Made by a program: the position numbers and the translations under genes. The notes beneath the pieces are model-generated. The model was given only the letters and a program-made list of their open reading frames with translations, ran no database searches and was not told the DNA's origin. A stretch of 64,000 nucleotides of DNA from Phaeosaccion multiseriatum (lineage: Eukaryota > Protista > Ochrophyta, other classes): assembly GCA_965112735.1 (NCBI GenBank), contig OZ218962.1, positions 1,116,001 to 1,180,000 of the forward strand, in the 5' to 3' direction. Positions 1 to 64,000 of this stretch are shown here, one piece after another (positions within the stretch are counted from its first letter, which is position 1; every line of letters starts with the position of its first letter).

Positions 1-2091
1 CATACTGAGTGAAGGGGTGGGGATGACTGCGAAACTGCAGCTCCCGCTCGCAGCCCTCTGCAACTCATCTCACACACACTGACAAACACACACACTCTCT
101 CTCTCTCTCACGCATGCACACACACACCCATGCACACACACACTCTCTCTCATACGCATCCACACACACAGACACACTGCCAAACACATACACACTCTCC
201 CTCACACACGCACACGCACACACACACACACCCATACACCCGTATACCTGATGCAGAGTCATGACGCTGGAGGTGCTGGGGTTTGGAGGACGGTTGGCGT
301 TGGCGGAGTGGAGACGATCAGCTCGCTCCTTGGCAGCCGCCATGTTGAGAGCGTGACTATCACCCGTTAGCTGTGTAGGCAGGGGGGGAGGGGGAGGGAG
401 GGAGGGAGGGAGGGAGGGAGAGGATGGTGCAAACAAGTACCTGATGCGTGAGGGGAGTACCTCTGTCGCGCGAAACGAAACACAAGCAGTGAAGGGGGGG
501 TTGGAGGCTTCCTCCTTCCTCTCGCCCGCCTGCTTCTCCTCCTCCTCCTCCTCCTCCTCCTCCTCCTCCTCCTCCTCCTCCTCCTCCTCCTCCTCCTCAT
601 TCTCCCCCTTATCCCCCTCCCCCTCCTCCATGCTCAACCTACGCACCTCCAGCGTGGTGCCCCCCTTGCCGCCGAGGAGCCACTGCCTAAACTCCGCAAA
701 GTCCACCATTCCACTCTCGTCCTTGTCGAGGCGTTTGAACATCTCCTTCGCCTCCGACTCGGACAGTCCGGTCAGCCCAATCCCTGTGGACAGGTGCATG
801 GGTAGGTAGGTAGGTAGGTAGGTAGGTAGGTAGGTAGGTAGGTAGGTAGGTAGGTAGGTAGGTAGGTAGGTAGGTAGGTAGGTAGGTAGGTGGGTAGGTA
901 GGTAGGTAAGTGGGTAGGTCGGTAGGTAGGTAGGTAGGTAGGTAGGTAGGTAGGTAGGTAGGTAGGTAGGTAGGTAGGTAGGTAGGTAGGTAGGTAGGTA
1001 GGTAGGTAGGTAGGTAGGTAGGTAGGTAGGTAGGTAGGTAGGTAGGTAGGTAGGTAGGTAGGTAGGTAGGTAGGTAGTTAGTTAGGTGGGTAGGTAGGTA
1101 GGTAGGTAAGTAGGTAGGTTGGTGGGTAAGTAGGTAGGTTGGTGGGTAGGTAGGTAGGTAGGTAGGTAGGTAGGTAGGAAGGTAGGTAGGTAGGTAGGTA
1201 GGTAGGCAAAAGGGTGGGTAGGTAGACATATGGGGGTACGAGTATGTTAATGAGAGGCACACGCACATGGGCTAGGTAGGCACATAGGCATGGGTATGGG
1301 GTGTAAGCAGGCGTAAAGGTATGGGGGTAGACAGAGGCATACGGGTATGGGGGTAGGCAGAGCCATAAGGGTATGGGGGTAGGCAGAGGCATACGGGTAT
1401 GGGGGTAGGCAGAGGGGTACGGGTAGGCAGAGGCATACGGGTATGGGGGTAGGCAGAGGCGTACGGGTATGGGGGTAGGCAGAGGCATACGGGTATGGGG
1501 GTAGGCAGAGCCATACGGGTATGGGGGGTAGGCAGAGGCATACGGGTATGGGGGGTAGGCAGAGGCATACGGGTTTGGGGGTAGGCAGAGGCGTACGGGC
1601 ATGGCCAGACCAGGTATGAACCAAATCCCTCACCCTAACCCCATAGCCTAACCCACCTTTGAGGCTCTGAAAGAAGTTCTCTCTGGACAAGAGGAGTGAC
1701 TTGGCCTTCTCCGAGTTGCCCGACACAAAGTTGCGATACGCCCTCAGGGACTCCATCGGGCCCCCGTCAATCTTGCACAAGATCCGCTGGCGGAGCTCGT
1801 CATTGTCGAGGGTGAGGGAGGCGTCGCGGATGTTGGACAGCTTCTCCACGCGGTCTTGTGCAGCCTTGATCTTGTCGAGTTGGAGGTTCTTGCCAAGTGT
1901 GAGTCCGGTGCGCATCTTGGCGGGTTCCTCTTCCGCTTCGGCGAGCTTCTCCGCGTTGAGTGCCTCGTCCGCCTTGGCCACGAGCCACGCTCTGAACTCG
2001 GTGTAGTCGATCTCGCCGCACTTGTCGGGGTCGAAGTGGTTGAAGAGGAGGCGGATGTGTGGAGCCTCGACCTGCAGCAACGCAGCAACGC

Positions 2092-2132
<41 letters not shown>

Positions 2133-3407
2133 GCAAACCAATCGATTGCAACCCAACCATTCGTTAGCCAAAACCTTTCATCAACCCTGATCCAACGATT
2201 AACCAACCAGCCGTAGCCAACCACTACCAAACATTAAACCAAGCATTAACAACGATTGACCAACCAACAAACCGACCAACCAACCAACCCAGGTTCGGTT
2301 TCAATTCAAGTGAGACTCAAACGCTAAACGCAACATTCGAACCTAAACTCAAGCTTATTACTCACAGCACGCGAACCTCATACAACCAACACGCATACCT
2401 GCAGCCCGTACTGCTTGATGGCCTGCTGGAACTCGGGAAAGTCGAGGAAGAGCTTCCTCCCCTGGGCAGCCGGACGGAAGTGACGGAAGGCCCTCAACAA
2501 TTCCGAAGCCCCGCCCTTGATCTTATCAATAATGTTCTTGGTGAGGAAGGTGTCGTCCTGCCTCCACGCCTCTCGAGCCTTCTCCCTCTGCTCCTCCTCC
2601 CCTCCTCCTCCTCCTCCTCCTCCTCCTCCTCCTCCTCCTCCGCCCCCCCCTCCTCCTCCCCTCGCTCCTCCTCCCGCTCCTCCTTTAGCGCTGCCGTTGT
2701 TCTTCTTACTGCGCGCGAGCTTGGATAGCCAATGAGATCCGTCGTAGTCGTCGGGCACGAGAGGGTTTCCGGATGGCTCCTTGTGGTCGCGGATCTTGCG
2801 CAGGCTCTCCTCCTTTTCGTTCGTTTCGTTCGTTCGTTTCGTTTGTTGTTTCGTTCATTGTTTCGTGAAGGTGGGGGGAGGGGGGCGCAGGAAGACAAGT
2901 TTGTGGTTGCGTAGTAGGTGAGAATGAGTAGCGAACCAATAGCGAAAACGACTGGAATAAAGGTGGGGAATGAAAACAAATGGACAGCTTGACACGGGAA
3001 GGAGAACGCTGTGGTACTTCTGCTGCTGCCTCCCTCCTTCACTAGAATGGTGTGCTTCACTACTGTGGTGCAACTGTGGTGCAACTGTGGTGTAACTGCT
3101 ACCCACCCATCCTCGCACACTTCGTCCTTCACTCACTTGCTCCAGAGTCCAAAAGTCGGTTTCCGCCGCGCCATTGGTGCCCCCGTGCGTGGCGTTATCA
3201 ATCTTGTCGACCCACATCATGAAGTCGGCAAGGTCGACGACGCCGTCCTTGTTGTGGTCCATGCGAGTGAAGATGGCCCGCACCTCCTCCTCGTCGCGCA
3301 AGTCTCGCATGCACGATTTCACCTTTTGCGAGGGAGGAGGGAGGGTGAGGAGGAGGTGGAGCAGTTGGTGATACAGCAGCACAGCAGCAGCAAGAGCAGC
3401 CGGACGA

Positions 3408-3438
<31 letters not shown>

Positions 3439-5613
3439 CCCCTCCTTGCTCCCCTCCCTCCCGCCGTCTCTCCCTCCTCCCCCTCCTCCCCCTCCTCCCC
3501 TCCCTCTCACCTTGGCCGCAAAGGAGGCCCAAATCATGCTGGACGTGGAGGAAAGAGCCTTGAACACCTTCAGCACATCAAAGTGGCCCTCACGATTGGT
3601 CTCCCCCGCCAGTTCCGTCAGCTTATCCAGCAACATTTCATCGATGATCTGCTGCTGTGCCGTGGTCATGCGCGACATGTGGAGTCGATGCGCATTCTTC
3701 TTAAGGTGTGCCTTGAGTTGGGCCCGATCTGCCTGCTCCAGAGACATCTTGCGCTTTGCACCACCACCACTACCACTACCACCGCTGCCACCGCCATTAG
3801 CCCCATTGTTGTTGTTGGCGCCGCCAGGGCCCATCTCGCGTCTACCCCCTCCACCGAGCACGGCTTGGGTGGGTGGTCCGGAAGCCGCGCGGAGGTCTTG
3901 CTGTTGTCGCTGCTTGCCCTCCTCGCTCGGGAAAGACTCCCCCTGACCGTACCGCTTGTTCGGGGATGGTACCACTGCAATGCCCTGCTCGTCGAGGTTG
4001 CGCTCGCCGGTGTCCAGCCAATAGGCGAACTCGTCAAAGTCAAGCTGAGGGGGGAGGGAAAGGGGTGGTAGGGTATGTGCACGAGCGAGCCGCGAGGGAT
4101 AAGATGATATCATCCATCGACTTGGACTTGGAGAGGACAAAGGGGGGGGACGGGGGCGATAACTGGAAGCGTATTCTAAAAAGTGACAAGTGGCTGCACT
4201 CGAACGTGTCTCTCTGCTCCTCAAAGTCAGTCAAGCGTCCTCAGTCGTCCCCCGTCCCTGCGCCTTCCTTCCTCCCTCCCTCCCTCTCTTCCTTGGGTCT
4301 CAAGGTGGCCCAACTGTCACCGAGTGACCCGTTTCATTCGCGCAAGATGGGGGTGGGGATTTAAGGATTGCCTCCTGGACTCCCAAACTCCTCCACTTGT
4401 ACTTCCTCTCCCACTACACCCCCACCAAACCAAAGCAAACCTCCACACGCACGCACACACACACACACACACAACGCCACAACCCACCTGCCATGTGCGC
4501 GGTTCCGAGTCGAAGAGGTCGAAAGTGGCCTTAATGAGTGATTTGGGCATGAGTTTGCCAAAGCCCGCATCCGCCAACCCGCTCTTAAACTCGTTGAGCG
4601 AGAGAACGTGGCCTTGACCCTTGTGTATGTGTCGGAAGGCCCGGGCGATGAGCTCCTTTGAGCCAGAGCCAGGGGGCAGGGGGGCAAGGAACTTTTTCCG
4701 CAGGTAGTCCCCCAAGAGCTTGGTGTTGCTGTTGTTGCGACTCACCTGGGGGGGGGGGGGGCGGGGGCAAATTGCAAGAAGATAAGGGCATTGTTTGGAT
4801 GATACATACACAGATAGACAGGAATTCCAGGACCTCCCTCCCCCTCCTGCCCCAGAGTGCGCGAGAACTTCGCGAAACCGACTTCGTCTTTGTTTGCCAA
4901 ACAGTGGAAGCGGTAAGGACTAGCAGTACTCGCTTGAGTGGAGCGACAGGGCACCACCCATTCGTATATGCACACAGGCGTCACCGTTCGTCGTAGAGTG
5001 ATGAGAGAGGTGTCCAGACTGACTTGCACCTCGCTTCTCGCAGCTGTACACATTGCTGCTCCCTTGAGTTGCAGTCCACGAATGCTTTTGCCTGGCGTTG
5101 TCCTGTCCTTCCCTCTTCTGTTTAGTCACTGTGTCCTACCCTTCGTCCTTCCACCATCCCCTTTGCCTCTCGGGTCTCTCGGAGCAGGCACACCCCAAGG
5201 CCCCATGTATGAGCTTCCACCACTTGCCTCTCTCCCCCACCTCTCTACTCCTCCACCTCCCTTTACCAGATCTGCAGGCGTCTCTCGTTCTTCTCCCCCC
5301 CCCCCCCCTTCTCTCTTTACTGAAGGGCACGTACCGAATCTGACGAGGACGCAGAGCTTCCTGTTTCTGGACGTGATGCGCTGTGCTGCTGTATGTCCTG
5401 GAGTGATGGCAGATCAATTGGTCCTGCTGCCGCCAGCGACACCGGCCCACTGCCTCCTCCCCCTCCCCCTAAACTCCTCCTTCCCCTCGAACTCGTCATG
5501 GCCGCCCCTGCGGTCGACGGTCGACCCGAAGACAGGCTTGTTGATCTCGCTGTGAGAGGTGGAGGTGTGCCCTTCACCATCAGAGGGCCCACCTTCATGT
5601 CGGAAAGCCCCAT
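1..5613 (-). CDS. Multi-EF-hand calcium-binding protein (multi-exon, 3' end runs off the window)
   Basis: Spliced exons encode EF-hand loops [13 protein letters not shown] (~3135-3322), [13 protein letters not shown] (~1657-2072), [13 protein letters not shown] (~647-784) and [18 protein letters not shown] (4488-4746 joined to 3510-4044). GT-AG junctions. ATG at 5613 has an in-frame upstream TAG. Exons between ~4750 and 5330 are uncertain. Confidence 0.8.
801..1210. repeat. (GGTA)n tetranucleotide microsatellite, intronic
   Basis: About 400 bp of near-perfect GGTA units; reads (CCTA)n on the gene strand just before an acceptor. Confidence 0.95.
1285..1600. repeat. ~26-bp minisatellite (GGTATGGGGGTAGGCAGAGGCATACG)n, intronic
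   Basis: About a dozen diverged tandem copies are visible. Confidence 0.9.
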
Positions 5614-6065
5614 CTCTGTGTCGGGGGTGGCCCCACCTATTGTCTACTGTCCGGTGACCGCAGCTACCAAACGTACAAGCCTCTCCTCCTGGTGATGCTT
5701 GTGGAGATGTATTCTACTTCATCCAAAGAGGCACTCCTGATCCTTTTGCTCGTCTGCTGCTCAAGCCTAGCCCTCCCTCAGTCTGCTGATGCTCCTTGCC
5801 TCTACTAAGACTACCTCCAGCTGGCAAAAGCCTCCTTGCTCTCTCGAGCGCCCTCTCCCACCCCCCTCCGAGGTGTCGTACCCGATCACTCTCCTTCTTA
5901 CTTCAGTCCTCAGTATAGCCCCTCCTTGCTGCTCTCTGGCCGTCCCTCGCACCCTCGAAACGCAAAAGCGACCAACGGTTACGGAAATTGCCGAGGTTTC
6001 CGACGCTGGGATGTAAGAGAACCCCAAAACCTTTTTTCTTCTTTCGCTCCTACCCACTCTGCAAG

Positions 6066-6609
6066 ATGGCCTTGTTCCCCCATGCGAATGGCCACAGAAC
6101 GTATGGCAGCAATAATGATAGTGGGGGAGGTATCTATGTGCAGGGAGTGCACGAAGAAGCGGGAGAGGAGGAGGAGGAGGAGGACGAGGAGGAGGAGTAC
6201 GAGGAGGAGGAGGACGAGGAGGAGGAGGAGGACGATATTGGCGCGAGGAGGGGTGGAGGCGGGAAGAGGCGCATCAGCACCTACGCCAGAGGTACCATGG
6301 TGGTGGATATCCCCGACGAGCCGGAAGGTACCTTCCTCTTCAACTGGAGAACCTTGTGGGCCTACGTCGGGCCAGGTTTTCTGATGTCTTTGACTTATCT
6401 TGACCCGGGCAATCTAGAGGCGGACCTCCAGCAAGGGGCTTATACAGGATACTCTCTTCTGTGGTTGCTGTTCCTGGCGCACGCAGTGGGCTTGCTCTTG
6501 CAGGTGTGTGCCTTTAACGGAGAGGCATGGGAATGGGAAATACGTGGCAGTGGCTACGGGGGGGGGTGGCGCTTCCCCGGCTCTCTTCTCCTCCTCCTCC
6601 TCCCCCCCC

Positions 6610-6645
<36 letters not shown>

Positions 6646-9600
6646 ACATCATCATCTTCCTCCTCCTCCTGCTCCTGCGCCTCTTCCCCCCCCTCCCCCT
6701 CCTCCTCCTTCTCCTCCTTCTCCTCCTGCTGCTGCTGGTGCTCCTGCTGCTCTTGCTGCTCCTCCTCCTCCCCCCCCCCCCTCGGTCACCCAGAGCATGG
6801 CAGCCCGTCTGGGCTGTGTGACAGGCCGGCACCTCGCTCAAGTGTGCAAAGAGCATTACAGCGCACCCGTGGCCATGGCGCTGTGGCTCATGACCGAAAT
6901 CGCCATCGTTGGCGCTGACATCCAGGCAAGCAAGCAACGCAAGCAAGCACAACCTCAAAATTAAACTCCAATTTACCACATGCTTCCATCCTCCCTCTCC
7001 TCCCCATGCCCCCTTCTTCCCCTCCCTCTCTCTCTCTCTCTCCCTCCGTCCCTCCCTCCCTTCACTCCCTCCCTCCCTCCCCCCCTCCCCTTCCTTCTCT
7101 CCCTTCCTCTTTCCCTCCCTCCGTCTCCTCCCTCCCTTCACTCCCTCCCTCCCTCCCTCCCCCCTTCTCTACCTCCCTCTCCTCCTCCCTTCTTCCCATT
7201 GGCTTTCCTGGTCTCACCCCCCCCCCCCCCCCCCCCCCTGCCTCCCTATGCTGCAGGAAGTGGTAGGTTCCTCCATCGCCCTCCGTATTTTGCTCGGGAT
7301 TCCCCTGTGGGTAGGGTGCCTGGTAACTGTCGTGGACACCTTCACCTTCCTGCTCATCGACCGTTACGGCGTCAGGAAGCTCGAGGCGCTGATCATGTTC
7401 CTCATTTCAGGTACGTAATACTTCGTAGTAGTACGTAATTTATACGTCATTGTCCACAGTGTTGTGCAGTCAGGAGGGAGGAAGGAGGGTAGAGGGGCAG
7501 CTATCTATTTTCGTGAGGAGAGGGAGGAGGAGAGGGACGGAGGGATGGACGTCCTCATTCTGAGCCACAGTGCCACTGTCTTCCTCTGTCTCTCTCTCTC
7601 TCTCTCCCCCCCGCGGCCACTCTCTCCCTCTCTCTCTGCCCGCCCCCCCATCCCCCCCCGTCTCTCTCTTTCTCTCCCTCCCTCTCTCTCCACTCCCTCC
7701 CTCCCTCCGCCCTCCCCAGTGATGGTGGTATCCTTCTTCGTCAACTACGGCAAGCACCCGCCCCCCCTCGATGACTTCCTCTCGGGCTTCAGTCCACGTA
7801 TCCACAAATACGCCTATGTCACGGCTGTAGGCGTCTCAGGTGAAGTTAGGTAAAATAAGCAGCCTCACCCTTCACCCTTGCGTCTCACTTGTTCTTGTGC
7901 CTCCTTTTTTTGTGGGGGGCTTTGTTTTGAAAGAAGTATAGAAGGAGCACTGTCCTCATTACAATGGCACCCATGCCCACTACTACCCATGAGCACCCCC
8001 CTCAATCATCATTTTCCATTTTTTTTTCCTTCTCAACCCCTCCCTCCCTCCCTCCCTCCCTCCCTCCTTCCTTCCTTCCCTCCCTCCCTATCTTCCTCCC
8101 TCCTCTCTCTCCCTCCCTCATCTCTCTCTCCCTCCCTCCCTCCCGCCCAACCCTAACTCCTACAGGAGCGGTACTGATGCCTCACTCGCTGTACCTGCAC
8201 TCAGCCCTCGTGCTGTCGAGAGGCATCGATCGCCACCGCCCGCGTAAGGTAAGATGACTTGCCTCCTCACCTCCCCACCCTCCTTCGGTACGACGCGGTT
8301 TCCGTACCTGGCACTCGGTATGGACTCATCTCCCTCCCTTGCGACGGCGCTCTTCTACTTCCCACGCCTACAACACACGCACACAACACACACATGCACG
8401 TACCGTACACATACCACACAAACACCACACACGCACACACACCACACACGCACAAACACACACGCACTAACCTGACACTCGATACTGCTCCCTCCTACCC
8501 ACCGTCCTGACACCTCCTACCCACCGTCCTGGCCCCTCCTACCCACCGTCCTGGCCCCTCCTATTCACCGTCCTGACACCTCCTACCCCACCGTCCTGGC
8601 CCCTCCTATTCACCGTCCTGACACCTCCTACCCCACCGTCCTGACACCTCCTACCCACCGTCCTGACACCTCCTACCCCATCGTCCTGACACCTCCTACC
8701 CCACCGTCCTGATACCTCCTGCCCCCACTGTCCTGGCCCCTCCTATTCACCGTCCTGACACCTCCTACCCCACCGTCCTGACACCTCCTACCCACCGTCC
8801 TGACATCTCCTACCCCATCGTCCTGACACCAAGGTGCGAGAGGCGATCAAATATTGTACGCTGGACAGCTTCCTTGCACTGTTTGTGGCCCTGGTGATCA
8901 ACCTAGCCGTAGTGGGGACTTTCGCGGCTGCTTTCTACGACCAGGGCTGTGCGGAGAGCCCTATGCAACAGTCTGCGTGTGTGACAGGCAGTGCCGTCAA
9001 AGCCAACCAGCCCTCCTACGGGACCTGCTGGACAGGAGGAGGGGTAGGAGGGTGGGAAGGAGGAGGGGGAGGAATAGGAGGAGGAGGAGGAGGAGGAGGA
9101 GGAGGAGGAGGAGGAGGGGGGGTAGGGGGTGGCGTGCCGGGGGTGTGCCAGGAGATCAGTCTACTTGATGCAGCTGAGGCGCTCAAGGGCGCGCTGGGTC
9201 ATTCTGCCAAGTACTTGTGGGCCCTGGGCTTGCTGGCGGCGGGGCAGTCCAGCACCATGACGGGCACATACGCCGGACAGTTTGTGTGCGAGGGCTTCCT
9301 CATGCTCAAAATGTCCAGATGGCAAAGGTGGGTGTGTAAGTGGGTGGGTGGGTGGGTGGGTGGGTGGGTGGAGGAGGTGGGGTGGGTGGGTGGGTGGGGT
9401 TGATTTATCTACTGGATACAGTACCTATTTGTCTCTACAATATTCAACCTGTCTTTTTTTAATTTTTTGTGTCTCCCTTGGCTTTCTCCCTCCCTCCCTC
9501 CCTCCCTCCCTCCCTCCCTCCCTCCCTCTCTCCCTCTCTCCCTCCCTTCCTCCCTCTCTCCCTCTCTCCCTCCCTCCGTCCCTCCCTCACTCCCTCTCTC

Positions 9601-11048
9601 CCTCTCCCTCGTTCCTTCTCTTTCACCCCTCCCTTGCCCCCCTCCGACCCTTGGCGTGATGACTCACTCCCCTTAAGGCTGGTTGCCACTCGAATCCTTG
9701 CCCTCGGCCCCGCCATGGTGGTGACTCTGTGGCTCGGAGGGGACACACCTGCGGCAGATCGGTTGGGAGGGTGGCTCAACGTGTTGCAGAGTGAGTGAGG
9801 GAGTGAGTAGTGAGGGAGGGAGGCAGTGAGGGAGGGAGGGAGTGACTGGGTGAGGGACTGAGGGAGGGAGAGTAAGGGAGGGGGTGAGGGAGTGAGAGAG
9901 TGAGTGAGTTCGATTGCTGATGTTACTGTAGGGGTAATGTGTTGCGTACGTTTAACCAGCGTTTGAGCGTGCAGTGTTGAGCGTTCGAAGCGCTCATGTT
10001 GGCGTTTTCCTTCCTCCTTGAGTGTTGCGTCCCCTCCCAGCCATTGCAGTCATGTCGAATCGAATCTCGAGCGCGAGGAGAGAGGAAAGAGTTGTGGGGT
10101 GGCGCTCTGGCGCGCTCTCTCTCTCTCTCTCTCTCTCTTTCCCTCTTGTCCATGCCTATCTCTGTTTTTGATCTCCTCACTCTCACTCTCTCTCTCTCTC
10201 TCCAATTAATCGTACTTGCCAGCATTCCTTCCACTACTTTTTGTCGTCGTTACGTCCCTGAGCTTCGAATCTGACGAAAGTGAAGAATCCCCTTCCCACC
10301 GCCTCGAGTCTATACCACATCTATGTCACCCTAACGCCCCGTCCCCCCCTTTCTCCTCCTGGACTCCCCTCTTCTCTCTACCCTCACCCCCCCCCCCTCT
10401 CCTCCCACCCCTCCCCCGACATACACTCACACACACACAGGCGTGCAACTACCCTTTGCGCTGCTGCCTCTCCTGCACTTGACCTCGAGCAGCGCCATTA
10501 TGGGCCAGCACAAGATCACCAACACGCTCTTCTGCCTCTGTCTGGCCCTTAGCATGTTTGCCATCTGTGTCAACGTGTACACTGTGGGCACCTCCTTGGT
10601 TGGGGCTGATGCCCAAGTGTCCCAGCCTACCCGGGACCAGGCTTGGTATCAGTGTCTAGTTGGGCTCGGGGGTGCTGTCTACTTGGGGTCTTGTCTAACC
10701 CTCGTGAGGGAGGAGTTGGTGTTCGCCTTCGGGGCGGGGAGTCGGGGTGTATCGGCCCTGCTGCGGGGGTGCTGGCGGCTGCTGCTGGTTGGTTGTGGTG
10801 GGGGTAGGAGAGAAGGAAAAGGAGGAGGGGGGGGAGGAATAGGAGGAGGGGGAGGGGGAGGGAAAGGAGGAGGAGGAGGAACGGGGGCGTACGAGAGGGT
10901 AGGAGATGGAGAGGTTGGAGACGACTTGTCACACGACTCTGATTATTCATCCGTGAGCAGCACGTTGGGTCACATTGGAGAGCTCTCCGAGGAGGATGTC
11001 ATTACGTTGGAGCAGAGAAACAACGGACACATCTACGTGAACATTTGA
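6066..11048 (+). CDS. NRAMP: NRAMP family divalent metal (Fe/Mn) transporter, 8 exons
   Basis: Motifs [61 protein letters not shown] and [17 protein letters not shown]. Approximate exons: 6066-6503, 6794-6925, 7257-7410, 7720-7839, 8166-8248, 8834-9327, 9678-9790, 10441-11048. Confidence 0.95.
8490..8830. repeat. 22-23 bp minisatellite (CCTCCTACCCACCGTCCTGACA)n in NRAMP intron 5
   Basis: About 15 tandem copies ending just before the AAG acceptor at 8833. Confidence 0.92.
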
Positions 11049-12178
11049 GTGCATCTACGTTAACAATGGCGAGTCTTCAACGTCAGAAACGTTTTCCTCC
11101 ACTGGAGATGATTTTATCTCAATTCGATTACTAGTACACCAGTAACCCTCTGATTTCTGCCCTTGCGGACCGACCGCCACTCGACCCTCACCAAAACCCT
11201 GCCGTAATAAGGCCTTTTGCGCGTTGTGCACACTTTTTTCTGCACAGTTTCAGAGCGTCTATTGCGCCCCGTCTTTCTTGTGGAACCGTTCAGTCACTTC
11301 CCCAGGGAGCCCCACTGAGATCATATCCCAGCCTCACTACTACTGGAATTGAACGTGCCTTACTATGCCATAACTTGTCGCTGGATCGACCACATCAACG
11401 CTGCTGCACCGCTTCTTTAATTTTCAAAGAACGGACCCGCCCTGCTGGATGCTCTTCCATCCTTCCATCCATCCCTCCCCCCCCATGCCAAGCACCATCA
11501 CTGGGGACATCAACGAATCGACCAACCAACCAACCAACCAACCAACCAACCAACCAACCAATCAACCAACCAATCAGCCCGTCTGTGATCGGGAGAGAGA
11601 CACTCGAGACAAAAGCGACCGACGAGGGCCATGCTAGATGAGAAGACGAAGTAACCCCCGGGGCTCTGCTGTACTTTCCCAAGGGCCCAAAGTCTCAATG
11701 GGTACAGTAGAGTAGAGCAAGGAGGCGTGGTGCTCCGCGGTGACGATAACTGCGCAAACAAGGCATCGTAAACCCCGTCCCTCGAGCTGATTGATACACT
11801 GCGTCCCGGGTGTTGGCGAGTTGTGGGGCGGACATCCTCTCGACGAAGGTCAAGGTCAAGGCTAAGGTCAAGGTTGAGGTCAAGGTCAAGGCCAACGCGA
11901 CTCCACCCAACACACCAAAGGGATGCGTCGGAAAGCAAGGAGGGGTTCGCTTGCCTTCGGCAGCACACAAAGGCAGCCGCCCGCCACAGCGGACGTAGCT
12001 ACTCGCGGCGTCGCGTCGCCTCGCGTCCAGTAAATAAAAGCCAAGGCAACAAGTCCAGTAAAGTCAAGCCGAGCTACGCCAAGCTAAGCTAAGCCAAGCT
12101 ACGCCAAGCTACGCCAAGCTACGCCAAGCTAAGCTAAGCCAAGCCAAGCCAAACCAAGCCAGGCCAAGTCAGGCCAAG

Positions 12179-13101
12179 TCAGGCGCCCAGCTTGAAGATT
12201 CGCTCCATCGGGACCCACTTAACTCCTTCCTCGGCCCAGGGTAGGCGCTGCTGGAAGGTGTCCATGAGGGCCTCCCACTCCTGGACCTGTGTCAGTCAAT
12301 AAAGGCGTGTGTGTGTGGGAGGGGAGGAGGAGGGGGGGGCTGAGTAGAAGCTCGAGCTCGGGCGACGCATCGACTCAGAGGGGGAGGAGGAGAAGGAGGA
12401 GGAGGAGGAGGAGGAGGAGGAGGAGGAGGAGGAGGAGGAGGAGGGCTGCTCTTATCGGGAATGGTATTGGCTTGACTTGATTGGGATGGGCAAGGCTCTT
12501 GGTCGCGTCGTTCGTCCCCTGCTTTTTTGTCGCCTTTTCCTTCCTTACCTTGGGGTTGGAGGCGTCTGAGGAGGCCTTGGCAGAGCCGTCAAATTCGTCC
12601 TGTTGCACAACACAGTAACGATAAAGAGCAAAGAGGGGTTAGAAAGCTACCTCAGACTCTGTGTCCTAGTGCCGTCTCTAGGTACCCGTGCTCGATAGAG
12701 CCAAACCTTTTACTCCTCCCGACGTCCCTCTGTTTCCATGTCCGCGGTCGCAGCGAGCAGCACGTACCGTAGTTTCCATTATCATCATCAGGCGATTAGC
12801 CACTGAGTGCGTGGAGAAGCAGAGACAAGAGGCAGAGAAGGGCAAAAAAGAAAAGGTCGGCTTTAGTGACGTGCTCTTCCCCTTCTTCTATCCATCCCTC
12901 CCCTCCTTTCTCGCCCCTGCTGCAACAGCAACCGGGCTTATTTCTGGACTCACCAAGAAAGATCTCCATATCCAGAATCCCGGCACTCCGGATGGAGTCC
13001 GTGATCTCGGGCCACACATTACCAGCAGCGTGGTGCTCCTTGTACTTCTCGATCAAAGAAGGGTCGTCCTTCAAGTCGCAGGCCATGCAAAAGCGCTTCA
13101 T
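12179..13101 (-). CDS. rhaM: L-rhamnose mutarotase (RhaM family), 4 exons, 113 aa
   Basis: Exons 13101-12954, 12802-12768, 12599-12549 and 12286-12179 splice in frame with GT-AG to give MKRFCMACDLKDDPSLIEKYKEHHAAGNVWPEITDSIRSAGILDMEIFLVANRLMMIMETTDEFDGSAKASSDASNPKVQEWEALMDTFQQRLPWAEEGVKWVPMERIFKLGA. The Y..H...VWPE and QEWE.LM motifs are typical of the family. Confidence 0.88.
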
Positions 13102-13288
13102 CACGTTTCCTGGGGGAGATAGAGGAAAGGATGCTACTCACAAGACCCAGATAAGACCCAGGATGGAGCCGAACGAAATCGAATCCGGCCCTGACTCACA
13201 ACTGGGCTCACAACGGCCTTCTCCTCACACCCTTCTTCTTCCTTCTTTCTCTCTCTACCCCATAAGATGGGCCCCCATTAAGAGAATA

Positions 13289-14775
13289 ATGACACTGAGT
13301 TATTGTGATGCTGTCAATGCCAAGCCTTTCGGCAGCAGTGGCCTCCCCCCGCCCATTGGCTGGTCCAAACATATCGACAAGGACACGGGGCTTGCGTTCT
13401 TTTACAATGTGACCTCCGGCCTCACCACGTGGGATCTCCCTCCTAGTGGGAATTCAGTGGTACTGCAACAGCAGCAGCAGCACAGGCACCAGCACCAGAA
13501 GCATCTCGACGGCCCACACACGGGCAGCAGCCCATGGGAGAAGAGGGCGAGTGGCAAGCCTGAACTGGAGCCTTTGGAGCGAATATCACGGCCGGGCGTA
13601 AAGAAGGGGCTTGCTTCAAGTCGTCGTCGCCGTCATGACGGTCAGTCCCAGACGCTTAGCAGTGGGAGTTGGCAGCTGCTTGGGAGTGAGGACGGGAAAG
13701 CAGTAGTTGAGAAGGCCGCCACGGGAAGCGAAAACTCACACAGCAACAGTGCCAAAGCCAATGCCGGGGAGAGGGCTGCTTCGATACAGCAGGGGCTGAC
13801 ACGTGGAGAAGCTACGCAGTCAAATAGCGGCTCCCCCACAAGTAGTAGCCGGAGCTGCGGCAGCAGTGGGAGCGTAAGCTCTTGGGAGCAGCAAGACGGC
13901 GGCGAAGAAGTGAAAGTCGAAGAGGAGGAGAGGAGGGGGAGGCCAAAGTCTTTCGCGGCCAGCAACGGAACCCGCAATAGCTGGAGAGCACGGAGGAGTA
14001 GGGGGGATAGCGTTGTGGCTGTCGATACAGCCACCAGCCCTCTACCACCAGGAGACGTGGGCGGGAGCAGCAGCAGAGGAGTGATGTCTCCTCTGGCCTT
14101 GTCTCCACCCCCTTCCCCGCCACGTTCTCAGTCTCGCCTCGCGTGGGAGGCAGGGAGGAAAGACTACTTGGCGATGGTCAGGGAGTTTACACAGCATCGC
14201 CCGTACAGGTGAGGAGCGAGCAAGCGAGCGAGAGAGAACGGGAGAGAGGGAGGGAGGGAGGGAGGGAGGGAGGGAGGGAGGGAGGGAGGGAGGGAGGGAG
14301 GGAGGGAGGGAGGGAGGGAGGGAGGGGGGGGGGGGGTCATCCTACCTGTTCTCTCCCGTCACCTGCCCGCCCGCCTGCCTATGCTTTGTGTTTCGTACCA
14401 TGTGCTATGGGCTGCCCACAGAGAGCGGTCGAAAGAACACCCTCCCCGCTGCGTCCTGTGCAGGAAGCGAGCAGCCGCCCTCATCCTCTTCCCCTGTGAG
14501 CACCTGTGTTTGTGCACCACGTGTCAAGAGGAGCATGTTATTTCGGAGGACGTGCGGAAGAAGCGTGCGTGGAATCAGTGCCCGCTCTGCTGCGGTGATA
14601 TCAAAGTGAGAGGATAGTGGGGTGGGTAGGTGGGTGGCGTTCTTTTCCTTTGTCTTGATGCGTACTTTTGTCTATCCGTCTAATAAATTGAAAGCAAACC
14701 TTTCCCTTTCCTCTTCCCGATCGCTCCACAACTTTGCTCATACACCTTTTGCTGCCCTTCTCTTCATCCTCGCTA

Positions 14776-14825
<50 letters not shown>

Positions 14826-15047
14826 CGCATCATCCCCTTCCTTGACGGCACAGAGGCATCTCAGTACTGGGACTGGGTCCTGCAAGTCAAGCCCAAGCTG
14901 CCCAGGGGCTTCACCAAGGAGTTCAAGGGCCTAGGCACCGTAGTGCTGGAGATGCGAGCCAAAGGCACTTACGTTGACGATCCCGCCCCTCCCGCAAGAT
15001 GGTGCGGGTGGACGTGGAGGTGGAGATGGAGGTGGAGGAGGAGGTGA
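13289..15047 (+). CDS. WW-domain and C3HC4 RING finger protein (putative E3 ligase)
   Basis: N-terminal WW domain PIGWSKHIDKDTGLAFFYNVTSGLTTWDLP. Exon ~14422-14605 encodes the RING CVLC..FPCEHLCLCTTC..CPLC. Third exon starts ~14826; the 3' end is uncertain. Confidence 0.8.
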
Positions 15048-15387
15048 TGCACATAGATAGATGACTGAGAAAGAGTGCCGTGCCGCTTCGCTGACAGGCA
15101 TGTCGATCATCAGCCCCATGTAGTAGCCACTTGACGTTTCGTTGACGGCAAGAGACTTCCCAAGACTAGTGTTCTCTATTCAATACTATGTGCGTGATGA
15201 TTGTCTTCTTCGATCTCCTTACTTACGCACTTGCATGAGTGCTTTCCAAATATTCGCATGTCCTCCATTTCGTCTTCACATCCTCCCCTTTCAAGTGCCT
15301 GTGCGTAGTCGTCGCCATCTGTCATCTGCAGGGGCGTCAGCAGTGCAGCGATGAATTGGGTCTTGCAACCCCAAGTGCTGCAGCCCA

Positions 15388-29990
<14,603 letters not shown>

Positions 29991-30992
29991 GGTGTTGAAG
30001 GGCTGTGAGTCAGCTCCCCGGAGCTTCTACTTCTGCTGCTGCTGTTGACTTTGATGGTTGTTAACTTAGAAGCGTCCGTGGGGGGATATCCTTCCCACCT
30101 CCATGATTTGGGCAAATCTCTTTGTCACACCTCTCCCTCTTCGCTGCTGTCAGTGCTCGCTCTGCGCCTGAGCATACTCAGTCACTAACATACTCTATGG
30201 GTAGCCTCTCGTGCAAAAGTAGGCTCATCTAGAAGAGGGAATGGGCATATTTCAAGAGAAACACACCAAACAATTAGAGCGAGAGATTGTCATTTTTTTT
30301 TTAAATTCCGAAACGCTCGCTTCCTCCAACCGTTGGTGCTTCACCTTCTGAAGAGTGCGCCAACCGTGTCGCCGGCTTTCCCTCCTCCTTCCCTCCTGCT
30401 GACACACTAATAGAAGATACCTTCCTTACTTTACGTGTGTACGCTCATGTGCAGGCGCCCCGAAGCAAGAAGGGAGGAGGGAAAGGCGCGCGCGCTGGGA
30501 GGGACTCGGCGCTCCTCTTTCCCTCCCTCCTTATGGGGGGCTTGACTGCTACCCTCTGTCTCTCTCTCTCTCTCGCCTCCTTAAATGGATTGACTGATTC
30601 ATTGATTGATCGATCGATGGTACGCCATGTCTCTTCTGCTTTCTGCTTTCTATTCTTTAATTTAGAAAGTACGTGTCGTACTTGAAGGAACGAAAGTGTC
30701 GGGCAGGGAAGGGTGATCGGGGTGTTCTCAAGAGGCTTTCCTCTCGGTAAAGAGTGTCACTGGGCAAGCAAGTCAAGCACCTAAGTCAAGCACGTAAGCA
30801 CCCTAGTGCCGGAAGGCAAGGGAAAGGAAGAAAAACAGAACAGAGCACTCGGCCGAACACTCGGCCGAGAGAGGCCTATTTCTGCTGCTGCTGCTTCGCT
30901 GCTGCCCCTCTCCAAACCATAACAACAACACGCACGCATCAGAGATGCATGCCCTCACTACATCTATAACCTCACTACAGAAAGTAGTTCGG

Positions 30993-34835
<3,843 letters not shown>

Positions 34836-35165
34836 GGCGCCCGTCGGCTCTCACTCTCCGCCCCCCCCTTCGTGGCCGCTCGTGGTGGTCTCCGGTAAGA
34901 TTTTAAGTTTAGGTAGAGAATAAAGGATACGGCAGTACAGAAACGAAAACCAGTCTAGACGCCGAGAGCGCGCACCCCCTGCTACTCTCCTCTTCGCTTT
35001 CCTCGTTGGCTGATGTGCGCTTTCCCTGGGCTCCTCCTCAGCACAGCTCACAGGTGGGGCGAGGTTGAGTCACGAATTACGGGAAACATTGGTTTCCGCA
35101 GTGGGATGGGCACTCACCAAGGTCATCCCGAATCCCTCCTTTTGTCACAGGTCCCGCCCTTAGTC

Positions 35166-37357
35166 ATGCGGGCCTCCGCATGCGCACATGTTCTCGCCTT
35201 CCTCCCTTCTTCCGCGGCTGCTGTGTCCCATTTAGCTTTCTCCTCCTCCTCTTCCCTATCTTATCTCTCTCTTCGCCGAGGAGGCTCTTGCCCGCCTCTC
35301 CACCCGCCTATAGTAGGCACAGTATCAACGAATATGGCCATGAGGGAAGGAGAAGGAATGTTACAAATGCCCTCCATACTCTACGGCACAGGTGAGGTAC
35401 AGCGAGGGACAGGAGAAAGGAAATGATGCAAAAAAGCTTACGTCCCCCCTCAAATCAATTTTGCCTTCAGCGTGGAAGAAGGAGAGCACCGCAGCATTGG
35501 TGGAGGCGGCCGTCTTGCAGGGCTTCCGCGGGATCGACACAGCCTGTCAACCAAAGCACTACAAGTTAAGAAATGTTATGGGGTGGGAAGGAGATGGAAG
35601 GAGTTGTTTTTGTTTAGCTGGGCGTTCTCTTTTCCTCTCTGACGATCTCCTTTCTATCGCAGCGAGGCGGGAGTGGGGGAGGGCTGGAGCAGGGCAGCTG
35701 CAAGCCTCGCCTTGGACAGAGAGGACTTTTTCTTGCAGACTAAATATACGCCCATCGACGGGCAAGACCCCGAGGTATGAGAGCAAAAGAGAGAGGGGGG
35801 GAGAGAGAGAGAGACAGAAAGAGGGAGACGATGGAGACAGAAACAGAGAGAGGCACGTACAGATGCCACGTCTGGTCGCTACCCCAGGTGCGATGATGGT
35901 GCCTCCCATTCCTCGTGGCCCAAGCCCCAACCAATACAACAGGACATTTTCACATTCTCTCTCTCCCTCTCTCCGTCGCTCTCACACACTCTCTGCCCCC
36001 CTCTACCTCTCCCTCTCTCCCTCCCTCTCTCTCTCTCTTTCTCCCTCCTTCTTCTGTCCAACAACAGCGAGTTCCCTACGACTCTTCAGCCCCCCTGGGG
36101 GAGCAGGTGAAGGAAAGCATCGCAGTATCACTGGCTAACCTCCGCACGTCCTTCGTGGACAGCTTGGTGCTGCACTCCCCCCTCAGAGGTGATCTGGAGC
36201 GCACCCTTGAGGTGTGGGCAGCACTTGAAGACACGGTGAAGGAGGGGAAAGCCCGCATGATAGGTAAGGTGAAAGGGTACGATAGTAGGAAAGCAGCTCT
36301 ACCTCCCTCGCCCTCTCTTCTCTCTCCTCCCTCCTTCCTCCCTCTCTCTCTTTCTCGGGTGAGGAGACACGGGATGGGGGCGCGCCGGCTGTGGTCGGTT
36401 GAGTGGTGTGTGTGGTGGGGTGACAAGAGAAAGGAGAGTGAACAGTCCGTGAGGGAGGATGACGGGAGGGGAGTGCACTTCTTTTTGTGTATCTGATGTG
36501 TGGTATTCCTTCCTCTTCTCCTCCTCCTTCTCCCTCTCCCCTCACCCGCGCGCCCTCAAAGGTATCTCCAACTGCTATGATCTCGAGCTGCTCAAGAGCC
36601 TGTGCGAACGCGTTAACATTCTGCCAGCCGTGGTGCAGAACAGATTCTATGCCACCAGTGGGTTCGATACGGATCTACGGGCCTTTTGCACTGCGAAGGG
36701 CATTCAGTACCAAAGGTAAAGGAAGCAAGGAAGGAATGGGAGGAGGGGTGACTGACGGCAGTGTGCAACATACCCACCCGTCTGCCACCGGTGATGCGGA
36801 CTGACTGACTCACTTCCTGACTGACTGACTCACTGACTTCACGGCTTACTGACTGACTGACTGACTGACTGACTGACTGCCTCTGATGACTGGGCACACC
36901 CCCCTCTATTCCCCGCCCATATCATCTCTCTCTCTCTCTCTCTCTCGACCCAACGCAAAACAGTTTCTGGACGCTGACGGGCAACCGAGAAGCCCTCCAG
37001 GGTCCTGCTGTAGCAAAGGTGGCTTCCGATGTGGGGCTCTCACCGCAGCAGACCATGTTTGCCTTCGTCCGAGCGCTGGGCATCGTGCCCCTCAGCGGCA
37101 CTCAGAGCGAGCAGCACATGCGAGAAGACCTCGAGGTCATTGCGTTGTGTAGTGCGGAGAGCGAGCGTCAGCAGCAGGAGCAGGAGGAGGAGGAGGAGGG
37201 CGGAGGAGGAGCAGGAGCAGGAGGAGGAGGAGGGAGGGGTGAGAGGGGTGAGAGGGGTGAGACAGGGGTGCTGAGCGCTTTGCAGATGCAAGATATGGCG
37301 GCAGCACTGGGGGTGACACTTCCCCCGCCGCCATCGGATGCACCAGCGGGTTCGTGA
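35166..37357 (+). CDS. Aldo-keto reductase, 6 exons
   Basis: Spliced motifs MPSILYGTAWKK, GFRGIDTACQPKHYNEAGVGEG, REDFFLQTKYT, VDSLVLHSP, IGISNCYD, PAVVQNRFY, YQSFWTLTGN and GIVPLSGTQSEQHMREDL. The start codon could alternatively be further downstream. Confidence 0.9.
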
Positions 37358-37468
37358 ATGGGCTTACCCTTAATTGTGAAAGAAGTAAAAAGACAAGAGA
37401 GACAAGATCAACGACTCAAAGATAAATGAGATAGAGAGACAGATAGATACAGACAGACAGACAGACAT

Positions 37469-37513
<45 letters not shown>

Positions 37514-38051
37514 GACAGACGACATTCATACTGCTACCGGCATAGATGGGGAGGAGAGGAAGGTTACTCTCAGGGCTTTGTTGTGTCGGCAGAGCAACGA
37601 GCTTGGATGGCGGTGGATGGATGGATGTGGTTGTCGAACCACAAGGCACGTTGTTATATATTCTTATATATGTACGATATATGTATTGTATATACATTAC
37701 ATACAAAGGTGAATACGTTTTTTTTTAATTTTCATTGTAAAAATAAATAAAAATTAAAAGGTGTCACAGAAGGGGGATAATGTTGAAGAGTTTCCTGTGG
37801 GCCCAGCGGAGCGTGGTGGGTACAAGGGTACGATATGAACCTACCCCCCGGGTTTGCTATGCAACGTTATCTTGCGTATATGAGTACTAACCGCTGTGCC
37901 ATTCCTTGGACGGGTCTACGCAAAGGACCACAAGTCCCACACCCTAACCCACCCCTTTGCCCTCAAGCCTGACTCAAGCCTGAGCATCCGTCTTCACCCC
38001 TCTCTACTCTTCAAGTGCTGTGTGGCCCCCAAAGCGGCGGAAGCACAGCAC

Positions 38052-38560
38052 TCGCCCCGACTCACTCCATGGCACTAGATGGCACTCCATGGCACTAGAT
38101 GGCATTCCGTGGCACACACTCCATGACACACTCCATTGCACTCCATGGCACACACTCCATGCCACTAGATGGCACTCCATGGCACACATTCCATGGCACT
38201 CGATGGCACTCCCTGGCACACACTCCATGCCACTAGATGGCACTCCATGGCACACATTCCATGGCACTCCATGGCACACACTCCATGGCACTAGATGGCA
38301 CTCCATGGCACACATTCCATGGTACTCCATGGCACACACTCCATGGCACTCGATGGCACTCCATAGCACACACTCCATGCCACTAGATGGCACTCCATGG
38401 CACACACTCCATGGCACTCCATGGCACACACTCCATGCCACTAGATGGCACTCCATGGCACACACTCCATGCCACTCGATGGCACTCTGTGGCACACACT
38501 CCATGGCACTCTATGGCACTCCGTGGCACACACTCCATGGCATTCCATGGCACTCCATGT
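38052..38560. repeat. Complex satellite built from CTCCATGGCAC / ACA / TAGATGGCAC subunits, between convergent genes
   Basis: About 500 bp with dozens of copies of the palindromic core CCATGG and a higher-order periodicity. Confidence 0.9.
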
Positions 38561-38754
38561 ACACTCTCTATTCTATTCGTTCAATCTGCAAGCGGCGTTG
38601 TCCATCAGTATCTGTACAAGTCTTCCGAGACAATTTCCCCCTCTTGGCCTCACGGGGGATGGGGGGGTAAAAGCTCTCTGGAGACTCTACACCTGTACAC
38701 CCGTACACCTCTAGACTAGGGGCACACCCTGGACCTGTAACGCCTCTAAAGCCT

Positions 38755-41294
38755 CTAAACCTTCGGGATGGCCCCATTCACAAACACCCCTTTGGCTACA
38801 CCCAGCTTGCCCGTCGTCCAAAAGAAGGTGTCCCTGACCCAGCCCCCCAACGCCGTCGGAGCAGCCTCGAGGTTACCAATGAGCAAACTCTGCAACAATA
38901 GCTGCACCACAACGGGCTTGCGTGCCCTCTCATAGCTCTTCACGGCACTCGCCAGTGACTTCTCCTCGCCGGAGTTAAGCCTCGCCAGCCGCTCGGCAAG
39001 GCAGTAGCCATCCTGGACAGCCTGAGGGTGGGTGCGTGAGCGGAATGGGTGCACGGGTGGGTGGGTGCGGTGGGTGGCGCATCCTTTAATTTCAGTTCCA
39101 GTTTCAGAAACAAGATTGACCAGCCCTAACCCGTCTAGCATCCATCCATCCATCCGTCCGTCCATCCACTGCCATCCATCCATGCGTATAACCTACCCTA
39201 CCCTACCCTACCTGGTTGACTCCCTGTCCCAGGAAGGGTGGCATGGCATGAGCAGCATCTCCGAGCAGCACGACTTTGCTGTCCTTGGAGGCCCACGGCA
39301 CCAGTGGGTTACGGTAATAAACACCTGAGTTAGGTTTAGAGGCAAACGGTTCGGGTGAGGGGTGAGGGGTGAGGCGTGAGGCGTGAGGGGTGAGGAGGGA
39401 GGGGTGAGTGGTGAGGACGAGGTAAGGCGTGAGGGTGATGGTGAGGCCGAGAGTATTGTATACAGTTGGGAGGGGGAAGGGCGGAGGGTGATACGCACCA
39501 ACGTCGAAGAAGCGTTGGCAGCCATCGGCCAGACGCATCATCTCTGGGGGGAAATTTGCCTTCTTGAAACTCGCGATGATGTCAGACCTTATCATGTAAA
39601 AAAGGGAGAGGGAGGGACGGAGGAAGAGAGGGAGGGAGGGAGGGATGGAGGGAGGGAGGGAGGGAGGGAGGGAGGGGGTTAAGGGTGAAGGGAGAGAGTC
39701 AGACCCTGACGACATCCTCTGTCCTGTCCTTCTTATTGATTGCCACCATCCTTCCATCCCCCCTCCCTTGACACCCTCTCTCATCCATCCCCATGCCCAA
39801 CACTCACTTTACCGTCTCCGTGTCCGCCTTCTTCCAGCCCTCATTCTCGTCAAGCTTCTCGTTGGGTCCGGCCCTAGTAACCGCCGCCACCATCGCACTC
39901 TCCTTGCCCTTGCTCTTGCCCCCTGGCCCCCCTCCATACGACGCGGAGAGGGCATAGAAATCCACCCCCATCCACTGATGAATCTCATTATCGCAGCCCT
40001 CCGGTCGGAGGTTGGCCGGCCCGACCCCAAATCGGACCCGGATACCGGCCGAGATCCTCTGCGGTAGCTTTGTGCCTCTCGACTCGGCCACCGCGCCCCC
40101 TACCACGGAGTTGATGCCGTCGGCCCCGACCACAAGGTCGAAGGGCCCCTCAAGCTTCGTGGAGCCCTCGAACTGCAGGCAGGGGCGACCTCTGGCCTCG
40201 GGATCGGAGTCTGTGTCAATTCCCACGAGCTTCTTGTTGAACTTGAGGCTGCCTCGAGGGAGCTTGCGTGCGAGGAGCTGGAGGAAGCTGTCTCGCATGA
40301 TGGTCAGCACGAGAGTGGTCCCTTGTTGATTCATTTTGGTGGGGTGGGGGTGGGGGTTTGGGGGGGAGGGAGAGGGAAAGGACGATACAACTTTGTAAAT
40401 TAAGAAAATTATGTTTAAGTGTATTGCAGCGGTGAATGGGGCTAGCATGTATTCGCCTTCAAGAGGCAAGGCAACATTGATGGGAATGACTGGTCGCCAA
40501 CAGATCTCTGGCCTTCGTCCCTGTGTTGGGGTCTAGACTAATTTGATCCCCGCAACCCTGACCTTTGGGTGCTTCGCAGCAAATTAAAGTATCCGGCAGC
40601 TTCACCACCCCACTCACCTTCGTAGGAGAGCGCTTCCTTCGCCTTTGGGTTGGCCCCGATGGCTTGAGGCACATCAATGTCGAGCAAGGGTGTTCCATCC
40701 ACTTTTCGAGAGCGAATACGCTGCACTGCTCGCCACAGTGACGCCATGAGTAAGCCACAGGGGCACGATGATTTGAAGGCCATACAATTATCAGGACACG
40801 ATGAGCAGAGTTGAGGACACAGGAATGACGTCCTGTTCCTCCTCCCTCCCTCTCTCACACACTTTCTCTCCCCCTCTCTCCCTCTCTCTCCCTCCCTCTC
40901 TCTCTCACACGCACACACCTGCATTTCCCGCCTTGAGGATATCTGGCCCCAACCCCATCTTGGCACAGATTGCGGCAGCGCCGTTGATCTGCACACCTCC
41001 CCCTAGGCCAGCCTTTATCTGACCAAAGCGATCGTACACTGTGACTTGCTGCACTCCCGTGGGCATCTGCATCAGCGCGTTGGCCAGGGCTAGACCGCCA
41101 CTGCCCGCTCCAATGATTGCAACCTTCTTGATATCGCTCTTGCCTGCGCTGTCGCCTTTCCTCGAGGTGGACACAGCCATGGACATTCCACCGCCAGTGA
41201 AGGCCTGGCAGCCGCTGAGAGAGTTAACCACAAGGAGGGTAGAGAGCGAGAGCAGGGGAAGCCCTCGCGACCGTCTAGAGTCTCTGTGACCCAT
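38755..41294 (-). CDS. FAD-dependent monooxygenase (zeaxanthin epoxidase/salicylate hydroxylase-like fold), probably plastid-targeted, 6 exons
   Basis: Rossmann motif KVAIIGAGSGGLALA, plus DLVVGADGINS and VVLLGDAAHAMPPFLGQG. Hydrophobic leader ending SGCQA-F resembles the ASAFAP cleavage motif. Confidence 0.9.
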
Positions 41295-41732
41295 CTTTCT
41301 TAGAGAAAACTACGGAATGTGAAGAGCGAGAATCCCAGCCCAGGCTGAGTCACGGTTGGGAAGTTGGTGATACAGCGTCACAGGCTGGCAAAAAACGCCT
41401 CCTACCGACTCGGGGGGCACGCGAAAAACATACATGCATATTGTATATATACATAGGTGTGAAGTGAAGGTGAAGGGAGAATTCGAGAATTCACACGAAG
41501 CGGCACGATGAGAGCACCGGTTTCCCGACATGCTGATGCCACTCCCTGACTCCCCCCTGCTCTCTCCAAGAATACCTTGGTTGCCATCTCCTCCTCCTCC
41601 CCCACACACACCTCCCGCGCCCTCCCCCCTCCCCGCTCCTGCTCCTCACTCCGTTGCCTCTCGAGTGAGTCGATACCACCAACTCTCCCAGCACCGACAC
41701 CTACCATCGTCTCTTATATATATATATATATT

Positions 41733-42647
41733 TCACAGGGGGCACAAAGGAGTCTTTAAAGGTCTTTAAAGGTTCTGGGCCTGAACCTTTGTGCATGAAC
41801 AAAGGGTTTAAAGGTTTTAGATGAAAAGCCGAAAACGTTAGTAAACGGTTTAAAGGTTTTGGGGCCTGAACCTTTGTGCATGAACAAAGGGTTTAAAGGT
41901 GTTTGGGGAAAAGCCGAAATCGTTAGTAAAGGGTTTAAAGGTTTTGGGCCTGAACCTTTGTGCATGAACAAAGGGTTTAAAGGTTTTAGAGGAAAAGCCG
42001 AAAACGTTAGGAAAGGGTTTAAAGGAATGGGCCACATTCCTTTAAAGGTGACTGCATCTTTGACAGCCTCAGGGACGGAGTCGCTAAAAGTTAAATTCCG
42101 TATAGTTGGTGGTGCGGCTGGGGCTGCTGCTGCTGCTGCTGCTGGTGCTACTGCGGGTGCCGGTGCTGGTGCTACTGCTGCTGCTGGTGCTGGTGCCGCT
42201 GCTGCTCCTCCGTCAGCTTCCATCCCGTTGTGAACCAAGCACCCTTTACCCTTTGTGCAGGATGTGTGTATGTGGTAGGATGTGTGGATTTGTGGATGTG
42301 AGGATGTGTGGAGGAGACAAGGCGTATAAACTCTAATGGGCAAAGGAAAAGGGTTTAAAGGTTTTAGGGAAAAAGCCGAAAACGTTAGTAAAGGGTTTAA
42401 AGGTTTTGGGCCTGAACCTTTGTGCATGAACAAAGGGTTTAAAGGTTTTAGAGGAAAAGCCGAAATCGTTAGTAAAGGGTTTAAAGGTTCTGGGCCTGAA
42501 ACCTTTGTGCATGAACAAAGGGTTTAAAGGTTTTAGAGGAAAAGCCGAAATCGTTAGTAAAGGGTTTAAAGGTGCCCGAGAGCACTCCTTTGTCAAAGGA
42601 ATTAGCACAAATCCTTTGTAAAACCTTTACCTTTGTACCCCCTGTGA
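41733..42647. mobile_element. 915-bp non-autonomous TIR DNA transposon with internal tandem arrays
   Basis: 18-bp TIR TCACAGGGGG(C/T)ACAAAGG with 1 mismatch; flanking 6-bp direct repeat TATATT (41727-41732 and 42648-42653); AT-rich relative to host. Confidence 0.85.
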
Positions 42648-44077
42648 TATATTTCCTCAAGCAATCCCCATCCGCCCCCCCCCCCCTCCCCCCGTGGGCA
42701 CACACACATACGTAATTCTTTGGTTGATACCTTTAAGTCCTACTTATCCTCCCGTGTCCGCCCCACTCCCTACTCCCTCTTGTCACTGCATTATACTCTC
42801 CCTCTTGTGCACTTACTTTATTCTATTTCCCCCCCTCCCCCCCGCTCTCTTCTCCTTCATAACACAAAACTCCTTTGCCTATGCTCACAGCACTTACCAT
42901 CGCCCTGATTTTTGACACGCAACAGATCACCGAGCCTTCAGTGACAAAAGAGGAAGCAAAACTCTTTCCAAGTTCCCGCAGCGGTTTCCGTGCGCAAATG
43001 AAGCGCTGATTGGCAACGATGCTACTGCAGGCGACAGGCTCTAGCCCGTGCTCCCAGTGCCGAAAATAAGCCGTGAGGACCGAAGAAGCAGGGGCATCGA
43101 GCGCAGTAAAAAGGCGAGCGTGACAGAGGGCATCCGAGTGGTACAAGCCCCACCCCCACCCCCCTTCCGCGCAAACAAACCACTAACCTGATGTCGAGGT
43201 GTACAGAACGTTCCGCCAAATCATTCACACTGATTCCTATGATGGAACCCTCTTCCTCCTCGTCCTCCTCCTCCTCCTGCTCCTGCTCTTGCTCCTCGTC
43301 CTCGTCGTCCTCCTGCTCCTCGGTGTCCCTCCTCCAACTGCAGTTGCTGCTGCTGCTCCTGCTGCGCCTTCTGCCGGGGCCAGAAGGACGGCGGAGCGAC
43401 CCACCCAAACACGGTCCAATACAGGGCAAGCGTTTTGGTGTGCCTCGCTCCCGCGGAGGCCGCCTGGGCACTATGAGGTCGTGGTCGAGCAGCGTCCCGC
43501 TCGCGCCCGTCAGGGCAGCACACATCTCCATATACTCCAGTGTATACAGCAAACGACCGCCAAGCGAGAGGTGAGCAGCAACCCCAACCGCATTTTCAGT
43601 AGGAAGACCCTCAGCGGCTCCACCAAAGGATCGAGCAGGAAAGCGTCGACGCTCTGTTCCTCGCTCTTCTCCCTCCTAGCCCACTGCTGACTGAGGCTCT
43701 GATGAGCGTGAAATCGAGGCCCCGCGCCTCCGTGAGAGAGAGGCCCACGCAGAGGACTCGGTCCTTGCTCTCCCCCCGAAATCGCTGCGCAAAAGCGCCC
43801 GTCACCGCAGCATCAACGAGGGCAGGCACACCGAAAGTGAGTGCTCGAATGCTCCGATTGCCTGTGATCCTTCGACGCCCTCCACGTGTTGTAAACACCT
43901 ACGACCCCCGGGGGGATTCTCACCAAGAGTCCATGCAGAGAAGGAGGAGAAAAAGAGTGGTCTCGCAGCGTCTGCTGTAAGGGCACGCTGCTGCCGGTGA
44001 GGCTTTCTGGGTTGTAAAGGTCGTCGGGGAAGATCCAATTGTGGCAAAAAGGGGGGAGTGGAAGGTGGAATTACGGA

Positions 44078-47000
44078 ATGGCGATGGCAAAGGCGGCAGC
44101 GAAGAGCAAGAAACGAAGCAGGGATTATAGAGAGCTGGGGGGGGCACTCCACTGTGTCACGATGGACGAGAGCGGAATTCCGGGGCACGCACTTATGCCA
44201 GTCGACAATTCTGGGGAGCCCCGGTCTCTTTTTCCGTCACGCAATGCTGGAGGAGGGAGTAGTAGAAGTGGTGCTGATCAGCAGCAGCATGTGGAGGATG
44301 GCGGGGCAGAGGAAGAGGAAGCGGAGGAGGACGACGAAGGTGAAGGGGAGGATGAGGAAGACGAGGATGAGCGAGCGGGAGGAGCAGCAGGGGGCGCAGG
44401 GGGGAAGGGGGTGAGACACGTGACTCCACCGCCGCCGCCAGCGCTGTCCGCAATCCCCAACGCACTTGCAGCTGCAGCCGCAGTGGAGGGGATGGCTACA
44501 ACTACAGATGCTGGGTCAGCGGCGTCAGCGGCGTCAGCGGGCGCATCGGGGAGTGCTGTGGTGGCGGCCCACATCGCAGCAACAGTCGCCAGAGCGAAAG
44601 CGCGTCGGAAGGCCAGCGACAGCGTCATCAGGGACTATGACCCGTGTGGGGCGAGCGTCAAGAGCAAGCTAGGCTTTGTGATGGAACCTGGGGGCGCTGG
44701 GAGAGCGGGGGGCAGTAGTAGCGGCAGTGCCATTGGAGGAGCAAGCAGCAGCGGAGGGGGGAAGCGACGAGCATGTGGAGGACTAATTGAAGACGGAGGA
44801 GGAGAAGGAGGAGGAGGAGGAGGAGGAGGAGGAGAAGGAGGAGGAAGTAGTGGAGGAGGAGGAGGAGGAGGAGGAGGAGGAGGAGGAAGTAGTGGAGGAG
44901 GAGGAGGAAGTAGTGGAGGAGGAGGAGGAGGAGGAGGAGGAGGAGGAGGAGGAGGAGGAGGGGGAGGGGGGGGAGGAGAGGAGGGAGGGGGAGGGGGAGG
45001 GAGTGGAGGAGGGGGGGGAGGAGAGGAAGCGGGAGGAGGGGGAGAAGCAGGAGGGGGAGGAGGAGGGGGGGGGGCGGGAGGAGGAGGAGGAGGAGGAGGA
45101 GGAGGAGGCCCGGCAGATGCGGCTGGGGGAAGCTCCGGCTGCAGCAGCAGCACGAGCAGCAGCAAGTCTCTGGCAGCTCCGTGGACCGTACAGGAGTTCT
45201 TCGCCCATCCTCGCCAGTATGATCCGTCTGCGAGCATCCTGCACCATCCCGTCAACTCGGAGGGAGACACCGCGCTCTATCTGGCGGCCAAGCAGGGCAT
45301 TATGGATGCGGTGGAGGTGCTGCTTGCCGTGCCTTGTACGCAGATCAATTGGCAGAACCATAAGGGAGTCACTGCCCTGAGCATCGCTGCGCACAAAGGA
45401 CGGGCCAATGTTGTGGGAGTGCTTATTGACGCGAATGCCGATGTCAATATTGAGAGCAACAATGGCTCGACGCCTCTGATTCAGGCCTCGCACTTTGGCC
45501 ATGCGGAGGTGGTGAAGCGGTTGGTCAAGGCAGGGGCATCTGTGGATAAGCCCAATAACAAGGGCACCACGGCTCTCATGAGAGCAACGCAGGTACGCCA
45601 GTTGTGAGTGAGATTAGATTAGAGCTTGCCAACTTTTGTATTGATGGGAGGAGGGCTCGACTATCCATCTATCTACGCCTGGCTTGGCATTTGGCGTTGC
45701 TATGCTCGTCCTTCAGCTGATAGTTGAGAGAGAGAGAGAGTAATGCGTGGTTTGGCTTGGCGCAGCACAGGACCCCACGCACCACACAATCGCCCACTCA
45801 CGCACGCACGCACTCCGCTTTCCCCTCTACGCTACCCTTCCCTCCACCCATCATGCACACCCTCTTCCAACACACTTCCCTTCTCCCTCCTCTTCCTTCC
45901 CACAGGAGGGGAATGGCACAGTCGTGAGGATACTCATCGGCCATGGGGCGAATGTGACGCGGCGCAACAACGAGTTGATGAATGCCCTCATGCTGGGCTC
46001 TCAGCGGGGGCACGGGGGTATCGTGCGAGAGCTAATCCAGCACAGCGCCGAGGTAGACGGGCAGACGGCTCAGGGGAGCACAGCGCTCATGCTGGCGTGC
46101 AAGAGGGGTCACACAGGTGGGTATAGATGCATTAGAAGGAGGGGTGGGCTTGGTTTTCCGCGGTTGTAGGTTTCAGGCTAGTGGACCTGCTGTTCCCTCA
46201 CTCTTTGTTTATTTTTGTGTGTTGTCCCTTTGCTTCTTGCTTTGCTTGGCCTTTTGCCTCTCGAACAGAGGTGGTGGAGGTGCTGCTGGCGGCGGGAGCC
46301 GAAATGAACATGAAGGATTCGAGGGGGCGTACTGCGAGAGACACGGCAAGCAGGAGGCACCACCCCAAGATACTCGCCCTGCTCCACCCGGGCAAGCAGA
46401 TGCGCCTGATGCAGGACGACGTACGCCAGCATAGAACCAACTTGCTCAACTGGCTCTACCAGCCCATGCAGCGCCCGAGGTGAGATGGGGATTATGGATC
46501 AGAGGCCATACGACCTGACGGTTCGATGCATTCGAATGTGCGGTGGGGAGGGAGGGAGGGAGGGAGGGACGGAGGGTGGGAAGAGAGAGTGAGAGAGATG
46601 GTTCTCTCTGCCTTTCTCTCTCTTCTCTCCTTCTCCCTCTCTCTGTGTGTGTTCTCTCCGTCCCTCTCGTTCTCTCTCTCTCACACACACGCCCCTCTCT
46701 CTCTTGTCTCTCTCTCCCTCTCTGCAGCGTGGACGGTATGTTCATGAGTCAGGGCTATTCCACCAGCGCTCTGGCCAAGGCGTTCCAACTTCCCCAGCCC
46801 CTGTTCGAGAGGGTGATTCTCTTCATGCCCCTGCCCAGGCTGTGGGAGAAGACGCTGTGCAAGTTGCGCAGGTGAGAGAGGGAGGGAAAGAAAGAAAGGG
46901 ACAGAGGGAGAGACACATATGTGTATATGTATATATATATATGTGTGTTTGTGTGTGAGCGTGTGTGTGCGCACGCAGTTGCGTGCATGCGTGCGCGTGT

Positions 47001-47899
47001 GCAAGCAATGTGTATAGAGCGACATTGTCGGCATTGCTCTGATCCTCTGACCCTCGCTCGGCCTTGCTCCTCCATTGCCCCCCCTCAAATGCAGGTGCTG
47101 TCACATTGAGCCAAACGAGGCCATACGAGGCGGCAACCAAGTGATGGACGAGATTTTCACTGACATGGTGCTAACCAAAGAGCAGGACCAGGGGGGATTT
47201 CTGGTACGAATCGCACAAGATGCGGCCTTGGCAAACCGTCTTGTAACGGATTTTGGCATGCCGGAGTGCCTACTGAAGGGGGTGAAGGAGTGGAGTGACA
47301 TTCAAAGCATCATGCGGCGCTTGGATAAAGGGGTAACTTTCAACACGCAAGTGGCAATTGAAGTGGTGCATTTGGCCATGTGTTTGCATCAGTGGTACCT
47401 GGTGAGAGAGGGTGGAGCGCATCCAATCGTTCATCCCACCTCGGAGGCCATGCTCTCTGGAGGCTTTCATGCCATATACACGCCGGTGTCTGCAGGAGGT
47501 GTCATGGGTGGAGCAGGAGCAGGAGGAGGAGCAGCAGCAGCAGCAGCAGCCACAGGAGGAGCAGCAGCAGGAGGAGGAGGAGGTGGTGGAGCGGCAGCAG
47601 CAGCAGCAGGGGGGGGAGGAGGGGGGGCAGGAGGTGGAGGAGGAGGGGGAGGAGGAGGAGGGGGAGGGGGGGCGCATGGGGCGGGGTTTGTTGGGGGTGG
47701 GGTGGGCCTCGATGTGTTTGATTTCGGAGCCGCTCATGACGATTTCGTAGTCGGAGGAGCAGGAGGAGCAGCAATAGCAGCAGCAGCAGCAGGAGGAGGA
47801 GGAGGAGGAGGAGGAGGAGGCATTGCGGGCGGGGGAGCGGACGTGGACATGGTTGCAGGAGGAGACAGCGACTCATCGGACGAGGAGATGGACCTCTGA
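44078..47899 (+). CDS. Ankyrin-repeat protein, 5 exons
   Basis: Seven ANK-like repeats (GDTALYLAA, GVTALSIAA, GSTPLIQAS, GTTALMRAT, LMNALMLGS, GSTALMLAC, GRTARDTA). C-terminal LPQPLFERVILFMP is F-box/SOCS-like. Gly-rich termini. Confidence 0.9.
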
Positions 47900-48570
47900 T
47901 TGATAAGAAATATGGAATCAATCATTCGAGGCTCGATGGGATCGGACCGGACGAGCGAACGAACGGATGAACGGATGAAAGTGCTGACGTCGTGAGTGAC
48001 ACCAAAACCGGTATCCAGGGTGGGATGGTGCGGGGGTGGGGGTGGGTGGGTGGGTGGGTGGGTGGGTGGATGGGTGGGGGAATGCGGGCCGCCAGACGAT
48101 GGGACAAGGGAGACAGGCTTACTTACAGGGGGGGTATGATTGGGGTGTGGGGGAAGCAGAGCAACGTTGAAGAGGGAAAATTTGCGTTTGCAGGCTTTGT
48201 GGTCACCTGAAGGTGGAAGTGCTCATGTTTATGTATAATTTTATTTTCGACCCATTGTATTTATGGGCAGGATAGGCAGCAGCAGCAAAGCCTGAGATGT
48301 TTCATACCCCGTGGTTTGATGGGAATACATACATTGAAAGCAAACGTCGGTCTTTGGACGACGAGAGGAAACACATCTGGTTAATTATATCTAAGTCTGT
48401 GGTAATTTCAAAGCCTCTTGGCTCTCTTTCTCCCTCTTTCCTCTTCTCTCTCTCTCCCTCTCTCTCTCGTCTCTTCCTTCGCAGCTCCACCAGCTGCAGC
48501 GAAATGCATTGTGTGCTAGTATACCAACCAAGGACTTAGTCCATGCATTGCATACTACGAAGTTAAGTAC

Positions 48571-49838
48571 CTAGTCCGAGTCGAAGTCTGCATCCGAGTC
48601 CACTTCTCCCCCCCCCCCATCCTCCTCCACCACCTCCCCCCTGGCCAGCATGTTCCGCCATTTGTCCTTGAGATCTCCTGCCGAGCGCCTCGGCCCGAAC
48701 GCGTACTCTCGACGGATGACGGCCCACTTGCACCCCCCATGCTCACGCACCCCCCGACACAAGTTGCCTACCTCCCGAGTAGACCAGGCCACACGCTGCC
48801 GTCTCGCCGGAGCCCGCACCGCCGCTTTATCACCCACTTTTCCTGCTGATGCTCGTGCGGGTGCTGCTGCTGCTGCTGCTGCTGGCGCTGGTGTTCCTGC
48901 TGCTCCGGCAGCTGCTGCTGGTGCTCGTGCTGCTGCGGCTGCTCCTGCTGCTGCTGGAGCTCCTCCCCTGCTGCTCTGCTTCTCATCGCCGTCGCTCTCC
49001 TCAGAGGATGGTTCGCCGGATGATGCCGAAGAGACAGCGGGTGAGGGTGAAGGAGAAGAATGCCTTGCCTCTCGCTTCATTTCTCGCTTCTGCCGTCGTT
49101 AGTCATTCGAGTGAGGGTGTATGCGGCGTTGAGGGGGGGGGAGATAAGTTTGGGTTCAGCTGGTCGAGAGGAGGGTGAAGACAGGGGCGAATAGAAGCAC
49201 AGGCAGGGTCCCTGGTCAGTGTGTCAGTCAGTCAGTCAGTCAGTCAGTCATGCCAAATACCACTCGCCACAGTCTTGCTTACCATGCCCTTTCACTGACT
49301 TCATCTCCTCACCTTTCTCCCTTTCCCCTTGGATTCAGAAGCGCCTCTGTCCTTCTCTTCCCCCTTCTCAACGGCTTTCCACCCCATCTGCTGCGCCTCC
49401 TGTCTGCTGCTCCTCCCCTTGCTCTTGCTCTTGCTCTTGCTCTTGCTCTTCTTCTCCTTCTTCTTCTTCATCGTCTTCTTCTTCTCGCTCCGCTCCGCCT
49501 CTCTGGTATAACCTCTCGTGGTGCTCTCTCCCGTGTCTGCTGTACGAGAACCCTTCCCATGGGATGGTCGCCTCCTGCTGCGGCTGCTGCTTCTGCTGCT
49601 GCTGATGCTGCTGGTGATGGTGCTGTTTCCCCCTCCCCCTCCCCCTCCCTTTGCAACCCTCCTCCCCACCTTCGACACGGAGCGTGGCTGAGGGCGACGG
49701 AAGCTACCCTTCCGGCCTCCTCTCGCATCGAAGCTACCCTTCCGGCCTCCTCTCGCATCGAAGCTACCCTTTCGGCCTCCTCTCGCATCGTCGCGCTCCT
49801 TCCCCCTTCGCCCCCTCCGCTGCCGCTCCCTTTCGTCG

Positions 49839-49895
<57 letters not shown>

Positions 49896-52720
49896 CCTTC
49901 ACTCCAAGAGCGGTGGCCCCTCTTCGTCCACCACCCCCGCTCCCTCCTGTAAGCTTGAGCCTCCTCCTCGCTCGTCGAATCCTCCGCTTCCTCCTCCTCA
50001 CTAGGACTCCTCCTCCTCCTCCTCTTGTAGCTGCTGCGGCTGCTGTGGTGGCTGTGGCGGCGGCTGTGGTGCCTGGCCTTCTCTGGGGTTTCCATCCTCC
50101 TCTTCCCCCCTCCGCCATTTGCATAGCCCCTTCGCCCATGCTGCCGACCCTCACCCTCAGCAAGGCCCAAACCCAAGCGTCTCGAGGAGGGGTGCCGCTC
50201 CCCTCTGGTACCCCTCCTACGACCACCTCCACGACCACCTGCTGTATGACCAACTGCTCTATGACCACCTCCGCCATCGGAGGAGTCGGCCTCCTCGGAT
50301 TCGGACGCTTGTCCATCCGCCTCCTCCTCCTCCTCCTCCTCCTCATATCTGCCCCACCGCTCTTCTCCTCTCCACCCCTTGCTTGCTGCAGGGGGGCGAC
50401 CGGTCCTCCTCCTGTCCTCCTGCTCCTCCTCCTCCTCCTCCTCCTCCTCCTCCTCCTCCTCCTCCCTCATCTTTGCCTTCCTCTTCTTCTTGTCCTTCTT
50501 ACTCGAGCGTGCTGCCTCACGGTGGTCATCGCTTCTTCTTCCGCTCTCTCTTCTGCCGACCGAGGATTGCCTCCTCTGCGATCCACCACCCTTGTCCATC
50601 ACGCCTCCCCAGCCCATCATTCTGCGCCTCAAAGAAACTTTGCTGTCGTCATCATCTCTACTGACATAACGGTAAGGATCTTCCTCTTCCTCTTCCTCCT
50701 CCTCCTCCTCCTCCTCCCCCTCCTCCTCCTCCTCCTCCTCCTCCTGCTCCTCCTCCTCCTCCCCCTGCCCCTCCTCCTCACTTTCCACCGCCTCCTGGTA
50801 TCTGCGGTTGGCCTTTGTCGAAGATGAGGCAGGGGCGGCGCTTCTCGCTTCTCTTGTGCCCCGCTTGCCTGTGCTGTTGCCTGTACTACCACGCCGTGCC
50901 CGCTCCCTTCTTGTGAGTCTTCCCCTAGGACCCTCGTCCTCCTCCTCCTCGTCCTCCCCCTCCTCCTCCTCCTCCTCCTCCTCCTCCTCCTCCTCCTCCT
51001 CCTCCTGCTCCTGCCCCTCCTCCTCACTTTCTACCGCCTCCTGGTATCTGCGGTTGGCCTTTGTCGAAGATGAGGCAGGGGCGGCGCTTCTCGCTTCTCT
51101 TGTGCCCCGCTTGCCTGTGCTGTTGCCTGTACTACCACGCCGTACCCGCTCCCTTCTTGTGGGTCTTCCCCTAGGACCCTCGTCCTCCTCCTCCTCCTCC
51201 TCCCCCTGCCCCTCCTCCTCACTTTCCACCGCCTCCTGGTATCTGCGGTTGGCCTTTGTCGAAGATGAGGCAGGGGCGGCGCTTCTCGCTTCTCTTGTGC
51301 CCCGCTTGCCTGTGTTGTTGCCTGTACTACCACGCCGTGCCCGCTCCCTTCTTGTGAGTCTTCCCCTAGGACCCTCGTCCTCCTCCTCCTCGTCCTCGTC
51401 CTCCTCGTCCTCCTCCTCCTCCTCGTCCTCCTCCTCCTCCTCCTCCTCCTCCTCCTCCTCCTCCTCCTCCTCCTCCTCCTCCTCGTGGTTGCCTCGTCCC
51501 CTTGTGCTCCTCCTACCAGTCCTCTCCCTTCCCCGTCCCGATGATGATCGACCCTCGCGGCCTCGCTTTGTGCGTCGCTTTCCCCCCTGCTCAGCCCTGC
51601 GGCTGCTCTCCTCCTTGCCTCTATCTTCTCCTTCCTCCACTGAGCTCTCCCCGCTCTCATCCTCCTCGCCGCCACCGATTAGCTTCGCTCCATCACCATT
51701 AAGCTCCTCCTCCTCCTCCTCCTCCGCCACCGCCGCAGCCACTTTGTTCATCGAGTGCCTAAACTTTCGTGTCTCCTTTGTCTCCTTTTTCGCGCTCTCA
51801 TCCTCCTCCTCGTCCTCCTTCTCTTCCCCCCCGTCGTCGAACTCTCCCTCCTTCTCTTCCCTCCCGTCGTCGAACTCTCCCTCCTTCTCCTCCTCCTCGT
51901 CCTCTTCCTCCTGCTCTTCCTCCTCCTTCTTCTTCCCTGGTTTGTATCGCCCTCTTGTGCCTCTTCTGCTGTTCCTCCCTTTGTGGATGTGGTGCCTCAG
52001 CTTTCGTGTCTCCTTTGTCTCCTTTTTTGCCCTCTCGTCCTCCTCCTCGTCCTCCTTCTCTTCCCCCCCGTCGTCGAACTCTCCCTCCTTCTCCTTCTCC
52101 TCCTCATCCTCTTCCTCCTGCTCTTCCTCCTCCTTCTTCTTCCCTGGTTTGTATCGCCCTCTTGTGCCTCTTCTGCTGTTCCTCCCTTTGACCCCTCCCG
52201 ACGATGATCGGTCCTTGTCGCAGCCCCCACGGCCTCGCTTTCTGCCTCGCCTTCTCCCCTGCTCCTGGTTACTATCGCTTTCCCTGCCCCCGTTCACTCG
52301 CTTTCTTTGAGATGGGGTGCTGCGTGTGCCGCGCGTCCAAGCCTCCACTATATCTATTTCACTATCATCAGTTCGGTAGTCGTCATCACTGTCATTCCTC
52401 ATCCTCTTCTCTTGCTGCTTCGGCTTCCTCTTCTTCGTGGGCCTTTCCTCCCCCTCCTCTTCCTCGTCCTCCTCCTCCTCCTCGTCGTCGTCGTCGTCGT
52501 CGTCGTCATCGTCCTCTTCCACCACCATCTTCCCCCTTCCCCCCTCCTCCTCCTTCTCCTCCTCCTCCTCCTCCTCCTTTCCCTCCTCCCTCTGCTCCTC
52601 GTTTCTCCTCGGGCGCTTCACGGCCCAGACGCTAGAAGGGGACGGAGGAACGGCGGCAACCCCTCGCCGTCCCCGCCTCCTCCTCCTCGTTTCTTGGACC
52701 TCTGTGCTCCCAAACCTCAT
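48571..52720 (-). CDS. Telobox (TRF-like) single Myb-domain protein with a very long acidic/basic disordered N-terminus, 2 exons
   Basis: C-terminal RVAWSTREVGNLCRGVREHGGCKWAVIRREYAFGPRRSAGDLKDKWRNM contains the telobox signature DLKDKWRN. The 1139-aa ORF splices in phase 0 (AAG|GTGAGG ... TGACTAAC...GGCAG|AAG). Confidence 0.8.
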
Positions 52721-52870
52721 AGTGTTGCTTTTGTTTTTTAGGAGGGGGAGGGGGGAGGGGGGAGCTGGACCCTCTTACGTAACCTTTCTGTAATTTCCTT
52801 GGCACGTTGGAATCCGGCGAACTTTCTGAACTTTCTCCTTCCTTTCTGGCGCTCTATTGTAGCTACAGGG

Positions 52871-53367
52871 TCGGCCCCGTGCACGCCTAGCGGCCTAGGC
52901 CTATTTTGAAAAATTGCCCGGCCTAGCGAGGGCCGTAGGCTCTCGGCCTATTTATAGGCCGCCTAGGCGGCGGCCTAGGCGGGGCAGACGCCAACTAGGC
53001 GCAGGTCCAGGGCGGGAATATGCTCATATGCCCCTGCCTGGGCTGGCCCGGAACCCGCCCAAGTGTCGTCAGTTTTAAGCAAATGTATTGCATGGGATAA
53101 GTGAGGAGTAGCTAGACTTGGTTCGTGTTGTCTCTTTCCGCCTCGCTGGCCCTACGAGGAGTGCAGGCCTACAGGTGTGCTGCTACCCACTAGCTGGGCG
53201 GCACCACGCACGCGCCCACGGTCACTGGGAGGCTGCCTAGAGGCGGGCTAGAGGCTGCCTAGAGGCGGGCTATAGGCCGCCTAGGGCTGAAAAGTGAGCG
53301 GCCTAGAGCGGCCGGAGGCCGCCGGCCTAGGCCTAGAGCCTAGGCCGCTAGGCGTGCACGGGGCCGA
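52871..53367. mobile_element. 497-bp MITE
   Basis: Perfect 30-bp TIR TCGGCCCCGTGCACGCCTAGCGGCCTAGGC; 7-bp direct repeat TACAGGG on both flanks; many subterminal GGCCTAG motifs. Confidence 0.93.
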
Positions 53368-53508
53368 TACAGGGGGGAAAGGAGGGCATATAGGCCAACA
53401 ATATAACGTCTTATGTTAGGTGTGGCCCTCCCTTATCCCAATTATCCTTGTCCTGCGAGTAAGCCCAACCTATCCCCCCCCTACTAGACCCTACCCCCCA
53501 CCTTGTAA

Positions 53509-53662
53509 TCAACCCCTGATACACTATCCGCTATCCGCTATCGCTGGCGCCAGCCGGCACGTTATCCGCTATCGGCCGGCGCCAGCCGGTGCGCTATCCG
53601 CTATCGGCCGGCGGCCGATAGCGCGCTATCGAGAATGTGGGCGATAGTGTATCAGGGATTGA
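53509..53662. mobile_element. 154-bp MITE
   Basis: 20-bp TIR TCAA(C/T)CCCTGATACACTATC with 1 mismatch; 6-bp direct repeat TTGTAA (53503-53508 and 53663-53668); internal CTATCCGCTATC repeats. Confidence 0.88.
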
Positions 53663-53697
53663 TTGTAAGCATGCCCCAGCCAGTCCAGTGTCCAGTG

Positions 53698-54044
53698 TCG
53701 ACCCGATTCTCGGTAGAATGCTACCGGGCTGTAGCACGCCAGCAGCAGGTAGCAGCTAGCTCACGCCGGCGGTGGCAGCGGATGGGAGGGAGGGAGGGAG
53801 GGAGGGAGGGAGGGAGGGAGGGAGGGAGGGAGGGAGGGAGGGAGGGAGGGAGGGAGGGAGGGAGGGAGGGAGGGAATCGGTTCAAATTAAGGCGTCTTCG
53901 CGTATTGTCCCGTCGGCCGGTAGCAGGTCAAGGTCGGCTGACGCCGGCGGTAGCAGGTAGGACGTTGGTTGACGCCGGCGGTAGCAGGTAGGACGTTGGT
54001 TGACGCCGGCGGTAGCAGGTAGCAGGTAGCACGTCAGGGGTCGA
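53698..54044. mobile_element. 347-bp MITE-like element
   Basis: Termini TCGACCC...GGGGTCGA (7-bp perfect TIR, with TGCTACC/GGTAGCA inside both ends); 6-bp direct repeat CCAGTG (53692-53697 and 54045-54050); internal GACGCCGGCGGTAGCAGGT repeats. Confidence 0.72.
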
Positions 54045-54423
54045 CCAGTGTCAGGTGACCCGGGGGAGGGGTGAAGAGGTGTTACGGCCTAGAGGCCAGC
54101 CTAGAGGGAGAAATTGGCCGGCCTAGGGGCTAGAGCACAGGCCAATAGGCCAGTCTGGAGCCGACGTTGTGCATATCGGTGTTATTCCTTCACGTTAGTG
54201 CCCGTGATCAATGAAACTGTACGACGAATCATCTACAAGTCGAGTCGCCAAAGTGCGCTCTGTGTGTTGGTGGTGGACCGAGCCAACCTTGACCGATGGA
54301 ACAACGAAAGGGCTTTGGGGCATCGCAGTCCATCACGCCAGTCTTCCATCTTCCTTCTGTTAAGATGCTGTACAGAGACCGTGTTGTTCCTCTCCAAACA
54401 ATGCCGCTCTCTTTCTCTCTTTG

Positions 54424-54495
<72 letters not shown>

Positions 54496-55362
54496 TACCC
54501 TACTGGAGAGTGTCGTGACAGAGACAGTTGAAGGACGGTGGAAGGTGCACCCACCCCTCTTGGACCTGAGCCGTGTCATGAGCCACGTGGGCAAATCAAG
54601 GCATAGTGGACAGAGTGCTGGGCATTGGTGAGGAGTCAGTGCCACTCACCGCTCACCGACCCGTCTCACCCACAGTCAGTCTCACAGGTCGGCTGCTCTC
54701 TCGACTTTGACGGAAAGCCGACGGAGATGTCAGCACTCCCGGACTTTGCCTTTTGAGAGGTGTTTGGAAATGAAGCAAGAGCAGCGGCGGTGGTGAGAGG
54801 CCCCGTAGCAGAGTTATCGAGGCCCGTGCCATCACTCATGCCAGCAGAGAGGCATTGATGGGTCGTGTGTCGTCACTGCCCCGAGGTGTGAGGTCAACAT
54901 CACGCCCTCTCTTACTCTCAGCCAAGTCTCTCGTCGTTCCCTTGTTGGGAGAGAGACAAGGGAGGGTGGCGTATGCCGTGTGCGGTGCTTTCGTTGCACT
55001 GTCCACAGGGAGCCCTCCCTCTCCCAATGCGAGAGCCTGAGGCTCTTCTACTCTTGTCGGCGCGGTAGTAGGGAGGGCAGAGAGGGGCAGCGAGGCAGCC
55101 GAAGAGGCAGGAACAACACGCTACTTTCGCTGCCACGCTTTCTCGCCATCCTCATCGCACCGCTGTACTCGTATTCTCTTGGCTCCGTCACTTTTTGCCT
55201 CGCCCTCTCCTGTCGCGGAAGGAGGCCCACCTTCATCCCCGGCTTCAGAGGATGATGAGGATGAGGATTCGTCCCTGCCACGCGCAACGAAGGAGCGAAA
55301 CAACGAGGGTCAAGCCAAAGTAACCAGAATACACACCCTTCACTACAGGAGCTCGAAGAAAA

Positions 55363-55722
55363 GAGGAGGAGGAGGAGGAGGAGGAGGAGGAGGAGGAGGA
55401 GGAGGAGGAGGAGGAGGAGGAGGAGGAGGAGGAGGAGGAGGAGGAGGAGGAGGAGGAGGAGGAGGAGGAGGAGGAGGAGGAGGAGGAGGAGGAGGAGGAG
55501 GAGGAGGAGGAGGAGGAGGAGGAGGAGGAGGAGGAGGAGGAGGAGGAGGAGGAGGAGGAGGAGGAGGAGGAGGAGGAGGAGGAGGAGGAGGAGGAGGAGG
55601 AGGAGGAGGAGGAGGAGGAGGAGGAGGAGGAGGAGGAGGAGGAGGAGGAGGAGGAGGAGGAGGAGGAGGAGGAGGAGGAGGAGGAGGAGGAGGAGGAGGA
55701 GGAGGAGGAGGAGGAGGAGGAG
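55363..55722. repeat. (GGA)n pure trinucleotide tract, about 120 units
   Basis: About 360 bp uninterrupted. Confidence 0.97.
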
Positions 55723-55758
55723 GGAAAAGCGCTTTCTTTATTTCCGGGGCACTTGCAC

Positions 55759-56433
55759 TTACGGATTGTCGAGCTCGTCCATAAAGTTCGTCACCAAGTT
55801 GACGAAGGAATCGAACTCCCAAGAGGCCAGCAAGGCGGAAATGAAGGCAGTCGAGATGCCCGTCTGGTCCTTCGCCATTGCCTCTTCGACTTTTGTTTTG
55901 AAGCCCCCTTCACTCAGATTCTCCTCCACCATGAAACCTGCTCTCCATTCGAACGAGCAATCAAGTCGCGGAGGTTCAAGAATTGAAGCATATGCGTCAG
56001 GTGGAGCATGTCGTATCTCTCTTAGTTCTGTTCGATGGATGCATGAGCGCACCTTCCAAGCTGCCTTGGATGACGTTCAGGAAGCTCCCCCAGATGTCGT
56101 GCAGCCTCAGTGGCATGCCGACTCCATCTTCCACGTCTCTGCGGTAGGATGGCTGCAGCTCCATTGCTCTCAACTCGTCCGCATGATCTGTGAGGAAAAT
56201 CCGGATGTCCTGTGCGTAGTAGATGGTAGAGTAGGATCAACAAGATTAGAGGAGAGAGAAAGGAAAAATGGATGGAACGACAAAGAAACACGACCCCACA
56301 GTTGTGTAGTAGATACCTCCTGGATAGGAGAATTGCAGAGGTGGTCAACGAGTGCAGCGACGAAAGGAAGATTCTCCCCAGCCCCTTTCTCCTCTTCCTG
56401 CTCTTCTTCGTCGTCGTCTTCTTTTCTCTCCAT
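55759..56433 (-). CDS. BART (ARL2-binding / CFAP36-like) domain protein, 3 exons
   Basis: Spliced product MERKEDD...NSPIQE-DIRIFLTDHADE...LHDIWGSFLNVIQGSLEGFMVEENLSEGGFKTKVEE...FISALLASWEFDSFVNLV fits the helical BART pattern. The domain call is by eye. Confidence 0.65.
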
Positions 56434-56868
56434 CGCAAGATAATCGGTTGTCTGCTCCTGCCCCTCTACCCTCGGGGGCTTTCTGAAAGTCAGGCTGAGA
56501 GATGAGCCCCCTTTCTCTCTGTGTGGGAGCGTGTCTCTCTCTCTCTCACTGTCTCCCTCTTACACACCCGTTTGGAAAAGAACGTTTCAAGTTTCAAGTG
56601 ATCGAAGTGCGCGTGTTGGCTCGACCACGACGTCGCCATAGTTATCCGGCGGCGAGACGTTACTATTAGACAACCATGGATGGCATCCACCTGATTTTGA
56701 TTTCCGCGCCCTTTTCCTCTTTAGACCGTCTCTCGTGTATTGTCACGAAAATGCCCTCTGCTTGCCATTACAGCTCCAAGACTATCCCAGCGGAGGAGAG
56801 GTGCCTCGACGCTCAGGCGCAGATACCCGGACGTTCCTCCTTCCCCCTCCTCCTTTTTTCCTCTTCCC

Positions 56869-58685
56869 ATGAGTGGCACATACTCAAGTCACGCGCCGGG
56901 GCGAGATGGAGACGGCAGCATGAGGGTAGGCAGTCTTGGTGGTAGCGAAGAACTGGCACAGATACTGTTGGTATCAAGTAAGAACTGGGATGAGCACAAC
57001 CTCTTCACCCCTCCAGGCACCAAGCGAAAAGCCGCTTGGGAGCACAGGCGGGATAGTAGTGGTGGCAGCAATGCTAGTGCTACTTCGGGGAGGAGCAGGA
57101 GCAGGGCGAGGAAGAGCATGGCGCTCTCCCGATCCTTTCAAGCCTCGCTGCCTTCCCCACTCGTTGACGGAGACCTCGGACACAGTGGCGGTGGTCCTCA
57201 TGACGAGAGGATGAGGAGGGGCGACACCAGTGATAGGAGGAGGAGGATGAGAAGGAGGAGAAGGAGGGGGGGGGGAGATGACATCCCGCAGGAAGCAGGC
57301 CATGGTCCCGCCTCCTATCAAGGCGACGACGAGCAGCAGCAGCACGGCCAAGAAGGAGTGAGCGACGACGACGACGACGACGAGAGCCCTCCATGCTTCA
57401 GCACATTCAAAAGTATCATCAGAGGAGGCGCCCTCACTTCGATCGTCAGTCGGACAAGTGCCAGCGGCTTAGAGGTCGGAGATGCTCGCCGTCCATCCCC
57501 CCCGCAGCGGCAGTTGGCGATACAGTCGCTCTCCTGGGGCGTCGAGGACCTCCACCAGCAGCAGCAGGAGCAGCAGGGGCAGCAGGGGGCGGGGCGCAGG
57601 AGGCATGTACCTTGGAGGAGTGGTGTGTATGGTCCACTAGCAGCAGCAGCAGCACAAGCGGCAGCAGACCCACCTTGCTCTTCCTGTGGCGATACCAATG
57701 ACACCGCCTTGACCGCCAGCAAAAACAGCTGGACTCGTCTGCAGGCTGAGGGGGCGCGAGGGACGGAGGGCTACGACTCCGACGAAAGCGCCGGTCTCTC
57801 TATCTCTGACTGTGACGGGGACAACATGCCAGGGGGCGGTGCAGATGGAGCGGTGGAGAGTGGTGGTGGTGGTGGTGCCGCTGCTGACACTCTTGGGGCT
57901 GGTGGTGGTGGTGGGGCCTCGTCGGAGGATGAGGGGGGGGGCGGAGGCGAATCTGAGCATGCCTACGACGACTTTGACCTCGACGTTGATCTCGACTTTC
58001 ACCTCGGCTTTCGGACTCTGTCTCTCAGCCCCGCGGAGGCATACGCCCAGACCAAGCAAGATGTCAATCCCCTTCCGGCTGTCCTGCTGCTCAAGCGTAG
58101 GGCCGTCACTGATGGTGGTGCGACTGATCCCAAACTACCGCTGCGGTCCATGACGGCCTACAATTGCTTCGCGCAGGAAGAGCGAAAGGGCGTGCTTGAC
58201 AGTCGGAGGGACTTGCAGGACATTGGTGACAAGAGGCAGAGGAACGACGCGGTCAGTAGGGAATTGGGCCGCCTGTGGAAGGAGATGGCACCCACCGCAA
58301 GAGGTACGGAATGAAGCCCCCCCCCCCCCTCTCTCTCTCTCTTCCTCTCCCTCTCCCTCTCTCTCTATCTTTCCTTCTCTCTCCCTCCTCCTCCGTCTCT
58401 CTCGTCTCTCCGTCCGTTCTGTCCACTGACGAGTGCTTTTTCTTGCTGCTGTTGCTGCTGCCGATGTGCTTCCGGACCACCGCCCCCACCCCACAGAACG
58501 CTACGAGAGATTGGCCACATCCGATAGACAGCGCTACCTCCACGAGATGAATACGTACACGCCCACCCCGGGGTTTAAGCGAGAGTACGCCCGCATCGCC
58601 GCGCCCCCCTTGGGAGAAAGCGGGGGTAAGTACATGCAAGTCAACAACAACATCACATGCACATTGTTCCGTGTCTGTCCTTTCT

Positions 58686-58716
<31 letters not shown>

Positions 58717-59614
58717 ACCCCATCCCCTTCCCTCCCCTTCCCTTCCCTCCCTGTCCCTGCCCCTGCGTCCTCGTCAGGCAAGCCGTCCTTGAATGGGGGC
58801 CCGAAGGGGGACCCCACTTCCTCTCTCTCGAGACCCAAGTCGGCCTACAACATCTTCACGCAGCAGGAGCGGCAGGGGGTGCTGGCATGGGCCAAGGTGG
58901 GTGGTGGGTGGTGGGTGGTGGGTGAGGTTGACGATCCTTGCATGCCCCGCTCGCTTTGTGTTGATGTCGTGGTGAATGCCGTCATGTCTTCCCTCCCTCT
59001 GCCGCACGACACGCAGGGAAGGGCCAAGTCGCACATGAGTGGCGTTTTCTCGCAGCGATGGGCTTCCATGTCCGCTGAGGTAAGTCAAGTGTCAAGCAAC
59101 AGGGTAGGGCAGTTGGTGATACCGCGTCGGGTAGGGTAGTGTGTGGAATGCGTAGAGTTTGACACATGGCGCAGTTGCACATGTTCTGCATCATGAGACG
59201 ACCCGTTCGCTTCTCCGCCTTTGTCTCCTTGCCCCCCCCCCTCTCACAAACACACACACATACGTAATGCTTAGGTTGATTCCTAGAAGTCAATAACAGT
59301 TTCCCCCTGTCTCCTGGCGTTGTCTCCTACCCGCCCCCTCCCCCCTTATCCCTTGCCCCCTTCCCTTCTAACCCCACTTGGTGCCGTCCAACCCCCCTCC
59401 TCCCCATCTGCTGCCATCACCACATACCATCCTCTGCCACCTCTACCATACCATCCACTGCCATCCCCCACAGGAGAAGGCGCTCTATCTTGCCTTGGAA
59501 CGATGCGATATCAGGCACTTCAACGCGCAGGCCGCCGCAGCAGCAGCCACGGAACAAAGCGGCCCGCCAAAACAAGAGGTGAAGATGAGGGAAGGAGGTG
59601 AAGGAAGAAGGTGA
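56869..59614 (+). CDS. HMG-box protein with two boxes
   Basis: Box 1: PLRSMTAYNCFAQEER...VSRELGRLWKEMAPTAR-ERYERLATSDRQRYLHEMNTY. Box 2: RPKSAYNIFTQQER...FSQRWASMSAE-EKALYLALE. The 3' end is uncertain. Confidence 0.85.
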
Positions 59615-60030
59615 AGTGGGAAGGAAGGCGGAGGCGGGATTCAGGAGAGAAGGGGGAAGCATGTCAAACCATTACATGCATTCAACATCCACCCCCCCCC
59701 CACCCCCCGCTTGGGAGGACAGAATAGAGAAATCCTGTTATTGCAGTAAGGAAGTATGGAAAAAAAAAGAAGGACGTAGTAGGTACCTGCCTGGGTAAGG
59801 AGATGGCAGTTCATAAATTAATTGTTTAGTTTTAAATACTGCTCAGTACTGTACAAGACTTGTCCTGTCGATGGTCACGTAAGTATGAACAAGGGGCACT
59901 TGAATTTACCCCTACGGACGTGGCCAGACCTCCTGTCCTACCCCTCCTCCTCCTCCTCCTCTTCATACTCCTCCCCTTCCTCTTCCTCCTCTTCCTCCTC
60001 CTCCTCCTTCTCCTCTTCCTCTTCCTCCTC

Positions 60031-62895
60031 CTACTTCTCCTCCTCCGAAACAGTGGGGATTTTGGTTTGTATGAACCAGTTCCCCTCTCCGGTTTGGTGC
60101 ATTCTGAGACAGGGGGGGGCGTTGGTGGGGCGAAGACGGGGGGGAAGTAACGGAGAGTAACGGACACGGGACGGGAGAAAGGAGCGGAAGGCACCGTATG
60201 AAGAAAGGAGGGGGAGGACATAACACCATCACTTATCACTATCGCCCCCCCGGGGGTGAAAGCAACACCAACATGGAGGTCAAAGCGAGCATGTGTGGGG
60301 CCTCACGAGTGAGTGAGTGAGTGAGTGAGAAGACTCTTGTTCCTCACTCACCTCATGTCATCATCTAGGTACTTTACTGTGAACTGCGCTCCGCCATCCA
60401 CATCCGTGCCCTGCTCCTTGTTGATCTCCTTCTGCTTCCTCCTAGCCAGCCAGCTGATGAGCCTGTGTGATGGAGCGAGAAAGAGAGAAAGAAAGAGGGA
60501 GGCATAGAGAGCGAGAGCAAGAGCAAGAGAGAGAGAGAGAGAGCGAGGGAGAGAGAGAGAGCAAGAGAGAGAAGAGCGCGCGAGAGAGAAAGAAACATGT
60601 AGTGTGCGTGTGAGACAGATGGGGAGAAAGAAAGGTGTAGTGTGCGTGTGAGACAAACACCACAGGGCAAGAGACGCGGAGAGAATATGGGGCCAGCGAA
60701 TCGGCCTGTATCTCTCCTTCACTTACAGGGTCGGCAGCGGGACGACAAAGCTCCTGGGAAGGAGGGGGTTACTGGAGCGGCGCACCACCCTCACACGACA
60801 AAATTTCAGTTCCATCCGTTGGTCATCCAAAGCTTTGCCCTTTGTGACCACCTTGAGCAAGTCCAGCTTCGGGTACAGCACAATAGACGGAGATATATAA
60901 AGGGAGAGAGAGAGAGAGAAAGATGGAGAAAGAGATGGAGAGAGATAGAGAGAGAGGGGGGGGGAGAGAAAGAGAGAGGCAGAGAGAGAGATGCAGGCCG
61001 ATTAAGGGCATGCCACACAGCGAGAAGAGGAGAGCAGTAGGAGAACTATACCCTAACTCTATACCCGATCCCCTGTACCCGGGTGTAGAGTACAGAAGGC
61101 CTGCACGTCACATGCGTCTCATCAGTCACGCCAGCGCTCTCTCTCTCCCTCTCTCGGGAGTTGCCCACCTTCCCTGATGCCCAAGCAGTCGATAACGTGC
61201 TAACACCCCAAACAGCCCCTCCCCCCCCCCCTCTCTCTCTCTCTCTCTGCCGTTCTCCGACTGTTCACTCACCTTTCCTTCAAGCTGTCTGAAGTCGATA
61301 ACATTCACGAGAGTGCCCTTATCAGGCCGAACCTCCTGGCTTGTGACGATGCTCCCCTTCTTGGGCTCCTCCCCCTTCTTCCTGCCCTTGTTGGGGCTGC
61401 GTGTGGGGTGATGGGTTGGTTGGTTGATTGGTTGATTGACTTGTTGGTTGATTGACTTGTCGGTTGATTGACTTGTTGGTTGATTGATTGGTTGGTTTGC
61501 GGATTGGTTGGTCAGTGATGATTGATGGGTTGGATGGTTGGTTGATGATTGATTGATTTGAGTGATCGCTTGAGTGACGGTTTGATTGATTGATTGATTG
61601 CGCAGAGCGAAGGCAGGGAGTCGGCAGGGTTGTCCTCAGTGAAGGCGTGGAGAAGTAGAGAAGGCCCGCGACCCACCTACAACCCATCTTCTCCGACTTA
61701 GTCAAGACTTACTTAAAGGTCGCGTCCTTCCCGGTCGTAAAGCGCAACTTCCAGTCTCCGTAAAGCTTGCATTCCTGTGGAGGAGCGAAGAGAGGGGCCG
61801 GTTGGCCAGGCAAGCGCGCAGACAGGCAGGCAAGCAGGCAGGCAGACAGGCAGGCAGGCAGGCAAACAGACAGGCAGGCAGACAGGCAAGTAGACAGGCA
61901 GGCAGGCAGACAGGCAGGCAGACAGGCAGGCAGGCAGACAGGCAGGCAGACAGGCAGGCAGGCAGACAGGCAGGTAGGCAGACAGGCAGGCAGACAGGCA
62001 GGCAGACAGGCAGGCAGACAGGCAGGTAGGCAGGTAGGCAGGCAGGCAGGCAGACAGGCAGGTAGACAGACGGGCAGGCAGACAGGCACGGAGAAGGTTA
62101 GAGGTTCTCGGAATCTCAGGGCTTGGTGACGGACATTCGTACTCGGAAAGAGGCAAAAAGGTCCATACACACATACTCAGCACAGGAAAACAACCCCTTC
62201 GTACCTCTGGCTTGACGCCTTTATATCCCTTCCAGCCCAACATGGGCTGCGGGGTGGGGTTAAGCTTGATCAGCTCGTGCGCGATTTCGATGGTCCGATT
62301 GCCTGCTCCCGAAAGAGTGATGCTGTGTGGTGGATGAGGAGAAGAAAGTGAGCATCCCTTTGACCAGTTTCAAATAGAAGATATTGAACCGCTCATGTTT
62401 ACAGCAAAGACATACAGAAACTCACCTCTGTGCGGAGACACTCTCCGCACTCACGAGCCCGTCAAGCCTCTCCCCTATGCTCTTCTTTGCCTTCTTCTTC
62501 CCCTCATCTTCCTTTTCCTTGCCTTTCTCCTTTCCCTTGCCCTCTTCTTCCGCTGCATCCTCTTCATCTTGCAGCTCTCTCTCTAGTTTCCACAAACGCG
62601 CTTGCTGGGCCTTCCACTCATCACACGCCGCCAATAGCTCCTTCTTAAGCCTCTCGCGCTCCTCTCCCTTTTTTGTATCTTCTTCCACTACACTAGCGGC
62701 GCCCGTCGAGGAGGCTGCCGGGGCGGAGGCAGCAGAAGCAAGGGTGTATCCTCTTCCTCTCACAGGACGAGCAGCAGCGCGTGGCAAGGGGGTTGTGCTG
62801 AACGAGGATACGGAGGGGAACATAAGGCAGAGAGCAAAGAGGAGGCATCCTCTCCTTCTCTTCTGCCCTGGCGGCGCTACTCTTTCTCGCCACAT
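60031..62895 (-). CDS. Plastid lipid-associated protein / fibrillin (PAP_fibrillin) family, multi-exon
   Basis: Leader CLLFALCLMFPSVSS-F (bipartite signal). Motifs LKKELLAAC, ELIKLNPTPQP, LYGDWKLRFTT, TLVNVIDF and FTVKYLDDDMR-MHQTGEGNWFIQTK; stop TAG at 60033-60031. Confidence 0.8.
61818..62090. repeat. (CAGG/CAGA)n microsatellite, intronic
   Basis: About 270 bp compound tetramer repeat. Confidence 0.9.
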
Positions 62896-63090
62896 CACTC
62901 CTTTACTTCTTGGCTCTCTTTTCTTTTTCTTTATTAAAAATCATCCATCTTCCCGCAGTGTGCGAACAGCGTACCACCAATGCGCCAACTCACAGATTCT
63001 ACCCGGACGAGCCGAACGCAAAAAACACCCTTTCCTTTTCCTCCTCTCCCCCCCTCCCTGCGCTATGCTTTATTCGTGTAGTCCCCGGAA

Positions 63091-64000
63091 ATGGAGGCTC
63101 TGAGCCTGAAGGAGCGCCTCTTCGACCTGCAGGCCTTTGCAGAGCGGGTCAGCAGCGCGGCGGAACACTTGGGCACGTACACGTCTTCCTTGTCCTCCTC
63201 CTTCGCGGCTAGTAGGAGGAGTACCGCCGTAGAGGTGGGGTGGGGAAGTGAGCTGGGGGGGGGGGGTCTTAAATACAGCCACGACTTCTCCGCTGATCTC
63301 TCTGGTCTTCACAGCATTTATAAAGTCCAAACCCCCCTCTCTCTCTCTTACTGAGCAGGCAGCAGAGGCTGATGAGCAGCGGAGGCAGTTGCAAGTCCTC
63401 CTCGGAGGCCTGAAGGATGCAGTGAACGACCTCATAGCTATCGCGGCTGCTCATCCTTCCAGACTGGGGTAAGGGGGCAAAGAGGAGAACGGGGGGAGTC
63501 CGGCGCTGCTCACTCCCAACGCCCCAGATGTTACTCCTCGACACCAACGTTTCTCAGGCCAGCTCCTTCCTAGAGGCCTCTCATGCTCATATGTTGGCTT
63601 TCTTGCCCCTCCCCCCCCCCCTCCTCCTCTCTCTCTCCCTCTGTCTCTTGCCCGTCTCCCCGTCCGTCTTTTGTCGTGGGCGGCTCTCTCTACCACCGCG
63701 TGTGTGTCCCCTAGACGAGGCTATGTGGCGGGCTCATCCGAACCGTTTGTACGAGCGCTGTGTGAGGCGTTGGAACGCTGCCTCTTCTTCGGAGGGTCCG
63801 GTACCGCCGATCACGCCTTCTGGGAGGTCCTGCAGCTATGGGAGGAGGAGAAGGCGCAGCAGCTGGTGAAACAGGGGCACGGGCAGGGGCAGGGGCAGCG
63901 GCACCAACAGCTGAACAGCACCTCCCTCAATGTTCCTTCCGCTACGGCGCAGACGGTCGGGGTGCTACCGCACGTGCGGAGTGAGAGGGGGAGGTGCAGG
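63091..64000 (+). CDS. RUN-domain protein (5' part)
   Basis: Exons MEALSLKERL..., LLGGLKDAVNDL..., and from 63714 FVRALCEALERCLFFGG...AFWEVLQ...VGVLPHVRSERGRCR, matching the RUN blocks LC.ALE.CL..G, FW and GR.R. Confidence 0.75.

What the first reader, a model, noticed from the sequence alone, without database searches (positions are those of the whole stretch)
41727..54050. Four internally unrelated TIR elements share TC...GA termini, 6-7 bp TSDs and private subterminal motif arrays: a candidate undescribed DNA-transposon group
Seen: elements at 41733-42647 (TSD TATATT), 52871-53367 (TACAGGG), 53509-53662 (TTGTAA) and 53698-54044 (CCAGTG). All start TC and end GA, and three start TCRRCCC. 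Each repeats its own short motif inside and next to the TIR (AAAGG/CCTTT, GCCTAG, CTATC, GGTAGC). Established: short TIRs plus subterminal motif arrays are hAT-like, but canonical hAT elements have 8-bp TSDs and usually CAG/TAG termini. TSDs of 6-7 bp are rare among cut-and-paste elements (some atypical hAT subgroups, IS3EU, Dada). Inference: several families of one transposase lineage, each with a diverged binding motif but conserved end chemistry, recently active given the intact TIRs and TSDs.
Basis: partly seen in the sequence, partly recalled or inferred. Interest (0 to 1): 0.85.

Follow-up and report, generated by a model that had tools for sequence, protein, structure and literature searches.

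The report
Mini-transposon cluster with switched binding motifs
Four small non-coding jumping-DNA copies in an alga are real insertions, but three of them are relatives sharing an unusual end signature (TC...GA, 6-7-base target duplication) and differing by a one-letter change in a repeated docking motif, while the fourth is probably a separate, more ordinary element; the enzyme that moves them is not in this window and could not be tested.

Summary
All four elements, their TIRs and flanking direct repeats are at the stated coordinates and exceed chance. (1) They are not all unrelated. E3 and E4 are homologous in opposite orientation (z=12), with every motif switched CTATC to CTACC (9/0 vs 0/11). 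E2's terminus modestly matches theirs (top 1.7%). (2) E4's left TIR is only 7 bp, about 18 nt being deleted. (3) E1 shows no kinship and reads equally well as CACAG ends with an 8-bp TSD. A fifth, decayed E2-like remnant adjoins E4. Best reading: E2-E4 are MITEs of one TCRRCCCC-ended, 6/7-bp-TSD cut-and-paste lineage with diverged transposase-binding motifs, piled in a promoter hotspot. The scan already noted this family many times in this genome, with an 8.4-kb P-like propeller transposon as likely partner; I could not test that link. The end/TSD signature matches no family in the papers I could read; nearest are P/Galileo, Ectocarpus P-like (CAAGG, 7 bp), hAT6/7 and IS3EU.

The parts
41733..42647 (.). 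E1, 915-bp non-autonomous TIR element (41734-42646 if the TSD is 8 bp); TIR 17/18; unrelated to E2-E4
41726..41733 (+). E1 left TSD: ATATATTT (8-bp reading) or TATATT at 41727-41732 (6-bp reading), at the end of an (AT)n tract
42647..42654 (+). E1 right TSD: ATATATTT (8-bp reading) or TATATT at 42648-42653
41757..42025 (+). E1 left array, 42-bp period with two alternating spacers; one spacer carries the inner TIR motif GCACAAAGG inverted
42026..42340 (-). E1 core: GC-rich Ala/Pro-coding-like fragment with no homologue found
42348..42573 (+). E1 right array, same 42-bp units in the same (direct) orientation, about 94% identical to the left array
52864..52870 (+). E2 left TSD TACAGGG (7 bp)
52871..53367 (.). 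E2, 497-bp MITE; 30-bp perfect TIR starting TCGGCCCCGTG; CCTAG motif counted 20 times over both strands; first CTA at position 17
53368..53374 (+). E2 right TSD TACAGGG
53503..53508 (+). E3 left TSD TTGTAA (6 bp)
53509..53662 (+). E3, 154-bp MITE; TIR 19/20 starting TCAACCCCTGA; CTATC x9, 7-bp period at the left end, inverted motif pair near the right end
53663..53668 (+). E3 right TSD TTGTAA
53692..53697 (+). E4 left TSD CCAGTG, last unit of a short CCAGT(G) run at 53680-53697
53698..54044 (-). E4, 347-bp sister of E3 in opposite orientation; intact end TCGACCCCTGAC at 54044; other end keeps only 7 bp of TIR (about 18-nt deletion); CTACC x11; internal (GGGA)n tract; 31-bp tandem units near the intact end
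54045..54050 (+). E4 right TSD CCAGTG
54087..54166 (+). Remnant X: decayed E2-like left subterminal region with no terminus, partner end or TSD
   Evidence: score 45 vs background 16 +/- 3
49301..52720 (-). Host ORF (1139 aa, low complexity) starting 151 bp from E2; probably spliced to the Myb/telobox-type exon near 48574-49080 (splicing inferred, not tested)
   Evidence: (PF00249, E 1e-5)

Best explanation
E2, E3, E4 and remnant X are non-autonomous cut-and-paste elements (MITEs) of one lineage with ends TCRRCCCC(G)TG-N5-CTA and 6- or 7-bp TSDs, moved in trans by a DDE transposase encoded elsewhere. SHOWN: TIRs, TSDs, E3/E4 homology, the motif switch, the X-E2 likeness and clustering within 1.3 kb beside a gene start. 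INFERRED: the outer ~10 bp are the cleavage/joining site, conserved across families. The CTA-core motif that starts at TIR position 16-17 and repeats every 7 bp (E3, E4) or roughly 8 bp (E2) is the transposase-binding site. Its family-wide versions CTATC, CTACC and CCTAG reflect transposase variants with different specificity. The two ends are unequal: a head-to-tail array at one, an inverted motif pair at the other. The TSD is the filled stagger of strand transfer. The cluster is an open-chromatin promoter hotspot. FROM UNCHECKED NOTES ONLY: the partner is the genome's 8.4-kb TCGA/TCG-ended, 6-7-bp-TSD P-related transposon with an NHL propeller and PHD finger. E1 is a separate family, more likely CACAG-ended with an 8-bp TSD (P- or hAT-type).
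For: TIR/TSD anatomy and nulls. E3 vs reverse E4 score 73 against null 22.8 +/- 4.1; both E3 ends have E4 counterparts. Motif counts 9/0 vs 0/11, Fisher p 6e-6, though copies are not independent. E2 terminus 162nd of 9715 TC sites under a profile trained only on E3/E4. For E2-E4 the reading shifted one base inward fails at 5 of 6 outer positions (flanks), so TC...GA is real for them. P elements favour promoters and have unequal ends with internal binding sites (PMC7776569). P-superfamily TSDs vary 7-9 bp (PMC3698922). A P-like clade with 7-bp TSD exists in Ectocarpus (PMC12477816 suppl. 3), and the host is an ochrophyte. Earlier notes independently describe TCG-ended 6-7-bp-TSD autonomous elements here (unchecked).
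Against: No transposase seen or tested (only ORFs near the elements were scanned). One copy per family, so boundaries and copy number are not confirmed by other copies. E2 has no internal homology to E3/E4 beyond the terminus (z 0.3-2.9), and its terminal match is only p about 0.02. The motif switch could come from intra-element homogenisation instead of transposase specificity. Known P ends start CA, not TC (Ectocarpus CAAGG; the CANRG consensus is from my memory). E1's TSD length is undecidable from this copy.
Confidence: 0.6

Rival explanations
1. All four elements, E1 included, belong to one TC...GA, 6-7-bp-TSD lineage.
For: E1 can be read TC...GA with TATATT; it has the same general build, a short TIR whose inner motif recurs in subterminal arrays.
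Against: E1's terminus is G-rich and scores below median against the E3/E4 profile (ranks 7620 and 9008 of 9715); no CTA-core motif; no sequence homology (its best score against E4 does not exceed the shuffle maximum); an exact 8-bp TSD reading exists.
Confidence: 0.15
2. E2-E4 are one lineage, but their partner is a described non-P family with short TSDs (hAT6/hAT7-like or IS3EU-like).
For: hAT families with 5-, 6- and 7-bp TSDs and IS3EU with 6-bp TSDs are described (PMC12730594); short TIR plus subterminal motif arrays is the hAT pattern (own knowledge); an Ectocarpus hAT has atypical TTGGC ends.
Against: IS3EU ends are TAYGG..CCRTA, not TCRRCCCC; Ectocarpus hATs make 8-bp TSDs; earlier notes tie TCGA ends with 6-7-bp TSDs to a P-like enzyme (unchecked).
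Confidence: 0.12
3. Mixed bag: E3/E4 are one family pair, E2/X another and E1 a third, and the shared TC start of E2 is coincidence; they share only a hotspot.
For: E2 differs in TSD length (7), motif (CCTAG) and TIR register (+1), and has no internal homology; p about 0.02 is modest.
Against: TCGGCCCC vs TCGACCCC is 7/8; CTA core lies at the same place after a 1-nt shift; top-1.7% rank; unchecked notes report TCGGCCC/TCGRCCCC families with interchangeable heptamers elsewhere in the genome.
Confidence: 0.12
4. Chance inverted and direct repeats in a microsatellite-rich genome.
For: The window is extremely repeat-rich; E1's TSD lies in an (AT)n tract and E4's in a CCAGT run.
Against: 30/30 TIR with an abutting 7-bp repeat; nulls; E3/E4 homology; motif enrichment far above background.
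Confidence: 0.01

Closest known systems
P superfamily (Drosophila P, 1360/Hoppel, Galileo) and the P-derived MITE BuT5
   Same: Cut-and-paste TIR elements with internal transposase-binding sites, unequal ends, promoter preference, TSD length varying within the superfamily (P 8 bp, Galileo and 1360 7 bp, BuT5 8-9 bp), MITE derivatives (PMC7776569, PMC3698922). E1 in its CACAG/8-bp reading fits the recalled CANRG end consensus.
   Different: E2-E4 end in TC...GA and E3/E4 make 6-bp TSDs, shorter than the 7-9 bp reported in those papers; many iterated motif copies rather than one or two binding sites per end; transposase not examined.
Ectocarpus P-1/P-2/P-3_Ec32 (PMC12477816 suppl. [quoted passage not shown]
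   Same: Same host supergroup (ochrophyte), P-like, 7-bp TSD, TIRs of 36-39 bp (E2: 30 bp, 7-bp TSD).
   Different: Termini CAAGG...CCTTG, not TCRRCCCC; that curated list has no TC...GA TIR family and no 6-bp-TSD DNA family.
hAT6 and hAT7 subgroups of hAT
   Same: 6-bp and 7-bp TSDs respectively (PMC12730594); short TIR plus subterminal repeated binding motifs.
   Different: Defined by a hAT transposase, not tested; described from an animal hAT lineage (hAT6) and rust fungi (hAT7); terminal similarity not shown.
IS3EU
   Same: 6-bp TSD with TIRs (PMC12730594).
   Different: IS3EU ends are TAYGG..CCRTA; here TCRRCCCC.
Dada
   Same: 6-7-bp TSD (own knowledge); present in Ectocarpus.
   Different: Dada lacks TIRs and targets small-RNA genes (own knowledge); these have TIRs, and the window has no tRNA or Rfam RNA.

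Membership tests
MITE / non-autonomous TIR transposon | Short, TIR-bounded, flanked by TSD | tested here: met
   (E1-E3 clear; E4 with one damaged TIR), null
MITE / non-autonomous TIR transposon | No transposase coding capacity | tested here: met
   154-915 bp; six-frame translations and searches empty
MITE / non-autonomous TIR transposon | High copy number with homogeneous size | not testable with these tools
P superfamily | P-type DDE transposase in the autonomous partner | not testable with these tools
   No partner in the window; earlier notes claim a distant P-like enzyme but give no sequence
P superfamily | 7-8-bp TSD | tested here: inconclusive
   E2 7 bp (met); E3 and E4 6 bp (not met); E1 6 or 8 bp
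P superfamily | CA...TG (CANRG) termini; consensus recalled, CAAGG in Ectocarpus | tested here: not met
   E2-E4 begin TC and the shifted reading fails; only E1's alternative reading CACAG fits
hAT (canonical) | 8-bp TSD | tested here: not met
   E2-E4 have 7, 6 and 6 bp; E1 ambiguous
hAT6 / hAT7 | 6- or 7-bp TSD | tested here: met
   definition PMC12730594
hAT6 / hAT7 | hAT transposase in the partner | not testable with these tools
   No partner available
IS3EU | 6-bp TSD | tested here: met
   E3, E4
IS3EU | TAYGG..CCRTA termini | tested here: not met
Dada | No TIRs; insertion into small-RNA genes | tested here: not met
   TIRs present; no tRNA or Rfam hit
EnSpm/CACTA (for E1, CACAG ends as in Ectocarpus) | 2-3-bp TSD at the CAC terminus | tested here: not met
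   At the CACAG boundary no 2-5-bp repeat, only the 8-bp one

The most novel reading that the evidence does not exclude
E2-E4 are the miniature fleet of an undescribed P-related transposon lineage with TC...GA ends, 6/7-bp TSDs and a propeller-containing transposase. In it, subfamilies keep the cleavage site but switch the iterated binding motif (CTATC, CTACC, CCTAG) in step with their transposase, giving naturally orthogonal transposase-end pairs within one genome.
Probability: 0.45. Interest if true: 0.65.

Novelty: new variant of a known kind. Interest (0 to 1): 0.4.

Why it matters
MITEs themselves are ordinary. Two things give value. First, the TC...GA end with a 6-7-bp TSD is a classification signature I could not match to any family in the papers available, in a poorly surveyed algal group where curators already flagged a P-like 'likely new clade'. 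Second, sister families with a one-letter, element-wide change of the putative binding motif offer a direct test of how transposase specificity and element ends co-diverge. The main novelty would lie in the autonomous element, which this finding does not contain.

Tried and rejected
Exact and degenerate TIR patterns in viral contigs, metagenome contigs and prokaryotic genomes gave nothing, or chance hits in bacterial/phage-like DNA with no partner TIR or motif array. Pfam on 18 ORFs, including those around the elements, found no transposase; the whole window was not scanned exhaustively. E1's inner coding-like piece had no homologue among 1.84 billion representatives. A rhamnose-mutarotase exon did not identify the host; an ankyrin exon placed it among ochrophytes only. 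No tRNA or Rfam RNA. Paper searches for P element plus NHL, P plus Ulp1/PHD, and 6-bp TSD superfamilies found nothing relevant; Kojima's review, Yuan and Wessler 2011 and Feschotte and Pritham 2007 were not held. Left out: the Ectocarpus P-like protein fragments seen in a supplement have no reference id, so they were not searched or aligned; spliced host gene models were not joined. Rejected: an 8/9-bp TSD with C...G ends for E2-E4 (outer bases mismatch); EnSpm for E1; a larger host element enclosing the cluster (no TIR in the reconstructed empty site).

Full report
Host and setting. The window is gene-dense eukaryotic DNA of about 58% GC, very rich in microsatellites. An ankyrin exon at 44018-45604 matches proteins of brown algae and Chrysoparadoxa at about 70% identity, so the host is an ochrophyte; the species was not identified.

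The observation. E1 (41733-42647) has a 17/18 TIR, E2 (52871-53367) a 30/30 TIR with TSD TACAGGG, E3 (53509-53662) a 19/20 TIR with TTGTAA, and E4 (53698-54044) a CCAGTG TSD but only 7 matching terminal bases. An unbiased TIR-plus-TSD scan recovered E2 and E3 as its two top-scoring pairs; it missed E1 and E4, probably through its complexity and length filters. Two random positions carry an abutting complex 6-12-nt direct repeat at 0.0006-0.0014, and shuffled windows hold 0-1 inverted repeats of 18 nt. These are real insertions.

Where the ends lie. A TC...GA element with a 6-bp TSD X can also be read as a C...G element with an 8-bp TSD A-X-T. For E2, E3 and E4 that shifted reading fails at five of six outer positions, so their TC...GA ends stand. 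For E1 it succeeds exactly: CACAG...CTGTG flanked by ATATATTT. Both readings predict the same empty site, so only other copies can decide. CACAG fits the P-type CANRG end as I recall it, and Ectocarpus has P-like CAAGG and hAT CACAC ends. EnSpm is excluded because no 2-3-bp TSD flanks that boundary.

They are not four unrelated elements. E3 aligns with the reverse complement of E4 over about 110 nt (69% identity; score 73 against a shuffled mean of 22.8, z=12). The other ends correspond too: E4's left end matches E3's right end from position 19 onward, so E4 has lost about 18 nt from inside its left TIR, plausibly between CCC microhomologies. At every aligned motif, E3 has CTATC and E4 has CTACC, in both orientations and at both ends (9/0 vs 0/11, Fisher p 6e-6; copies partly arose by tandem duplication, so this overstates independence). 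E2 has no internal homology, but its terminus is the same design with one extra base: TCGGCCCCGTG, five bases, then CTAG. A profile trained only on E3/E4 ends ranks E2's terminus 162nd of 9715 TC-starting sites (1.7%), while E1's ends rank 7620th and 9008th. The 'private' motifs of E2-E4 are thus variants of one CTA-core motif, and E1 stands apart. A fifth piece, X (about 54087-54166), is a decayed relative of E2's left subterminal region (score 45 vs 16 +/- 3).

E1 anatomy. Two direct arrays of 42-bp units with alternating spacers flank a GC-rich core. One spacer contains the inner TIR motif in inverted form, a likely binding site. The core's Ala/Pro-rich frame has no homologue. It sits at the end of an (AT)n tract between genes.

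Mechanism. Shown: boundaries, TSDs, homology, motif switch, and four insertions within 1.3 kb starting 151 bp from the start of an ORF that probably belongs to a Myb/telobox-domain gene. Inferred: a DDE transposase supplied in trans binds the iterated CTA motif, pairs two unequal ends, cuts at the conserved TCRRCCCC termini and integrates with a 6- or 7-bp stagger. Family-wide motif differences most likely track transposase variants; homogenisation inside each element is the alternative. Promoter clustering and unequal ends parallel the P element (PMC7776569). The short CCAGT(G) run left of E4 may be footprints of earlier insertion and excision, which is speculation.

The partner. None was found near the elements or in public DNA collections (hits were chance). 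Earlier notes from this scan describe, many times, TCG...CGA 6-bp-TSD MITE families with interchangeable motifs in this genome, a GGTAG/GATAG switch, a TCGRCCCCWGAC terminus (which E4's intact end matches), and an 8.4-kb TCGA-ended element with a distant P-like transposase containing an NHL propeller and PHD finger. These are unchecked AI notes without sequences. I verified the motif switch and the terminus on my own copies, but not the link to that transposase.

Comparison with known families. P makes 8-bp, Galileo and 1360 7-bp TSDs (PMC3698922). hAT5, hAT6 and hAT7 make 5-, 6- and 7-bp TSDs, and IS3EU makes 6 bp with TAYGG ends (PMC12730594). The curated Ectocarpus list has three P-like families with CAAGG ends and 7-bp TSDs, called a likely new clade, and no TC...GA TIR family or 6-bp-TSD DNA family (PMC12477816 suppl. 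3). E2-E4 work like MITEs of a P/hAT-type cut-and-paste system but fail the terminus test for P and IS3EU and the TSD test for canonical hAT; membership by transposase is untested. Repbase itself could not be consulted.

Verdict. Real elements; interpretation partly right. Three of four, plus a remnant, probably form one lineage with an end/TSD signature I could not match to a described family; E1 probably does not belong. New variant of a known kind, interest 0.4. The stronger novelty depends on the autonomous element, which lies outside this window.

Noticed in passing
   Followed up: yes
window 53676-53697: Short run of CCAG/CCAGT/CCAGTG units left of E4, including TSD-T-TSD; possibly excision footprints. 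The 18 nt at 53680-53697 equal the length missing from E4's left TIR, perhaps coincidence.
   Followed up: partly
window 60699-61003: 18-nt near-perfect inverted repeat starting AATCGGCC flanking an apparent small exon; no TSD.
   Followed up: partly
window 41757-42573: E1's two 42-bp arrays are direct, not inverted, and contain AGGGTTTA, 8 bases of the TTTAGGG telomere repeat; a Myb/telobox-type gene lies about 6 kb away. Probably coincidence.
   Followed up: partly
window 53368-53382: E2's TSD plus flank (TACAGGGGGGAAAGG) loosely resembles E1's TIR; no partner end found, treated as chance.
   Followed up: partly
window 12799-13137 (-): Intron-containing L-rhamnose mutarotase gene whose listed hits, where named, are bacterial (Bacteroidota at the top, 74-78% identity); possible horizontal acquisition, eukaryotic orthologues not examined.
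   Followed up: no
window 49301-52720 (-) and 48574-49080 (-): 1139-aa low-complexity ORF with internal duplicated blocks, followed by a Myb/telobox-type exon (PF00249); candidate telomere-binding-type protein with four transposon insertions in its upstream region.
   Followed up: partly
window 55365-55725 and 32686-32928: Very long pure (GAG)n and (AAG)n tracts; the second lies in a PP2A catalytic-subunit intron.
   Followed up: no
window 38060-38566: Intergenic minisatellite built from CACTCCATGG-type units between the aldo-keto reductase-like and FAD monooxygenase-like genes.
   Followed up: no

Follow-up and report, generated by a model that had tools for sequence, protein, structure and literature searches.

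A very low-copy, probably hAT-like transposon in an algal genome, filled largely by phased arrays akin to its own termini

The window analyzed here is a 64-kb stretch of DNA (C13:1116001-1180000) from an assembly of 67.1 Mb in 22 contigs. At positions 41734-42646, the window carries an element of 913 bp whose ends are terminal inverted repeats of 17 bp (TIRs; CACAGGGGGYACAAAGG). As had been surmised from a first reading of the sequence, the element lies between two divergent genes; these are, according to predicted gene models, a minus-strand FAD/NAD-binding monooxygenase on the left and a plus-strand ankyrin gene on the right (Table 1). On these models, it probably occupies the intergenic stretch between the divergent pair, some 440 bp away from where the left gene is likely to start (N-terminus at ~41294). 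The termini of the element read CACAGGGGG...CCCCCTGTG. The TIRs are complementary at 16 of their 17 positions (one mismatch), have no further match within the 64-kb window and recur exactly in a second copy of the element on contig 14. Neither copy, at 913 and 451 bp, has coding capacity for a transposase, and an ORF that crosses the element is devoid of Pfam domains. A search of Rfam gave nothing beyond one sub-threshold chance match.

Table 1. Features of the element and of the adjoining genes (window positions)
Feature	Position	Strand	Remark
FAD_binding_3	39203-39784	-	ORF left of element
NAD_binding_8, weak N-terminal motif	40905-41294	-	ORF left of element
Left target-site duplication ATATATTT	41726-41733	.	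identical to 42647-42654; edge of (TA)n tract
Left terminal inverted repeat CACAGGGGGCACAAAGG	41734-41750	+	
Array 1, 3.2 copies of 84-bp unit, cores 1-6	41757-42025	+	
Array 1 cores (start positions)	41801, 41843 (AAACGG variant), 41886, 41928, 41970, 42012	+	
Central non-repeat segment, 322 bp	42026-42347	.	missing from contig-14 copy
Array 2, 2.7 copies of 85-bp unit, cores 7-12	42348-42573	+	
Right subterminal region	42574-42629	+	with TIR: four CCTTT(GT) and one AAAGG
Right terminal inverted repeat CACAGGGGGTACAAAGG on minus strand	42630-42646	-	
Right target-site duplication ATATATTT	42647-42654	.	
Ankyrin repeats	44039-45607	+	ORF right of element

A perfect 8-bp direct repeat, ATATATTT, which went unnoticed in the earlier note, abuts both termini. 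The second copy (C14:1434457-1434907) is 451 bp long, has the same TIRs and is framed by a perfect 8-bp duplication of its own, CAAATTTG. The bases adjoining the TIRs are T/A in the window and G/C on contig 14; since they differ between the copies, these bases outside CACAG...CTGTG are flanking DNA, and the borders are thereby fixed. The TIR element described in the earlier note (41733-42647) is real, but each of its borders was drawn one base too wide. Termini of the type TC...GA with target-site duplications (TSDs) of 6-7 bp were ruled out, since the contig-14 copy has G...C at these positions and only an 8-bp TSD suits both copies. A nested or tandem double element was ruled out by the absence of internal TIRs, and a segmental duplication by the lack of relationship between the flanks at the two loci, together with the difference between the TSDs. 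Different 8-bp duplications at the two insertions leave transposition as the only explanation. It is thus a genuine non-autonomous DNA transposon that moved recently and has a very low copy number.

Genome-wide, the exact core sequence of its internal arrays (AAAGGGTTTAAAGG; see below) occurs 19 times and at two loci only, 11 times in the window element and 8 times at C14:1434524-1434833. BLAST with array 2 alone returned just these two loci, and searches with each terminus returned the two loci plus one diverged right end. Two solo right ends, both diverged, are found at C11:2831270-2831286, which reads ..TTCCTTTCCTTTGTACCCCCCGTG, and at C14:2413383-2413450, which is ~81% identical over 67 bp to the right subterminal region; no left partner was found for either within 1.5 kb. 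These solo ends indicate that the family is older than its two intact copies. The family's total in 67 Mb, two intact copies plus two degraded ends, falls short of the high copy number of a classical MITE and, copy number being low, the term "low-copy non-autonomous element" is preferred to MITE in its strict sense. Scans of metagenomes, viruses and prokaryote genomes for relatives were empty, the single metagenome match (Ga0247610_10000109) having been ruled out as an unrelated (AAAGGGTTT)n microsatellite. That sequence contains, at positions 4925-5055, the 9-bp (AAAGGGTTT)n microsatellite and then tandem repeats of 34 bp, and its match to the two-core pattern is a chance one.

The surroundings of the solo end at C14:2413450 merit a brief description. 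This end sits among Copia (RVT_2) fragments, one of which, nearby, is interrupted by a long perfect palindrome, and beside an abundant repeat of ~95 bp (C14:2413164-2413258). The ~95-bp segment occurs at more than 40 genomic places with 95-99% identity, often as pairs 1.3-1.5 kb apart, suggesting that it represents the termini of an abundant short transposable element.

The interior of the window element is dominated by two arrays of the core AAAGGGTTTAAAGG. Allowing for at most one mismatch, 12 matches to this core were found in the 64-kb window (11 exact and one AAACGG variant), all of them on the plus strand inside 41801-42572, against a chance expectation from shuffles of 0.03. The earlier note had described two same-orientation arrays of about six cores each, phased every 42 bp with two strictly alternating spacers, A and B, in an 84-bp higher-order unit. 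This description holds: each array contains six cores, with start-to-start distances of 42, 43, 42, 42 and 42 bp in array 1 and 42, 42, 42, 43 and 42 bp in array 2. Two types of spacer, GGGCCTGAACCTTTGTGCATGAAC and AGAGGAAAAGCCGAAA(A/T)CGTTAGT, follow one another in the order B,A,B,A,B in both arrays without exception, with part of an A unit ahead of core 1. Tandem Repeats Finder likewise favored a unit of 84/85 bp (90-96% matches) over a period of 42 bp (60-62%). Only the spacer sequences quoted at the time need amendment; the A spacer is found exactly as given at cores 4 and 8, whereas the B spacer is nowhere exact and departs from the actual ones by 1-2 mismatches.

The arrays are related in sequence to the ends of the element. 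The left end can be written as CACAGGGGG-CACAAAGG-AGTC-TTTAAAGG-TC-TTTAAAGG, leading directly into array 1 at element base 24, and the unit junction within the arrays as AACAAAGG-G-TTTAAAGG; the left-end sequence CACAAAGGAGTCTTTAAAGGTCTTTAAAGG loosely copies the unit junction AACAAAGGGTTTAAAGG. This match between left end and unit junction implies that the core reiterates TIR-inner and subterminal sequence. Each 42-bp half-unit bears ACAAAGG/AAAGG..TTTAAAGG, a motif found directly after the left TIR tip. Every A spacer, that is, every second spacer, adds CCTTTGTGC-ATGA-ACAAAGG, an inverted pair of the TIR-inner heptamer in which CCTTTGTGC exactly complements the left TIR over its inner 9 bases. 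Motif densities reflect this kinship. AAAGG occurs 31.8 times per kb in the element versus 0.94 in the rest of the window, CCTTTGT 9.9 versus 0.17, and ACAAAGG 6.6 versus 0.08; altogether, the AAAGG/CCTTT(GT) motifs common to the TIR are 9-80-fold enriched relative to the rest of the window. The four CCTTT(GT) motifs in the right 74 bp are oppositely oriented, fitting an inverted end. The architecture of the arrays is that of subterminal repeats.

A quite different significance had at first been attached to the core, which includes GGGTTTA, a permutation of the TTTAGGG telomere unit. On a telomere-related proposal, the arrays would form a telobox platform for a host Myb or telomere protein, delivered by a transposon into a bidirectional promoter, where it would have a regulatory or architectural part to play. 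The position of the element between divergently oriented genes and the moderate curvature predicted for its arrays (see below) speak for this proposal, and GGGTTTA is just one T longer than the GGGTTA of the host. Against it, four of six contig starts are pure (CCCTAA)n, which identifies TTAGGG as the host telomere repeat; of the other two, contig 2 opens with CCCTAA repeats intermingled with CCCTGG/CCTGG variants and contig 3 with a GGGA-rich array from which the telomere repeat is absent. No match to (TTTAGGG)x4 was obtained genome-wide, and neither GGGTTA nor TAACCC occurs in the element. The subtelomeric location that a telomeric connection might predict is not seen either: cores are present at two loci, both internal to their chromosomes (C13 ~1.16 Mb and C14 ~1.43 Mb, in contigs of ~3.33 Mb) and more than 1 Mb from contig ends, so that the search for subtelomeric enrichment suggested in the earlier note turned out negative. 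Scanned ORFs of at least 100 aa at 54-59 kb contain no Myb domain. GGGTTTA is more simply accounted for as part of the AAAGG-N4-AAAGG repeat that the arrays share with the TIR-proximal sequence. Private short-motif arrays are also present in two other elements of the window (see below), which points to a feature of transposons, not one related to telomeres. Held against the refuting condition of the earlier note, an unrelated host telomere motif, the string in the core is one base away from the host repeat and is not that repeat. We regard the resemblance to telomeres as a coincidence, and the telobox proposal as scarcely credible. When set beside interstitial telomere-like repeats or the plant telobox (AAACCCTA), the element shows a sole likeness, the seven letters GGGTTTA; unlike those sequences, it has no tandem TTTAGGG, exists as two transposon copies only and is not subtelomeric.

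A genome-wide survey of copy number and array length, which had been recommended as a check, produced two loci, at which the element differs in length by 462 bp. Removal of exactly 462 bp from the window copy yields the contig-14 copy, with 3 substitutions in 451 bp. The cut can be placed anywhere in 41886-41901, inside core 3 or core 7, which lie exactly 462 bp apart; in the short copy, units 1-2 hence continue in register into units 7-12. It lacks units 3-6 and the 322-bp central segment and has kept 8 cores. Most simply, it would have come about when slippage, or unequal or abortive gap repair, deleted DNA in register between the two direct arrays, with transposition either coming afterwards or accompanying the deletion. 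Internal deletions of this kind are the source of short Ac and P derivatives. The reverse history, in which an ancestor with a single array gained units and filler DNA, is also conceivable.

The unique parts of the central segment (42026-42122 and 42207-42347) match only themselves genome-wide. The segment also includes, at 42107-42206, a stretch of (GCT)n microsatellite and, at 42260-42312, repeats of GGATGTGT. The (GCT/CAG)n stretch matches scores of genomic loci, which are CAG microsatellites, at 75-88% identity. With both unique halves lacking another genomic match and any Pfam match, no captured gene fragment was found in the center. A perfect 9-bp hairpin, AAAGGAATG-GGCCA-CATTCCTTT (42021-42043), lies where array 1 meets the central segment, and a 7-bp direct repeat, AATGGGC, brackets the segment (42026-42032 and 42335-42341). 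Hairpin and direct repeat may mark the site of a past repair or filler-DNA event.

The regular phasing of the arrays had also suggested that they might be bent. This was evaluated with a dinucleotide wedge model of our own, with parameters after Bolshoy et al. 1991; its output is indicative only. In control runs of the model, phased A6 tracts and (A4T4) were curved and (T4A4) and out-of-phase tracts were straight. The predicted ratio of end-to-end to contour length was 0.80 and 0.73 for the two arrays, as compared to 0.94 +/- 0.04 for random 226-bp pieces of the window (at most 1% of which were as curved as the arrays), 0.92 +/- 0.06 for shuffled arrays (1-4% as curved) and 0.37-0.45 for classic A-tract DNA. 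In synthetic arrays made of the two half-units, the modeled curvature peaked at a period of exactly 42 bp. It is thus plausible, as far as the model goes, that the arrays are intrinsically curved with a moderate amplitude. The idea of bent DNA survives to this extent, with its peak at the 42-bp period. The T3A3 step is a classic non-bending arrangement, and because the core carries it, the predicted bend would stem from the unit as a whole.

As to the superfamily, a hAT-like affiliation fits best, going by the 8-bp TSD and the short TIR starting with CA. Both copies (ATATATTT, CAAATTTG) carry the 8-bp TSD required of a hAT element. The hAT consensus comprises a TIR tip (C/T)A(A/G)NG and a target preference nTnnnnAn. 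The tip of the present TIR, CACAG, departs from this consensus at position 3, and each TSD (n=2) matches one of the two preferred nTnnnnAn positions, on one strand. A genome-wide search for the hAT dimerization domain and for matches to the TIRs disclosed no autonomous partner; there is one Dimer_Tnp_hAT (PF05699) match, at C4:4842620, which is weak (33 bits), and no TIR match with up to 2 mismatches is found near it. That the genome holds just one weak match to the hAT dimerization domain, and that the TIR tip is not canonical, would suit a transposon of another superfamily making 8-bp duplications, either P/Galileo-like, a MULE or Merlin. TSDs of 8 bp are also made by P elements, and Galileo ends contain tandem repeats with secondary transposase sites (PMC4079207). 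Against such an origin, which we regard as rather unlikely, a 17-bp TIR starting with CA combined with an exact 8-bp TSD in both copies constitutes the commonest hAT signature. MULEs usually have TSDs of 9-10 bp and long TIRs, and Merlin TIRs are not known to start with CA.

In the hAT superfamily, the transposase recognizes phased subterminal repeats by means of its BED domain and leaves 8-bp TSDs; the repeats are asymmetric at the two ends and phase-sensitive (PMC10368747). In Tetris and Galileo, internal tandem repeats derive from TIR sequence and contain secondary transposase sites (PMC4079207). Transposons with amplified subterminal repeats that putatively bind transposase are in fact an already known pattern, exemplified by Ac/Ds, Hermes, Galileo and Tetris. 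The present element resembles maize Ac/Ds and Hermes (PMC10368747; PMC3260210) in having a short TIR starting with CA, an 8-bp TSD, many short subterminal motifs distributed asymmetrically by end, and internal-deletion derivatives that are still mobile. It differs from them in that a regular 84-bp tandem array fills most of the element, whereas theirs are irregularly scattered hexamers, and also in its CACAG tip, its two copies and the candidate status of its hAT assignment, no partner transposase having been found. With Drosophila Tetris and Galileo and the MITE-like "pearl" elements of bivalves (PMC4079207) it shares a non-coding body with TIRs, TSDs of 8-9 bp, few complete copies and internal tandem repeats that originated when a portion of the terminus was duplicated. 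In Tetris and Galileo, which are of the foldback type, long inverted arms contain the repeats; the present element has two direct arrays flanked by short TIRs, a unit of 84 bp (2 x 42) and no satellite-like expansion beyond its borders. The comparison with plasmid iterons made in the earlier note is apt as an analogy, not as membership: in both cases short sites are directly repeated and helically phased, and loading of multiple copies of one protein is proposed; however, iterons belong to bacterial replication origins beside a rep gene, and the sequence described here is a transposon of a eukaryote, complete with TIRs and TSD.

Taken together, we consider it fairly likely that the locus harbors a hAT-like non-autonomous cut-and-paste transposon whose interior is amplified TIR-proximal sequence and whose arrays are probably transposase sites. 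The anatomy, mobility and copy number of the element, the 462-bp deletion relationship and the kinship of its motifs with the TIR are established; its superfamily, transposase binding and any contribution of curvature are inferred. The tandem 84-bp units would have been amplified from sequence next to the element's own TIR. If other families are a guide, the arrays would most probably serve as reiterated subterminal binding sites for the mobilizing transposase, with the 42-bp period, equivalent to four helical turns, placing the sites on one face of the helix and a modest intrinsic bend possibly aiding the synapsis of the ends. The 451-bp copy would have originated as an in-register 462-bp deletion derivative, through slippage or unequal repair between the arrays, and would subsequently have transposed. 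A phased docking platform for transposase, albeit putative, is a reasonable proposition because the cores reiterate a TIR-proximal motif. Among the points against this explanation is the orientation of the arrays, which is the same for both, so that they do not make up a symmetric pair of end-binding regions.

The arrays might instead be a neutral minisatellite that grew, by replication slippage or unequal exchange, out of subterminal sequence in a MITE close to extinction, with phasing and bend as by-products that serve neither transposase nor host. A neutral expansion of this sort would be expected to look no different from what is seen. This alternative, which strikes us as less likely, would agree with the finding of two intact copies in 67 Mb, in that the arrays brought no amplification success, and with the lability of array length evident from the 462-bp in-register difference. 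Other MITE-like elements in the window hold private short-motif arrays too, and any tandem repeat with a period that is a multiple of 10.5 bp will sum small bends coherently. Nor can conservation of the 42-bp spacing be taken as independent evidence of constraint, as there are just two near-identical copies. On the other hand, the unit is not arbitrary: it is the TIR-inner heptamer that is reiterated, and in both orientations. It is the inner part of transposon ends that transposases usually recognize. Moreover, the shortened copy, with its 8 cores, still transposed and left a perfect TSD.

At the opposite extreme from neutrality, the phased 42-bp array could have been selected as a rigid, curved, one-faced ladder of sites for transposase or a host factor, carried into promoters, with the number of units tuning transposition or the expression of neighboring genes. 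We hold this to be quite improbable. If true, it would provide a tractable example of helical-phase-dependent assembly of a transpososome or enhanceosome in a stramenopile alga. Under the favored explanation, that of a hAT-like element with amplified terminal sequence, general understanding is unchanged, and the finding is of use for repeat annotation and, possibly, as a sign that a transposase was recently active in this organism. What is added to an algal genome is a DNA transposon family of low copy number with recent activity. The element offers a natural example of tandem repeats born from transposon ends and, owing to its clean anatomy, of short derivatives arising from repeat-bearing elements.

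Two further elements with private short-motif arrays are present in the window. One, at 52871-53367, is MITE-like and 497 bp long; its TIRs (TCGGCCCCGTGCACGCCTAGCGGCCTAGGC) are perfect over 30 bp, and its TSD, TACAGGG, measures 7 bp. It is full of GGCCTAG(G/A) motifs and unrelated in sequence to the element at 41734-42646. The other, at 53502-53669, lies 135 bp away from the first, is 168 bp long, has 27-bp TIRs (CTTGTAATCAACCCCTGATACACTATC) that are 89% complementary and contains internal CGCTATC(C/G) repeats with a period of 31-32. The stretch containing these elements may be an insertion hotspot. Beyond it are a long (GGGA)n microsatellite, at 53787-53876, and three 31-bp tandem units (GTTGGTTGACGCCGGCGGTAGCAGGTAGGAC), at 53933-54025.
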